Assembly: GCA_037379345.1 (NCBI GenBank)
Contig: CM074524.1
Span: forward strand, 24,486,750 to 24,550,749
Reading direction: 5' to 3'
Source of the DNA: Perna viridis
Taxonomy: Eukaryota
DNA: 64,000 nucleotides
Positions 1 through 64,000 of this stretch are shown here, piece after piece (positions within the stretch are counted from its first letter, which is position 1; every line of letters begins with the position of its first letter). The notes beneath the pieces were generated by a model that was not told the DNA's origin, did no database searches, and was given only the letters and a program-made list of their open reading frames with translations. The translations under genes were made by a program, and so were the position numbers.

Positions 1-13789: not shown

Positions 13790-16030
13790 CGATTTTTTTG
13801 TGGTCATAGAGGAATCATTCATACATGTGTATAAAGTTAATGGGATATTTCTATGGCATTCCGCTACATAAAAAAAAACTAAGTAACAAATTTTCATCCG
13901 ATCAACCATGCAGTACATGTGCCCATTGCTAATCGTGTATAATTAAATCGACTAACATGAAAATGGTCTGTCAGTCTCTCCAAATCATGTTTTTAGTACT
14001 TAAAGACATATCACCTTGTAAGCAGACAATATTTGCCAAAAAAAATGGATGACAAATAAGAAAATGGCGGAAAAAATTGCGAGCCTTTTGCGCGCCTTTT
14101 GTACGTTCTTTAAGGTTACTAATTGCTTTGCTTTGATATCAGAAAGGAATCACCTGAAGCCAGTTTTTGAAAAACTCTCCTTCAAATGTTCCATTCAGGG
14201 AATTTGTACCTACAAGTATATATTTAGTTGTTACGTTATGATTAATTAGTGTATGTTTATTATCGGTACATGTTTCAAGAAAATAAATTCGATAAAACCA
14301 AATCCTTTATTTGTTTGTTTGTTTGTTGGAAATAGGGAAAGGTGGGTAGGGTCGGGCAATTTAGCCTCCTGTTGCGGAACCCTATGGTTCCTACTCCGGG
14401 AGAATACCACAGTAGGGTTCTTTAACGTGCGAGGAACATGGCATCTTTCCCAACACGGTGTACCACTATGGTTTGCGGTTAGGTTTTCCGTATTATAACC
14501 TGACAACCCCAGCATGTAACACGCCAGGGGTACCCCATTCCACCACCTGGGGCACACATCCCAGTTGCTTTGTGGGCAGAGCGCCCTAACCCCCGGCAAG
14601 GGTTCTGAGCACTATTTAGTCGCCTTTTACGACAAGCTTAGCGCTGCTGCTGGCCTATTCTTTTAACACCTGGACCTGCGCGGGGCCTTTATTTAAAAAC
14701 TTTACGGTTTAAACCAGCCATTCTTAGTAGGTTGTATAAAGAAATAAAGAAATTTAAGTCTGTAAAGATAAGCATCTTTATTTCGTGTATTTCGGCTACA
14801 GCTGAGACATTCGCTTATATTAGTATTAGATATCACACAATCCGTTAACGAGCGCATCAAATTATGCCTATATCTGGCACTGACTAGCCCAGTAGTCTGA
14901 CTTGTTTGACCTGACTTTTTTCAAAGATTCTTAACCGAAATCGGCAGTATTCGAAACTTCAACCTCTAAAACACCGAGCCATCATTCCTTATATTGCAAA
15001 TGAAAAATTTTGTCGGTGCCTGATTTGACTTTCTAAATCGACTTGTGTTTATGAGTACTTCTTGTACACTTCTTTGTATTTATGTTGGATCTTGATACGC
15101 CAGTGTTTTCGTTTATAATGATTGTGGGTGGCTGCAGATAAGTTACACCTTGAAACACATGTACAATACATCACAATTCACAATATTTATATAAGATTTA
15201 GAAATTATTTTTTTGTATTTGTTTCTTCCCAGAAGTTCTGTATTTAAGATAACTAAGTAAGTGGAAGCACAGAATTTGCGCAAAAAACAAATGTAGGATA
15301 TGTGCTATACCAGTTTGTAAATGTATACGCCTATCAGGTAACATGGTATACAACTGTCCGTTCGCCCATCTCTCCGCTCGTCCGTACTAACATGACACAA
15401 CTTACCTTGATTTATTGTCTGTAACTCAAAACTCTAGGCAATTAGTTATTATGATGGTCTAACGGTCTATAAACACTTTTGAGAAATTCCAGTTTCTGAG
15501 TAAGGAAATATCGTCGAAAAGGGGAGAGTTAGGATTTTAAATGCCTTCCCTTTTTATGATAAGGTATATAATTATTACCTTAAATTGTACACGATTGTTT
15601 TCACATCTAAGAAAGAAAAGTGTTTATTTCTGAGTAAAGTAGTGAATCAACCCAGCTTATTTCAAGTTATTGATCGTAAAACCATGGCTTAATATTAAAG
15701 GCCAGACCGACAGTATTTTCAGGTACTTTGATCGAAATGCACATCAAATGAACTATTAGGATAAATGATAATGTCATGATTTTATGATTAAAAACTCCCA
15801 TTTTCTTTTGACTAGTGGAGACGATAGAAACTATACAGCCGTACAGCATCTTTGCATCAATATATTTTTGACGTACACGTTATTAAAACTGGATAATAAT
15901 CAAGGTATTTTTTTTGTTTAGGTTTAATTGAATATATAAAAACAAAACCTGTTTTGAAGGCGAACACGCGTAGTTGCAATGGCTCCAAACATGGTATACC
16001 TAACTCCATATCGTTCAGGCGATACTTTAA
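13790..16030 (+). repeat. Inverted duplication arm (partner about 27105-29090)
   Basis: tgtggtcatagaggaatcatt (13799) vs aatgattcctctatgaccaca (about 29066); gaacacgcgtagt (15962) vs actacgcgtgttc (about 27160); the SINE is present only in this arm. Confidence 0.85.
14313..14686 (-). mobile_element. SINE-like retroelement copy 1, (CAAA)n tail, internal 3' deletion
   Basis: Homologous to 53341-53820; flanked by ctttattt direct repeats (14305-14312, 14687-14694); empty site near 28600. Confidence 0.88.
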
Positions 16031-16459
16031 CTGATCTACCCCATCGGAATTACAGCAGGGGTTCTCCTTAATATAGACCATCGCAAGGATCGATGCGGAG
16101 CAATTTCAGGCTAGGAGAACCATGCAAACAGACCAATACAGTCTACGTATACATCCTGTCCGACACAAGACAACCAAGAAATACTGAACCTATGAAAACT
16201 GGTTTATTGGACTACGATACATTGATGAAATGATCACACCAAGATGCTTTGAAGAAAGAAAAAAACAAAGATACCGAATACCCGTCTACGGCACAATCCT
16301 TATTCATCGAAGAAAATGCTACGCCGATTGATTAAGAATGAAACCCAAGAAAGCTTACCCAAGAATCCAGCTGACGAAAACTTTCATACATCCGGCAGAG
16401 AATTCCCTTGCTTTCGACTTACCCAAGAATAATTGGACGACCATTTCATGCGATAGGCC

Positions 16460-17050
16460 GATCCCATTACCAGTGTCATAGCAGGATCCACCGGAAGTGA
16501 ACAAAATGTTTAAACGCCGATTCGTACAAAATGTGAAAAACATAATAATGCTTAGACCCGATCGGATGACGTTGTGCTACGTGTACCCGACGATGTATGG
16601 AACCCTGGAATATGTAGATTTTGTACAAGGAGTGCCCGAACAAGACACATTGGATCCCAAAGAAAGACACTTAATTATCTTGGATGGTAGGATGAATTCG
16701 GCCAATGAGTCGATTTCCGATATCTTTACCAAACAATCTCACCATAAAAATGTTTTTGGTTCACAATCTGTTCAACAAAAACAAGTATCACAGGACAATC
16801 AGTCTGAACGCCCAATACTTGGTTCTCTTTAACAAAAAAATCCCAGAATCGTATCACAAGCCATGATTATGGCCCAACAAATGTTCCCCAAAAAGACAAA
16901 ATACTTTATAAAACCGTACTAGTACGCCACTTCCAAACTCTATGGATATTTATTGATCGACATGAAACAGGCTAATCCAGATATATAGAGACTGAAAAGC
17001 AACATTTTTCCGACTGAAGATCAGGATGTGTTCTTGGATGCAGAGAATTA
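16460..17050 (+). pseudogene. Polinton/Maverick-type DNA packaging ATPase remnant
   Basis: Across frameshifts: PITSVIAGSTGS (Walker A), HLIILDG(D)..NS (Walker B), ISDIFTKQSHHKN, RTISLNAQYLVLF, AQQMFP, YGYLLIDMKQ, RLKSNIFP, a motif series typical of Polinton ATPases. Confidence 0.85.
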
Positions 17051-17798
17051 TAAAACGAGACGGAAAAGGAATGATTTGTCACTTCTTGGACGACTCGCAA
17101 TGGAGACGGATGTATCGAATGCAATAAAAATATTACAAGGTAGTTTCATGTCGAGGAATTCATTAAGAAGAGATCACCATTTGTGATGCCGTAAACGTGC
17201 AATGGACGAAAGAATGTGTCAATTATGAACCAAAAAATGGACTGACAAAAGAAAGTGAACCCCAAAAATGGCCTCGGGGAAGACCAGTCGGAGGAAGAAA
17301 AAAGCCGACCAGAAAACAGATGTCACGCCTATAATTGGAACTGCATAAACAGGATCCAAGACCAATTAATTAATCAAGCGAAAAAAGTTTTAAAAGGTAA
17401 ATTGGATGCATTGGAAACAAATGGTTCTAAGAACCCAAGGCCTTATGTAATGAGAAGATATATCATCCAAAATAGCAGGTGCTAAATGGAAAAAAACTAT
17501 GAAAACCAAGACAAGATGTTTTTAACCGAGGAACAAAAAGAAGTAAAGGTCAAATTGAGGTCACCTAATAGAAAAACAGCTTAGACGCCAACTATACTGG
17601 GACAGCAGAGGCAAGAAGACTCATATTAAGATCAAATGTATGACTAAACGGTCGCGGAATCTTAATGACATTGGATCGTGAAAAGTGTCAAATAAAGGGA
17701 GAGAAAGAGTAGAAATAAAGAGCGATTTATGAAACAGAGAATGACCATAGAGCAGACCCGGATTTGAAAAAAAAACAGACAACTTTACCACAAATGGA

Positions 17799-19264
17799 AG
17801 TGTAATCAAAGGAACCAAGATTATAGCGGTAATCAAAAGAATGTAATCAGGGACAAAGACCAGACATGGAAAACTGACATTCACAACAACGAACATAAAA
17901 TAACTAAAATTATACATACAAAGTAACAAAAGTAAATAAGCAACTCGGACCCCACTAAAAATGGGAGAAAAGGACCAGGTGCACCAGTAGGGTAAGCGTC
18001 CTCTGCTTTTCTAGAAACATCCGCCGAGTTTCTCATAAAAAGTCAAGTCCGGGGTAGACAAACGAGGAAAGGAAAACCATGACCCGTTGAATAAATCAGT
18101 TTTCATGGTGCTGATGGATACACCATAACGATCCACGAGTTCATGATGACTTCAATCTTGTAGCAACATAACCCTGTACTAGAATCCTATTTGTTAGAGT
18201 TGTAGCGCGATACAAAAAGTCTGCGTAGTTTCGGCAAGCTCTGGCATAACGTATGATTTGTGATATGAACACTCCATACGCAGGAGCCGAAGGGATGTTG
18301 CCACAGACGAAAGGAAATTTGACAAGTCTGAATGAAAAGTCATCACGTTTGTCGTAAAGTTTGGTCAATAGTTTTCCTTACCATCGATTTCTAAGTGTAG
18401 GTCAAGATATGAGGCTGACTTCACAGTGTCTATAGTATCCTTTATCTCAATTTCTTTTGGCTATTTGCGATGTATCAAATCCCCGAAATTAGGATTGTTT
18501 AAAGATAATACGTCATCTATATAGCACAGTGAGATTGAAGGATCTAGCCAAACAATATTCTTTCTTTCTGATCAGATCAGCTATAAAGTCAGCCTCATAA
18601 GAGTGAAGAAATACGTCAGCAAGTAAAGGAGCACAATTTGTTCCCATTGGAATGCCGACCGTTTGTTGAAAAACACGTCCACCACACTGGACAAATATGT
18701 TGTCGATTAAAAATTTCTGCATTTTGTAAACATCTTCTTCTGTATATTTGGAAGATGATTTGGAATTATTTCTTACAAAGTATGATGAATCTCTACCAAG
18801 AACTATATATTTGTATTTTATGTGTGCCATCTTTTTTGGAAAAAACAACGATGTATAATGTTTTTAAGTCGGGACTTTAACTGAGTATGGGGAATAGAAG
18901 TATACAGTGTTGGAAAATCATAGATTTTAATGCTATTATATTCAGATAATAGTTTTGAACTGATTGTCTCCAAAAGATCTTTGGAATTTTTCAGGATCTA
19001 CATTGAATTAATACCACTACTGGAGTAACAAGTGTTGTGATAGGACTGTAGACCATCTTTGACAGTTGTGAGTATAGAAGTTAAAAGTTTTGAAAGAGGT
19101 TTGGTGGTACATTTTGCAGATCCAGCTATGAAACATTGTTTGTATGGATTCTTGTGAAGTTTAGGAATCCAGTACATAGACGGTAAATCACAATCATTGT
19201 CCTTGGTAGAGAGACCAAAAGAGGATAGCACAGATTTATGGTTTTCCACAATCACTTCTTTGGA
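17799..19264 (-). mobile_element. Penelope-like (Naiad-type) element, 5'-truncated, frameshifted RT
   Basis: LPSMYWIPKLHKNPYK, QQTVGIPMGTNCAPLLAD and LYDKRDDFSF peptides; collinear with 33574-35065. Confidence 0.92.
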
Positions 19265-19439
19265 AAAATGAATATGAATTGTAAATGAAATATAGAAGGA
19301 AATGAAATTCTTGTTATTTAATAGAACTAAACTAAAGAAAAAGACTTACATCTCCATACAAAAGAAGGTACCTCGATTTCGATCATTCAAAACCGGTGAC
19401 AACTATTAAAAAACGTTAGCGACAGCATATCAAAATATA

Positions 19440-20880
19440 AGCCTATATTAAACCTTTACCCAATAGATTCTCATAACATTGGTCAGATCAGGTTTGTGTG
19501 CAGGTGAGATGTAAACATCGAAAGCGTAAAACTTAAATAGTATAAAAAAAATTCAAGCTTACCGCTATAACCTTAGTTCCCTTGATTACACTTTCCTATA
19601 AAAGAAAACAAAAGACAAACATTAAAGGTCATAAAGGTCAGCTTAAATCTATACAAAAAAAGGCAGTAGGAAACAAACCACGAATGAAAATGTGGAGAGA
19701 AAAATAAAATCCTGAAGATAACGGTTTACCCAATACAGCTTCATGACACAGATCAAATCAAGTTTGTGTACAGGTTACACCAAAGATATTAGATTAAAGT
19801 AGTACCTCCAGAATCAACCAAAGGCTTAAATAACCATTAAACAATCAACCTAGGGTCAGAAACGAACAACGAATGAAAATAAGGAGAGCTAAAGTCCTTG
19901 AGTCAACGGTTTACCCAAGAGAGCTCCATAACACGTATAAAAATCGATGAAAAAGTTGAGTGCACGCAACATGCAAATACCAAGTTAAAGTTGTACCCCT
20001 AAAATCGAATGAAAGTTCGTCTAACTATTAATACCATACCTACACTCATTAAAGTGTGGGTCAGAAACAAACCACAAATGAAAACAGTGGGAAGAAAAAT
20101 ACAATACGCAGGTCAAGAACCCCATAACACGGATAAAAAAGATGAAATGATTGAGTTCATGCAAATGCCAGCATCGCGACATGTGAACATTGAAAAAGTG
20201 ATGAAAAAGTTGAAAATAATATCAGATAATAAAAATGAAAGACCATACACCATTCAAATTTCGTTAAAGATTGAAAAAAAAACATCAACTATACAACATG
20301 AGAAGAGGTTTAAAATGCAATCTCCAGTCTCATTCTATTCGCATCAGACAGGACAAAACCCAATAAAAACATCAACTTAGTTCTTCAACTTAAATATACA
20401 TAAGATATTTAAGATAATTACACAAAAATAATTAAAACAATTGAATGATAAAAATTAATTTCCCAGTTGAAAACATTGTACAATATGAGAAAATAATATC
20501 CTTACGATCATAATCATTCATAGAGTTCAATACAATTCACGATTCAAGTCACCAGTAAAAAAAGGGAGATTAAAACGTCTATCTTATCTGTGAGTTATCT
20601 AATTAAGTATTCAAACTGAGTTACACAATCAATTTAAGGTTGTCGCACAACGAAAATTAAATCACAAGCAAATAATTAAATTACACAAAAATGATTTAAA
20701 AAGCAAGTGAATGATAAAAATCAAACGGCCGAGTTGTAAACATTGCATCTATGACAGAAATTAATTCATACAATACAAAGCGACTTAAATCAATCAATTC
20801 AAATAAAAAAGAAGACATCAGCTGTTGATGTCACTCCACCGTGAAAACATCAAAATGAATTACACAATCAATTTAACAAC
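19440..20880. repeat. Degenerate tandem repeats (about 190-200 bp unit, then about 265 bp unit)
   Basis: gaaac(a/g)aac(c/a)ac(g/a)aatgaaaa recurs near 19671, 19860 and 20065; aattacacaaaaat...gaatgataaaaat recurs near 20416 and 20680. Confidence 0.6.
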
Positions 20881-21104
20881 AAGATAGTTAAACTTCATGT
20901 CAAACTTTTAAATGTGTAGAAATAAAACAAACAAAAAAAGATACATCTAAACTTGTTTTTTACTTACCTGTTTATAGAACATCATATCATTGGACAACAC
21001 CAATTAGGACATTTAAAGGGGTTGTTATTGGATCGTTTCCGTCCCGACCTTTACGGGTCCCTTCCAATGTCAATGTTCCCCATGTTCCCTTCACTGCTCA
21101 AGGG

Positions 21105-21260
21105 TCTTCTATCTAAGTTCACTTCCGGTCACCCAATGTTCACTTCCTATCCTTCAAGGTTCACTGCCGGTCCCTCCCTCCCCTGGGTACTTCCGGTCCA
21201 CTGCGACTGATGTGACGTCATGCGCATGCGCATCGGGGTGCACCATCTTGCACCACCTGA
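21105..21260 (-). promoter_or_regulatory. Promoter-like motif cluster (ETS sites, CRE, NRF1, YY1-like)
   Basis: ACTTCCGG at 21121 and 21189, TGACGTCA 21213-21220, TGCGCATGCGCA 21221-21232, CCATCTT 21243-21249; consensus donor CAG|gtaagt on minus at 20968. Confidence 0.55.
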
Positions 21261-22318
21261 AAAAAAATGAGCGAAATGAACATACTATATTGCTCACATG
21301 AATAAATAACTCAACACATGATTTATATTTTAGGTAGAAAACACAACATCACCCTATTCTTGTACTTATAAAGTCCATAACTCAAAAACGAAAAGCATTA
21401 ATTTATGAAAATCGAAAGGGAGTTAACATCAGTAAGACGAAAAAATTCATCAAAGTTTTACAAAAAAATGTGGTAGCATATTTGAGTTATTGTGCAAAGT
21501 TTGAAGACTGGCATATAATGTACCATAAAATGCCCCATCTAGACAGACAGACGTATGAACAAATATTGGCCCTAACAAATGGATACAGAAATTAAAACAT
21601 TAAATATTTAGTTAAAGAATGAGCTTGTATTATAATAGGGATAAAAGTGAATAATCAGAAAGTTACCAATATTGGTATTTCGGTACTGTACATTTCGATT
21701 TTTTAAAGGAAAAAGCATTATAAGCGTAGATTGTGTAACTTTATTTTGTTTCAGATGTGGAAATCAGGCAAAACATTTTTTTAGGTCAAATTTGTAACAC
21801 ATCATGCAAAATAATGTCAATTTAAGTGGGTGTGTGCCGGGTCCATCTTCTATGAGTTCGCGCCTAAGTATTGATTTTGTAAACAAACTATTGCTCTAGT
21901 TTTTTTTTCAATATTGCTACTTTCGGATGACGACTTACTTACATACGCGTACAATAGTATGCAGAAAATAAATATTAATATCCTACTAACTTTATTTGCC
22001 TAATTCCGTTTGTCGTTTTATGCATTTTTGACTCCTTGTACTCCAAATCGTTTAAAGCATGTTTTATAATTACGACCTACAGTCACACTGGCGATATTAT
22101 ATTAAATAAATAAGATCTTAAATGATGCAACAACTCATTTGATTGAAAAATGAATTATATTTCTTTACTGTAATATATATGACTTAAGCATATTTCATAT
22201 ATTGTATTCATATTTTTCGTGTTTTGTCTTTAAACCCAATAGGACAATTGAAGAAAATAATCCAGTTACCGACATCGTATTTTATTTCGTCAACTTTTGT
22301 TACCAACAGATCTTCGAA

Positions 22319-22750
22319 AGAATAATCAAGGGAACCAAGGTTATAGCGGTAATCAAAAGAATGCAATCCAGGGACAAAGACCAGACATGGAAAACAGACA
22401 TACACAACACAGAACATAAAGTAACTAAAATCATACATACAAAGTAACAAAAGCAAATGAGCAACTCGGACTCCACTATAAACTGGGAGCATGGACCAGG
22501 TGCACCAGTAGGGTAAGCGTCCTCTACTTTTCTGGAAACGCCGGCCGAGTTGCTCATAAAAAGTCAAGTCTAGGGTAGACAAACGAGGAAAGGAAAACTA
22601 TGACCCGTTGAATAATTCAGTTTTCATGGTACAGATGGATACACCATAACGATCCACGAGTTCATGATGACGACCATAAAACTTCTGTAGTGATGACTTC
22701 AATTTTGTAGCAACATTGCCCTGTTTCAGAAGCCTTTTTGTTAGAGTTCT
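22319..22750 (-). mobile_element. Penelope-like (Naiad-type) element, 3' fragment
   Basis: Matches 33574-34000. Confidence 0.9.
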
Positions 22751-23045
22751 CGAATACAGCCAAGAAATGATATAGATTACATACGCTTCAAATTTGTTAC
22801 AATGGTAGAGATGAAGATATTTATGATATTTGATTCTAATATAACGTATTCATATCGTCAAAGAGTATATGTCCGTACAAGACCATCTTTTTCACCTGCG
22901 CACTGTTTCTTTTCTTTCGCTGTTGCTTCGAGAAAAAGCACTCCTTTTACTCATTTTACGGAGGAGGTTAAACGGAGCAGCCGTTATTTTGGCTACTCCT
23001 AGAGAAATTTGTCTCACAAAATAACCGTGTCTATCATATTAGAAA

Positions 23046-23152
23046 AGAAATAATTCCTTCCGGAGGTAGATTTGTCGTTCGTTGTTAAATAATAAATACC
23101 GTACCTATGTTATAATGAGTACAAATCTACCCCCTCCACGAATTATTTCTTA
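23046..23152. mobile_element. Short fold-back element
   Basis: aagaaataattc...ggaggtagatttgt / acaaatctaccccc...gaattatttctt inverted termini. Confidence 0.6.
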
Positions 23153-23589
23153 ATCCATATAAGCTGTAGAATGCAGACTTTTAAAGAAATCGATCTTGTT
23201 CATTTTTTGCATCTGCCATATTGAGGTGTCAAAAACTGCAGTTATACCGACATTGATGAGTTCACTCCAAGTATTACTTGTAATCCGACAGTTACTGCTG
23301 GCGTAGTACGACATGCCTTCTCTTCCGCAGCAATATGTGTGGTTTTCCTTTATTCACTTTTACATGTAACTACATTTTATTCTGTCATCTACATTGTGTA
23401 TGGTAATGTCCTTGGATTCTGCATCTCTGAAATACCCTTCTTTTTTGATGTTTCGGTTTATTTGCGGCTGATGTTGCTTTAATCAACTGACCTCTAACTT
23501 TTCTTGCAGATAATATACTTTTTTTCGGCGAATTCTTGCAATGAAACGCAATTTAAAGATGTAGACTTAAGTTAAGGGCAAACCTTGAA

Positions 23590-23765
23590 ATCAGTGATAT
23601 GTTTGTATCATATTAGATTTCATCAAAGCCTGTCAAGCTTTCATTTGAAACAGAATGGAAACAATTCAAGTTAATTTGATGCTTTCATGACGTTAGTGTA
23701 AAATCCTGATCACACACGTTCGAATGATTCTCAAGAGTTAATACCCATACCCCATGTCTACCTCC
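23590..23765 (+). repeat. Third copy of a segment found in the Sushi gene intron (2360-2530; inverted at 41790-41965)
   Basis: tcagtgatatgtttgtatcatatt...aagctttcatttgaaac shared. Confidence 0.7.
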
Positions 23766-24306
23766 TTAATGTCGCTTCCGAAAGATGTCAACTGTCAACA
23801 ATAAAAATAATTAGGTCATTAGATGATTTCATCAACGTTATCTTATTGAAACGGGTGACGAATTCTTCTTTCTAATTATCTTTTTTTTTAAATACTAGTA
23901 TTCATTCCTGAAATACGTCAAAAAAACATTTTTTTCAGCTGATATAAGATAAGGCATCACGGGATTTTTTAACATTAGCAAAAATAGTCTGCAAGTAAGT
24001 ATCTGCATCAAAACCACCATTACTGTCATGCCCAGCTAAAAGTTCATATACAAAATCGGATGGTTTGGATGTATAATCACCTCGCAATTTAATTTTTTTA
24101 TGTTTAAAAATATGGAAGCAATGTGTACTGTAACAGAACCGATTGGTTACTGAAATATGGAGAAGCTTATAATATAACAGTTTTGAGGTGAACGATGTTG
24201 CTTTTGTGTAATGTTTATCTGCAAATGAACGCTTTTGCTTTAGATACTTAGTTTTAGTAATTTGATAACTTAATTGAAATTTCTATGCCGTAAAGTAGGA
24301 ATGTCA

Positions 24307-24515
24307 TACTGTGAAAGTACTTTAATTCTTGGAAACCAATTGTCGTGGATTAGGGTTGAAACGCAAGTTCGTGGATTCTTGCATTCGTGGTTTTGAAGTC
24401 TGCAGTATACACATCAATGAGGTTCTCCTTTTCGTTGGGAGCCAAATTTCGAGGTTTGGCCCATCCACGAAAACAACGAAAATTGGTACCGCACGAACAA
24501 TAGCACTTCACAGTA
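24307..24515. mobile_element. MITE (TACTGTGAA...TTCACAGTA)
   Basis: Terminal inverted repeats with TA ends; subterminal ccaattgtcgtgga / tccacgaaaacaacgaaaattgg. Confidence 0.8.
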
Positions 24516-25625
24516 ACACATATTTAAATGAAAATGCTGCAACTGTTTTTGTCAAAAATGATCCAGTTGCGACATTGCATTTACTATGTTACCCGAGCAA
24601 AGTGCGAAACATCTTGTTTTTGCCGGGTTTTTTTTTCTTAAGGGTTTTCCTTGTCAAGGGAAAAACCTTATTACTATACGTATGATTATTTTTTTTTCTT
24701 CCGCCAAGATTTCACTTTTTTGGTTTCAAGACTTTTTAAGTTTAGTCATATACCATATAAATCTTTATAACTTCAATAAGTACAGAGTCACCCTGCTGTA
24801 CAAAACATTTGTCACTACGGAGTTATCTTCATTTATTTGAAAAAGCATGGCTGCACTTCTCCTCCCAAAAATAATTAGATTAATTTTTTTATGTTATCAT
24901 GTTTTGTAAGACTTTGTGGTGTTCACCTGCTTAACGATTAAAACATATGAACACTGTAAGAAGAGTTGATTGCCCCCTTCAACAAGTTTTGCAGTCTTTT
25001 CTCATTAATTTCTCAAAATTTATTGTTGTTTATGTGTAGTTGTGATTAGAAAATATAGCTCATGACCAAATTACTACTTTATTATTAAATCGAGAAATGC
25101 ACTATGTTTGTAGTAACTCATCAATTCAATTGAAAAGTATTGCTAAAGTGGCACTGATAGTTTCAGTCTTAGAGGAAGACGCTCTATCGAAATTAGGAAC
25201 TATATTCAACGAATTTATTTCGTGGTGTGTTCTTCACATTTATTTATTCCTTATTACCTCCCTGATTTTTTTGTATTGTTTAGCGTTTTTATTGCAGTTT
25301 TTTTTTTGTCAAACATATATGTAAAAGCGATTGTCTTCTGAATATCTGTTTTTTATGTAATTCTATCATTAGGTGATCAAAGCGACGTAACTCCGACTGT
25401 TATTGCAAAGTGTGATACATTTATTACTGTTGGGTTATTTATTATCTCCCTTTGACATTATTTATCTTCTTACACATGACCCTTTACAATTGTAGGTAAT
25501 CCATAATAATGTAAAACAAATCACAACAAAACATTATTTTGTAAGTTCATTACACAGCATGATTTGTTTTTCTCTAATTTTAAGTTATTTGTCATATTTT
25601 CAATGTAAGCGTACTTCAAATTTTA

Positions 25626-25860
25626 AAATGTTTGGAAATGTAATAACTAGAGGTCTCAAATGTTTGGTACATGTAATAACTAGAGGTCTCAAATGTTTGG
25701 TACATGTAGTTACTAGATGTTTAAAATATTGTTACATGTAGTTACTAGATGTTTAAAATATTGGTACATGTAGTTAGTAGAGGTTCAAAATGTTCGGTAC
25801 ATGTAGTTAATAGAGTTACTAGAGGTTTAAAATGTTTGGTACATGTAGTTACTTGAGGTA
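25626..25860. repeat. 33-bp minisatellite, about 7 units
   Basis: Unit aaatgtttggtacatgtagttactagaggtttaa and variants. Confidence 0.9.
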
Positions 25861-26291
25861 AAAACGATAACTAAAGTAATATAATGGTGAGTTAATTGAT
25901 ATGTCATATGTAAATGTGTATTTTCTGTCATCCGATCATTCATTTAAATATTCTAGGATAGTATTTCCCCACTTTTAACACAATCATTTGACTCTACTGT
26001 GTGTTTCACTTGTCCATATTTTAGATTGATTGATATGTTTTTTATTCACTTCCAAATCTTAGAAAAATCCATAGAGTATTATGTCTCATATTTAACAACC
26101 CTTAAATAAAAACAACAGGTTTTAAAAAAATTAAAGGGAAAGACCTTAGTAGTGTTTTGCAAAGATTGTCCTTTAATTTTTTTTATTATTCTACTTTGTA
26201 GCCAACAACTTGTCTGGGAAAGTCCTTCGAAACAGGTAAATAGAACTAAACCAAACTTAGTACAAAATAGGCCCCGATATGACGTCGTACA

Positions 26292-26597
26292 AGAGTAATC
26301 AAGGGAAACAAGGTTTTAATGGTAATCAAAAGAATGCAATCCAGGGACAAAGACAAGACATGGAAAACAGACATATACAACAAAGAACATAAAGTAACTA
26401 AAATCATACATAAAAAGTAACAAAAGTACATGAGCAACTTGGCCTCCACTAAAAACTGGGAGCATGGACCAGGTGCACCAGTAGGGTAAGGTCCTCTGCT
26501 TTTCTGGAAACATAGGCCGAGTTGCTCATAAAAAAGTCAAATCCGGGGTAGACAAACGAGGAAAGGAAAACTATGACCCGTTGAATAAATCAGTTTT
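26292..26597 (-). mobile_element. Penelope-like (Naiad-type) element, 3' fragment
   Basis: Matches 33574-33878. Confidence 0.9.
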
Positions 26598-27104
26598 GCA
26601 TATCGACGGTTTATGTTCTAAAAGGAATGATGTTGAATACCTCTTCTTCTTGTGATCGTGGTCATTGCAAAAAAGGGTTTCTACTGACATCTGTAATTTT
26701 ACAAAATTAACATTGTGAATATCAAAATGAACACATCGTAAACAAAATTAGCCAAAGATACCAAAGTTTTCTAATATTAATATGGTATGTTAATTATCGG
26801 AACACACAGTAGAAATAATTAATAAGTATGCAATATGATTCAAGGTTCATTTCTGTAAAGTACAGGCGATCATATGTTAAATATTTTAAGTTTCCAATAA
26901 ATGGTTCTATTAATTTAGAAACTTTCTGTGAGGTATTCTGCTTTGTTAAAAGATTTTTTTTATTCCGACTCCATTAGGTTATACTCTAGCTTAGTAAGTT
27001 TAATCGCATTATCAGTGTTAACTAAAAACGGTTGATACATGAAACAAAAAAAAAGGAAAAAGGAAAAAATGATAAGCGTTCACACCGAAGCAACTTACAT
27101 GAAC

Positions 27105-29090
27105 TTCCAAACCGCCTGAAGGATAGGGAGTTGGGTATACCCTGTTTGAAGCCATTATCACTACGCGTGTTCGCCTCCTAAACAGTGTTTTTTTTTATAT
27201 TAAATTAAACCTTAAAAAACACCTCAATTATTAAACAACTTTAATAAAGTGTTTGTCAAAATCTACCGATGCTAATGTACTGTAAAGCTGTATAATCTCC
27301 TTTTGTCAAATCAAGGAAGGAGTTTTTAATTATTAATACTTGACCATATTTTTTATCAGAAAAGTTCATTGAAGATGCATTTTGATTAAAGTACCATAAA
27401 TATTGTCGTTCTGGCCTGTAATATTTAGCCATGATGTGGTCAATAAAATGAAATAACATGGACTTATTCTCTACTTCATTCGCAAATAAACAATATTCTT
27501 TCTGAAATGTCTAAACACCCCTGCAAATTTAAGCTAAAATCAACATTCCATTTCATTAATTTGGGGAGGCATTAAAATCCCTACTCTCCCCATTTCAAAG
27601 GTATTTCCTTACTATGCAACTTAAATTTCTCAGAAGTGTTTATAGACTGTTAAACCATTATAACAAATAATCGCCTAAAGTAATGAGTTGGAAAAATTCA
27701 AGGTAAATTCTGCCATGTTAATACGGACGGGCGGAGGGATGGACGATCAGACAGTTATATACCATGTTACGACTTGACCTGATAGGCGTACACATAGTTT
27801 AAAAACATATCCTACTTTCGATTTTGCGCAAATTATTTGAACGTTTAATTTTTGTTAGTTATGTCGTTGACGAGATTCTCCTGTTCACATTAAGTCTATG
27901 ATTTGAAAACATTGTTTACAACCGGGCGACCTATCAAAATGTAACAAACTAGTAGAGGAATAAAAAGGAAAACAAATACTAAATATCAACCGGTTTAGAT
28001 ATTTTCAGGACGATAATTTTTCTTTCACTACTGATCGATAGGAAAACTAAGGATTTTACCTACTTAGTTTTCTTAAAATACAGATATGCAGGGAAGTAAA
28101 AAATAGACAATAATAATTCGATAATCTTGTATAATATTGTATATTGCGTTGTGTTGTACACGTGTTTCAAGGTGTAATTTATCCTCAGCCACATACCGTC
28201 ATTAGAAACGAAAACATTGGCGGGTCATGATCCAACATAAATACAAAGATGTGTATAAGAGGTACTCATAAAAACACAAGTCGAATAAAAACTTCAAATA
28301 ATGCACCGATAATTTTTTCCGTGTGCAATATAAGGAATGATGCCTCGTTGTTTAAGAGGTTTAAATTTTATGATACTGCAGATTTCCGTTAATAGTCTTT
28401 GAAAGACGTCAGGTCAAATGGGCTAAGTTGGTACAAGATATAGGTATGGTTCGGTTCGCTCGGTAATGGATTGTGTGATGTGTTATATTTATACAAGCAA
28501 AAGTCTCTGCTGTAGCCGAAATGCATGAAATGAAAATGTTCATATTTACAGACTTAAAACTCTTACAAAAAAAACTGTGTGGTTTAAACCGTAAAGTTCC
28601 TAAATACGGGATTTGCTTTTTTCGAATCGATTTTCTTGTAACATGTATAGATAATAAACCTACAATAATCCATCAGACAGTAACTACTAAATATTCATTT
28701 GTCGGTACAAGTTGCCTTAAAGGAATATTTGAAGGAGAGTTATACAAAAGCTGTTTTCATGTGATTCCGTCCAAAATCTGATATAAGATTATAGCAATTA
28801 GCAACCTAAACGAACATACGAAAGGTGTGCAATTTTTTTCCCGCCATTTCAATTTTGTTTATGAACTTTTTGGTACATATTTTTCTGCTAACTTCTATGT
28901 GTAGAAACTATGGTTTTGGAGAGCCTAAAACATCGATTTAATCAATGATTAGCAATGGTGCATGTACTTCAATGTAGTACCGGATCGAATGAACATTTGT
29001 TACTTAGTTTTATTTTTGTAACGAAAAACAATAGAGATATCAAATTATCTTTATGCACATGTATTAATGATTCCTCTATGACCACAAATA
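27105..29090 (-). repeat. Inverted duplication arm (partner 13790-16030)
   Basis: See partner feature; contains the empty SINE site near 28600. Confidence 0.85.
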
Positions 29091-29407
29091 CAACTGAGAA
29101 GCGTTACAAGAAACCGTTGCCTAATTCTAAATTAGTTGCTTTATTTCTTATTAGAAGAGTGCTGCTTTTAATCATATGACTGAATAATTTTTTTGGGTAA
29201 ACTCTTATTAAAAAAACAGTATGCACAACCGTTGCGCAACAACTAACTTTATTTCAGAAAAAAAACTATTTTCTATTAAAAAAGACATGATTTACCTAAA
29301 GACTTCGGATGTTTACAAATCAAATTATGAAAACAGTGTAAACTCTACCATGAAAAGAATACAATTGGCTTTGTACCTTTAAATACTACTCTTTATGTAG
29401 ATCAGGG

Positions 29408-29602
29408 GTAATTAAGGGAAACAAAATTCTAGCGTAAATCAACCGAATGTAATCCAGGGACAAAGATCAGACATGGAAAACAGACTAACACAGCAAAGAG
29501 CATAAATTAACCAAAATAATGCATACATAGTAAAAGAGCAACTCGGACTCCACTAAAAACTAGGAGCATGGACCATGGTGAACGGGTAGGGTAAGCGTCC
29601 CC
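29408..29602 (-). mobile_element. Penelope-like (Naiad-type) 3' UTR fragment, diverged
   Basis: gagcaactcggactccactaaaaact...gtagggtaagcgtcc. Confidence 0.8.
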
Positions 29603-29905
29603 TTTTTATGTAGATCAGGATAAGTAATTAATTTAAGTAAATTCACAAGTGCTTATTTTGTTTATCTTATTCTTTAATACAAATTTACCTACAAATTGTC
29701 ACATTTGTTTTCACTTGATTTAAAACATATATAAATATGTTTCATTAAAATAAAAAAGAATGCTTGCTTTTGTGCATTAATATCGGCAATATCATAGCGA
29801 AGGGTCAGCAGTGAAATAATTCAAATATGTCACAATCCCAAAATATAACGTAAAATGAGGAAACAAATACGACCTACATAAATGCAAAACTGATTTATTC
29901 GATGT

Positions 29906-30131
29906 GTCATAGTTTTTCTTTCCTCGTTTGTCTACCCCGGACTTTTTATGAGCAGCTCGGAGGGTGTTTTTTATTGAAGTCCGAGTTGCTCATTTGCTTT
30001 TGTTACTTTGTATGTATGATTTTAGTTACTTTATGTTCTTTGTTGTGTATGTCTGTTTTCCATGTCTGGTCTTTGACCCTGGATTACATTCTTTTGATTA
30101 CCGCTATAACCTTGGTTCCCTTTATTACTCT
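29906..30131 (+). mobile_element. Penelope-like (Naiad-type) 3' UTR fragment with internal deletion
   Basis: gtcatagttttt...ttcctcgtttgtctaccccggact...aaccttggttccctttattactct. Confidence 0.85.
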
Positions 30132-30329
30132 TACATACACAATGTACCGAAGAAATAGATGAATGCTGAAGAATAACAGAAAAGATACAACAACAAACTC
30201 TTTGTTTTTCATAACAACATACTTGGGGGATAATGAAAATATTCTGTCAAGATAAAATATCCAATATAGACCTGTACACAATAACGAATACCAATGGCAT
30301 GGAGTATTTACTGATACAAAAAGTTGCTT

Positions 30330-30575
30330 GGTCAAGTTCTTTTCAGACCAGCAGATAACATGTTTAAGGTGAACTTAGATGGGAACATAAAGAAAGAAGG
30401 AAGAAAGGAAGACCAAAAACAACATTGCATCGAACCATTGAGAGGGAAAATAATGGAAAGAGGTTACACCTGGTGTACCATCGAGAAGACAGCAAACAAC
30501 AGAGACAAATGGAGGACGCTTGTCATTGTCCTATTTACCAACGGGCGTGGTAAGGACTAAGTAAATGAAGTAAAT
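30330..30575 (+). mobile_element. 3' end of an RTE-clade LINE
   Basis: Peptide ...KKEGR...GYTWCTIEKTANNRDKWRTLVIVLFTNGRGKD* resembles RTE ORF C-termini (TW..IEK.A.DR..WR.LV.AL); followed by a taagtaaatgaagtaa tail. Confidence 0.7.
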
Positions 30576-31329
30576 TCCGGAAGTGTAAGCGTGTACTTGT
30601 ACGCCAGGTGCCGTTAATAAATTGCGTTTGCGTGATATGCTCTAGCGACTTCGGCTTGATACGGTGGGATTTGTGGTGCGTTAAGGACCTTCACAATGGA
30701 ACGTCTTCGAAACTATTTTCGTATACATTTTACAACATGCGAACACATCTTTATTCGTGTAAATTCAAATTGTAGTTGTAGTGATAAATAAATTGGCTTT
30801 CATTATATGCACATTTATCTATTAAATCGATCTTATTTCACAAAGACGAACTACTATAAAAAGGAACAGTTATAGTGGAATGCAACAAATTTTATCTCTT
30901 CTTCCGGGACTGTACAGCAGAAAGATATAGTTTACATTACACAATGTAGAAAGAGAGTGACTTCAAAGACACAAGAGGAGTGAAAATGGTGAAAAAAGAC
31001 TTTTATAGATTGTCATATACAGTTGAGGTCTAAGCATGTGTACAAAGATTGCCTTCTTTCTGTCATCGATCTAATCTTACATAATGAACAATGTTAACAA
31101 ATATACTTTTTTTGTATTATATTCACTCCTAATATATGACAAACACATCTTCGCACTACAAAAAGGCTTTACAAAGCAAAAACTCAAATTGACTTTGCCG
31201 ATAGCTCGCTGCTCGTGATGGACGCCGGGTGTATTATTTTATTTTTAAAACCTTTTATGTCTACAAATCAAATTCAGAAAAAATGTCGACACTATGGTTT
31301 GCCTCCTGATAATACTCATCGATTGAACA

Positions 31330-33320
31330 ATCCATTCCATTGGTAATATTTTTGTTATACAAAACGATCACCATTCTCCGATAAGTCTCGCCCACATTAA
31401 CCATGTTACAGCGTTAGCAAACCAAAACGTAAACGACGATTTCTTAGGTACAGGTGAAACCATCTTTTAACTTAAAGACGTTGGTGGGCCCAACGACCTC
31501 TGTAGTTTCCAATGTTAAAAAGACATGTCGAACACCGTGATCGCTTACAGTGTCGTCTGCCTTTCTTACAGGCACTCTTGAAAGAACTCATAATAAGGTG
31601 CGCTTTCAGACTCTGTCCTTTTCCATAGAAATTGGTTGGAAGTAAATCGTGGAATAATGACAATGTATTCATCTTTAGGAACTATATATTAAAAGTTGCG
31701 AATCAGGGTTAATCAGGATATTATGGATTGCACAATTGTGAGAATGAAATTTTAACACCAAAGGAATACGGATTGGTCTTTCTCATCCTCTTTTTCATAG
31801 ACTCAGATCTCTTAATGTGGGAAACTGAAGTTGAAATTTTACTATCATGCATTTTGCAATTGATTTCAAAGAACAGAAGGCTTTCCTGGGAGATGTTGAA
31901 GGAATATTTGATGGCTAGATGGTAAGAATAAACAAAATTGATGAAAGACTTCATCAGAGTACACCCGAAAAACATCGTCTATGTATCTTTTGTAACAATC
32001 CGATAGGGGGCCTATGTACTCAGAGACCATTTTTTTTCTCCAGGTAGCCAACAAAAACACAGGCAAAGAAAGTTCCATCTAAAATTCCACCCCACCTGAC
32101 TGGCCATACTGTTTGCTATCGAAATGAAAGGTATTGAGGTTGAGGAGAAATTCGGCAAAACTCAGGACGATATAAGTTTTGACATAAGAATTAAGTCGTC
32201 TGTCAAGGAAATGTCTCCAAGCAATCATAGCATCATTATTTGGGATGCTTGTATATAATGGTGTGGCATTCAAATATATATTGGTAGGTTCTCCACGGTG
32301 GGCATGAAAATTTCGTAAAGACAACTAGAAATGAATTAAGTAGGACAGCTACAGGCTGAGACAATTGATCTCCCAAGGTTGCCACTTTCATGTATCTTGG
32401 GACACATATACGTGTAAAGGCGTAATTTTTAGGGTTCATATGCAACCAAATAGGCGACTACTTTAGGTAGATCGAGATTATCTATTAATATTGAAATGAA
32501 TTCCTTGATTTTTTTCTGATTGTCTCCTGTATTACTAGCCTGGAGTTGTTTTGTAAAATTTAGAATATGAAAGTTGGATATCCCCTTCTGAGACATAGCA
32601 TTGAACATCTCAGGTATCTACAGTTCCACCTTTGTCCGCAGCTCTGATGACAATGTATGTACGCGTTTTTGGATAGTGGAGGGCGGCCTGCCCATCAGTA
32701 GACAATTTATGTCTCTTCGGGAATTTTGTCTTTAAGTTGTCGTTTTGTCTTTGACAAGTTTTTATGTACTGGTCAAGGATGCGGAACCAGTGAGTTTAAG
32801 AGGTGACGTCCATTTTTTTAAACCTAAAGAATAAAGAGACTGTGGCTTCAGAGACTTCGGTACGGTCTTAACAGAAAAAATGTGCTTTTAAAAGGAGGCA
32901 GCGGAAGAAATATTGGAGATCGGTTTGAATTTGGAATGAATCGGCCACAGGTGTGGTAGGAACAAAATTAAATCCTTTTCACAGTCTATTATGACCATTA
33001 CCTTTGGTGAAGCTCGTGATGACCTTGTATGGGTCCATGGAGGTCTGTAAGTGTTGAGGAAAAAGTGAGGAAAAACTTTTTGAACAATTTTGAAGAGAAT
33101 TGTTTAAGGGAAGACATGATCACAACGAAGTGAGTACAAATATAAATAATGTATAATGTGAAGTGGCGCAAATCAAAATTAAATAAGAATAATGGAATAA
33201 GTGAATAATTGGCACGTTTAAAGGGTAAAAAGGAACTACATATAAGATATAAATAAAACGCTGAAATTTAAATTATATGAACCAAATTTCAGCCTTACGA
33301 CCTTTGTCTGGGGCAAAAAG
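31330..33320 (-). mobile_element. Decayed Penelope-like element with RT and C-terminal GIY-YIG (Neptune-like)
   Basis: Fragments in order: KGFNFVPT, IVIRAADKGGTV, PLYTSIPNNDA, YKRYIDDVF, CKRSRCSTC linker, VVYVLVC*RCNMVNVGET; many stops and frameshifts. Confidence 0.85.
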
Positions 33321-33573
33321 TATTAAAAAGAAAACTGACAACTGCCAACCAAACCACAGAATTAGGGTGTCCTTCAAAATTGATCTTGATCATTGTGAAT
33401 CGGGTTATGGTGACTATATAATGCTGGTTTGAGGTTGGCAGTCCCATGTAAGCTAATGATACGTTGCCCTATGAAATTTCGTTGTTTTTCGCCAGATTAT
33501 GTTTCCAAAAGGACAGTTACTTTCATGTTGACGACACTGTGGTTTGCATTTCGGAAATGTGCACCGACTGAAT

Positions 33574-35970
33574 GAGTAATCAAGGGAACCAAGGTTATAG
33601 CGGTTATCAAAAGAATGTAATCCAGGACCAAGACAAGACATGGAAAACAGACACACACAACAAAGAACATAAAGTAACTAAAATCATACATAAAAAGTAA
33701 CAAAAGTAAATGAGCAACTCGGACTCCACTAAAAACTGGGAACATGGACCAGGTGCACCAGTAGGGTAAGCGTCCTCTGCTTTTCTAGAAACACCCGCCG
33801 AGTTTCTCATAAAATGTCAAGTCCGGGGTAGACAAACGAGGAAACGAAAACTATGACCCGTTGAATAAATCAGTTTTCATGGTGCTGATAGATACACCAT
33901 AACGATCCACGAGTTCATGATGACGACCATAAAACTTCTGTAGTGATGACTTCAATCTTGTAGCAACGTAATCCTGTTCCAGAAGCCTATTTGTTAGAGT
34001 TCTTGCGCGATTTAAAAAGTCTGCAAAGTTTCGGCAAGCTCTGGCATAACGTATGAGTTGTGATATAAACACTCCATACGCAGGAGCCGAAGGGATGTTG
34101 CCACAGATAAAAGGAAAGTTGACAATTCTGAATGAAAAGTCATCACGTTTGTCGTAAAGTTTGATCAATAGTTTTCCTTTACCATCGATTTCTAAGTGTA
34201 GGTCAAGATATGAGGCTGACTTCACAGTGTCTGTAGTATCATTTATCTCAAGTTCTTTTGGGTAGATGCGATGTATCAAATCCCCGAAATTAGGATTGTT
34301 TAAAGATATTACGTCATCTATATAGCGAAAACTGAGATTGAAGGATCTAGCCAAACGATATTCTTTCCTTCTGATCAGATCAGCTATAAAATCAGCCTCA
34401 TAAGAGTAAAGGAATAGGTCAGAAAGTAAAGGAGCACAATTTGTTCCCATTGTAATTCCGACCGTTTGTTGAAAAACACGTCCACCACACCGGACAAATA
34501 TGTTGTCGATTAAAAATTCCAGCATGTTGTAAACATCTTCCTCTGTATATTTCGAAAATGATTTGGAATTATTTCTTACAACGTATGAGGAATCTCTACC
34601 AATAACTATATATTTGTATCTAGGTGTACCACCTTTTTTGGAAAAACAACGATGTATAATGTTTTTAAGTCGGGACTTTAACTGAGTATGGGGAATAGAA
34701 GTATACAGTGTTGAAAAATCATAGGTTTTAATGCTATTATATTCAGATAATAGTCTTGAACTGATTGTCTCTAAAAGATCTTTCGAATTTTTCAGGATCC
34801 ACATTGAATTAATATCACTACGGGAGTAACAAGTGTTGTGGGAGGACTGCAGACCCTCTTTGACAGTTGTGAGTATAGAAGTTAAAAGTTTTGAAAGAGG
34901 TTTGGTGGTACATTTTGCAGATCCAGCTATGAAACGTTTTTTTGTATGGATTCTAGTGAAGTTTAGGAATCCAGTACATAGACGGTAAATCACAATCATC
35001 GTCCCTGGTAGAGGGACCAAAAGAGGAAACACAGATTTATGGTTTTCCACAATCTCTTCTTTGGAGAGAGTGGTTGCAGTATAGGTCTTGTCGCTGCTAT
35101 TATTATTTACGTCTACCTCTAATAATAAACATTGGATATAAAACGTTTTGCAGACAAAAACAATGTTGTTCTGGGCTTTGTCTGCAGGTACGACAACATA
35201 TTTGTCATGTATAGTAGACAATGTTTTTGCTACATCGGGGTCTTTGAAAACAGATGTAGCCTTGGCACTCATTGACCTTCTTACAACTTTCATTCGTTTC
35301 AAAATTGAAGACCTCACGGCCTTTAACCACTCTGACAGAGAATCAAGGTCTTCTTGTTCTCGTTTTATCAATTTTCTTTCATAGTCCTCTACGGCATCCA
35401 TAAGAACTTTAAAGTTATAATTCCAATTTTTTGAGCGTGGTTCACGGTACTTGGGACCTTTAGAAAGGATATTACGCAGAGATTCGTTTTCGATAATGGT
35501 TAAATCTCCCGTAACGACGTGACCAGAAGGACCATATTTGAATGGAGAGGTTTTGCAAGAACAGTCAGGTGGTTTAACCTTGAAGTAGTCTTCAATCTCG
35601 AGGTTCTGCAATAGCCTTTTATAATTGAAAATTTTGGATGCGATGTGTGAAGTATATGAATATGAAATAATTGGTATGGATTTGTCTTTGAAATATGGGG
35701 GAATTTTGTTGGTAACGTTTTTTTGATGGAGGATGTTAGCCAAATTGATTGCATCTATTACTTTGTTGACAAACGGTAGTGGAAGAAATGATCGTTTTTC
35801 TTCATCTTGACTTTTCACCCAAACTGGTTTAAAGAGTCGGTGGAAACCAATATCCAAAATGATGGCAACAAGTCTGTATAATGATGACGTGGGGTCAGAA
35901 ACAGGAATGTCAAGACTTGTTTTGTAAAGGGAGTGTAGTAGAGTGAGAGGTATAGAATAAAGTTTGGTTC
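33574..35970 (-). mobile_element. Longest Penelope-like (Naiad/Chlamys-type) copy, 5'-truncated
   Basis: RT ORF plus about 275 bp 3' UTR ending ...ccttggttcccttgattactc; the reading frame stays open up to an abrupt junction near 35970. Confidence 0.92.
33851..35857 (-). CDS. Penelope-like reverse transcriptase, no endonuclease downstream of RT; probably non-functional
   Basis: Motifs CSC..GHVVTGDL, LSKGPKYRE, VVPADKA, YDFSTLYTSIP, QTVGITMGTNCAP, RYIDDV, LYDKRDDF, GVFISQLIRY; stops shortly after the thumb region. Confidence 0.9.
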   Translation of the reverse strand: MDIGFHRLFKPVWVKSQDEEKRSFLPLPFVNKVIDAINLANILHQKNVTNKIPPYFKDKSIPIISYSYTSHIASKIFNYKRLLQNLEIEDYFKVKPPDCSCKTSPFKYGPSGHVVTGDLTIIENESLRNILSKGPKYREPRSKNWNYNFKVLMDAVEDYERKLIKREQEDLDSLSEWLKAVRSSILKRMKVVRRSMSAKATSVFKDPDVAKTLSTIHDKYVVVPADKAQNNIVFVCKTFYIQCLLLEVDVNNNSSDKTYTATTLSKEEIVENHKSVFPLLVPLPGTMIVIYRLCTGFLNFTRIHTKKRFIAGSAKCTTKPLSKLLTSILTTVKEGLQSSHNTCYSRSDINSMWILKNSKDLLETISSRLLSEYNSIKTYDFSTLYTSIPHTQLKSRLKNIIHRCFSKKGGTPRYKYIVIGRDSSYVVRNNSKSFSKYTEEDVYNMLEFLIDNIFVRCGGRVFQQTVGITMGTNCAPLLSDLFLYSYEADFIADLIRRKEYRLARSFNLSFRYIDDVISLNNPNFGDLIHRIYPKELEINDTTDTVKSASYLDLHLEIDGKGKLLIKLYDKRDDFSFRIVNFPFICGNIPSAPAYGVFISQLIRYARACRNFADFLNRARTLTNRLLEQDYVATRLKSSLQKFYGRHHELVDRYGVSISTMKTDLFNGS

Positions 35971-36349
35971 TAAAACTGTATAACCGGTTTTAATTATCTG
36001 GTATCAACCAATTTGCATTTAATACTATATCATGATCATGATAACTTATAAATGAGATCACAAAAAGACAAAAAACAATGAACATAAAAACACGACGAGA
36101 ACCACTGGCTTGAGACAGGCATATTCAACCTATTTTTATCAATTTCACAAGCAAATCACTTATACACAAACGTCAATATTGTAATTAGCAATTACAATTA
36201 AATAAAAATACATTTTTATAGAAAAGATTGATTTTCAGCCGCATCTTGTTATGGATTCTTACCCTGATTACCACTCGATTACAGATGCTAGTTAACAACT
36301 TGCTATCAAATCTTCTGATCATAACTTTGGTTGAATTTTGACAAAACAA

Positions 36350-36870
36350 AACAACAAGAGGCTCCCCGGAGCCTGAATCGCTCACCTGGTCAAAGGTTTG
36401 CTTTTCAAGGGTAATAACTTTAACAAGAAGTTGTCCGACAATTTTGACTCCATGAAGACTTTGGTAGAACTTATCATGAGGATCATTTCATCAATCGAAA
36501 GTTTCATTCCATTTAATATAGTTTTCAAGATATTGACTGAAAACTGGCAAAAACATAATTGTTTGCCTTTCAAGGGCAATAACTCTTAAATGGGGATGTC
36601 TGACAACTTTGATCTCTGGATACTTTTGTAGGCCTTATAATAAGAATCATTTTATCAATTGTTTCAAAAGTTTCATTTTGTCTATCAGTTGTCAAGATAT
36701 AGGCTGAAACTGTAAAAAAAAAGTCATTTTTCACCTCTCAAGGTAAAAAGAATATTTCAGCAGTTTAAAGATATTGGCCAAACCTAAAGGTTTTGGAGAT
36801 ACATGCATATGCAAAAAACTACTGTACTACTCCTATGTTCTTTTTTTAGTAAAGGCGGTCATGTTTTTTT
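36350..36870. mobile_element. Non-autonomous Helentron-like element with internal repeats of about 165 bp
   Basis: Terminus aacaagaggctccccggagcctgaatcgctcacctg followed by repeated ttcaaggg(t/c)aataact...tcaagatat...ctgaaa units. Confidence 0.6.
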
Positions 36871-38119
36871 ATTAATCATTTGTCATAGTAATAAATGATT
36901 ATATTCGTCTTTGTATCAACTCAGTTTCATTTTCCTATCAGAGTTGTTGTTCTTTGAACCTAAACATAAGTATTTCCTATATACGGAACTTAAATCCGTG
37001 TTCAGGGGTCAAAGATTAATTGTTTTCATATTCAATGATTATTTCTTTACGCTGTATGTTATCAATTAAGAATATCACGAAAAGTCCGTTTTATATGATT
37101 ATTGCGGGTAACTGTCAGTTTGTTTCCATGAATATATAGACATCTTATGACGAACGAAAACAAGACTGGTAAGTTGGAATTCAACTGTCCCAGAGATCAG
37201 CTGTTTGTTTTCATCTCCTGAACCGGTTAATTCACATTTTGAATATTCTGAACTTGTGTAGAGTTAAACGTTAAGCTGTTTAATATTTTATACGCATCTT
37301 CATATATCGTAAGTGTTTAAATGTGATGAAATCGGCTACACCTTTACCTGAAGGTGACATTTTTGTGTAGCTCACTAGTACTTGATTTGGATTTTCAGTA
37401 GTTGATCTATTATTAATATTTTGAATCTTTTGGTGATTATTTTGTCTAAACGCTGACATTATGCAGGTTCTTTGACTTTGGTTATATTGTATATTTGAGC
37501 TTTTGAAATTCCTGCATAATAATGCATATCATTTTTTACATCGTGTATTACACTTGCAGCCTCAACAATCTAGTTCTTTACAACTTATTAGATGTGCTTG
37601 ATGCTAGTGTTCACGGTCGACTCACACGCATCTCGCAACATATTGAAGTACATGTGTAAATGAACACAAAACATTTGATTCAAATGACAACTGAAAATCA
37701 AAAGTCGTTATTCAGCAACTTGTATATAGTCTGTTTAAAATTCATACATGTATAACCTTATTTTTTCAACAAATTGTGTGCCTCCCACTATATTTTGATC
37801 GAATTGCTTTTTGTTATTTCCCAGATCTAACTTGTCCCTCACCCTATCATCTTTAGGAAAACCTAAAACGTTAGTCAGGTTGAAAGTATATTTTAATCAT
37901 GTTATTGATATTAAACACAAATTTTCATTACATATCTTTCTGTGTTAAATGATTTATAAAAGGTACACAAGGCCATAATTAAAAATTAGTTGGTTTTCCA
38001 TAGCCCGGACTGAAAAGATGTTATTGGCACAGTTCTGGACAACATTTTTTATTTTTTAACTTCCAGATTTTGAATTCTTTGCTTTTTGGCAAGGCCAAAT
38101 GTCCAGTGCAAATTTTCTC

Positions 38120-38380
38120 AGAGTCGGGTCACTACGCCTGCCTGTATGTCTCTCCATAACAAAAATCTTGTCATAATAATCCTCTAAAACTCCTCTATGG
38201 AAACTTGTGATACGTGGTATATAGCTAGAACATCACATGTAGTTGTGCATTCTTTTAAGAAATTTTGATTCTCAAATTTCTACAGGAGTTATGCCTTTAC
38301 GTTTTGAACTTGGAAATTAACTATACATCATTGAGGTACATTTCTTGCATACATGGCATGCTATAGCATTGTTGCTCCAG
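38120..38380. mobile_element. Degenerate Helentron-like remnant
   Basis: Microsatellite-like gcctgcctgtatgtc followed by ...gtagttgtgcatt...ggagttatgcc blocks; recognition is from general resemblance only. Confidence 0.35.
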
Positions 38381-39178
38381 ATGTTCAATTGTATATAAGT
38401 AGTTCAATATGGTTCAATCACTAAGTGTATAAGTCTTAGAGTCGCTTTTAACAATTTGTAATTTATTGACTTAAAAAGTGTAAATCAAAATCGGTTCCGT
38501 TTTTGTCCTCACTTTTGTTGAATTTCACAGTGGTGAATCTAGGTATGGGGTTCAATATCATGGGTTTGATATCAGGTCTGTCAGTCATCTATTTTCTTTT
38601 GCACATCTGTATTTGACCTATTTTTGGACACATTTTCCGCCTTTTCGAGATAGCATTGCGAGTCCGGTCAAAGTCTTAACATTTGCCGACAAAGATTGTT
38701 TTTTATTGTATCAATTCATTATAAGCATTCAAATTGATATAATTCATTGATATTTCATATAATGTCAAATGCATACAGTAGAGAGCTAGAACACTTATGA
38801 GATTCATATTTCATCAAATGCAATTATCGTTACTATAAATAGTTTTCACAGACTCATTAAACTAACTGAAAAAAAAATTGTCGTGAATGATTAATTTATA
38901 TTTGGTAGATAAAAGCCTCAGGAAACAGTGGTGAGTTAAAAAAAAAAAAAAAACTTCATTTAATACGATATTTAGCTTTGAAAATTAGCAAAAAAATCAA
39001 TAATTTGGCAAAGTTCCAAAACTTGATAAGTTAAGGTCCAATTTAGGACATAATAGTATTTTTTTTTAAATTTATATTTTTTCCTCAACAGTTTAAATAG
39101 TGTTTTTATTCATATTGTAAGTTGTCATGCATTTAATTTTTTATTAGAAAAATATGGAACATTACAAAAATGGTAAAA

Positions 39179-39387
39179 GAGTAATCAAAGGAACCAAGGT
39201 TATAGCAGTAATCAAATGAATGTTATCCAGGGACAAAGACGCGACATGGAAAACACACATACACAACAAAGAACACACAGTAACTAAAATCATACATACA
39301 AAGTAACAAAAGCAAATGAGCAACTCGGACTCCACTAAAAACTGGGAGCATGGACCAGGTGCACCGGTAGGGTAAGCGTCCTCTGCT
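39179..39387 (-). mobile_element. Penelope-like (Naiad-type) 3' UTR fragment
   Basis: Matches 33574-33783. Confidence 0.88.
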
Positions 39388-42300
39388 TAAAAATAAAAAA
39401 AGATTATTTTCACCTTCATTAGTCCATATTCTTCCCACTTTTGGTAAACTTAAATAGCACAGTTGTCTTTGTTTGCATGATGTGAGACTTGCACTTAATG
39501 TATTAAGTGTTGGAAAGCAAGAACTATATTTTAAATAGTCGTAAGATCTTATAATTTATAGCACATCCTCTGCATACATGTATATGCATCATGCTGTTTC
39601 TTTTATATCAGTACTATTATGTAATTACAACTTACCTTTACAACTCAAGGATTTTTTTTTCCATAGCTTTAGTTGTTCTTAATTAGCTTCTGCAATAAAG
39701 ATATATGTGAAAAGATAAGAGTTAATAAAAGTTAACAAATGTTTAATTTGCTCAGCAGATTCCATAACTAACACGTTCGTGATGAGGAGAATCATATTGT
39801 GTTGATTACATATTTTAGAGGCAGCATTTGGATCACAAACATTTTTTAAATTGTTTGGATTGTGCCGGGAATGGAATCACGTATATCTACATTCTATATC
39901 TATATGTACACGTATATGTTTAATTACTATCTACCTAGAGTATACAAAATTCGTGTATATCAGTTGTAATTTCTAACCTCCTATTGGTTAAACGGTGATC
40001 AGATACAATGTAGAAATTCCAAGTTTTGAAAGATTATCTGGTATTGACGGTCAATACCAAACATTCGGACCGCCACTTATTCTAAAAACGCATCCGTTCG
40101 ATGACGTTGACATCGTTGTTTAGCACATGACAGAAATGTGTTATATGAACAGGAGAGGTTTGCAATCCTTTCAGAGCAGAATAAACTAGAAGTTCTTGCG
40201 GAAACATACATCAAAAGCATTCAATCCCTTATACAACTACATTGCAATCACGATACATAAATAGATAAAACACGTACAAACACAATAAAAATTAACAGAT
40301 CTATCCAATCTTACCAGCGTAAGCCTTATTTGTGGATTTTAGATGGTTGTTCACCTTTTATATTTACCACCTCGTTTATCTCTATTTTAATAAAAAAAAC
40401 AACAGCATTTTAACCTCCTAATAATGCAAAAAACTATTACTAGGCACTATGTAAGCCTTCAAAAAGTAATCTAATATTTTGGAATGGACATTCAAAGGAG
40501 ACGATATGCTAACAAGATCAAAACAATGTTTTTTGTGTATGAATAAAACGGTTTTTATTTTCAGTCATTGACAAAAATATTACTTGAATATTCAGAGAAA
40601 ACTATTGCAGTCCAAGATTGATTATTTATTTACATGTATATAGCTAATCAACTCCAATTATTACAATTATTACGATGTTTAATCTTGTCTATTCATCTAT
40701 CCGGCGTTATAACAACCTCTTCTCTTGCGATAACATCCCCTTTTTTTCAGTCCCATCACTCGACCATATAAAGCAATATCAAATATGTAAGTAGGATTCA
40801 CAAAGGGTGAAAGTTGAAAATCACAAAATATCGACTGGAAATATCCAACATCATAAATAACAAACCTCGATGAAATAAATTACACTAAAAATTGATATTT
40901 TGAAATATTCAAATTTCAAGAGTTATAAAACGATGTTTCGTCTGGATTATTTGGCCATTAAACATTTGGCATCTGCCATGGTTGAAATTCTACCAATCGT
41001 CCGTCTATGACGTCACCAATCAGAATCAATCGAGTGCTTCACAATGCCACAACAACCAATCACCATGAGTAATAGTTTATACCACATCGTCCTATGATGT
41101 GATGTCGCAAAATATCTAACTGTTCAAGACAACGAAAGTAAAACGACCAAATTATAGAAAGGTATTATTAAATAGCTGTGTGTTATCTGATTGTACTTTG
41201 ATATAAAAATGCTTTTTTCTTTCTTACTTTCACGTTCTGGCGATTCGCTTTTATTATAAACCAGACCGTAAGTATACATTAGATTAAGTAGTTATGAACA
41301 TCATTCCAAGTTTATTAGGATTAGTATAGAGAAAACATAAATGTATAGTGTGAATAAATTAATTTAATTCTACAATCAAGACCAGATGTCTATTCAACAA
41401 ATCAACAGTTCGTTGTGTTTTCGATCACAGAAACAGTTCCTCGTCCCGCTTCAAACAAGGTTTTGATTGGTGCGTGTGTATGTTCAATGGGTTTGGCTTG
41501 AATAATAAAAAAACACTATGATATGTTGTGAAAAAATAGAAGAAGGTGATAAAAATAAAGCAAAGGTATATATATATATAGATATATATAGATATAAATG
41601 TATATTCCAATTATTATTAGTTTAATTTTCCTCCTCATGTTTTCTGCAATATAATAAATATTTAAACCAAACTCTTTTCTTTTTAGAACATTACAAACCT
41701 TCCCTTCCGGTACAGTTGGTTCAAATCCCAGTTATAAGTGACGACAGGATTTTTTAATTTATTCCTGAGTTTTTTCGGCATGTTTAAGGAGGTGCACCTT
41801 ATGTAAAGGACACAACTTTTACAAATCATTGGAACATTTGTATTCAGCATTGTGTATCAATCTCATGTAAGCATCAATGTGACTTGGATTGGTATTGATA
41901 TGTTTCAAATGAAAGCTTGATAGGCTTTGCCGCAATTGATTATGATACACGCATATCACTGACTTTTTAAATTAACTTATGTTTGTTTTTTGTATTTATT
42001 TATTTTATCTTTTGGCTTAGGCATTGTCCGAGGATTCAATATATTCTATCACATACATAATCTGTGTTGTTTTCTGCATTTTATTCTCTTTTAATTTGAA
42101 ACAAAAAAGAACGTTGCGTTTGTCTTTACTAAGTGGTAGGTTTTTTTGTTTTTTTTTTTTTTTTCAGCGAGATCACATAGGTACGAAGGATACAGGCAAG
42201 CATCTGTCCCATTTTACCACTCCAACTATTATACGTTTAATTAAAAGACTTGGGTAAGTCATTATTGGTGGTACTATCAGATGCCTTTAAAATGTCCGAA

Positions 42301-42624
42301 ACATCTGAAAAGCCGGTGACACAAAAGGTGGGTATAGCAAATTTTGAATTCCTTTGATTTTTTTTTAAATAATTATATTCCTTAGAAATATTTCCAATAA
42401 AATAATCAAATTCATTTTTACGTATAACTTAAGAACCTTACCATACTCAAAACATCGTTGTGAAAAAATTAGATATCATTTCGTTTAAACCATGAATCAA
42501 GTTACAATCATAAATTACCAACTATAATTTACTTTCAGAAAGTACAGTAAGAACTCATAAAGATATGAAAAAATAAACAAAATCAAAAAGAGAAAATTAT
42601 GAACTTCAAAGTGATTTTGTTGAA

Positions 42625-42926
42625 AGTAATCAAGGGAACCAAAGTTATAGCGGTAATCAAAGAGTAATCAAGGGAACCAAGGTTATAGCGGTAATCAAAT
42701 GAATGTAATCCAGGTACAAAGACGCGACATGGAAAACAGACATACACAACCAAGAACATAAAGTAACTAAAATCATACATACAAAGTAACAAAAGTAAAT
42801 GAGCAACTCGGACTCCACTAAAAACTGGGAGCATGGACCAGGTATACCGGTATTGTAAACGTCTTCTAGAAACACCCATCGAGTTTCTCATAAAAACGTC
42901 AATGCCGGGTAGGCAAACGAGGAAAG
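42625..42926 (-). mobile_element. Penelope-like (Naiad-type) 3' UTR fragment with its terminal about 38 bp tandemly duplicated
   Basis: agtaatcaagggaaccaa(a/g)gttatagcggtaatcaa occurs twice; not present in the paralog A intron. Confidence 0.88.
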
Positions 42927-43212
42927 ATAGTGCAGATTGATGAATGTGTAAACATTTAACTTAAGCAGGCATAACTGTCAGCACTTCGAACAAATATGCA
43001 GAATGCTTTGTATTGGAAATAATTAAAACCTTAAACTAAGAATTGCTATAACATAGTTCTAGAACTCTACAACAGTGGCTTCGAAACAAATAAATATTAC
43101 TGCAAGGTTAATTATTAAATCAATGTCCGGTATTTATATAATAGATTAACTGTAAAATAATGTCCTTAAAGGATATTTAACCAACAACTTACAATGTTGT
43201 TTTTTTTTTCAG

Positions 43213-43386
43213 CAATGTGTCCCAATATTACTGATCCAGCTAATGGTATGGCAAATATGCATGGAACTTCTATTGGTGACATCGTATCGTTCTCATGTGC
43301 TGAGAATGTTACTCTCTGTGGCGCAATGAAAATTGTTTGTACACCTAATTTACAATGGAGCGCTCCAGTACCTTTGTGTAAGTACA
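43213..43386 (+). CDS. Sushi/CCP domain exon, paralog B (phase 1-1, 174 bp)
   Basis: ttttttttcag|CA ATG TGT CCC...TGT AAG TAC A|gtatgg; open frame, same length as paralog A, all Cys and Trp retained. Confidence 0.85.
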
Positions 43387-44579
43387 GTATGGTTTATTGA
43401 CCAATTTGTAAAAAATATATACACATAGTGCCTCAATAATGTTTTATGATTAAATTGCATGCTATTGCGATAAGTAACAAAACGCATTTCAAAATGTACT
43501 ATTGTTATACATATCGTTATAAGGAGAAATGGTATGGTGTATATGTCAAAGAGACAACGAACCCACCAGTATGAAAATGTCAGCCCAAGGCCATCGGTCT
43601 TTAATAAGCCCTTATTCCCATGCATCTGACCCAAAAACATCATTATACACAGGTACGGTGAAAAAGTATAAAGTCAAGTAATATGAAAATAATGTAAAGG
43701 TGAAAACGAAACATGACAAATAGAGGCAAAAAATTCCTGTCTTTTGACAGGCAAATAAAGGCGTTGTGGTTTATATACATGACTTGATCACAACCCTATC
43801 TTTTTAAATTTGACCTTTGTGGAAAAATATATATTACAAATTTAAACACGAAAAAATCATTTCAAAAAGGTCTGACTTCCTCGCTTAACCCAAAATTTCA
43901 ATAAAGATGTAGAATAATTCCTGAAATTACAAATAAAAAAGTCAGTTTTTAATTTTCTATAGGATTTTTTTTTAATGACAAGTTTGTATCCAAATTTTAC
44001 TGTTGAGATAATGTATATGAATTCTTCATATGTCTTTTCAAAAGAGGGGAGTTACAAACAAGACGCTAGTGTGAGTCTATTTAACAATTGTTTTACCCGC
44101 TTTCTCTCTTTTCCTATGAGTTCACGCGTCATTTTATTACCAAGAGTTGAGATAAATGGTACTTTGTGTCTTCATTTTCATTATTCACAAACCCAAATTC
44201 AAAATAGATTTACTTTCAAGGAGTTTACTCTTGGATAGTGATATATCATGAACATTCACAGCTGACAACGGAATATTTAACAAAACAAGTATTCCCGATG
44301 TATACTAAAAACAACAACAACGTTGACTGCCTTAATTTTAAAATGTAAAAAGACTAACACTAGAATTCCTGTAAATGACACTTCTCATAAAGTTATATTG
44401 TACGTACTGTCGATTCTCTTGGGCGCTGAAGTCGCTTTAGTGTATTTTCATATAAAAAATTAATTTATGGCAACGTACAATTGGAAAAGTGCATTACAAT
44501 AGAGGTTATTCATTTGAATCGAAAACCGGATGTCCATTACTGATATAAACTTGGTTCCCTTAATTACTCTTATCATTAT

Positions 44580-45087
44580 TGATTGACTGACTATTGGGGT
44601 TTAACGCCCGAGCAGCAACATGTCAGCTATATACAGGCGATGAACATGAACGGGATGATAAAATGAACATGAAATGATGAAGATGAAATAAAAAAGGGAT
44701 TATAGGGTCGACAAATTTTGATTGCCACAAGATAAAAGGGAGGGATGGAGATGGTCGGGCAATTTAGTCTCTGGTGGCGGAGTGCAAAGGTTCATACTCC
44801 TGTCGAATACCACAACAGGGTTTTTAACATGCAAGGAACGTGGCATCTCTCCCAACACTGTGCACCAGTATGGTTTGCGGTCAGGTTTTCCGTATTATAG
44901 CCTGACAACCCCAGCATGTATCACGCCAGGGGTACCCCATTCCACAACCTGGGGCACTCATCCCAGTTGCTCTATGGGCAGAGCGCCTAGCCCCCGGTTA
45001 GATTTCTGAGCACCATTTAGTCGCCTTCTATGACAAGCTAAGCACTGCTGCAGGCCTATTCGTTTGACACCTGGACCTGCACTGGGC
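44580..45087 (-). mobile_element. SINE-like retroelement copy 2 (full length)
   Basis: Homologous to 53341-53820; (AGTC/AATC)n tail; approximate ttatcatta flanking repeat. Confidence 0.88.
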
Positions 45088-45210
45088 TATTTTATCATTA
45101 CACGCATGCCCTGTAAGCATTGTATTTGTCAAGCATTAATTGGACGATTTTATTTTGTAAAAACGAAAACAACTTTACTATCGACTTAAATTGTAATACA
45201 TCTTTGTAAA

Positions 45211-45340
45211 AGAGTAATCAAGGGAATCAAGGTTATAGCGGTAACCTTACGCAGGTGCTGGAGGGATGTTTTTACATATGAAAGGAAAATTGACAATTCT
45301 GAATAAAAAGTCATTACGATCGTGGTAAAGTTTGGTCAAT
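45211..45340 (-). mobile_element. Rearranged Naiad-type fragment (3' tip fused to RT-thumb piece)
   Basis: agagtaatcaagggaatcaaggttatagcggtaa joined to tacgcaggtgctggagggatgtt...gtaaagtttggtcaata. Confidence 0.75.
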
Positions 45341-46955
45341 AAAACTAAAAAAGCAATATAAAAGAAGTACTCAAAACCTTAGAGAAGGCCAAATCCATCA
45401 CCGAGAGGTTCTACCATACGCAATGCAAGGAATGAAGCATCAGTGTTTTACGTATTTTAAATTTAGAATACTGCAAGATTACATAAATAGGACGATTTTT
45501 CCATCTCAATTCAGTAAATCTAATAACCCATTCATTATGACGTAAGATATTTCATTTTCATTTAATTCATGACATTAAAAAGTTCATGCACAATGAGAAT
45601 TAACTTATTAATGCACCCCAAATACAACTTGAAAAAAAGGAAAGAAAAACTGTGAACAAAACGAGGGAGTTGATATGATTCGAGTATGAAATATGGCATA
45701 CTTGTATATTAGCTTTTGTAAAAAAAGAATTTACAAGCTACTCACTTAACCCGGGAAAGAAGACATGGATAACTTGTGGTGACCTGTGGAAGGATTACCT
45801 TGGTTAGGATTTATACCAATAGTGGCATTTATGTTATTCGAGCCATTAATTCATTACTGAGTTTTTTTACGATTTTTCGTTCAAATATTTGGAACGATAT
45901 TAAAAAGCATAGATTACAATATTTGATTTAGAGCCAATTGAGTATCGCGTTGTGTATGATAAAACATACATTCCCCGTCAATACTACACATTTTAAGAAG
46001 TCTTGCTCTTCAATGGAATTGATGGTGACAAGGCTTCTTTTAGTATATCCACATCCACATCCACTACTTTAACAATGGAAGTTGATAATAAACCAATTTT
46101 ATTGTAAATTTATATAATTATCTTATCATACTTGTATGTATTGTTGAAACATGTAGGTATAAGATTTGATTTTGATCATATTTGTAATATCATAACCCTT
46201 GATTTGTATTACCATCTGTTTGTGGTTTATATGTACGATGCGGAAGAAAAAAAAAGTATCGAATAGACCCATGTAAAACTTAGCTTGCGCACATTTAGCA
46301 ATGTTTCATATCTCAGTTCTCGGACAATGCTGCATTGTTTTTTACAGTAATTAATGTAAAATACAAATATTGCAATACGGTAAACATTGAACTACAAGTT
46401 GACATGTACATTAGTCTGATCATTTACAAATACCCCAGGTTCAAAAATGATAGCAAATTATAGGGTGCTTTATTGTTTGTTTGTGGTTCGTTTTGTTTAC
46501 ATGTTAAAGTACTGAATACATGTTCTTTAATCGGGCCATATTACATTTAGATGTACAAATGCATTCGGTCATGAATGCACCAAATCAACATATACCACAC
46601 TCGTACTATGCATAGTTAAAATATTATGTATAGTATGATCTTCTATATGCTCAAAGCATACACATGTTACGTGTATTTTAACAAATATGCATAAATTTAA
46701 TGACAGAAAACACACACAGAACAATTTTTTTTTCAAATAAACTGAGGTATAACCGCAATCATGCCATTAAATGAGTTCTAGTATTCCAAGCTTTAAGGTA
46801 GTTACAAAGTTTAAAGACATTTGTCTGAAGCTGGCATTAGTCTATACGATATATGTACACATTTTGTAAGAAATTTTGTATACGTAGAAATCTAACAGCT
46901 GGACAAACAAGTAAAAGTGATATTCATCCAGCATACCCGTCATATTGCAACATAT

Positions 46956-48984
46956 TGTAGAGGGATGCTACTAGTTATTTTTTATATATATGAGACTGAA
47001 ATGCAGACACTCACTATATTGGGGTTATTGGCCTTGGATTTACAGTAACTGAGATCTAGTGTTTCATATAGAGATTCATAATTTTATTTTGTAACAACAA
47101 TGGTTTATATACGTTAAAAAATCTATAATAACAACATACCATGAGTATTCACTCATTCACTTTTATTATATTATATTTAGTACATGTGGCAAGAATCCAT
47201 TGTAATATATCTTCAATATTAATGAATTAATACAATGAATATTCATGGGTTCCTTACCCATGAAATTACAATAAAATTAAAAATATGCATGGGAAAATAT
47301 CTGAGTTGAGTCCTGCTAAAAATTATTAATTTAGAAAAACAATTTTTGATTTGGTAAGAGTTGTCAGAAAACCTTATTCTGACTGTAATATAATTTAAAT
47401 AACTGGTTTATCACCAATTCATTTAACCAATAGTACTTCTCAACTCCTCGTTGAGGTTGTACAATGAAAAGTTTATTTGTACAAATATTGTCCTCCAATA
47501 TAAGTACATTTTTAAAATAGTTTCTTGTCTCAAGAAAACTCCCTTAAATCCAAATATCTCCTATTTATTCTTATTTAAAAATATCCTGATGATTGGCAAA
47601 GTTCTATGCAAATGATATTGAATTAACTTAAGCTTTGCCTGCGAAAGTTCAGAATTTAACTATAATTATAATAAACCAAAATTTCTAATTTACCATTGTC
47701 TTTGACTTTTCTCTTAAAAGATTAACAAAAAAAATATATTTGAAGTAAAAATAAATACTCATTCTTTAAAAATATAGCTCTCTGAAAAAATACTAACGTT
47801 TACAGCCAAAAGTTTCAACAAGACTATTTTTTAGCGTAATTACGTCACTTGTTGGAAGACGTGCGTTGTTGGAAAAACGTTCACTTCCAACAAATTTACA
47901 AATATTTTAATAAGAATTTATAAAATTACAATAATATTCTAATTGTACATTATTTTAACAATAAAAAACATTCTATGGTGCAAAACATATTTGTTTTATA
48001 TTTTAATCTTAAAGTATAGTTCTATTATGCGTAACATACATTGCGCAACCGAAAGTGTAACTTGAAAACGACAGTACAACGAGTGTTCAGAACCGGTGAA
48101 CAAAAATGACAAATATCACCAATTAGTGCGAGTAAAATCAGCGAAATACATGATACTTTGTTCCTAAATACTATATGTATGAACATTATTACTTTAAAAA
48201 GACTTGACAACTCTCGAATCAGTTTTTATTGAAAAATTGACTCTTCTGAGATTGCGAGATTCTACATGTGGCGCAGTGCGCATGTCACCCGGTTCATTCA
48301 TAAGACCAGAAGATGCTAGTATTTACTATGTATGTTGCCTACTTCCATGATTTAATGGAAAAAATATCGAGACTCGTATGACAACTTATTCAAAGAAAGC
48401 AACAAAAACTACAGGGTTTGATGATTACAAAACTACAACAAATATGCGTAAAAGCCGTTCAACAATGGAACATCCAACTGTAAAAGGACTAAACACATGG
48501 TGACCACGTGGTTTGCAGCAGATAACAAGTGGACACAAGTGGTATCTACTTCAATATTTGTGACTTGTGATAATTATATTTTATAATAATTTCTACCTTG
48601 CAAATCTTGTAAAATTTGATATGGCAAATATGAATTAAAATGAAAATACATGTCATGTCATGTACAAATATAATGAAGTAAAGGTTTTAGATCTGTCCAT
48701 TTACTGAAACAGTGTTGCACATCACTGTGGCAAATTATGATTGGATATATCATTCGTGTACATACTCATAGGTTACATACATAAATAAACATGCATATTC
48801 ATAAAATATTAGCTTTAATTTCTTCAACCCATTGAATATTCAAATACACATGGTAAAAAAACAACACGTCTATCTATATTATATATGGCCTATGGTTATT
48901 TAATCATGAGATAATAACCTGATAAACGACTCAAGTGTGCTTTACTAAAATAAATGTATACCATGGCTAATGGTGTTCTCTACA
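46956..48984 (-). repeat. 3' LTR (2029 bp)
   Basis: Direct repeat of 57785-59290; adjacent PPT agaaaagggggtaaaa on minus (48985-49000). Confidence 0.93.
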
Positions 48985-49669
48985 TTTTACCCCCTTTTCT
49001 ATCATTTGCGTCCTCGCAAATACTTATTACATAATAAAATTGCTACATCTTAACATATGTACATGTATGTACTTTTGTCTTTCAGAATGCTGTTATCAAC
49101 AGCCATAACAAAATTCTGGATTGAAGATCAATCATTTATCTGCATGAAAATTGCTAAGTTTATATCGGGTTACCATAATTTACTAGACTAATAAATTTTG
49201 ACTATTTCAATTGGATATTAAGGTTCTTTTTTAACATTTCTTTTTCACTGTAAAAAAAAATCTTCTATACTAAATAAATATGTGTACTGTTTGTTATATA
49301 TCTATATTCTTTCAGGTGGATGAACTACTTAGAAATCAGCTCATCGTTTCTACAGCCTGACCCTGGAAAATATGATACTACAAATTTCAATGGAATATTC
49401 GAACAATTCTATTTAAGGAGAGTATATCTGCACATCAACATTCAGTGATCAAAATATTCTCAAACTATAAATACCAAGTAAATTATTTATTTTTTTTAAA
49501 TCTAAATATAGATTCATCAATTTGATTTCTGGATTATTCAAAATAAATTTTTGGCTGTAATCAATAACCTTAAAAATCTGCTAACTTTAAAAATACCTGA
49601 AACTTGACGACTATTTAATACCCAAATTTTTTAAGTACAATATCCCTTAAAATATTTTGATTGTCTAAA

Positions 49670-50969
49670 TTATTTCTTTTTCGTTGTAACCGGACTTCAT
49701 CTTTCTGTTAGTGAACCTTGGTTTAGGTTGAGGATACTGTATTGACTCTGGTCGGCTACTTTGATGGTAGTAAGAGTTAAGGCGGTCAACTAACCTTGAC
49801 TGCCTTGCTAAATTGCGCTCTTGTTGCCTGACTTGACCTCTTAGGCAGCAGATTGCGGAAGAAAGGTCCTTGATATAGGCACTATTTTTGGTTTGTTCCT
49901 CAAGTATTTGTAATTGTTGGTTTGTAATTTGTTTTAGGGCATCTAGTATTGAGTTCGACTCTGAATTAGCACTCCCAGTGATAGCAGGGTTTTTAGGTGT
50001 AAATGCTGGATTTATATTGGTTGTTTCTGGAACTGAATTACTGACAGGTTCTGAAAAAGGTTAAATGGCTCATCTGTCCCCATAAGCTGGGACAGAAAGT
50101 TCTCAGTTTCTTGAACCTCAGCTTCTCTATCAAGCAGATGACAAACTGGAGAGCTCATCTCTGGGAAAAATGGCATGGCAGAGCAGTTTATTTGTTCAGT
50201 TACGTCAACAGGTGTGGATGATCTGGGCTCAGAAGTAGTTGTTGTGGTCTGAGCAACAATTGTCAAATTGGCTGGGACACGAGAAAATAAGCTGTCACAG
50301 GTTGTCAGTTGTACTGTTGTGGTGCTTGAGCGGCTACTAGTTATCTGTGGAGGACCCATTAGCATATACTGGTTTAAAGATGAGATGACATTGTGGGTTG
50401 TAATTGATGTTCGTTGATAGGTTTGTGTTGCTGGTGACTGGTAAAATAACGAAGAGTGCGTGGGACTATATGGTATAGTAAGAGGAGAATCTGAGGTACT
50501 TGCTGCAAATGTGGTTAAATCAAAATTTTTGTGGTGGTGGATATCTTATTTGAGATGAGATGAAAGTCTGTATCTGAGGTTGTTGGGTAGTCACTGGTTG
50601 CCTGTTGAAGTTAGCAGTTTGCCTTTTCCTCTCTGCCCAATATTGTGCACTTTGTTGGCGAGATAGAACCACCATATCAACACCAATTTTAATTATACAA
50701 GGATTAAGATTGGTAAAACTATAGGCTTCCTCTCCTTTGAAATTTGGACCCAGAGCAGTCTTCTGTCTTTTGTGTGTTTCGAATGTTCTAATGTGCCTCT
50801 CAAATTGATGGCGGTAATCACCCCTGTACATACACAAGGTACAAAAGTACCTATGCTGGTCTAGAGCCAGATGAGTCTTCATAATATGATCCCCTACCCT
50901 GGTTCTTTCCCCCATATTTTTAGTTTCTTGGTAGGATTTTACAAGGACTCTTCTCAGATGCCTCACCAT
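49670..50969 (-). pseudogene. Extra ORF 3' of pol: zinc-finger-like N-terminus, Ser/Thr/Pro/Gln-rich middle
   Basis: DHIMKTH...RYFCTLCMYRGDYRHQFERHIRTFETH in 50520-50969, continued by 50012-50365 and coding-like sequence to about 49670; same strand as pol, inside the LTRs. Confidence 0.65.
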
Positions 50970-51308
50970 GCATAAAAGTTTTGGAATTTTTTTTAACTAC
51001 ACATGGATTCCTACACACATTAATATTTTATTAATGATATATGACATTATCTGGTGGATTTAATGTTTTGTAAAAAGTAAACCAAAACTCTCAGGTAACC
51101 TTTATATTTTGGTTTGTACATTCCTTGTTTATAACATATACTTAGTTTTAAGACATGCGGTTTTATACCTTACTGATGTCTTACTGATGTCGTGTCCATG
51201 CAACATTTTTATTTAAGTACACCTGAACTCTCAGGCAACATATATATGGGTGTGTAGAAAGGTCATTTATGCACTACACATTTTTCATTTACATTACATT
51301 TTGGACTA

Positions 51309-54300
51309 TCATCCCCACAGTAAACTTTCAATTTGTCGTGAATTATGACCTTTTTTTGTGCCATTTTCATCCATCTGGATTTCATAGTTTATGTCATCAT
51401 ATTTTTTTGTGACTAAATAAGGCCCAGTGTACATAGGTTGTAGTTTTGAACATAAACCTTTCTGTTGGCCTGACTGATACCAGACTTTATCATTGACATT
51501 AAATACAGTTAAATTGGACTTTCTGTCAAAGTAGTCTTTCCTTCTGTTTGCATTTGATTGTAAGTGCTTCCTAGCAGCTTCATGTGCTTTATGAAAAGTT
51601 TCCCTAATCTGGGTAACCTGTTCCCCAAAAGTATTTGTATTTATATCAATTCCTAAGGGGACACCCCCTTTTAATACATCGCTTGGAATTCTTATCTCCC
51701 GTCTCAAAAGCATAAGGTTTGGTGTAAGTGTAGTTGTCTCATCTGGGGTTGCCCTGTATGCCCCAGCTAGACATCCTAAATTTTGGTGCCAATCTGTTTG
51801 TTTCTCTTTATATAGGATTTAATCATTCCTAATAATGTGCGATTGATTCCTTCGCATTGCCCATTTCCTTTTGGATTTCTGGGACTTGTTCTAGTCTTCC
51901 GTATTTCAAGAAATTGACATAATTCTGTGAAAAGGTCACTTGTATAATTTCTGCCTTGGTCTGAGTACAACGAAAGAGGATAGCCATAACGGCTTATAAT
52001 TTCATTTAGAAGTATATTTGCACAAGTGGTTGCAGTTTGGTCAGGGATTGCAAAGACTTCAACCCATTTGGTGAAGTGATCAGTAAAAGTCAGTATATAT
52101 TTATTTCCTCTAGGTGTTAAGAGGAATGGTCCCATAATATCTGTTGAGAGTCTATCCCAAGGTGCACCTGTAGACATACTTAATAATGGAGCCTTGGCTG
52201 ATTTTGATTGTAATTTGTTAGCACCACAAGTTTGGCATTTTGCTTTCCATATTTTAACATCCTTCCTAACTTCAAACCAATAAAACCTCTGCAATAGTTT
52301 TTCTGTGGTTTTTCGTTTCCCCAGATGACCAGACATGATAGAATTATGCATGCTATGCAAAACTGCATGTTTTAATTTCATGGGTGTCAAAAATTGGAAG
52401 TAGTGACCTGTATTGTTTTGTTTGAAAAATTCTTTAAAAAACAACCCATCCTTTACTATCAGACTATCCAATTGGTGGCAATAAAATCTGGTAGCAGGAC
52501 TTTTGCTTTGCAATTCATTCTCAAAGGGCTTATTGTTGGAGATTTTCCATTTCCGTATATGTCTAATGTCCTCATATTTTTCTAGTAATTGTCTCAATTC
52601 GTCAATACTATGACCCATGTTCCATACAGTAAAGTCATCATATTGAGATGTTTGATTTCTACTTTTTACTCTTTTAATAAAGAGTTTTCTGAATATTCAG
52701 AGTTTTTAGTATATGTTGTCCCTTCTTGGGGTATTTTCATGCTACTTATCATATCTCTAGCTCTTCTGGTACATTTTTTACAGGGCCCGCATTTAAGATA
52801 TTCCATGTTATCATTCATAGGAGAGTCACAATCCCTCGTATTTGTGCATCGAGACTTGAAATCAGCATTGCCGTGTTTGGACCCTTGTCTGTATTGTATT
52901 GTGAAATCAAAGGCTGACATGATTTCCATCCACCTAGCAATTCTGCCTTTAGATTCTTTTAAGCCCAATAGCCAAATAAGAGCTTGATGGTCAGTTCTCA
53001 CTGTGAAAGTTCTACCTAAAAGATATTGTCTGTAATATTCTATGAAGTATCGTACAGCAAGAAGTTCCTTGTCTGTGATACAACAGTTTCTTTCGGCCTT
53101 ATTCAAAGTACGACTACCATATGCTATAATTTGAAGTGTACCGTCCTGTACTTGTTGTAAGACAGCCCCCAATGTATCGTCACTTGCGTCTGTGTCCAGT
53201 TTGTATTCACCCTCATCTTTGGGGTAAGGTACAAAACCAGGACTGACAAAATGCTGTTTAAGATTGTCAAAAACCTTTTGGCAACTCTCAGACCACAAGA
53301 AAACATTTTAGATTCCTTATTCAGGTCTGTTAATGTTTTAGCCCCGTGCAGGTCCGGGTGTTAAAAGAATAGGCCTGCAGCAGCGCTAAGCTTGTCGTAA
53401 AAGCCGGGGGCTAGGGCGCTCTGCCCACAGAGCAACTGGGATGTGTGCCCCAGTGGTTGAATGGGGTACCCCTGGCGTGTTACATGCTGGGGTTGTCAGG
53501 CTATAATACGGAAAACCTGACCGCAAACCATAGCGGTGCACCCTGTTGGAAAAGATGCCACGTTCCTTGCACGTTAAAAAAACCCTACTGTGGTATTCTC
53601 CCGGAGTAGGAACCATAGGGATCGGCCACAGGAGGCTAAATTGCCCGACCCTACCCACATCTCCCTATTTCCAGTGACAATCAAAAATTGTCGACCCCAT
53701 TGTCCTTGTGTCCCATCCCTTTTTCATTTTATCATCAATTTCATGTTCATCGTCTGAATATAGCTGAAATATTGCTGCTCGGACGTTAAACCCCAACAAA
53801 CAAACAAACAAACAAACAAACTGTTAATGTTTTAACTAACTCTGAAAAATGATTAATATATCTACGGTAATAGCTACCCATACCAAGTACATGTCTCACT
53901 TCTTTTACTGTTTTTGGGGTTGGGCACTGTAAAAGTTTGGCAACATTATCATGGTTTGGCTGTACGCCCTTTTCCGAAACAATATGACCCAAAAATGTGA
54001 CTTTAGTTTGAAAAAATATTACATTTCTCCGGTTTAAACCAGCATCTTTTATTCTATTTAGGACTATATCTAGTCTCTCTAGATGTTCTGTAAAATTAGA
54101 TGAAAATAAAATAATATCATATAGGTATATCAATAAAATTGCCACTGAAGGCCATTTAGAACAAGTTCAATAAGTCTTTGACAACAAGCAGGTCCATTTG
54201 TTAGTCCAAATGGTAATGTTTTATATTCATATAGACCAAATTTGGTTGAAAAGCAGTTTTGTGTATATGTTCATTCTTAACAGGAATCTGATTGAAACCA

Positions 54301-55892
54301 CTGGTAAGATCGAAAGTACTAAATAGAGAAGCTCCAGGTACAGTGTCTAGACAGTCTTGAATTCTTGGAAGGGGCCATGCATCATTTTGTGTAACAGAAT
54401 TCAGAATTCTATAATCAACACATGTCCTTACTTTCCATTTTTATTGAGGATTAACACCAAAGGACTTGACCATGGATATGTGGACTATGTGTATTATGTC
54501 TTGTTTTTCCATTTGTTGAATAATTTTCATTTCTTCTTTTACATAAGCAAATGGAACTCTGCATGGAGGTTGCTTCACAGGTTTAGCATCTCCTGTTTCA
54601 ATACTGAACTCCAGGAGTGTAGTTCTACCTAGGTCAGTTTCATCTTTAGAGAAGGTGTTTGAGTATTTTTCAAGCAAATTTTCAATTGCTGTCTTTTCAG
54701 CTTCTGTTCGACCTGGAGCAATATTTTCATACACATTTAATAAGTGGCTTAGAACATTTCCACTTTTCCCACCCTCTGAAGTCCCCTTTTTGCTTAGACT
54801 CTTTTCCCACCCTCTGAAGTCCCCTTTTTGCTTGGACTTCTGATAATGCCTTCATTGGTTTCCCAATTTACAGGCTTTGGTTGTAGCAATTTCGGTCTTT
54901 TCAATGCATTTTCATTTCCCCTTTTAGCACTGTCCTCACATTCAAATAATGTTACAGGAGTATTATCAACTATTTCAGCTGAACCAATTATTGTGTTTCG
55001 GTATAATGTATTTTCATAGTCATATCGATTCAGAATCCTGGCTTTGCATGTGACACTTTTACTGATGTCAACTAGGCATGGTGCCATGATAAGGGAATAT
55101 TTTTCAGAGAAATCGTCAGAAGGTTCTAGTAAACATTTTTTTTCCAAATTTAATAGGATCATCATGCTTGCGATCTACAAAAACATCTATTAAAATTCCA
55201 CTTCTAGGGGGGATATCAAAATTTTGAGCCACGTAAATTTTTCTTATATGGTTGTTAGTATTGCCAATTTGAGTGCATTGAATAACATGATTACCTAGCA
55301 ACATAATTCCATCTTTTAATTTCAAATGTACAGGTTCCCATTTAGATTTCATTAGAACATCTAGCCCCAACAAGGCTTCATCTTCTATATTAGCTACTAT
55401 CATTTCGATTTCAAAACATAGATCTCCCAACATTACTTCAAAGGTGCCTTTCCCTAACTCCTGCAGGGGTTTGCCATCAGCACAAGATAAAGTGTCAGAC
55501 TTGACTAAAGTTGGTCTTTTACAATTAGGAATTTTATGGAAAGCATTAACAGACAACTCTGTACGAATTGCTCCAGTATCCACTGTAAAATTAACCTCAG
55601 ACCCGAGGACATGTCCTTCGACGTAGATTCCATCACTTCGAAGTACCTGTCGTTTTATTAACTGTTCTGTTACTATTTGTTCATTTCCTACTTCAGGATC
55701 TGAACTTACAGAATTCTTCTCTTCCTCGACAGAAGTAGAAGATACATTACTATCTACAAAAGTTTTACTATTTTCATTCTCAAATATTATTTCCTCTTTC
55801 TTACTATGAGTTTCAGGGGTTATGTTGCTAGGTACATGTATCTTGTTTTTCACATCAGTTATATGACCTCTTTCAAAACATTTACGAGTCAA
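51309..55892 (-). pseudogene. pol: Gypsy pol (protease, RT, RNase H, integrase), disrupted and interrupted by a SINE
   Basis: FTVDTGA; LIYLYDII (YLDD mutated); LDTDASD..GAVL, DKELLAV, RTDHQAL; H...GHLG...CQTC; STDIMGP, SDQGRNY, CEGINRTL; YTGPY. Confidence 0.93.
53341..53820 (+). mobile_element. SINE-like retroelement copy 3, nested in Gypsy pol
   Basis: 14-bp TSD ctgttaatgtttta (53327-53340, 53821-53834) and (CAAA)n tail. Confidence 0.93.
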
Positions 55893-55934
55893 CTCCGGTT
55901 CAGTTTAAAGATTATCCCTCAGGTGTGGCCTCAT

Positions 55935-57682
55935 TTAAGGGGGAAGTGGAATTTTGTGTAGTTGAGCTGGGGAAGTATTGAAAGTTTGTCTATTATCACC
56001 AATGGGTGCACTATTACTTCGCTGTGCTTGGGGAAGAATATAAGTTCTTCTATGTTCATAACTAGTTCTGTCATTGCCAGTATTTTGTCTATTTGGATTG
56101 CCGTAACAATTCCTGGCAAAGTGTCCAGGTTGGCCACAGCAATAACAAATTGGGATGGTTGATGTGGTATTTTTGTCTATAATAGACTTTCCCACCTCAG
56201 TACTCTGATTGAAATAAGGTCTTCTTTGTTCAAATGTTTGACTTTGTCCTTTACTAGTCTTGTTATGACCATTTATTTAAGTTTTCTCTTATTCTCATAC
56301 ATTGTATCAAACATTTCTTTTAGTTCCTGTTTTGTTATCTTAATAATTTCATTTTCTCTCCCATTTTTATTTTTTGATCTATCATTTTTCATCTGTCCCT
56401 GCTGGACATTTTGTCTAACATAATCATTTTTCTTTACTTGTCTTAATTGTTTGGATTTTCCCCCATTATCATAATTAACTTCCACCCTTGACATGGTTTC
56501 TTTGTAAGTGATAACCTCCTGTACTGCTTCTTCGATAGTTTTAAGATCTTTTAAAAGTTCAACATTGACCCTTGCATCATTATCTGATAACCCCATTAAG
56601 AATCTTTGAAGTAGATCCTCATGTCTAGTTTTAGCATCTCTGTTAGTATATGCTTTCTCATACAACGTTTTTAGTTCAGCTGCATAATCTGCAACACCTT
56701 CATTTGATTTTTGGCATCTTCTATTAAATTGTATTTTATAAGTTCTCTTATTTTCAAAGACACCAAATCTGTTTTTAAGTTCTCTTACTAGTTTTGAATA
56801 ATTGTTCAGTGTTTTACTATTCATTTGGTCAAATGTGAAATCACCAGCTTCACCTTGAAGTCTGGTAAGCAGTTCACCCAATTTGGTTGTATCATCCCAG
56901 TTTTGTAAATTGGCAACTGCCTCAAATCTGTTTATCCAAACTTCCCATTTTTCTTTTCCTGTAAATGAAGGACGTTTTGCATTTGAAAACCTAGTTTTGG
57001 ATCTACTATCTCGACTTCTGCTATTACACTTGTCCCTATACTGGCAGTGTCAGTATCTGAGTCCACCCCATTTTGTATAGCCTCATCATCAGTCTCATCA
57101 CCTTCAGATTCTGATGAAGAGTTGGACTGAATTAGTAGGTTAAACTTTGAAGTATGGGATTTTACTGAAAATTGAGTTTTAGAACCTTTTTGTTTCTTTT
57201 TAAATGCCTTTTGAGTGTTTGGCTCAGTAACCTTATTTACAGACTGTTTTGTCAGCCCAATGAAAGCATTTGTATTGCTGTTACTATCTGACCAGTCATA
57301 TCTTGAATGGAATTTTTAATAGATAGATACATTCCAGTGTCACCTTGATTTAAGATTTCATGCTGGTTTTGTATTTCATTAGTATCTCGTCTATTACTCC
57401 TAGACCTTCTAAGTGAACGTTTTTTTCTAGGGCTAGATTTTTTATTGAATTAAATTTTAGACTAGATCTCAGTACTGTTTTTCCCTGTTCAGCATCTGTG
57501 TCAGTGTCTGTTATTTCTGACAGTTCAGTATCATAATTTTCAGGTGCAGACTGGTGAGATGTGCTTGGAACATTTTCAAAATCTGATGTTTCATCTGGGC
57601 CAGTCTCATACTGACTTATATTACCAGTTTCCGCAGTTTCGATGTCTTTGTTAGATTGACGTGTAAATCTTGGTTTACCCAT
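55935..57682 (-). pseudogene. gag: Gypsy gag (disrupted)
   Basis: Capsid-like ELKNRFG...FNRRCQKSNEGVADYAAELK...FLMGL and zinc knuckle CYCCGQPGHFARNC. Confidence 0.88.
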
Positions 57683-57758
57683 TATTTTATTTTGAAGTTC
57701 ACAATTTTATTTGCTTACTGCTCTAGCTAGGTTAAAATCACTGGATCCAAAAAGAAAT

Positions 57759-57778
57759 GGATCCCGCCGAGGATGCCA
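57759..57778 (-). other. Primer-binding site
   Basis: TGGCATCCTCGGCGGGATCC, 6 nt inside the 5' LTR; cognate tRNA not assigned. Confidence 0.8.
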
Positions 57779-57784
57779 AAATTT

Positions 57785-59290
57785 TGTAGCGGCTAGGGGT
57801 GCTACTAGTAATTTCTCTATATATATGAGACTGAAATGCAGACACTCACTATATTGGGGTTATTGGCCTTGGATTTACAGTAACTGAGATCTAGTGTTTC
57901 ATATAGAGATTCATAATTTTATTTTGTAACAACAATGGTTTGTATAGGTTAAAAAAATCTATACTAACAACATATCATGAGTATTCACTCGTTCACTTTT
58001 ATCATATTATATTTAGTACATGTGGCAAGAATCCATTGTAGTACCAAAATATATCTTCAATACTTAATGAATTAATACAATGAATATTCATAGGTTCCTT
58101 ACCCATGAAAAAATACTAAACGTTTACAGCCAAAAGTTTCAGCAAGACTAATTTTTTAGCGTAATTACGTCACTTGTTGGAAGACGTGCGTTGTTGGAAA
58201 AACGTTCACTTCCAACAAGTTCACAAATATTTTAATAAGAATTTATAAAATTACAATAATATTCTAATTGTACATTATTTTAACAATGAAAACATTCTAT
58301 GGTGCAAAACATATTTGTTTTATATTTTAATCTTCAAGTACAATTCTATTATGCGTAACATACATTGCGCAACCGAAAGTGTAACTTGAAAACGAAAGTA
58401 CAACGAGTGTTCAGAACCGGTGAACAAAAATGACAAATATCACCAATTAATGCGAGTAAAATCAGCGAAATACATGATACTTTGTTCGTAAATACTATGT
58501 GTATGAATGTTACAACTTTAAGAAGACTTGACAACTCTCGAATCAGTTTTTATTGAAAAATTGACTCTTCTGAGATTGCGAGATTCTACATGTGGCGCAG
58601 TGCGCATGTCACCCGGTTCATTCATAAGACTAGAAGATGCTAGTATTTACTATGTACGTTGCCTATTTCCATGATTTAATGGAAAAAATATCGAGACTCG
58701 TATGACAACTTATTCAAAGAAAGCAACAAAAACTACAGAGTTTGATGTTTACCAAACTACAACAAATATGCGTAAAAGCCGTTCAACAATGGATCATTCA
58801 ACTGTAAAAGGACTAAAACACATGGTGACCACGTGGACACAAGTGGTATCTACTTCAATATTTGTGACTTGTGATAATTATATTTTATAATAATTTCTAC
58901 CTTGCAAATCTTGTAAAATTTGATATGGCAAATATGAATAAAAATGAAAATACATGTCATGTCATGTACAAATATAGTGAAGTAAAGGTTTTAGATCTGT
59001 CCATTTACTGAAACAGTGCTGCACATCACTATGGCAAATTATGATTGGATATATCATTCGTGTACATACGCATAGGTTACATATATAAATAAACATGCAT
59101 ATTCGTAAAATATTAGCCTTCATTTCTTGAACCAATTGAATATTCAAATACACATGGTAAAATAAAACAACACGTCTATCTATATTATATATGACCTAAG
59201 GTTATTTAATCATGAGATAATAACCTGATAAACGACTCAAGTGTGCTTTACTAAAATAAATGTATACTATGGCTAATGGTGTTCTCTACA
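57785..59290 (-). repeat. 5' LTR (1506 bp, lacks a 522-bp segment)
   Basis: TG...CA ends; followed on minus by the PBS. Confidence 0.93.
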
Positions 59291-59430
59291 ATATATACAA
59301 ACGACTTCTTCTATCAACAGGCGGACTGACAGTGACAATACCATACACAAATCTGTCAAAAAGATGTAGGTAAAAGGAATAGTTTATTTATACAATGATT
59401 GTTAAATAGTTGTCAATCGTCAATTTACGT

Positions 59431-59658
59431 TGCACCACTATGGTTTGCGGTCAGGTTTTCCGTATTATAGCCTGACAACCCCAGCATGTAACACGCCAGG
59501 GGTACCCCATTCCACCACCTGGGGCACACATCCCAGTTGCTCTGTAGGCAGTGCGCCCTAGCCCCCGGCTAGGGTTCTGAGCACTATTTAGTCGCCTTTT
59601 ACGACAAGCTGATCGCTGCTGCACGCCTATTCTTTTAACACCCGGACCTGCACGGGGC
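59431..59658 (-). mobile_element. SINE-like retroelement copy 4 (5' half only)
   Basis: Homologous to the head half of the other copies; same 5' start. Confidence 0.88.
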
Positions 59659-62227
59659 TATGTTGTCTTGGTATTAATTTCATTTAATCTGTACTCCACA
59701 ATTTGATAACGGAATAATGAAATTATGAGGTAATTTAAAATACAATGTAAGACGAATATTATATTTATTAAAAAGAGAAAATTGGGTTGACGTGGGTTTG
59801 TACTTTCTCGACGTGCTATTTCTAGCCTAAAAGGAAGTTTGAATATTCATCTGACGAAAAATACATTCGAAAACGTGCAATATGTTTACGTTCCAGGTTG
59901 AGTTTCCTCTTGCAGTTTAGGTAAACAATATTTTTTTCGAGTTAAATCGGTGAGCATGCTTGATATACACCTGCGCGCGAGATAAGGCTTGGGAAGATCA
60001 AAAGAATTTTCCCCACGGAAGTGTATATTTGGAATGTTTCATGCATGGTCATCAATAATCTCACAACAATTTCTAAAAGGTGTTTTATAGTTAGTGAAGA
60101 ATCAGAAAAGTTTGCAGAATTCACTAGACATTTCAAAATCTCCAGGTCACATTCAAATTTAATAATTCATACTAACACTTTCAGAATGACTAAACGTTGT
60201 TATTGTATTCACTATTTCATCATCATCCCGTCATAAGGTCACCTTGTCGTGAACTGATCGATAACACAAGTATATGTTAAGTATTACAGCATGATCGTGA
60301 ACGGAGGATGTTAAGCTCCATGAACCTTTGATTAACTTGTGTTACATTTAAACGGTTACATCGAACTGCAACTTATACAAAAACCAAAGTCTCTGTCGGA
60401 ATGATTGCATTTACAAAGCATATGGAGTAATGCGTAATTGTTTGTCAGAAACACTTCACCCATTCATTTATGTATTATGTGCTAACCTTTTAAGAAACTC
60501 ATTTCAGATATTACGAAATGCATCAAAGGGTTATTGAATCCTTTTCCTGCTGCGATATACCGCACAAAAATCTGTCAAAAGACGAGTAGGTTAAAGGAAG
60601 AATTATCTTTATGAAACGAAATTTATGATTCCACGTACGTTAGTTTAATTAGATCAGTTCTCCGTAATTTGATAGAGAAACCGACTTGGATTTTCGGTAA
60701 AAAAAAAGTTGACGTGGGTTTGTAATTCTCTAAACTTACTTTTTTGCCTAAAGGGAAATATTTGTTCTATGATAAAATTTAAATATTCGATTAAAATCAA
60801 TATAGTCACGTGACCTGAAGATGTTTTAATATTAGTAAATCGCTTTCATTATTTTTGTAGTTATCTTATCAATATAGGTGCATCGGTGTATTTAAAAAAA
60901 AATGAAAAGTGTGCAGAATTGTTAACATACATTTCAGAAACTCTATGTCGAATCCATATTATTTAATTTATATTTACAGAGTATTTTTACATTGTAATTG
61001 CATTTCATCACTGAAATTCAAGCTTTTTGTTTACCTTGTACAAGAGTATGTTGTACAAATGCGGATCAATCAATTTATAAAAAGGAGATTCCAATTTAGA
61101 AATAGAAGGGTATATTCTAGTCTACTATTGCTCACTTCAACAAATTGTGGCCAAATTTATTTTTCCCAAAAAATGTGTGTATTTCAACCCAAACCCCTGA
61201 ATCACCTTCTGGTGTCTTCGATAAAAAAAACTTAGCAACAATTGTTTGCATTATAAAATAAGTTTTATGCAATGTGGAAAGTTTATAGTAATTAAGCTGT
61301 TGGATCGTTCGTTCGTTCGCCCCTTTTCGTGCTAATGCTAAACTGCAATTCTTCTAAAATTATGATAAAAGTTATAATAAACTGTCGAGTGCACCTCTTT
61401 ATATTTTTTCCTCTGCATTGCTTTTTGTTGTATTCTGATACAAAACAGTGACTCATCTATTGTCGACCGAGAATCTTCTAATCCACAACACCACCAAATG
61501 GAAAGGTTTGAATTCACATTCGAATTCAAAAGATACCATTATGTACCTCCTATTTCGTTTTGTTTTATCTGCATAAGTGCCTTTTCGGTTTTCCTGATGC
61601 AAAACAAGGACTTCGATTCAACAACTCCTTCAAAATCGCCGAATAGAATTTAATCACACTTCCATAAAGTCGTAATCATTTGAATGACTTATGGGGTTTT
61701 CAATTTGATTTTTGAAGGGGATAGTAAAGGAATCATCAAACTAGCTATTTCTATTTTTTTTTTTCTAGTTTTCATTATGATTATTTTTAACAAAATATGT
61801 TCATTATGCACAACAAATTGATGCAATTCCGAAACTCTTAAACAATAACTGACACACATATCAGAAATCGAGTAAGTATTGAGTTATGTAGAAAGTATTC
61901 AGACTTATGGGACACGTAGAATAATTAAGCGTTATACCTAATACTTCCAGTAAATAAATTTGCCTATTTTTCTCTCAAAGATAATCTTGAACGAACATAC
62001 TGTAAAATTGTAAGATAAAAAATGTGGGTCACAGAACTAAATTTCTAGATGATTGAGTCTAACTATAAGTCATTTTTAGCATAATCACCGTGATAAACAG
62101 TGTGTTTGATATTGTTATACTACTGAAGGATAAAAACGACTGAAGTGATCATGCAGTATATTTGTGCAGAACATGGGTTTTGCATCCTTCCTTTGTGCGT
62201 AATATATTGATTTATACTTATCATAAA

Positions 62228-62373
62228 GTTGCCCATCTGCTTTTGTTACTTTGTATGTATGATTTTAGTTACTTTATGTTCTTTGCTGTGTATGTCTGTT
62301 TTCTTTGTCTGGTCTTTGTCCCTGGATTACATTCATTTGATTACCGCTATAACCTTGGTTCCCTTCATTACTC
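62228..62373 (+). mobile_element. Penelope-like (Naiad-type) 3' UTR fragment
   Basis: cttttgttactttgtatgtatgatttt...aaccttggttcccttcattactct. Confidence 0.85.
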
Positions 62374-62741
62374 TCTCATATTATTTTTGCAAAAGATGTT
62401 CAGCCTACAGCATATTTTGATGTTAACGGTAGTTGTATTCAACGATGTAGACAATGGGCTAGTATACATTTAATTGTGTTAATTGAAGTTTTTAATTTTC
62501 TTATATAAGAAATTACTACGAGCTCACAATAGATTATCTGCTTAATTGGAGATCGGTCAAATGATAAGTCTACAAACTGGCAAATTTCCACAAAGTATTT
62601 TTACTATTGTTAATGTAACCCCAAATTGTTTCACCTGAATTTCATTTTAAAAAAAATGCCAAACCAGTTTTTATATCATTTGTAAAAGAAAAAAGAGTAA
62701 TTAAAGACAAGATTCGAGCGAAAATCAAATGAACATATTCC

Positions 62742-63005
62742 GAAGACGCTTACCCTAACCGTGAATCTGGTCCATGCTCCCAGTTTTTTAGAGGAGTCTT
62801 AGTTGAACATTCACTTGTGTTACTTTGTATGTATTACATATTGTATGTTGGTTATTATATGTTCTTTGTTGTCTGTTTTCCATCATTTTGATTTCGCGCT
62901 AGAATCTTGCATTGGTTCCCTTAGTTGTTCATTCCAAAGGACAAAGACCTGAAAAGGAAAACACACACATGAAATAACACGTACAAAAAACAAAAGTACT
63001 TGAGC
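62742..63005. mobile_element. Older diverged Naiad-type UTR fragments (plus then minus); another at about 63660-63740
   Basis: gacgcttaccctaacc...tggtccatgctcccagttttt; tccaaaggacaaagacc...ggaaaacacacacat. Confidence 0.65.
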
Positions 63006-64000
63006 AAATATCTAGAAATGATATAAAGCAATTAATAGAACTATCCATTTATGATATGATTTGGATATTTTCTTTCACCACAGGTAGTTGACCACGGAGA
63101 GTGTTGAAAGTTCATTGTAAGTGGCCATGCAAACGTCTGAATTTCTTTTCTATCTACTCATGACAGACCGTTTACTGTTTAAAACATTCTAAATGTGTTT
63201 TAAATAACCCTTAATGTCTATTATTCCTTTATCATAATTTCTTTCAATACTTTACTTTAAACTATTTAAAGATATGTTGTTTACATATTTTGTGCAAACA
63301 TGTATTCAAAAAGGTGTTCGATTGCATCTGTAGTATATATTGATAGAATTAAACATAAAAAATACTGATCAAATACAAACGTGATGAAAGGTACTTTCTT
63401 TTTCTGTTACAAACGAAATTTGATTGGACTGTTTACATGTAAAAACGTATATGATTCAGGAAACTTTGAGATGCAGCACATGTTATGTGTGTATAGTATT
63501 TGTATTTGCATATTTGTCTCTAAATATATTTGTTGAATTTTATGTTCGAACAATCGGAAAGAATTTGCAATCCTCAAAAAAAGAACATCGTTTACTTAGA
63601 TCCTTTCATCTCAGTTTCCAATTAAAATAAGATGCATCATCGTTATACAATTCTAGTTTCAGGATTACTAAAAGAATGCTTTCCAGGGATAAATACCAGT
63701 GAAAACAGACATATACAGTGGAGAACATAAAATCACAAAACTAGCACAAACAAATTAAAAAATAAATCAGATATTGAAATGACCAATCAAAAATTGATTC
63801 TTATCATTTTCTTACTGGTTTCGCCTTTCCTAAAGAAGTAAGGAAAATGTATTTACCAATCGGCTTAAAAAAGGAGGCACAAGTTTAATAACAAGAATAT
63901 AGGTATATGATGTTTACTATGGTCCAAAACTTTTGTCGAAGGGTTTTTATTTTCTGAAACTGTCACCAAAATATATATGGTTGTGATTTTTTTAAAATTC

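Follow-up and report, generated by a model that had tools for sequence, protein, structure and literature searches.

A pseudoknot-bearing RNA head predicted at the 5' ends of a Perna viridis SINE family and past the last open reading frames of RNA viruses

Introduction

LP-SINEs, named for a head that is a presumed LINE promoter, have been described from Littorina, Haliotis, Ostrea, Saccostrea, and scallops, and the opening ~70 bp of these SINEs correspond to the 5' termini of Nimb-17_LMi, I-3_DR, and RTE-9_CPB (Matetovici et al. 2016, PMC4758252). Experiments on the promoter role were called for there, and in the passages of that paper dealing with the head the L1Tc ribozyme appears merely as an analogy. 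Self-cleaving RNAs are known from the corresponding position of other retroelements: 5' ribozymes have been reported for RTE and further LINE clades (Kojima 2018, PMC5786205), and HDV-like ribozymes cut at the first base of their P1 stem (PMC4908430). The self-cleaving ribozymes of linear RNA viruses are mostly located ahead of ORFs (PMC13725137). Decay from the 5' end is also relevant to retroelements, as a stable 5' fold aids R2 insertion, an effect that the authors tie to such decay (Palm 2024, PMC11331408). Among the viral RNAs that block this kind of decay, class 3 xrRNAs bring Xrn1 to a stop at the base of P1 (PMC12397905), and flaviviral xrRNAs occupy the beginning of the 3' untranslated region (UTR) (PMC11702639) and are often tandem (PMC8374639). 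According to Vicens and Kieft 2021 (PMC8374639), xrRNAs had until then been characterized only in viruses.

Here we describe a SINE family found in a 64,000-nt stretch of Perna viridis DNA (contig CM074524.1, positions 24,486,750 to 24,550,749; referred to below as the window), which is AT-rich animal DNA with a GC content of 0.33. The original prediction, made from the letters of the window, held that four copies of a non-tRNA SINE start at the same base and that their head is a ribozyme or another functional RNA replacing the tRNA head.

Results

The SINE unit is ~490 nt long, and its four copies start where they had been placed, the one at 53341 alone on the plus strand and those at 14686, 45087, and 59658 on the minus strand, each opening with GCCC(C/A)G(T/C)GCAGGTCC (Table 1). 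A covariance model run over the window at E<=1 matched these four copies and nothing more. Target site duplications (TSDs), which had been noted originally, flank copy 1 (8 bp), copy 2 (9 bp, offset by 4 nt), and copy 3 (14 bp, exact) but not copy 4, which has neither tail nor TSD. The classification as a non-tRNA SINE is supported by these TSDs, by the failure of ARAGORN to find any tRNA in the window, and by the lack of a B box in the head; the stated lack of Pol III boxes holds fully for the B box, while A-box-like matches need a mismatch. The hairpin domain is full in copy 1, in which P1 and the pseudoknot helix carry one mismatch each, and in copy 3 its 3' half is deleted after 53403, both as described originally. 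The stretch singled out by the original prediction lies in copy 3, the sole copy with a broken invariant core. This copy is inserted antisense in the pol region of a decayed Gypsy-like element, of which gag, protease, RNase H, and integrase pieces are left and whose two LTRs are 94.7% alike. The window also holds at least nine pieces (D1-D9) of a second dispersed and abundant repeat, e.g., at 11651-12005, 17796-19132, and 22317-22750; the longest copy (33854-35989, minus strand) contains an open frame of 712 codons to which Pfam has no match at E<=0.001.

Table 1. Features of the SINE copies and of the predicted head in the window
Feature	Position	Strand	Remarks
SINE copy 1	14313..14686	-	Head domain complete; internal deletion ahead of tail
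SINE copy 2	44579..45087	-	Older, full length; mismatches in P1 and core
Decayed Gypsy-like LTR retrotransposon around copy 3	47783..59290	-	LTRs 47783-48984 and 58106-59290
5' TSD of copy 3	53327..53340	+	14 bp
SINE copy 3	53341..53820	+	Short deletion within head core; (CAAA)n tail
P1 stem (predicted)	53343-53346 with 53355-53358	+	CCCG/CGGG; closes 8-nt loop 53347-53354
AGAAUA	53366..53371	+	Conserved; at end of length-variable linker
Pseudoknot helix, 3' strand (predicted)	53372..53378	+	Pairs with loop bases 53348-53354
Second domain, 5' half (predicted)	53382..53403	+	P3 5' strand, internal loop, start of GUCGUAARAGGCGACUAA core
3' TSD of copy 3	53821..53834	+	Exact repeat of the 5' TSD
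SINE copy 4	59427..59658	-	Head complete; 3'-truncated

The first ~80 bases of the element are predicted to form a conserved RNA module, consisting of an H-type pseudoknot and a second domain with an invariant core, the 3' half of this domain being missing from copy 3. Copy 3 agrees with the original description in P1, in the loop and A-rich linker, and in the pseudoknot partner; the U at 53347 in the P1 loop is conserved and mostly unpaired. In some families more than 100 nt are inserted in the linker before AGAAUA. The exact hexamer AGAATA, which was not part of the core search pattern, occurs 14 to 60 nt upstream of the core in 95 of 136 listed matches, compared with 7 of 344 control windows. 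Folding of single sequences gives the head no support, since pseudoknot-free minimum free energy folding returned unremarkable z-scores (-1.5 to +1.4).

When the genome was scanned (723 Mb, 46 contigs), the head 23-mer gave 7,062 exact matches and its reversed control none, so the SINE family is not a chance match and comprises at least 7,062 copies. Every match to the head in this genome is a copy of this SINE, no other family with it being found; nor was a partner LINE sharing the SINE tail found, the one LINE family examined having a different tail. Completeness at the 5' end is common, not universal: truncation occurs, and full-length copies share one start base. In a 200-kb region of contig C1 (3330001-3530000) that was picked for SINE density and not for heads, the 5' end (first 6 nt) is reached by 70 of 125 SINE fragments, and 43 of the 83 fragments with an intact 3' end are also 5'-complete; this region is a SINE hotspot in which many short fragments lie in nested clusters. 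Loci chosen by SINE body extend to the 5' end in 24 of 30 cases. Elsewhere on the same contig (9835984-9837543), four SINE heads with a common variant form a tandem array with a 504-nt period.

Junctions were placed in the 80 heads, out of 241 distinct ones, in which a tail goes with a TSD of 10 bp or more. In 56 of the 80 the junction precedes the loop U by 6 nt, and in 67 by 5 or 6 nt; the remainder outside the main class fall at 5 nt (11 copies, 10 with a possibly shared G), 7 nt (6 copies), 8 nt (4 copies), or elsewhere (3 copies). TSDs measure 10 to 15 bp in 79 of the 80 copies, the minimum having been set at 10. These 5' junctions are sharp, in agreement with the uniform starts seen originally in the window. 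In five multi-copy metagenome families, which are probably related and in which 65 of 97 copies have a usable hairpin, the identity between copies falls just past position -6, while the loop-to-core distance ranges from 48 to ~185 nt. Across 15 rows the start position has no conserved base. As the junctions cluster at one distance and identity drops past -6 despite a variable distance to the core, the element end appears to be set by the fold.

The head sequence itself has already been described, and judged by sequence the element is a new LP-SINE family. The "Nimb-17 homology" block of the scallop LP-SINEs (supplementary Fig. S2 of PMC4758252) has the same C-run, loop, and AGAA linker and, by eye, the complementary strand and AAGAGGCGACTAA core of this head as well; the pseudoknot letters of the two differ but stay complementary. 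Homology to the Nimb-17 5' end was judged by eye from this block and from the motif upstream of an I/Nimb-type ORF1 described below. The TSDs, the tandem-repeat tail, and the AATATA hexamer ahead of the tail are as in the Haliotis LP-SINEs (PMC4758252), whereas the SINE body is a family separate from those published. Neither an RNA structure nor viral copies of the head are given in the parts of PMC4758252 that treat it. With the original prediction it had been envisaged that the head might match a known SINE head of known promoter function; the head is indeed known, and its promoter role is presumed in that paper.

Covariation was assessed in three ways. Among 24 family representatives out of 41 clusters, for which P1 was picked automatically, blind to the pseudoknot and wrongly in 5 of them, 135 of 192 pseudoknot cells pair, compared with 104.5±5.7 in shuffles (0 of 20,000 as high) and 53-84 in slid registers. 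A structure-blind MAFFT alignment of 18 representatives, from which long-linker, decayed, and near-duplicate rows were excluded and in which two start points were set by eye, has two-sided changes at all 7 of 7 pseudoknot pairs, between unrelated element families. Its cells pair at 83% in the pseudoknot helix, 86% in P1, and 55% in P3, and the covariation score of 0.367 compares with 0.159±0.021 for shuffles and 0.08-0.17 for slid partners. Under a nearest-hairpin rule, framed after the results of the first test had been seen, the 6 viral rows pair in 41 of their 42 pseudoknot cells, compared with 28.3 in shuffles (p~0.001), and the 9 cellular rows in 52 of 63, compared with 43.4 (p~0.002); the shuffles ignore kinship of rows, and the viral rows come from unrelated viruses.

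Of the stems proposed originally, the pseudoknot thus covaries, whereas the pairing of the GUCG/CGAC hairpin gains no such support: its four pairs are invariant in every sampled row, partly by construction of the search pattern, and relaxed viral scans for GUCG/CGAC variants found none. Within the genome, an A-U to G-C switch in the pseudoknot is present in 7 of 240 heads (Fisher p=4e-7) and counts as one event at most, because it also tracks unpaired subfamily markers.

Databases were scanned with the 17- to 18-nt core as the sole pattern. At least 122 metagenome loci have the core, mostly in repeat families of apparently animal DNA. IMG/VR holds 9 such loci, 7 of them with the pseudoknot upstream; shortening the core to 16 nt yielded 27 loci with the pseudoknot in the same 7, and the other 20, in which it is absent, were rejected as chance matches, as were L095 and L099. 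Relaxed viral scans for variant stems or loops gave no new convincing member among the matches listed. Five distinct RNA viruses bear the motif (Pfam RdRP_4, RdRP_3, noda-like capsid, and A21 capsid; one RdRp-like by Atlas only), one of them in two samples with the same junction. In all five the motif is on the coding strand, 4 to 99 nt past the last stop codon and between 91 and ~190 nt short of the contig end, distances to be read with the provisos that viral contigs may be 3'-incomplete, that the motif of L098 could be intergenic, and that its position in L357 is off by about 6 nt in one placement.

A second copy of the pseudoknot lies 106 nt downstream of the first in one of these viruses (L091/L440), from which it differs by compensatory changes; the contig ends within this copy. 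In a cellular locus (L141:955-1106), an element starts with two complete heads in direct tandem, whose stem letters differ. The motif is also present in a 212-kb DNA virus, which we take to be iridovirus-like, between two ORFs and upstream of one of at least 448 aa that has no Pfam match (L354:1334-1670). Five prokaryote assemblies (L372-L376) contain the motif as well, L373 and L375 near contig ends and L376 ~400 nt upstream of an I/Nimb-type LINE ORF1; these look like eukaryotic DNA in MAGs or symbiont scaffolds rather than signs of a bacterial role.

The genome of P. viridis has an I/Nimb-type LINE of its own (L654:702-6776; contig C8, about 23537700-23543800; loci L407-L426) with an intact ORF1 of 491 aa and an ORF2 of 1,247 aa that includes endonuclease, RT, and RNase H. 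It is young, two copies being 99.7% alike, and its tail is unlike that of the SINE. At its 5' start an HDV-like fold replaces the LP head in 16 of 20 loci, and the strings UGUCGU and GACUAA are common to both heads. That two RNA folds occupy one slot of I/Nimb-type LINEs suggests that they may have a common job, the definition of the 5' end.

Known classes of structured RNA were compared with the head. That it is neither HDV nor hammerhead, as originally stated, was borne out. The nested double pseudoknot of HDV-like ribozymes (P1/P2/P3/L3/P1.1/J4-2) was found in 0 of 17 LP heads, and the I/Nimb-type LINE head of the same genome, used as the control, was positive. The hammerhead core combines CUGANGA and GAAA in a three-way junction; CUGANGA occurs in 2 of 17 segments of 195 nt, outside conserved columns. 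The loose likeness to the pistol ribozyme did not hold up, as the helix order differs, and twister, twister-sister, and hatchet were rejected by eye against consensus features. Among xrRNAs, the three-way junction of class 1/2 (flaviviral) members does not follow from the helix order, and there is no Rfam match to them; aligned against the description in PMC11702639, the head does not have the stacked P1-P2 stem-loop with L2B and AGY of class 3. In position it resembles an xrRNA, being a pseudoknot located where a viral 3' UTR or intergenic region begins. Rfam gave no match at gathering threshold over the window and no relevant E-value match for SINE, viral, or HDV-like LINE heads, a blank that is weak evidence since Rfam also misses the HDV-like LINE fold. 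In a literature search at title and abstract level that included few subscription papers, the head fold and its viral copies appeared in none; supplements and alignments of xrRNA and ribozyme surveys beyond that search may hold the motif.

Discussion

The LP head was already known as a sequence; what is new is that, by comparison across elements and viruses, it appears to act as a conserved structured RNA common to retroelement 5' ends and RNA-virus 3' UTRs. Of the original alternatives of a ribozyme or another functional RNA, the structured RNA is upheld by the covarying pseudoknot, whereas self-cleavage is not the best reading, because the motif lies past the last ORF on the coding strand in five RNA viruses, a typical place for xrRNAs, and because one virus and one cellular locus have it in tandem. 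A binding site common to unrelated RdRps and reverse transcriptases is improbable, which leaves self-cleavage or an action on host machinery.

We consider it plausible, with the balance about even, that the head blocks 5'-to-3' exoribonucleases of the Xrn1/Xrn2 type, a block that would both fix the 5' end of the element RNA and protect it. SINE copies would be transcribed within longer Pol II transcripts (introns or read-through), decay from upstream would trim these to the base of P1, and an APE-type LINE protein recognizing the tail would copy the trimmed RNA, with the result that copies start 6 nt ahead of the loop U; in viruses a 3' noncoding RNA of 90 to 190 nt would be left by this block. 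This reading is favored by the site past the last ORF, the tandem copies, an element end at the P1 base, and a first base that is not conserved. Tandem heads favor it because an efficient ribozyme in second place would sever the first copy, and the location favors it over self-cleavage because the motif follows ORFs, which the ribozymes of linear viruses mostly precede (PMC13725137).

Several observations weaken the case for an exoribonuclease block. Since plain frameshift pseudoknots do not stall Xrn1 (PMC10321173), it would need the second domain to brace the knot. The ~24 invariant bases, a figure partly built in by the search pattern, exceed those of most xrRNAs and would suit a catalytic core or a protein site. 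In xrRNAs a ring of 15-16 nt encircles the 5' end, and linker insertions of more than 100 nt may not suit so tight a ring. The class 3 hallmarks (P1-P2 stack, L2B, and AGY) are absent, the viral contigs may be incomplete at their 3' ends, and one copy of the motif is intergenic in a large DNA virus, with an ORF on either side. Furthermore, a stop at P1 is not peculiar to xrRNAs, as HDV-like ribozymes likewise cut at its first base (PMC4908430) and the sister LINE has an HDV-like fold there.

This last point also speaks for a self-cleaving ribozyme of an undescribed class, which would cut just 5' of G1 and free the element from read-through transcripts, the role of HDV-like and twister ribozymes in other LINEs. 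The junction mode at a single base and the many invariant bases would fit it, as would the I/Nimb-type LINEs, one with a descriptor-positive HDV-like fold in the slot where another (L376) carries the LP motif, and the strings shared by the two heads; 5' ribozymes are reported from RTE and other LINE clades (PMC5786205), and linear RNA viruses can carry ribozymes (PMC13725137). We nevertheless regard self-cleavage as unlikely: a cut in the five RNA viruses would sever the 3' end with no downstream ORF to benefit, the heads are tandem in L091 and L141, the presumed scissile position has no conserved base, and known catalytic cores are absent by descriptor.

Still more doubtful is an RNA that binds a host factor, such as the ribosome, an initiation factor, or another RNA-binding protein, with the 5' end set separately by the Pol II start. 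In viruses such an RNA would serve translation or stability as a 3' element, and in retroelements it would aid the delivery of LINE or SINE RNA to the LINE protein. The invariant 18-nt core in viruses of different phyla and in animal retroelements would point to a shared host partner, and length-tolerant linkers fit a modular binding site, but element ends fixed at the base of P1, whatever the sequence or core distance, would be left unexplained. An internal DNA promoter taken over from the 5' UTR of a LINE, with an incidental fold, as in the published LP hypothesis (PMC4758252), agrees with the position at +1, the lack of Pol III boxes, and the polyA-signal-like hexamer in the tail but is highly improbable as the sole function, because it cannot explain a motif present in RNA viruses without a DNA stage and a pseudoknot with two-sided covariation, and the start-to-core spacing varies by more than 130 nt. 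A promoter role could exist alongside the RNA role.

As a family, the SINE is ordinary. We think it probable that one fold without an Rfam family has moved among animal LINEs and SINEs, a large DNA virus, and RNA viruses belonging to several phyla, that it is a promoter-free definer of 5' ends interchangeable with HDV-like ribozymes, and that it represents either a nuclease-blocking RNA, the first to be native to cellular genomes and present in tens of thousands of copies, or a new class of self-cleaving ribozyme. What was in 2016 a presumed DNA promoter without a mechanism thereby becomes a testable RNA element. A block to Xrn1, if true, would settle whether eukaryotic genomes have xrRNAs and would add a third route to non-LTR 5' ends, besides internal promoters and ribozymes; cleavage by the head would make it a new ribozyme class. 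Either way, the head would be a compact 5' module of the type used to stabilize template RNA in retroelement-based gene insertion.

Compared with known systems, the head shares with the HDV-like ribozymes of R2, RTE, Ingi/L1Tc, and related LINEs its 5' position and, putatively, an analogous job of defining the end at the first base of P1; it has UGUCGU and GACUAA in common with the HDV-like LINE head and lacks the nested double pseudoknot. What it shares with the pistol ribozyme is a P1 hairpin and, past an A-rich linker, a pseudoknot made by the hairpin loop (Harris 2015, PMC4604425); by the definition given there the two differ, in that in the LP head the partner directly follows the linker and both other helices lie downstream. 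Other counterparts are viral, namely class 3 xrRNAs (Tombus-/Solemoviridae, ST9a) and coremin, which like this motif are found at the start of viral 3' UTRs and in tandem copies. In these a hairpin loop pairs downstream over 3-9 bp, compared with 7 bp in this head; the stop at the base of P1 that we propose is the one at which class 3 xrRNAs halt Xrn1 (PMC12397905), and coremin also requires a downstream hairpin (PMC10321173), comparable to the second domain here. In contrast to class 3 xrRNAs, the head is without the P1-P2 stack, L2B, and AGY and adds a long invariant second domain, and in contrast to viral xrRNAs in general, the motif is found mainly in cellular retroelements.
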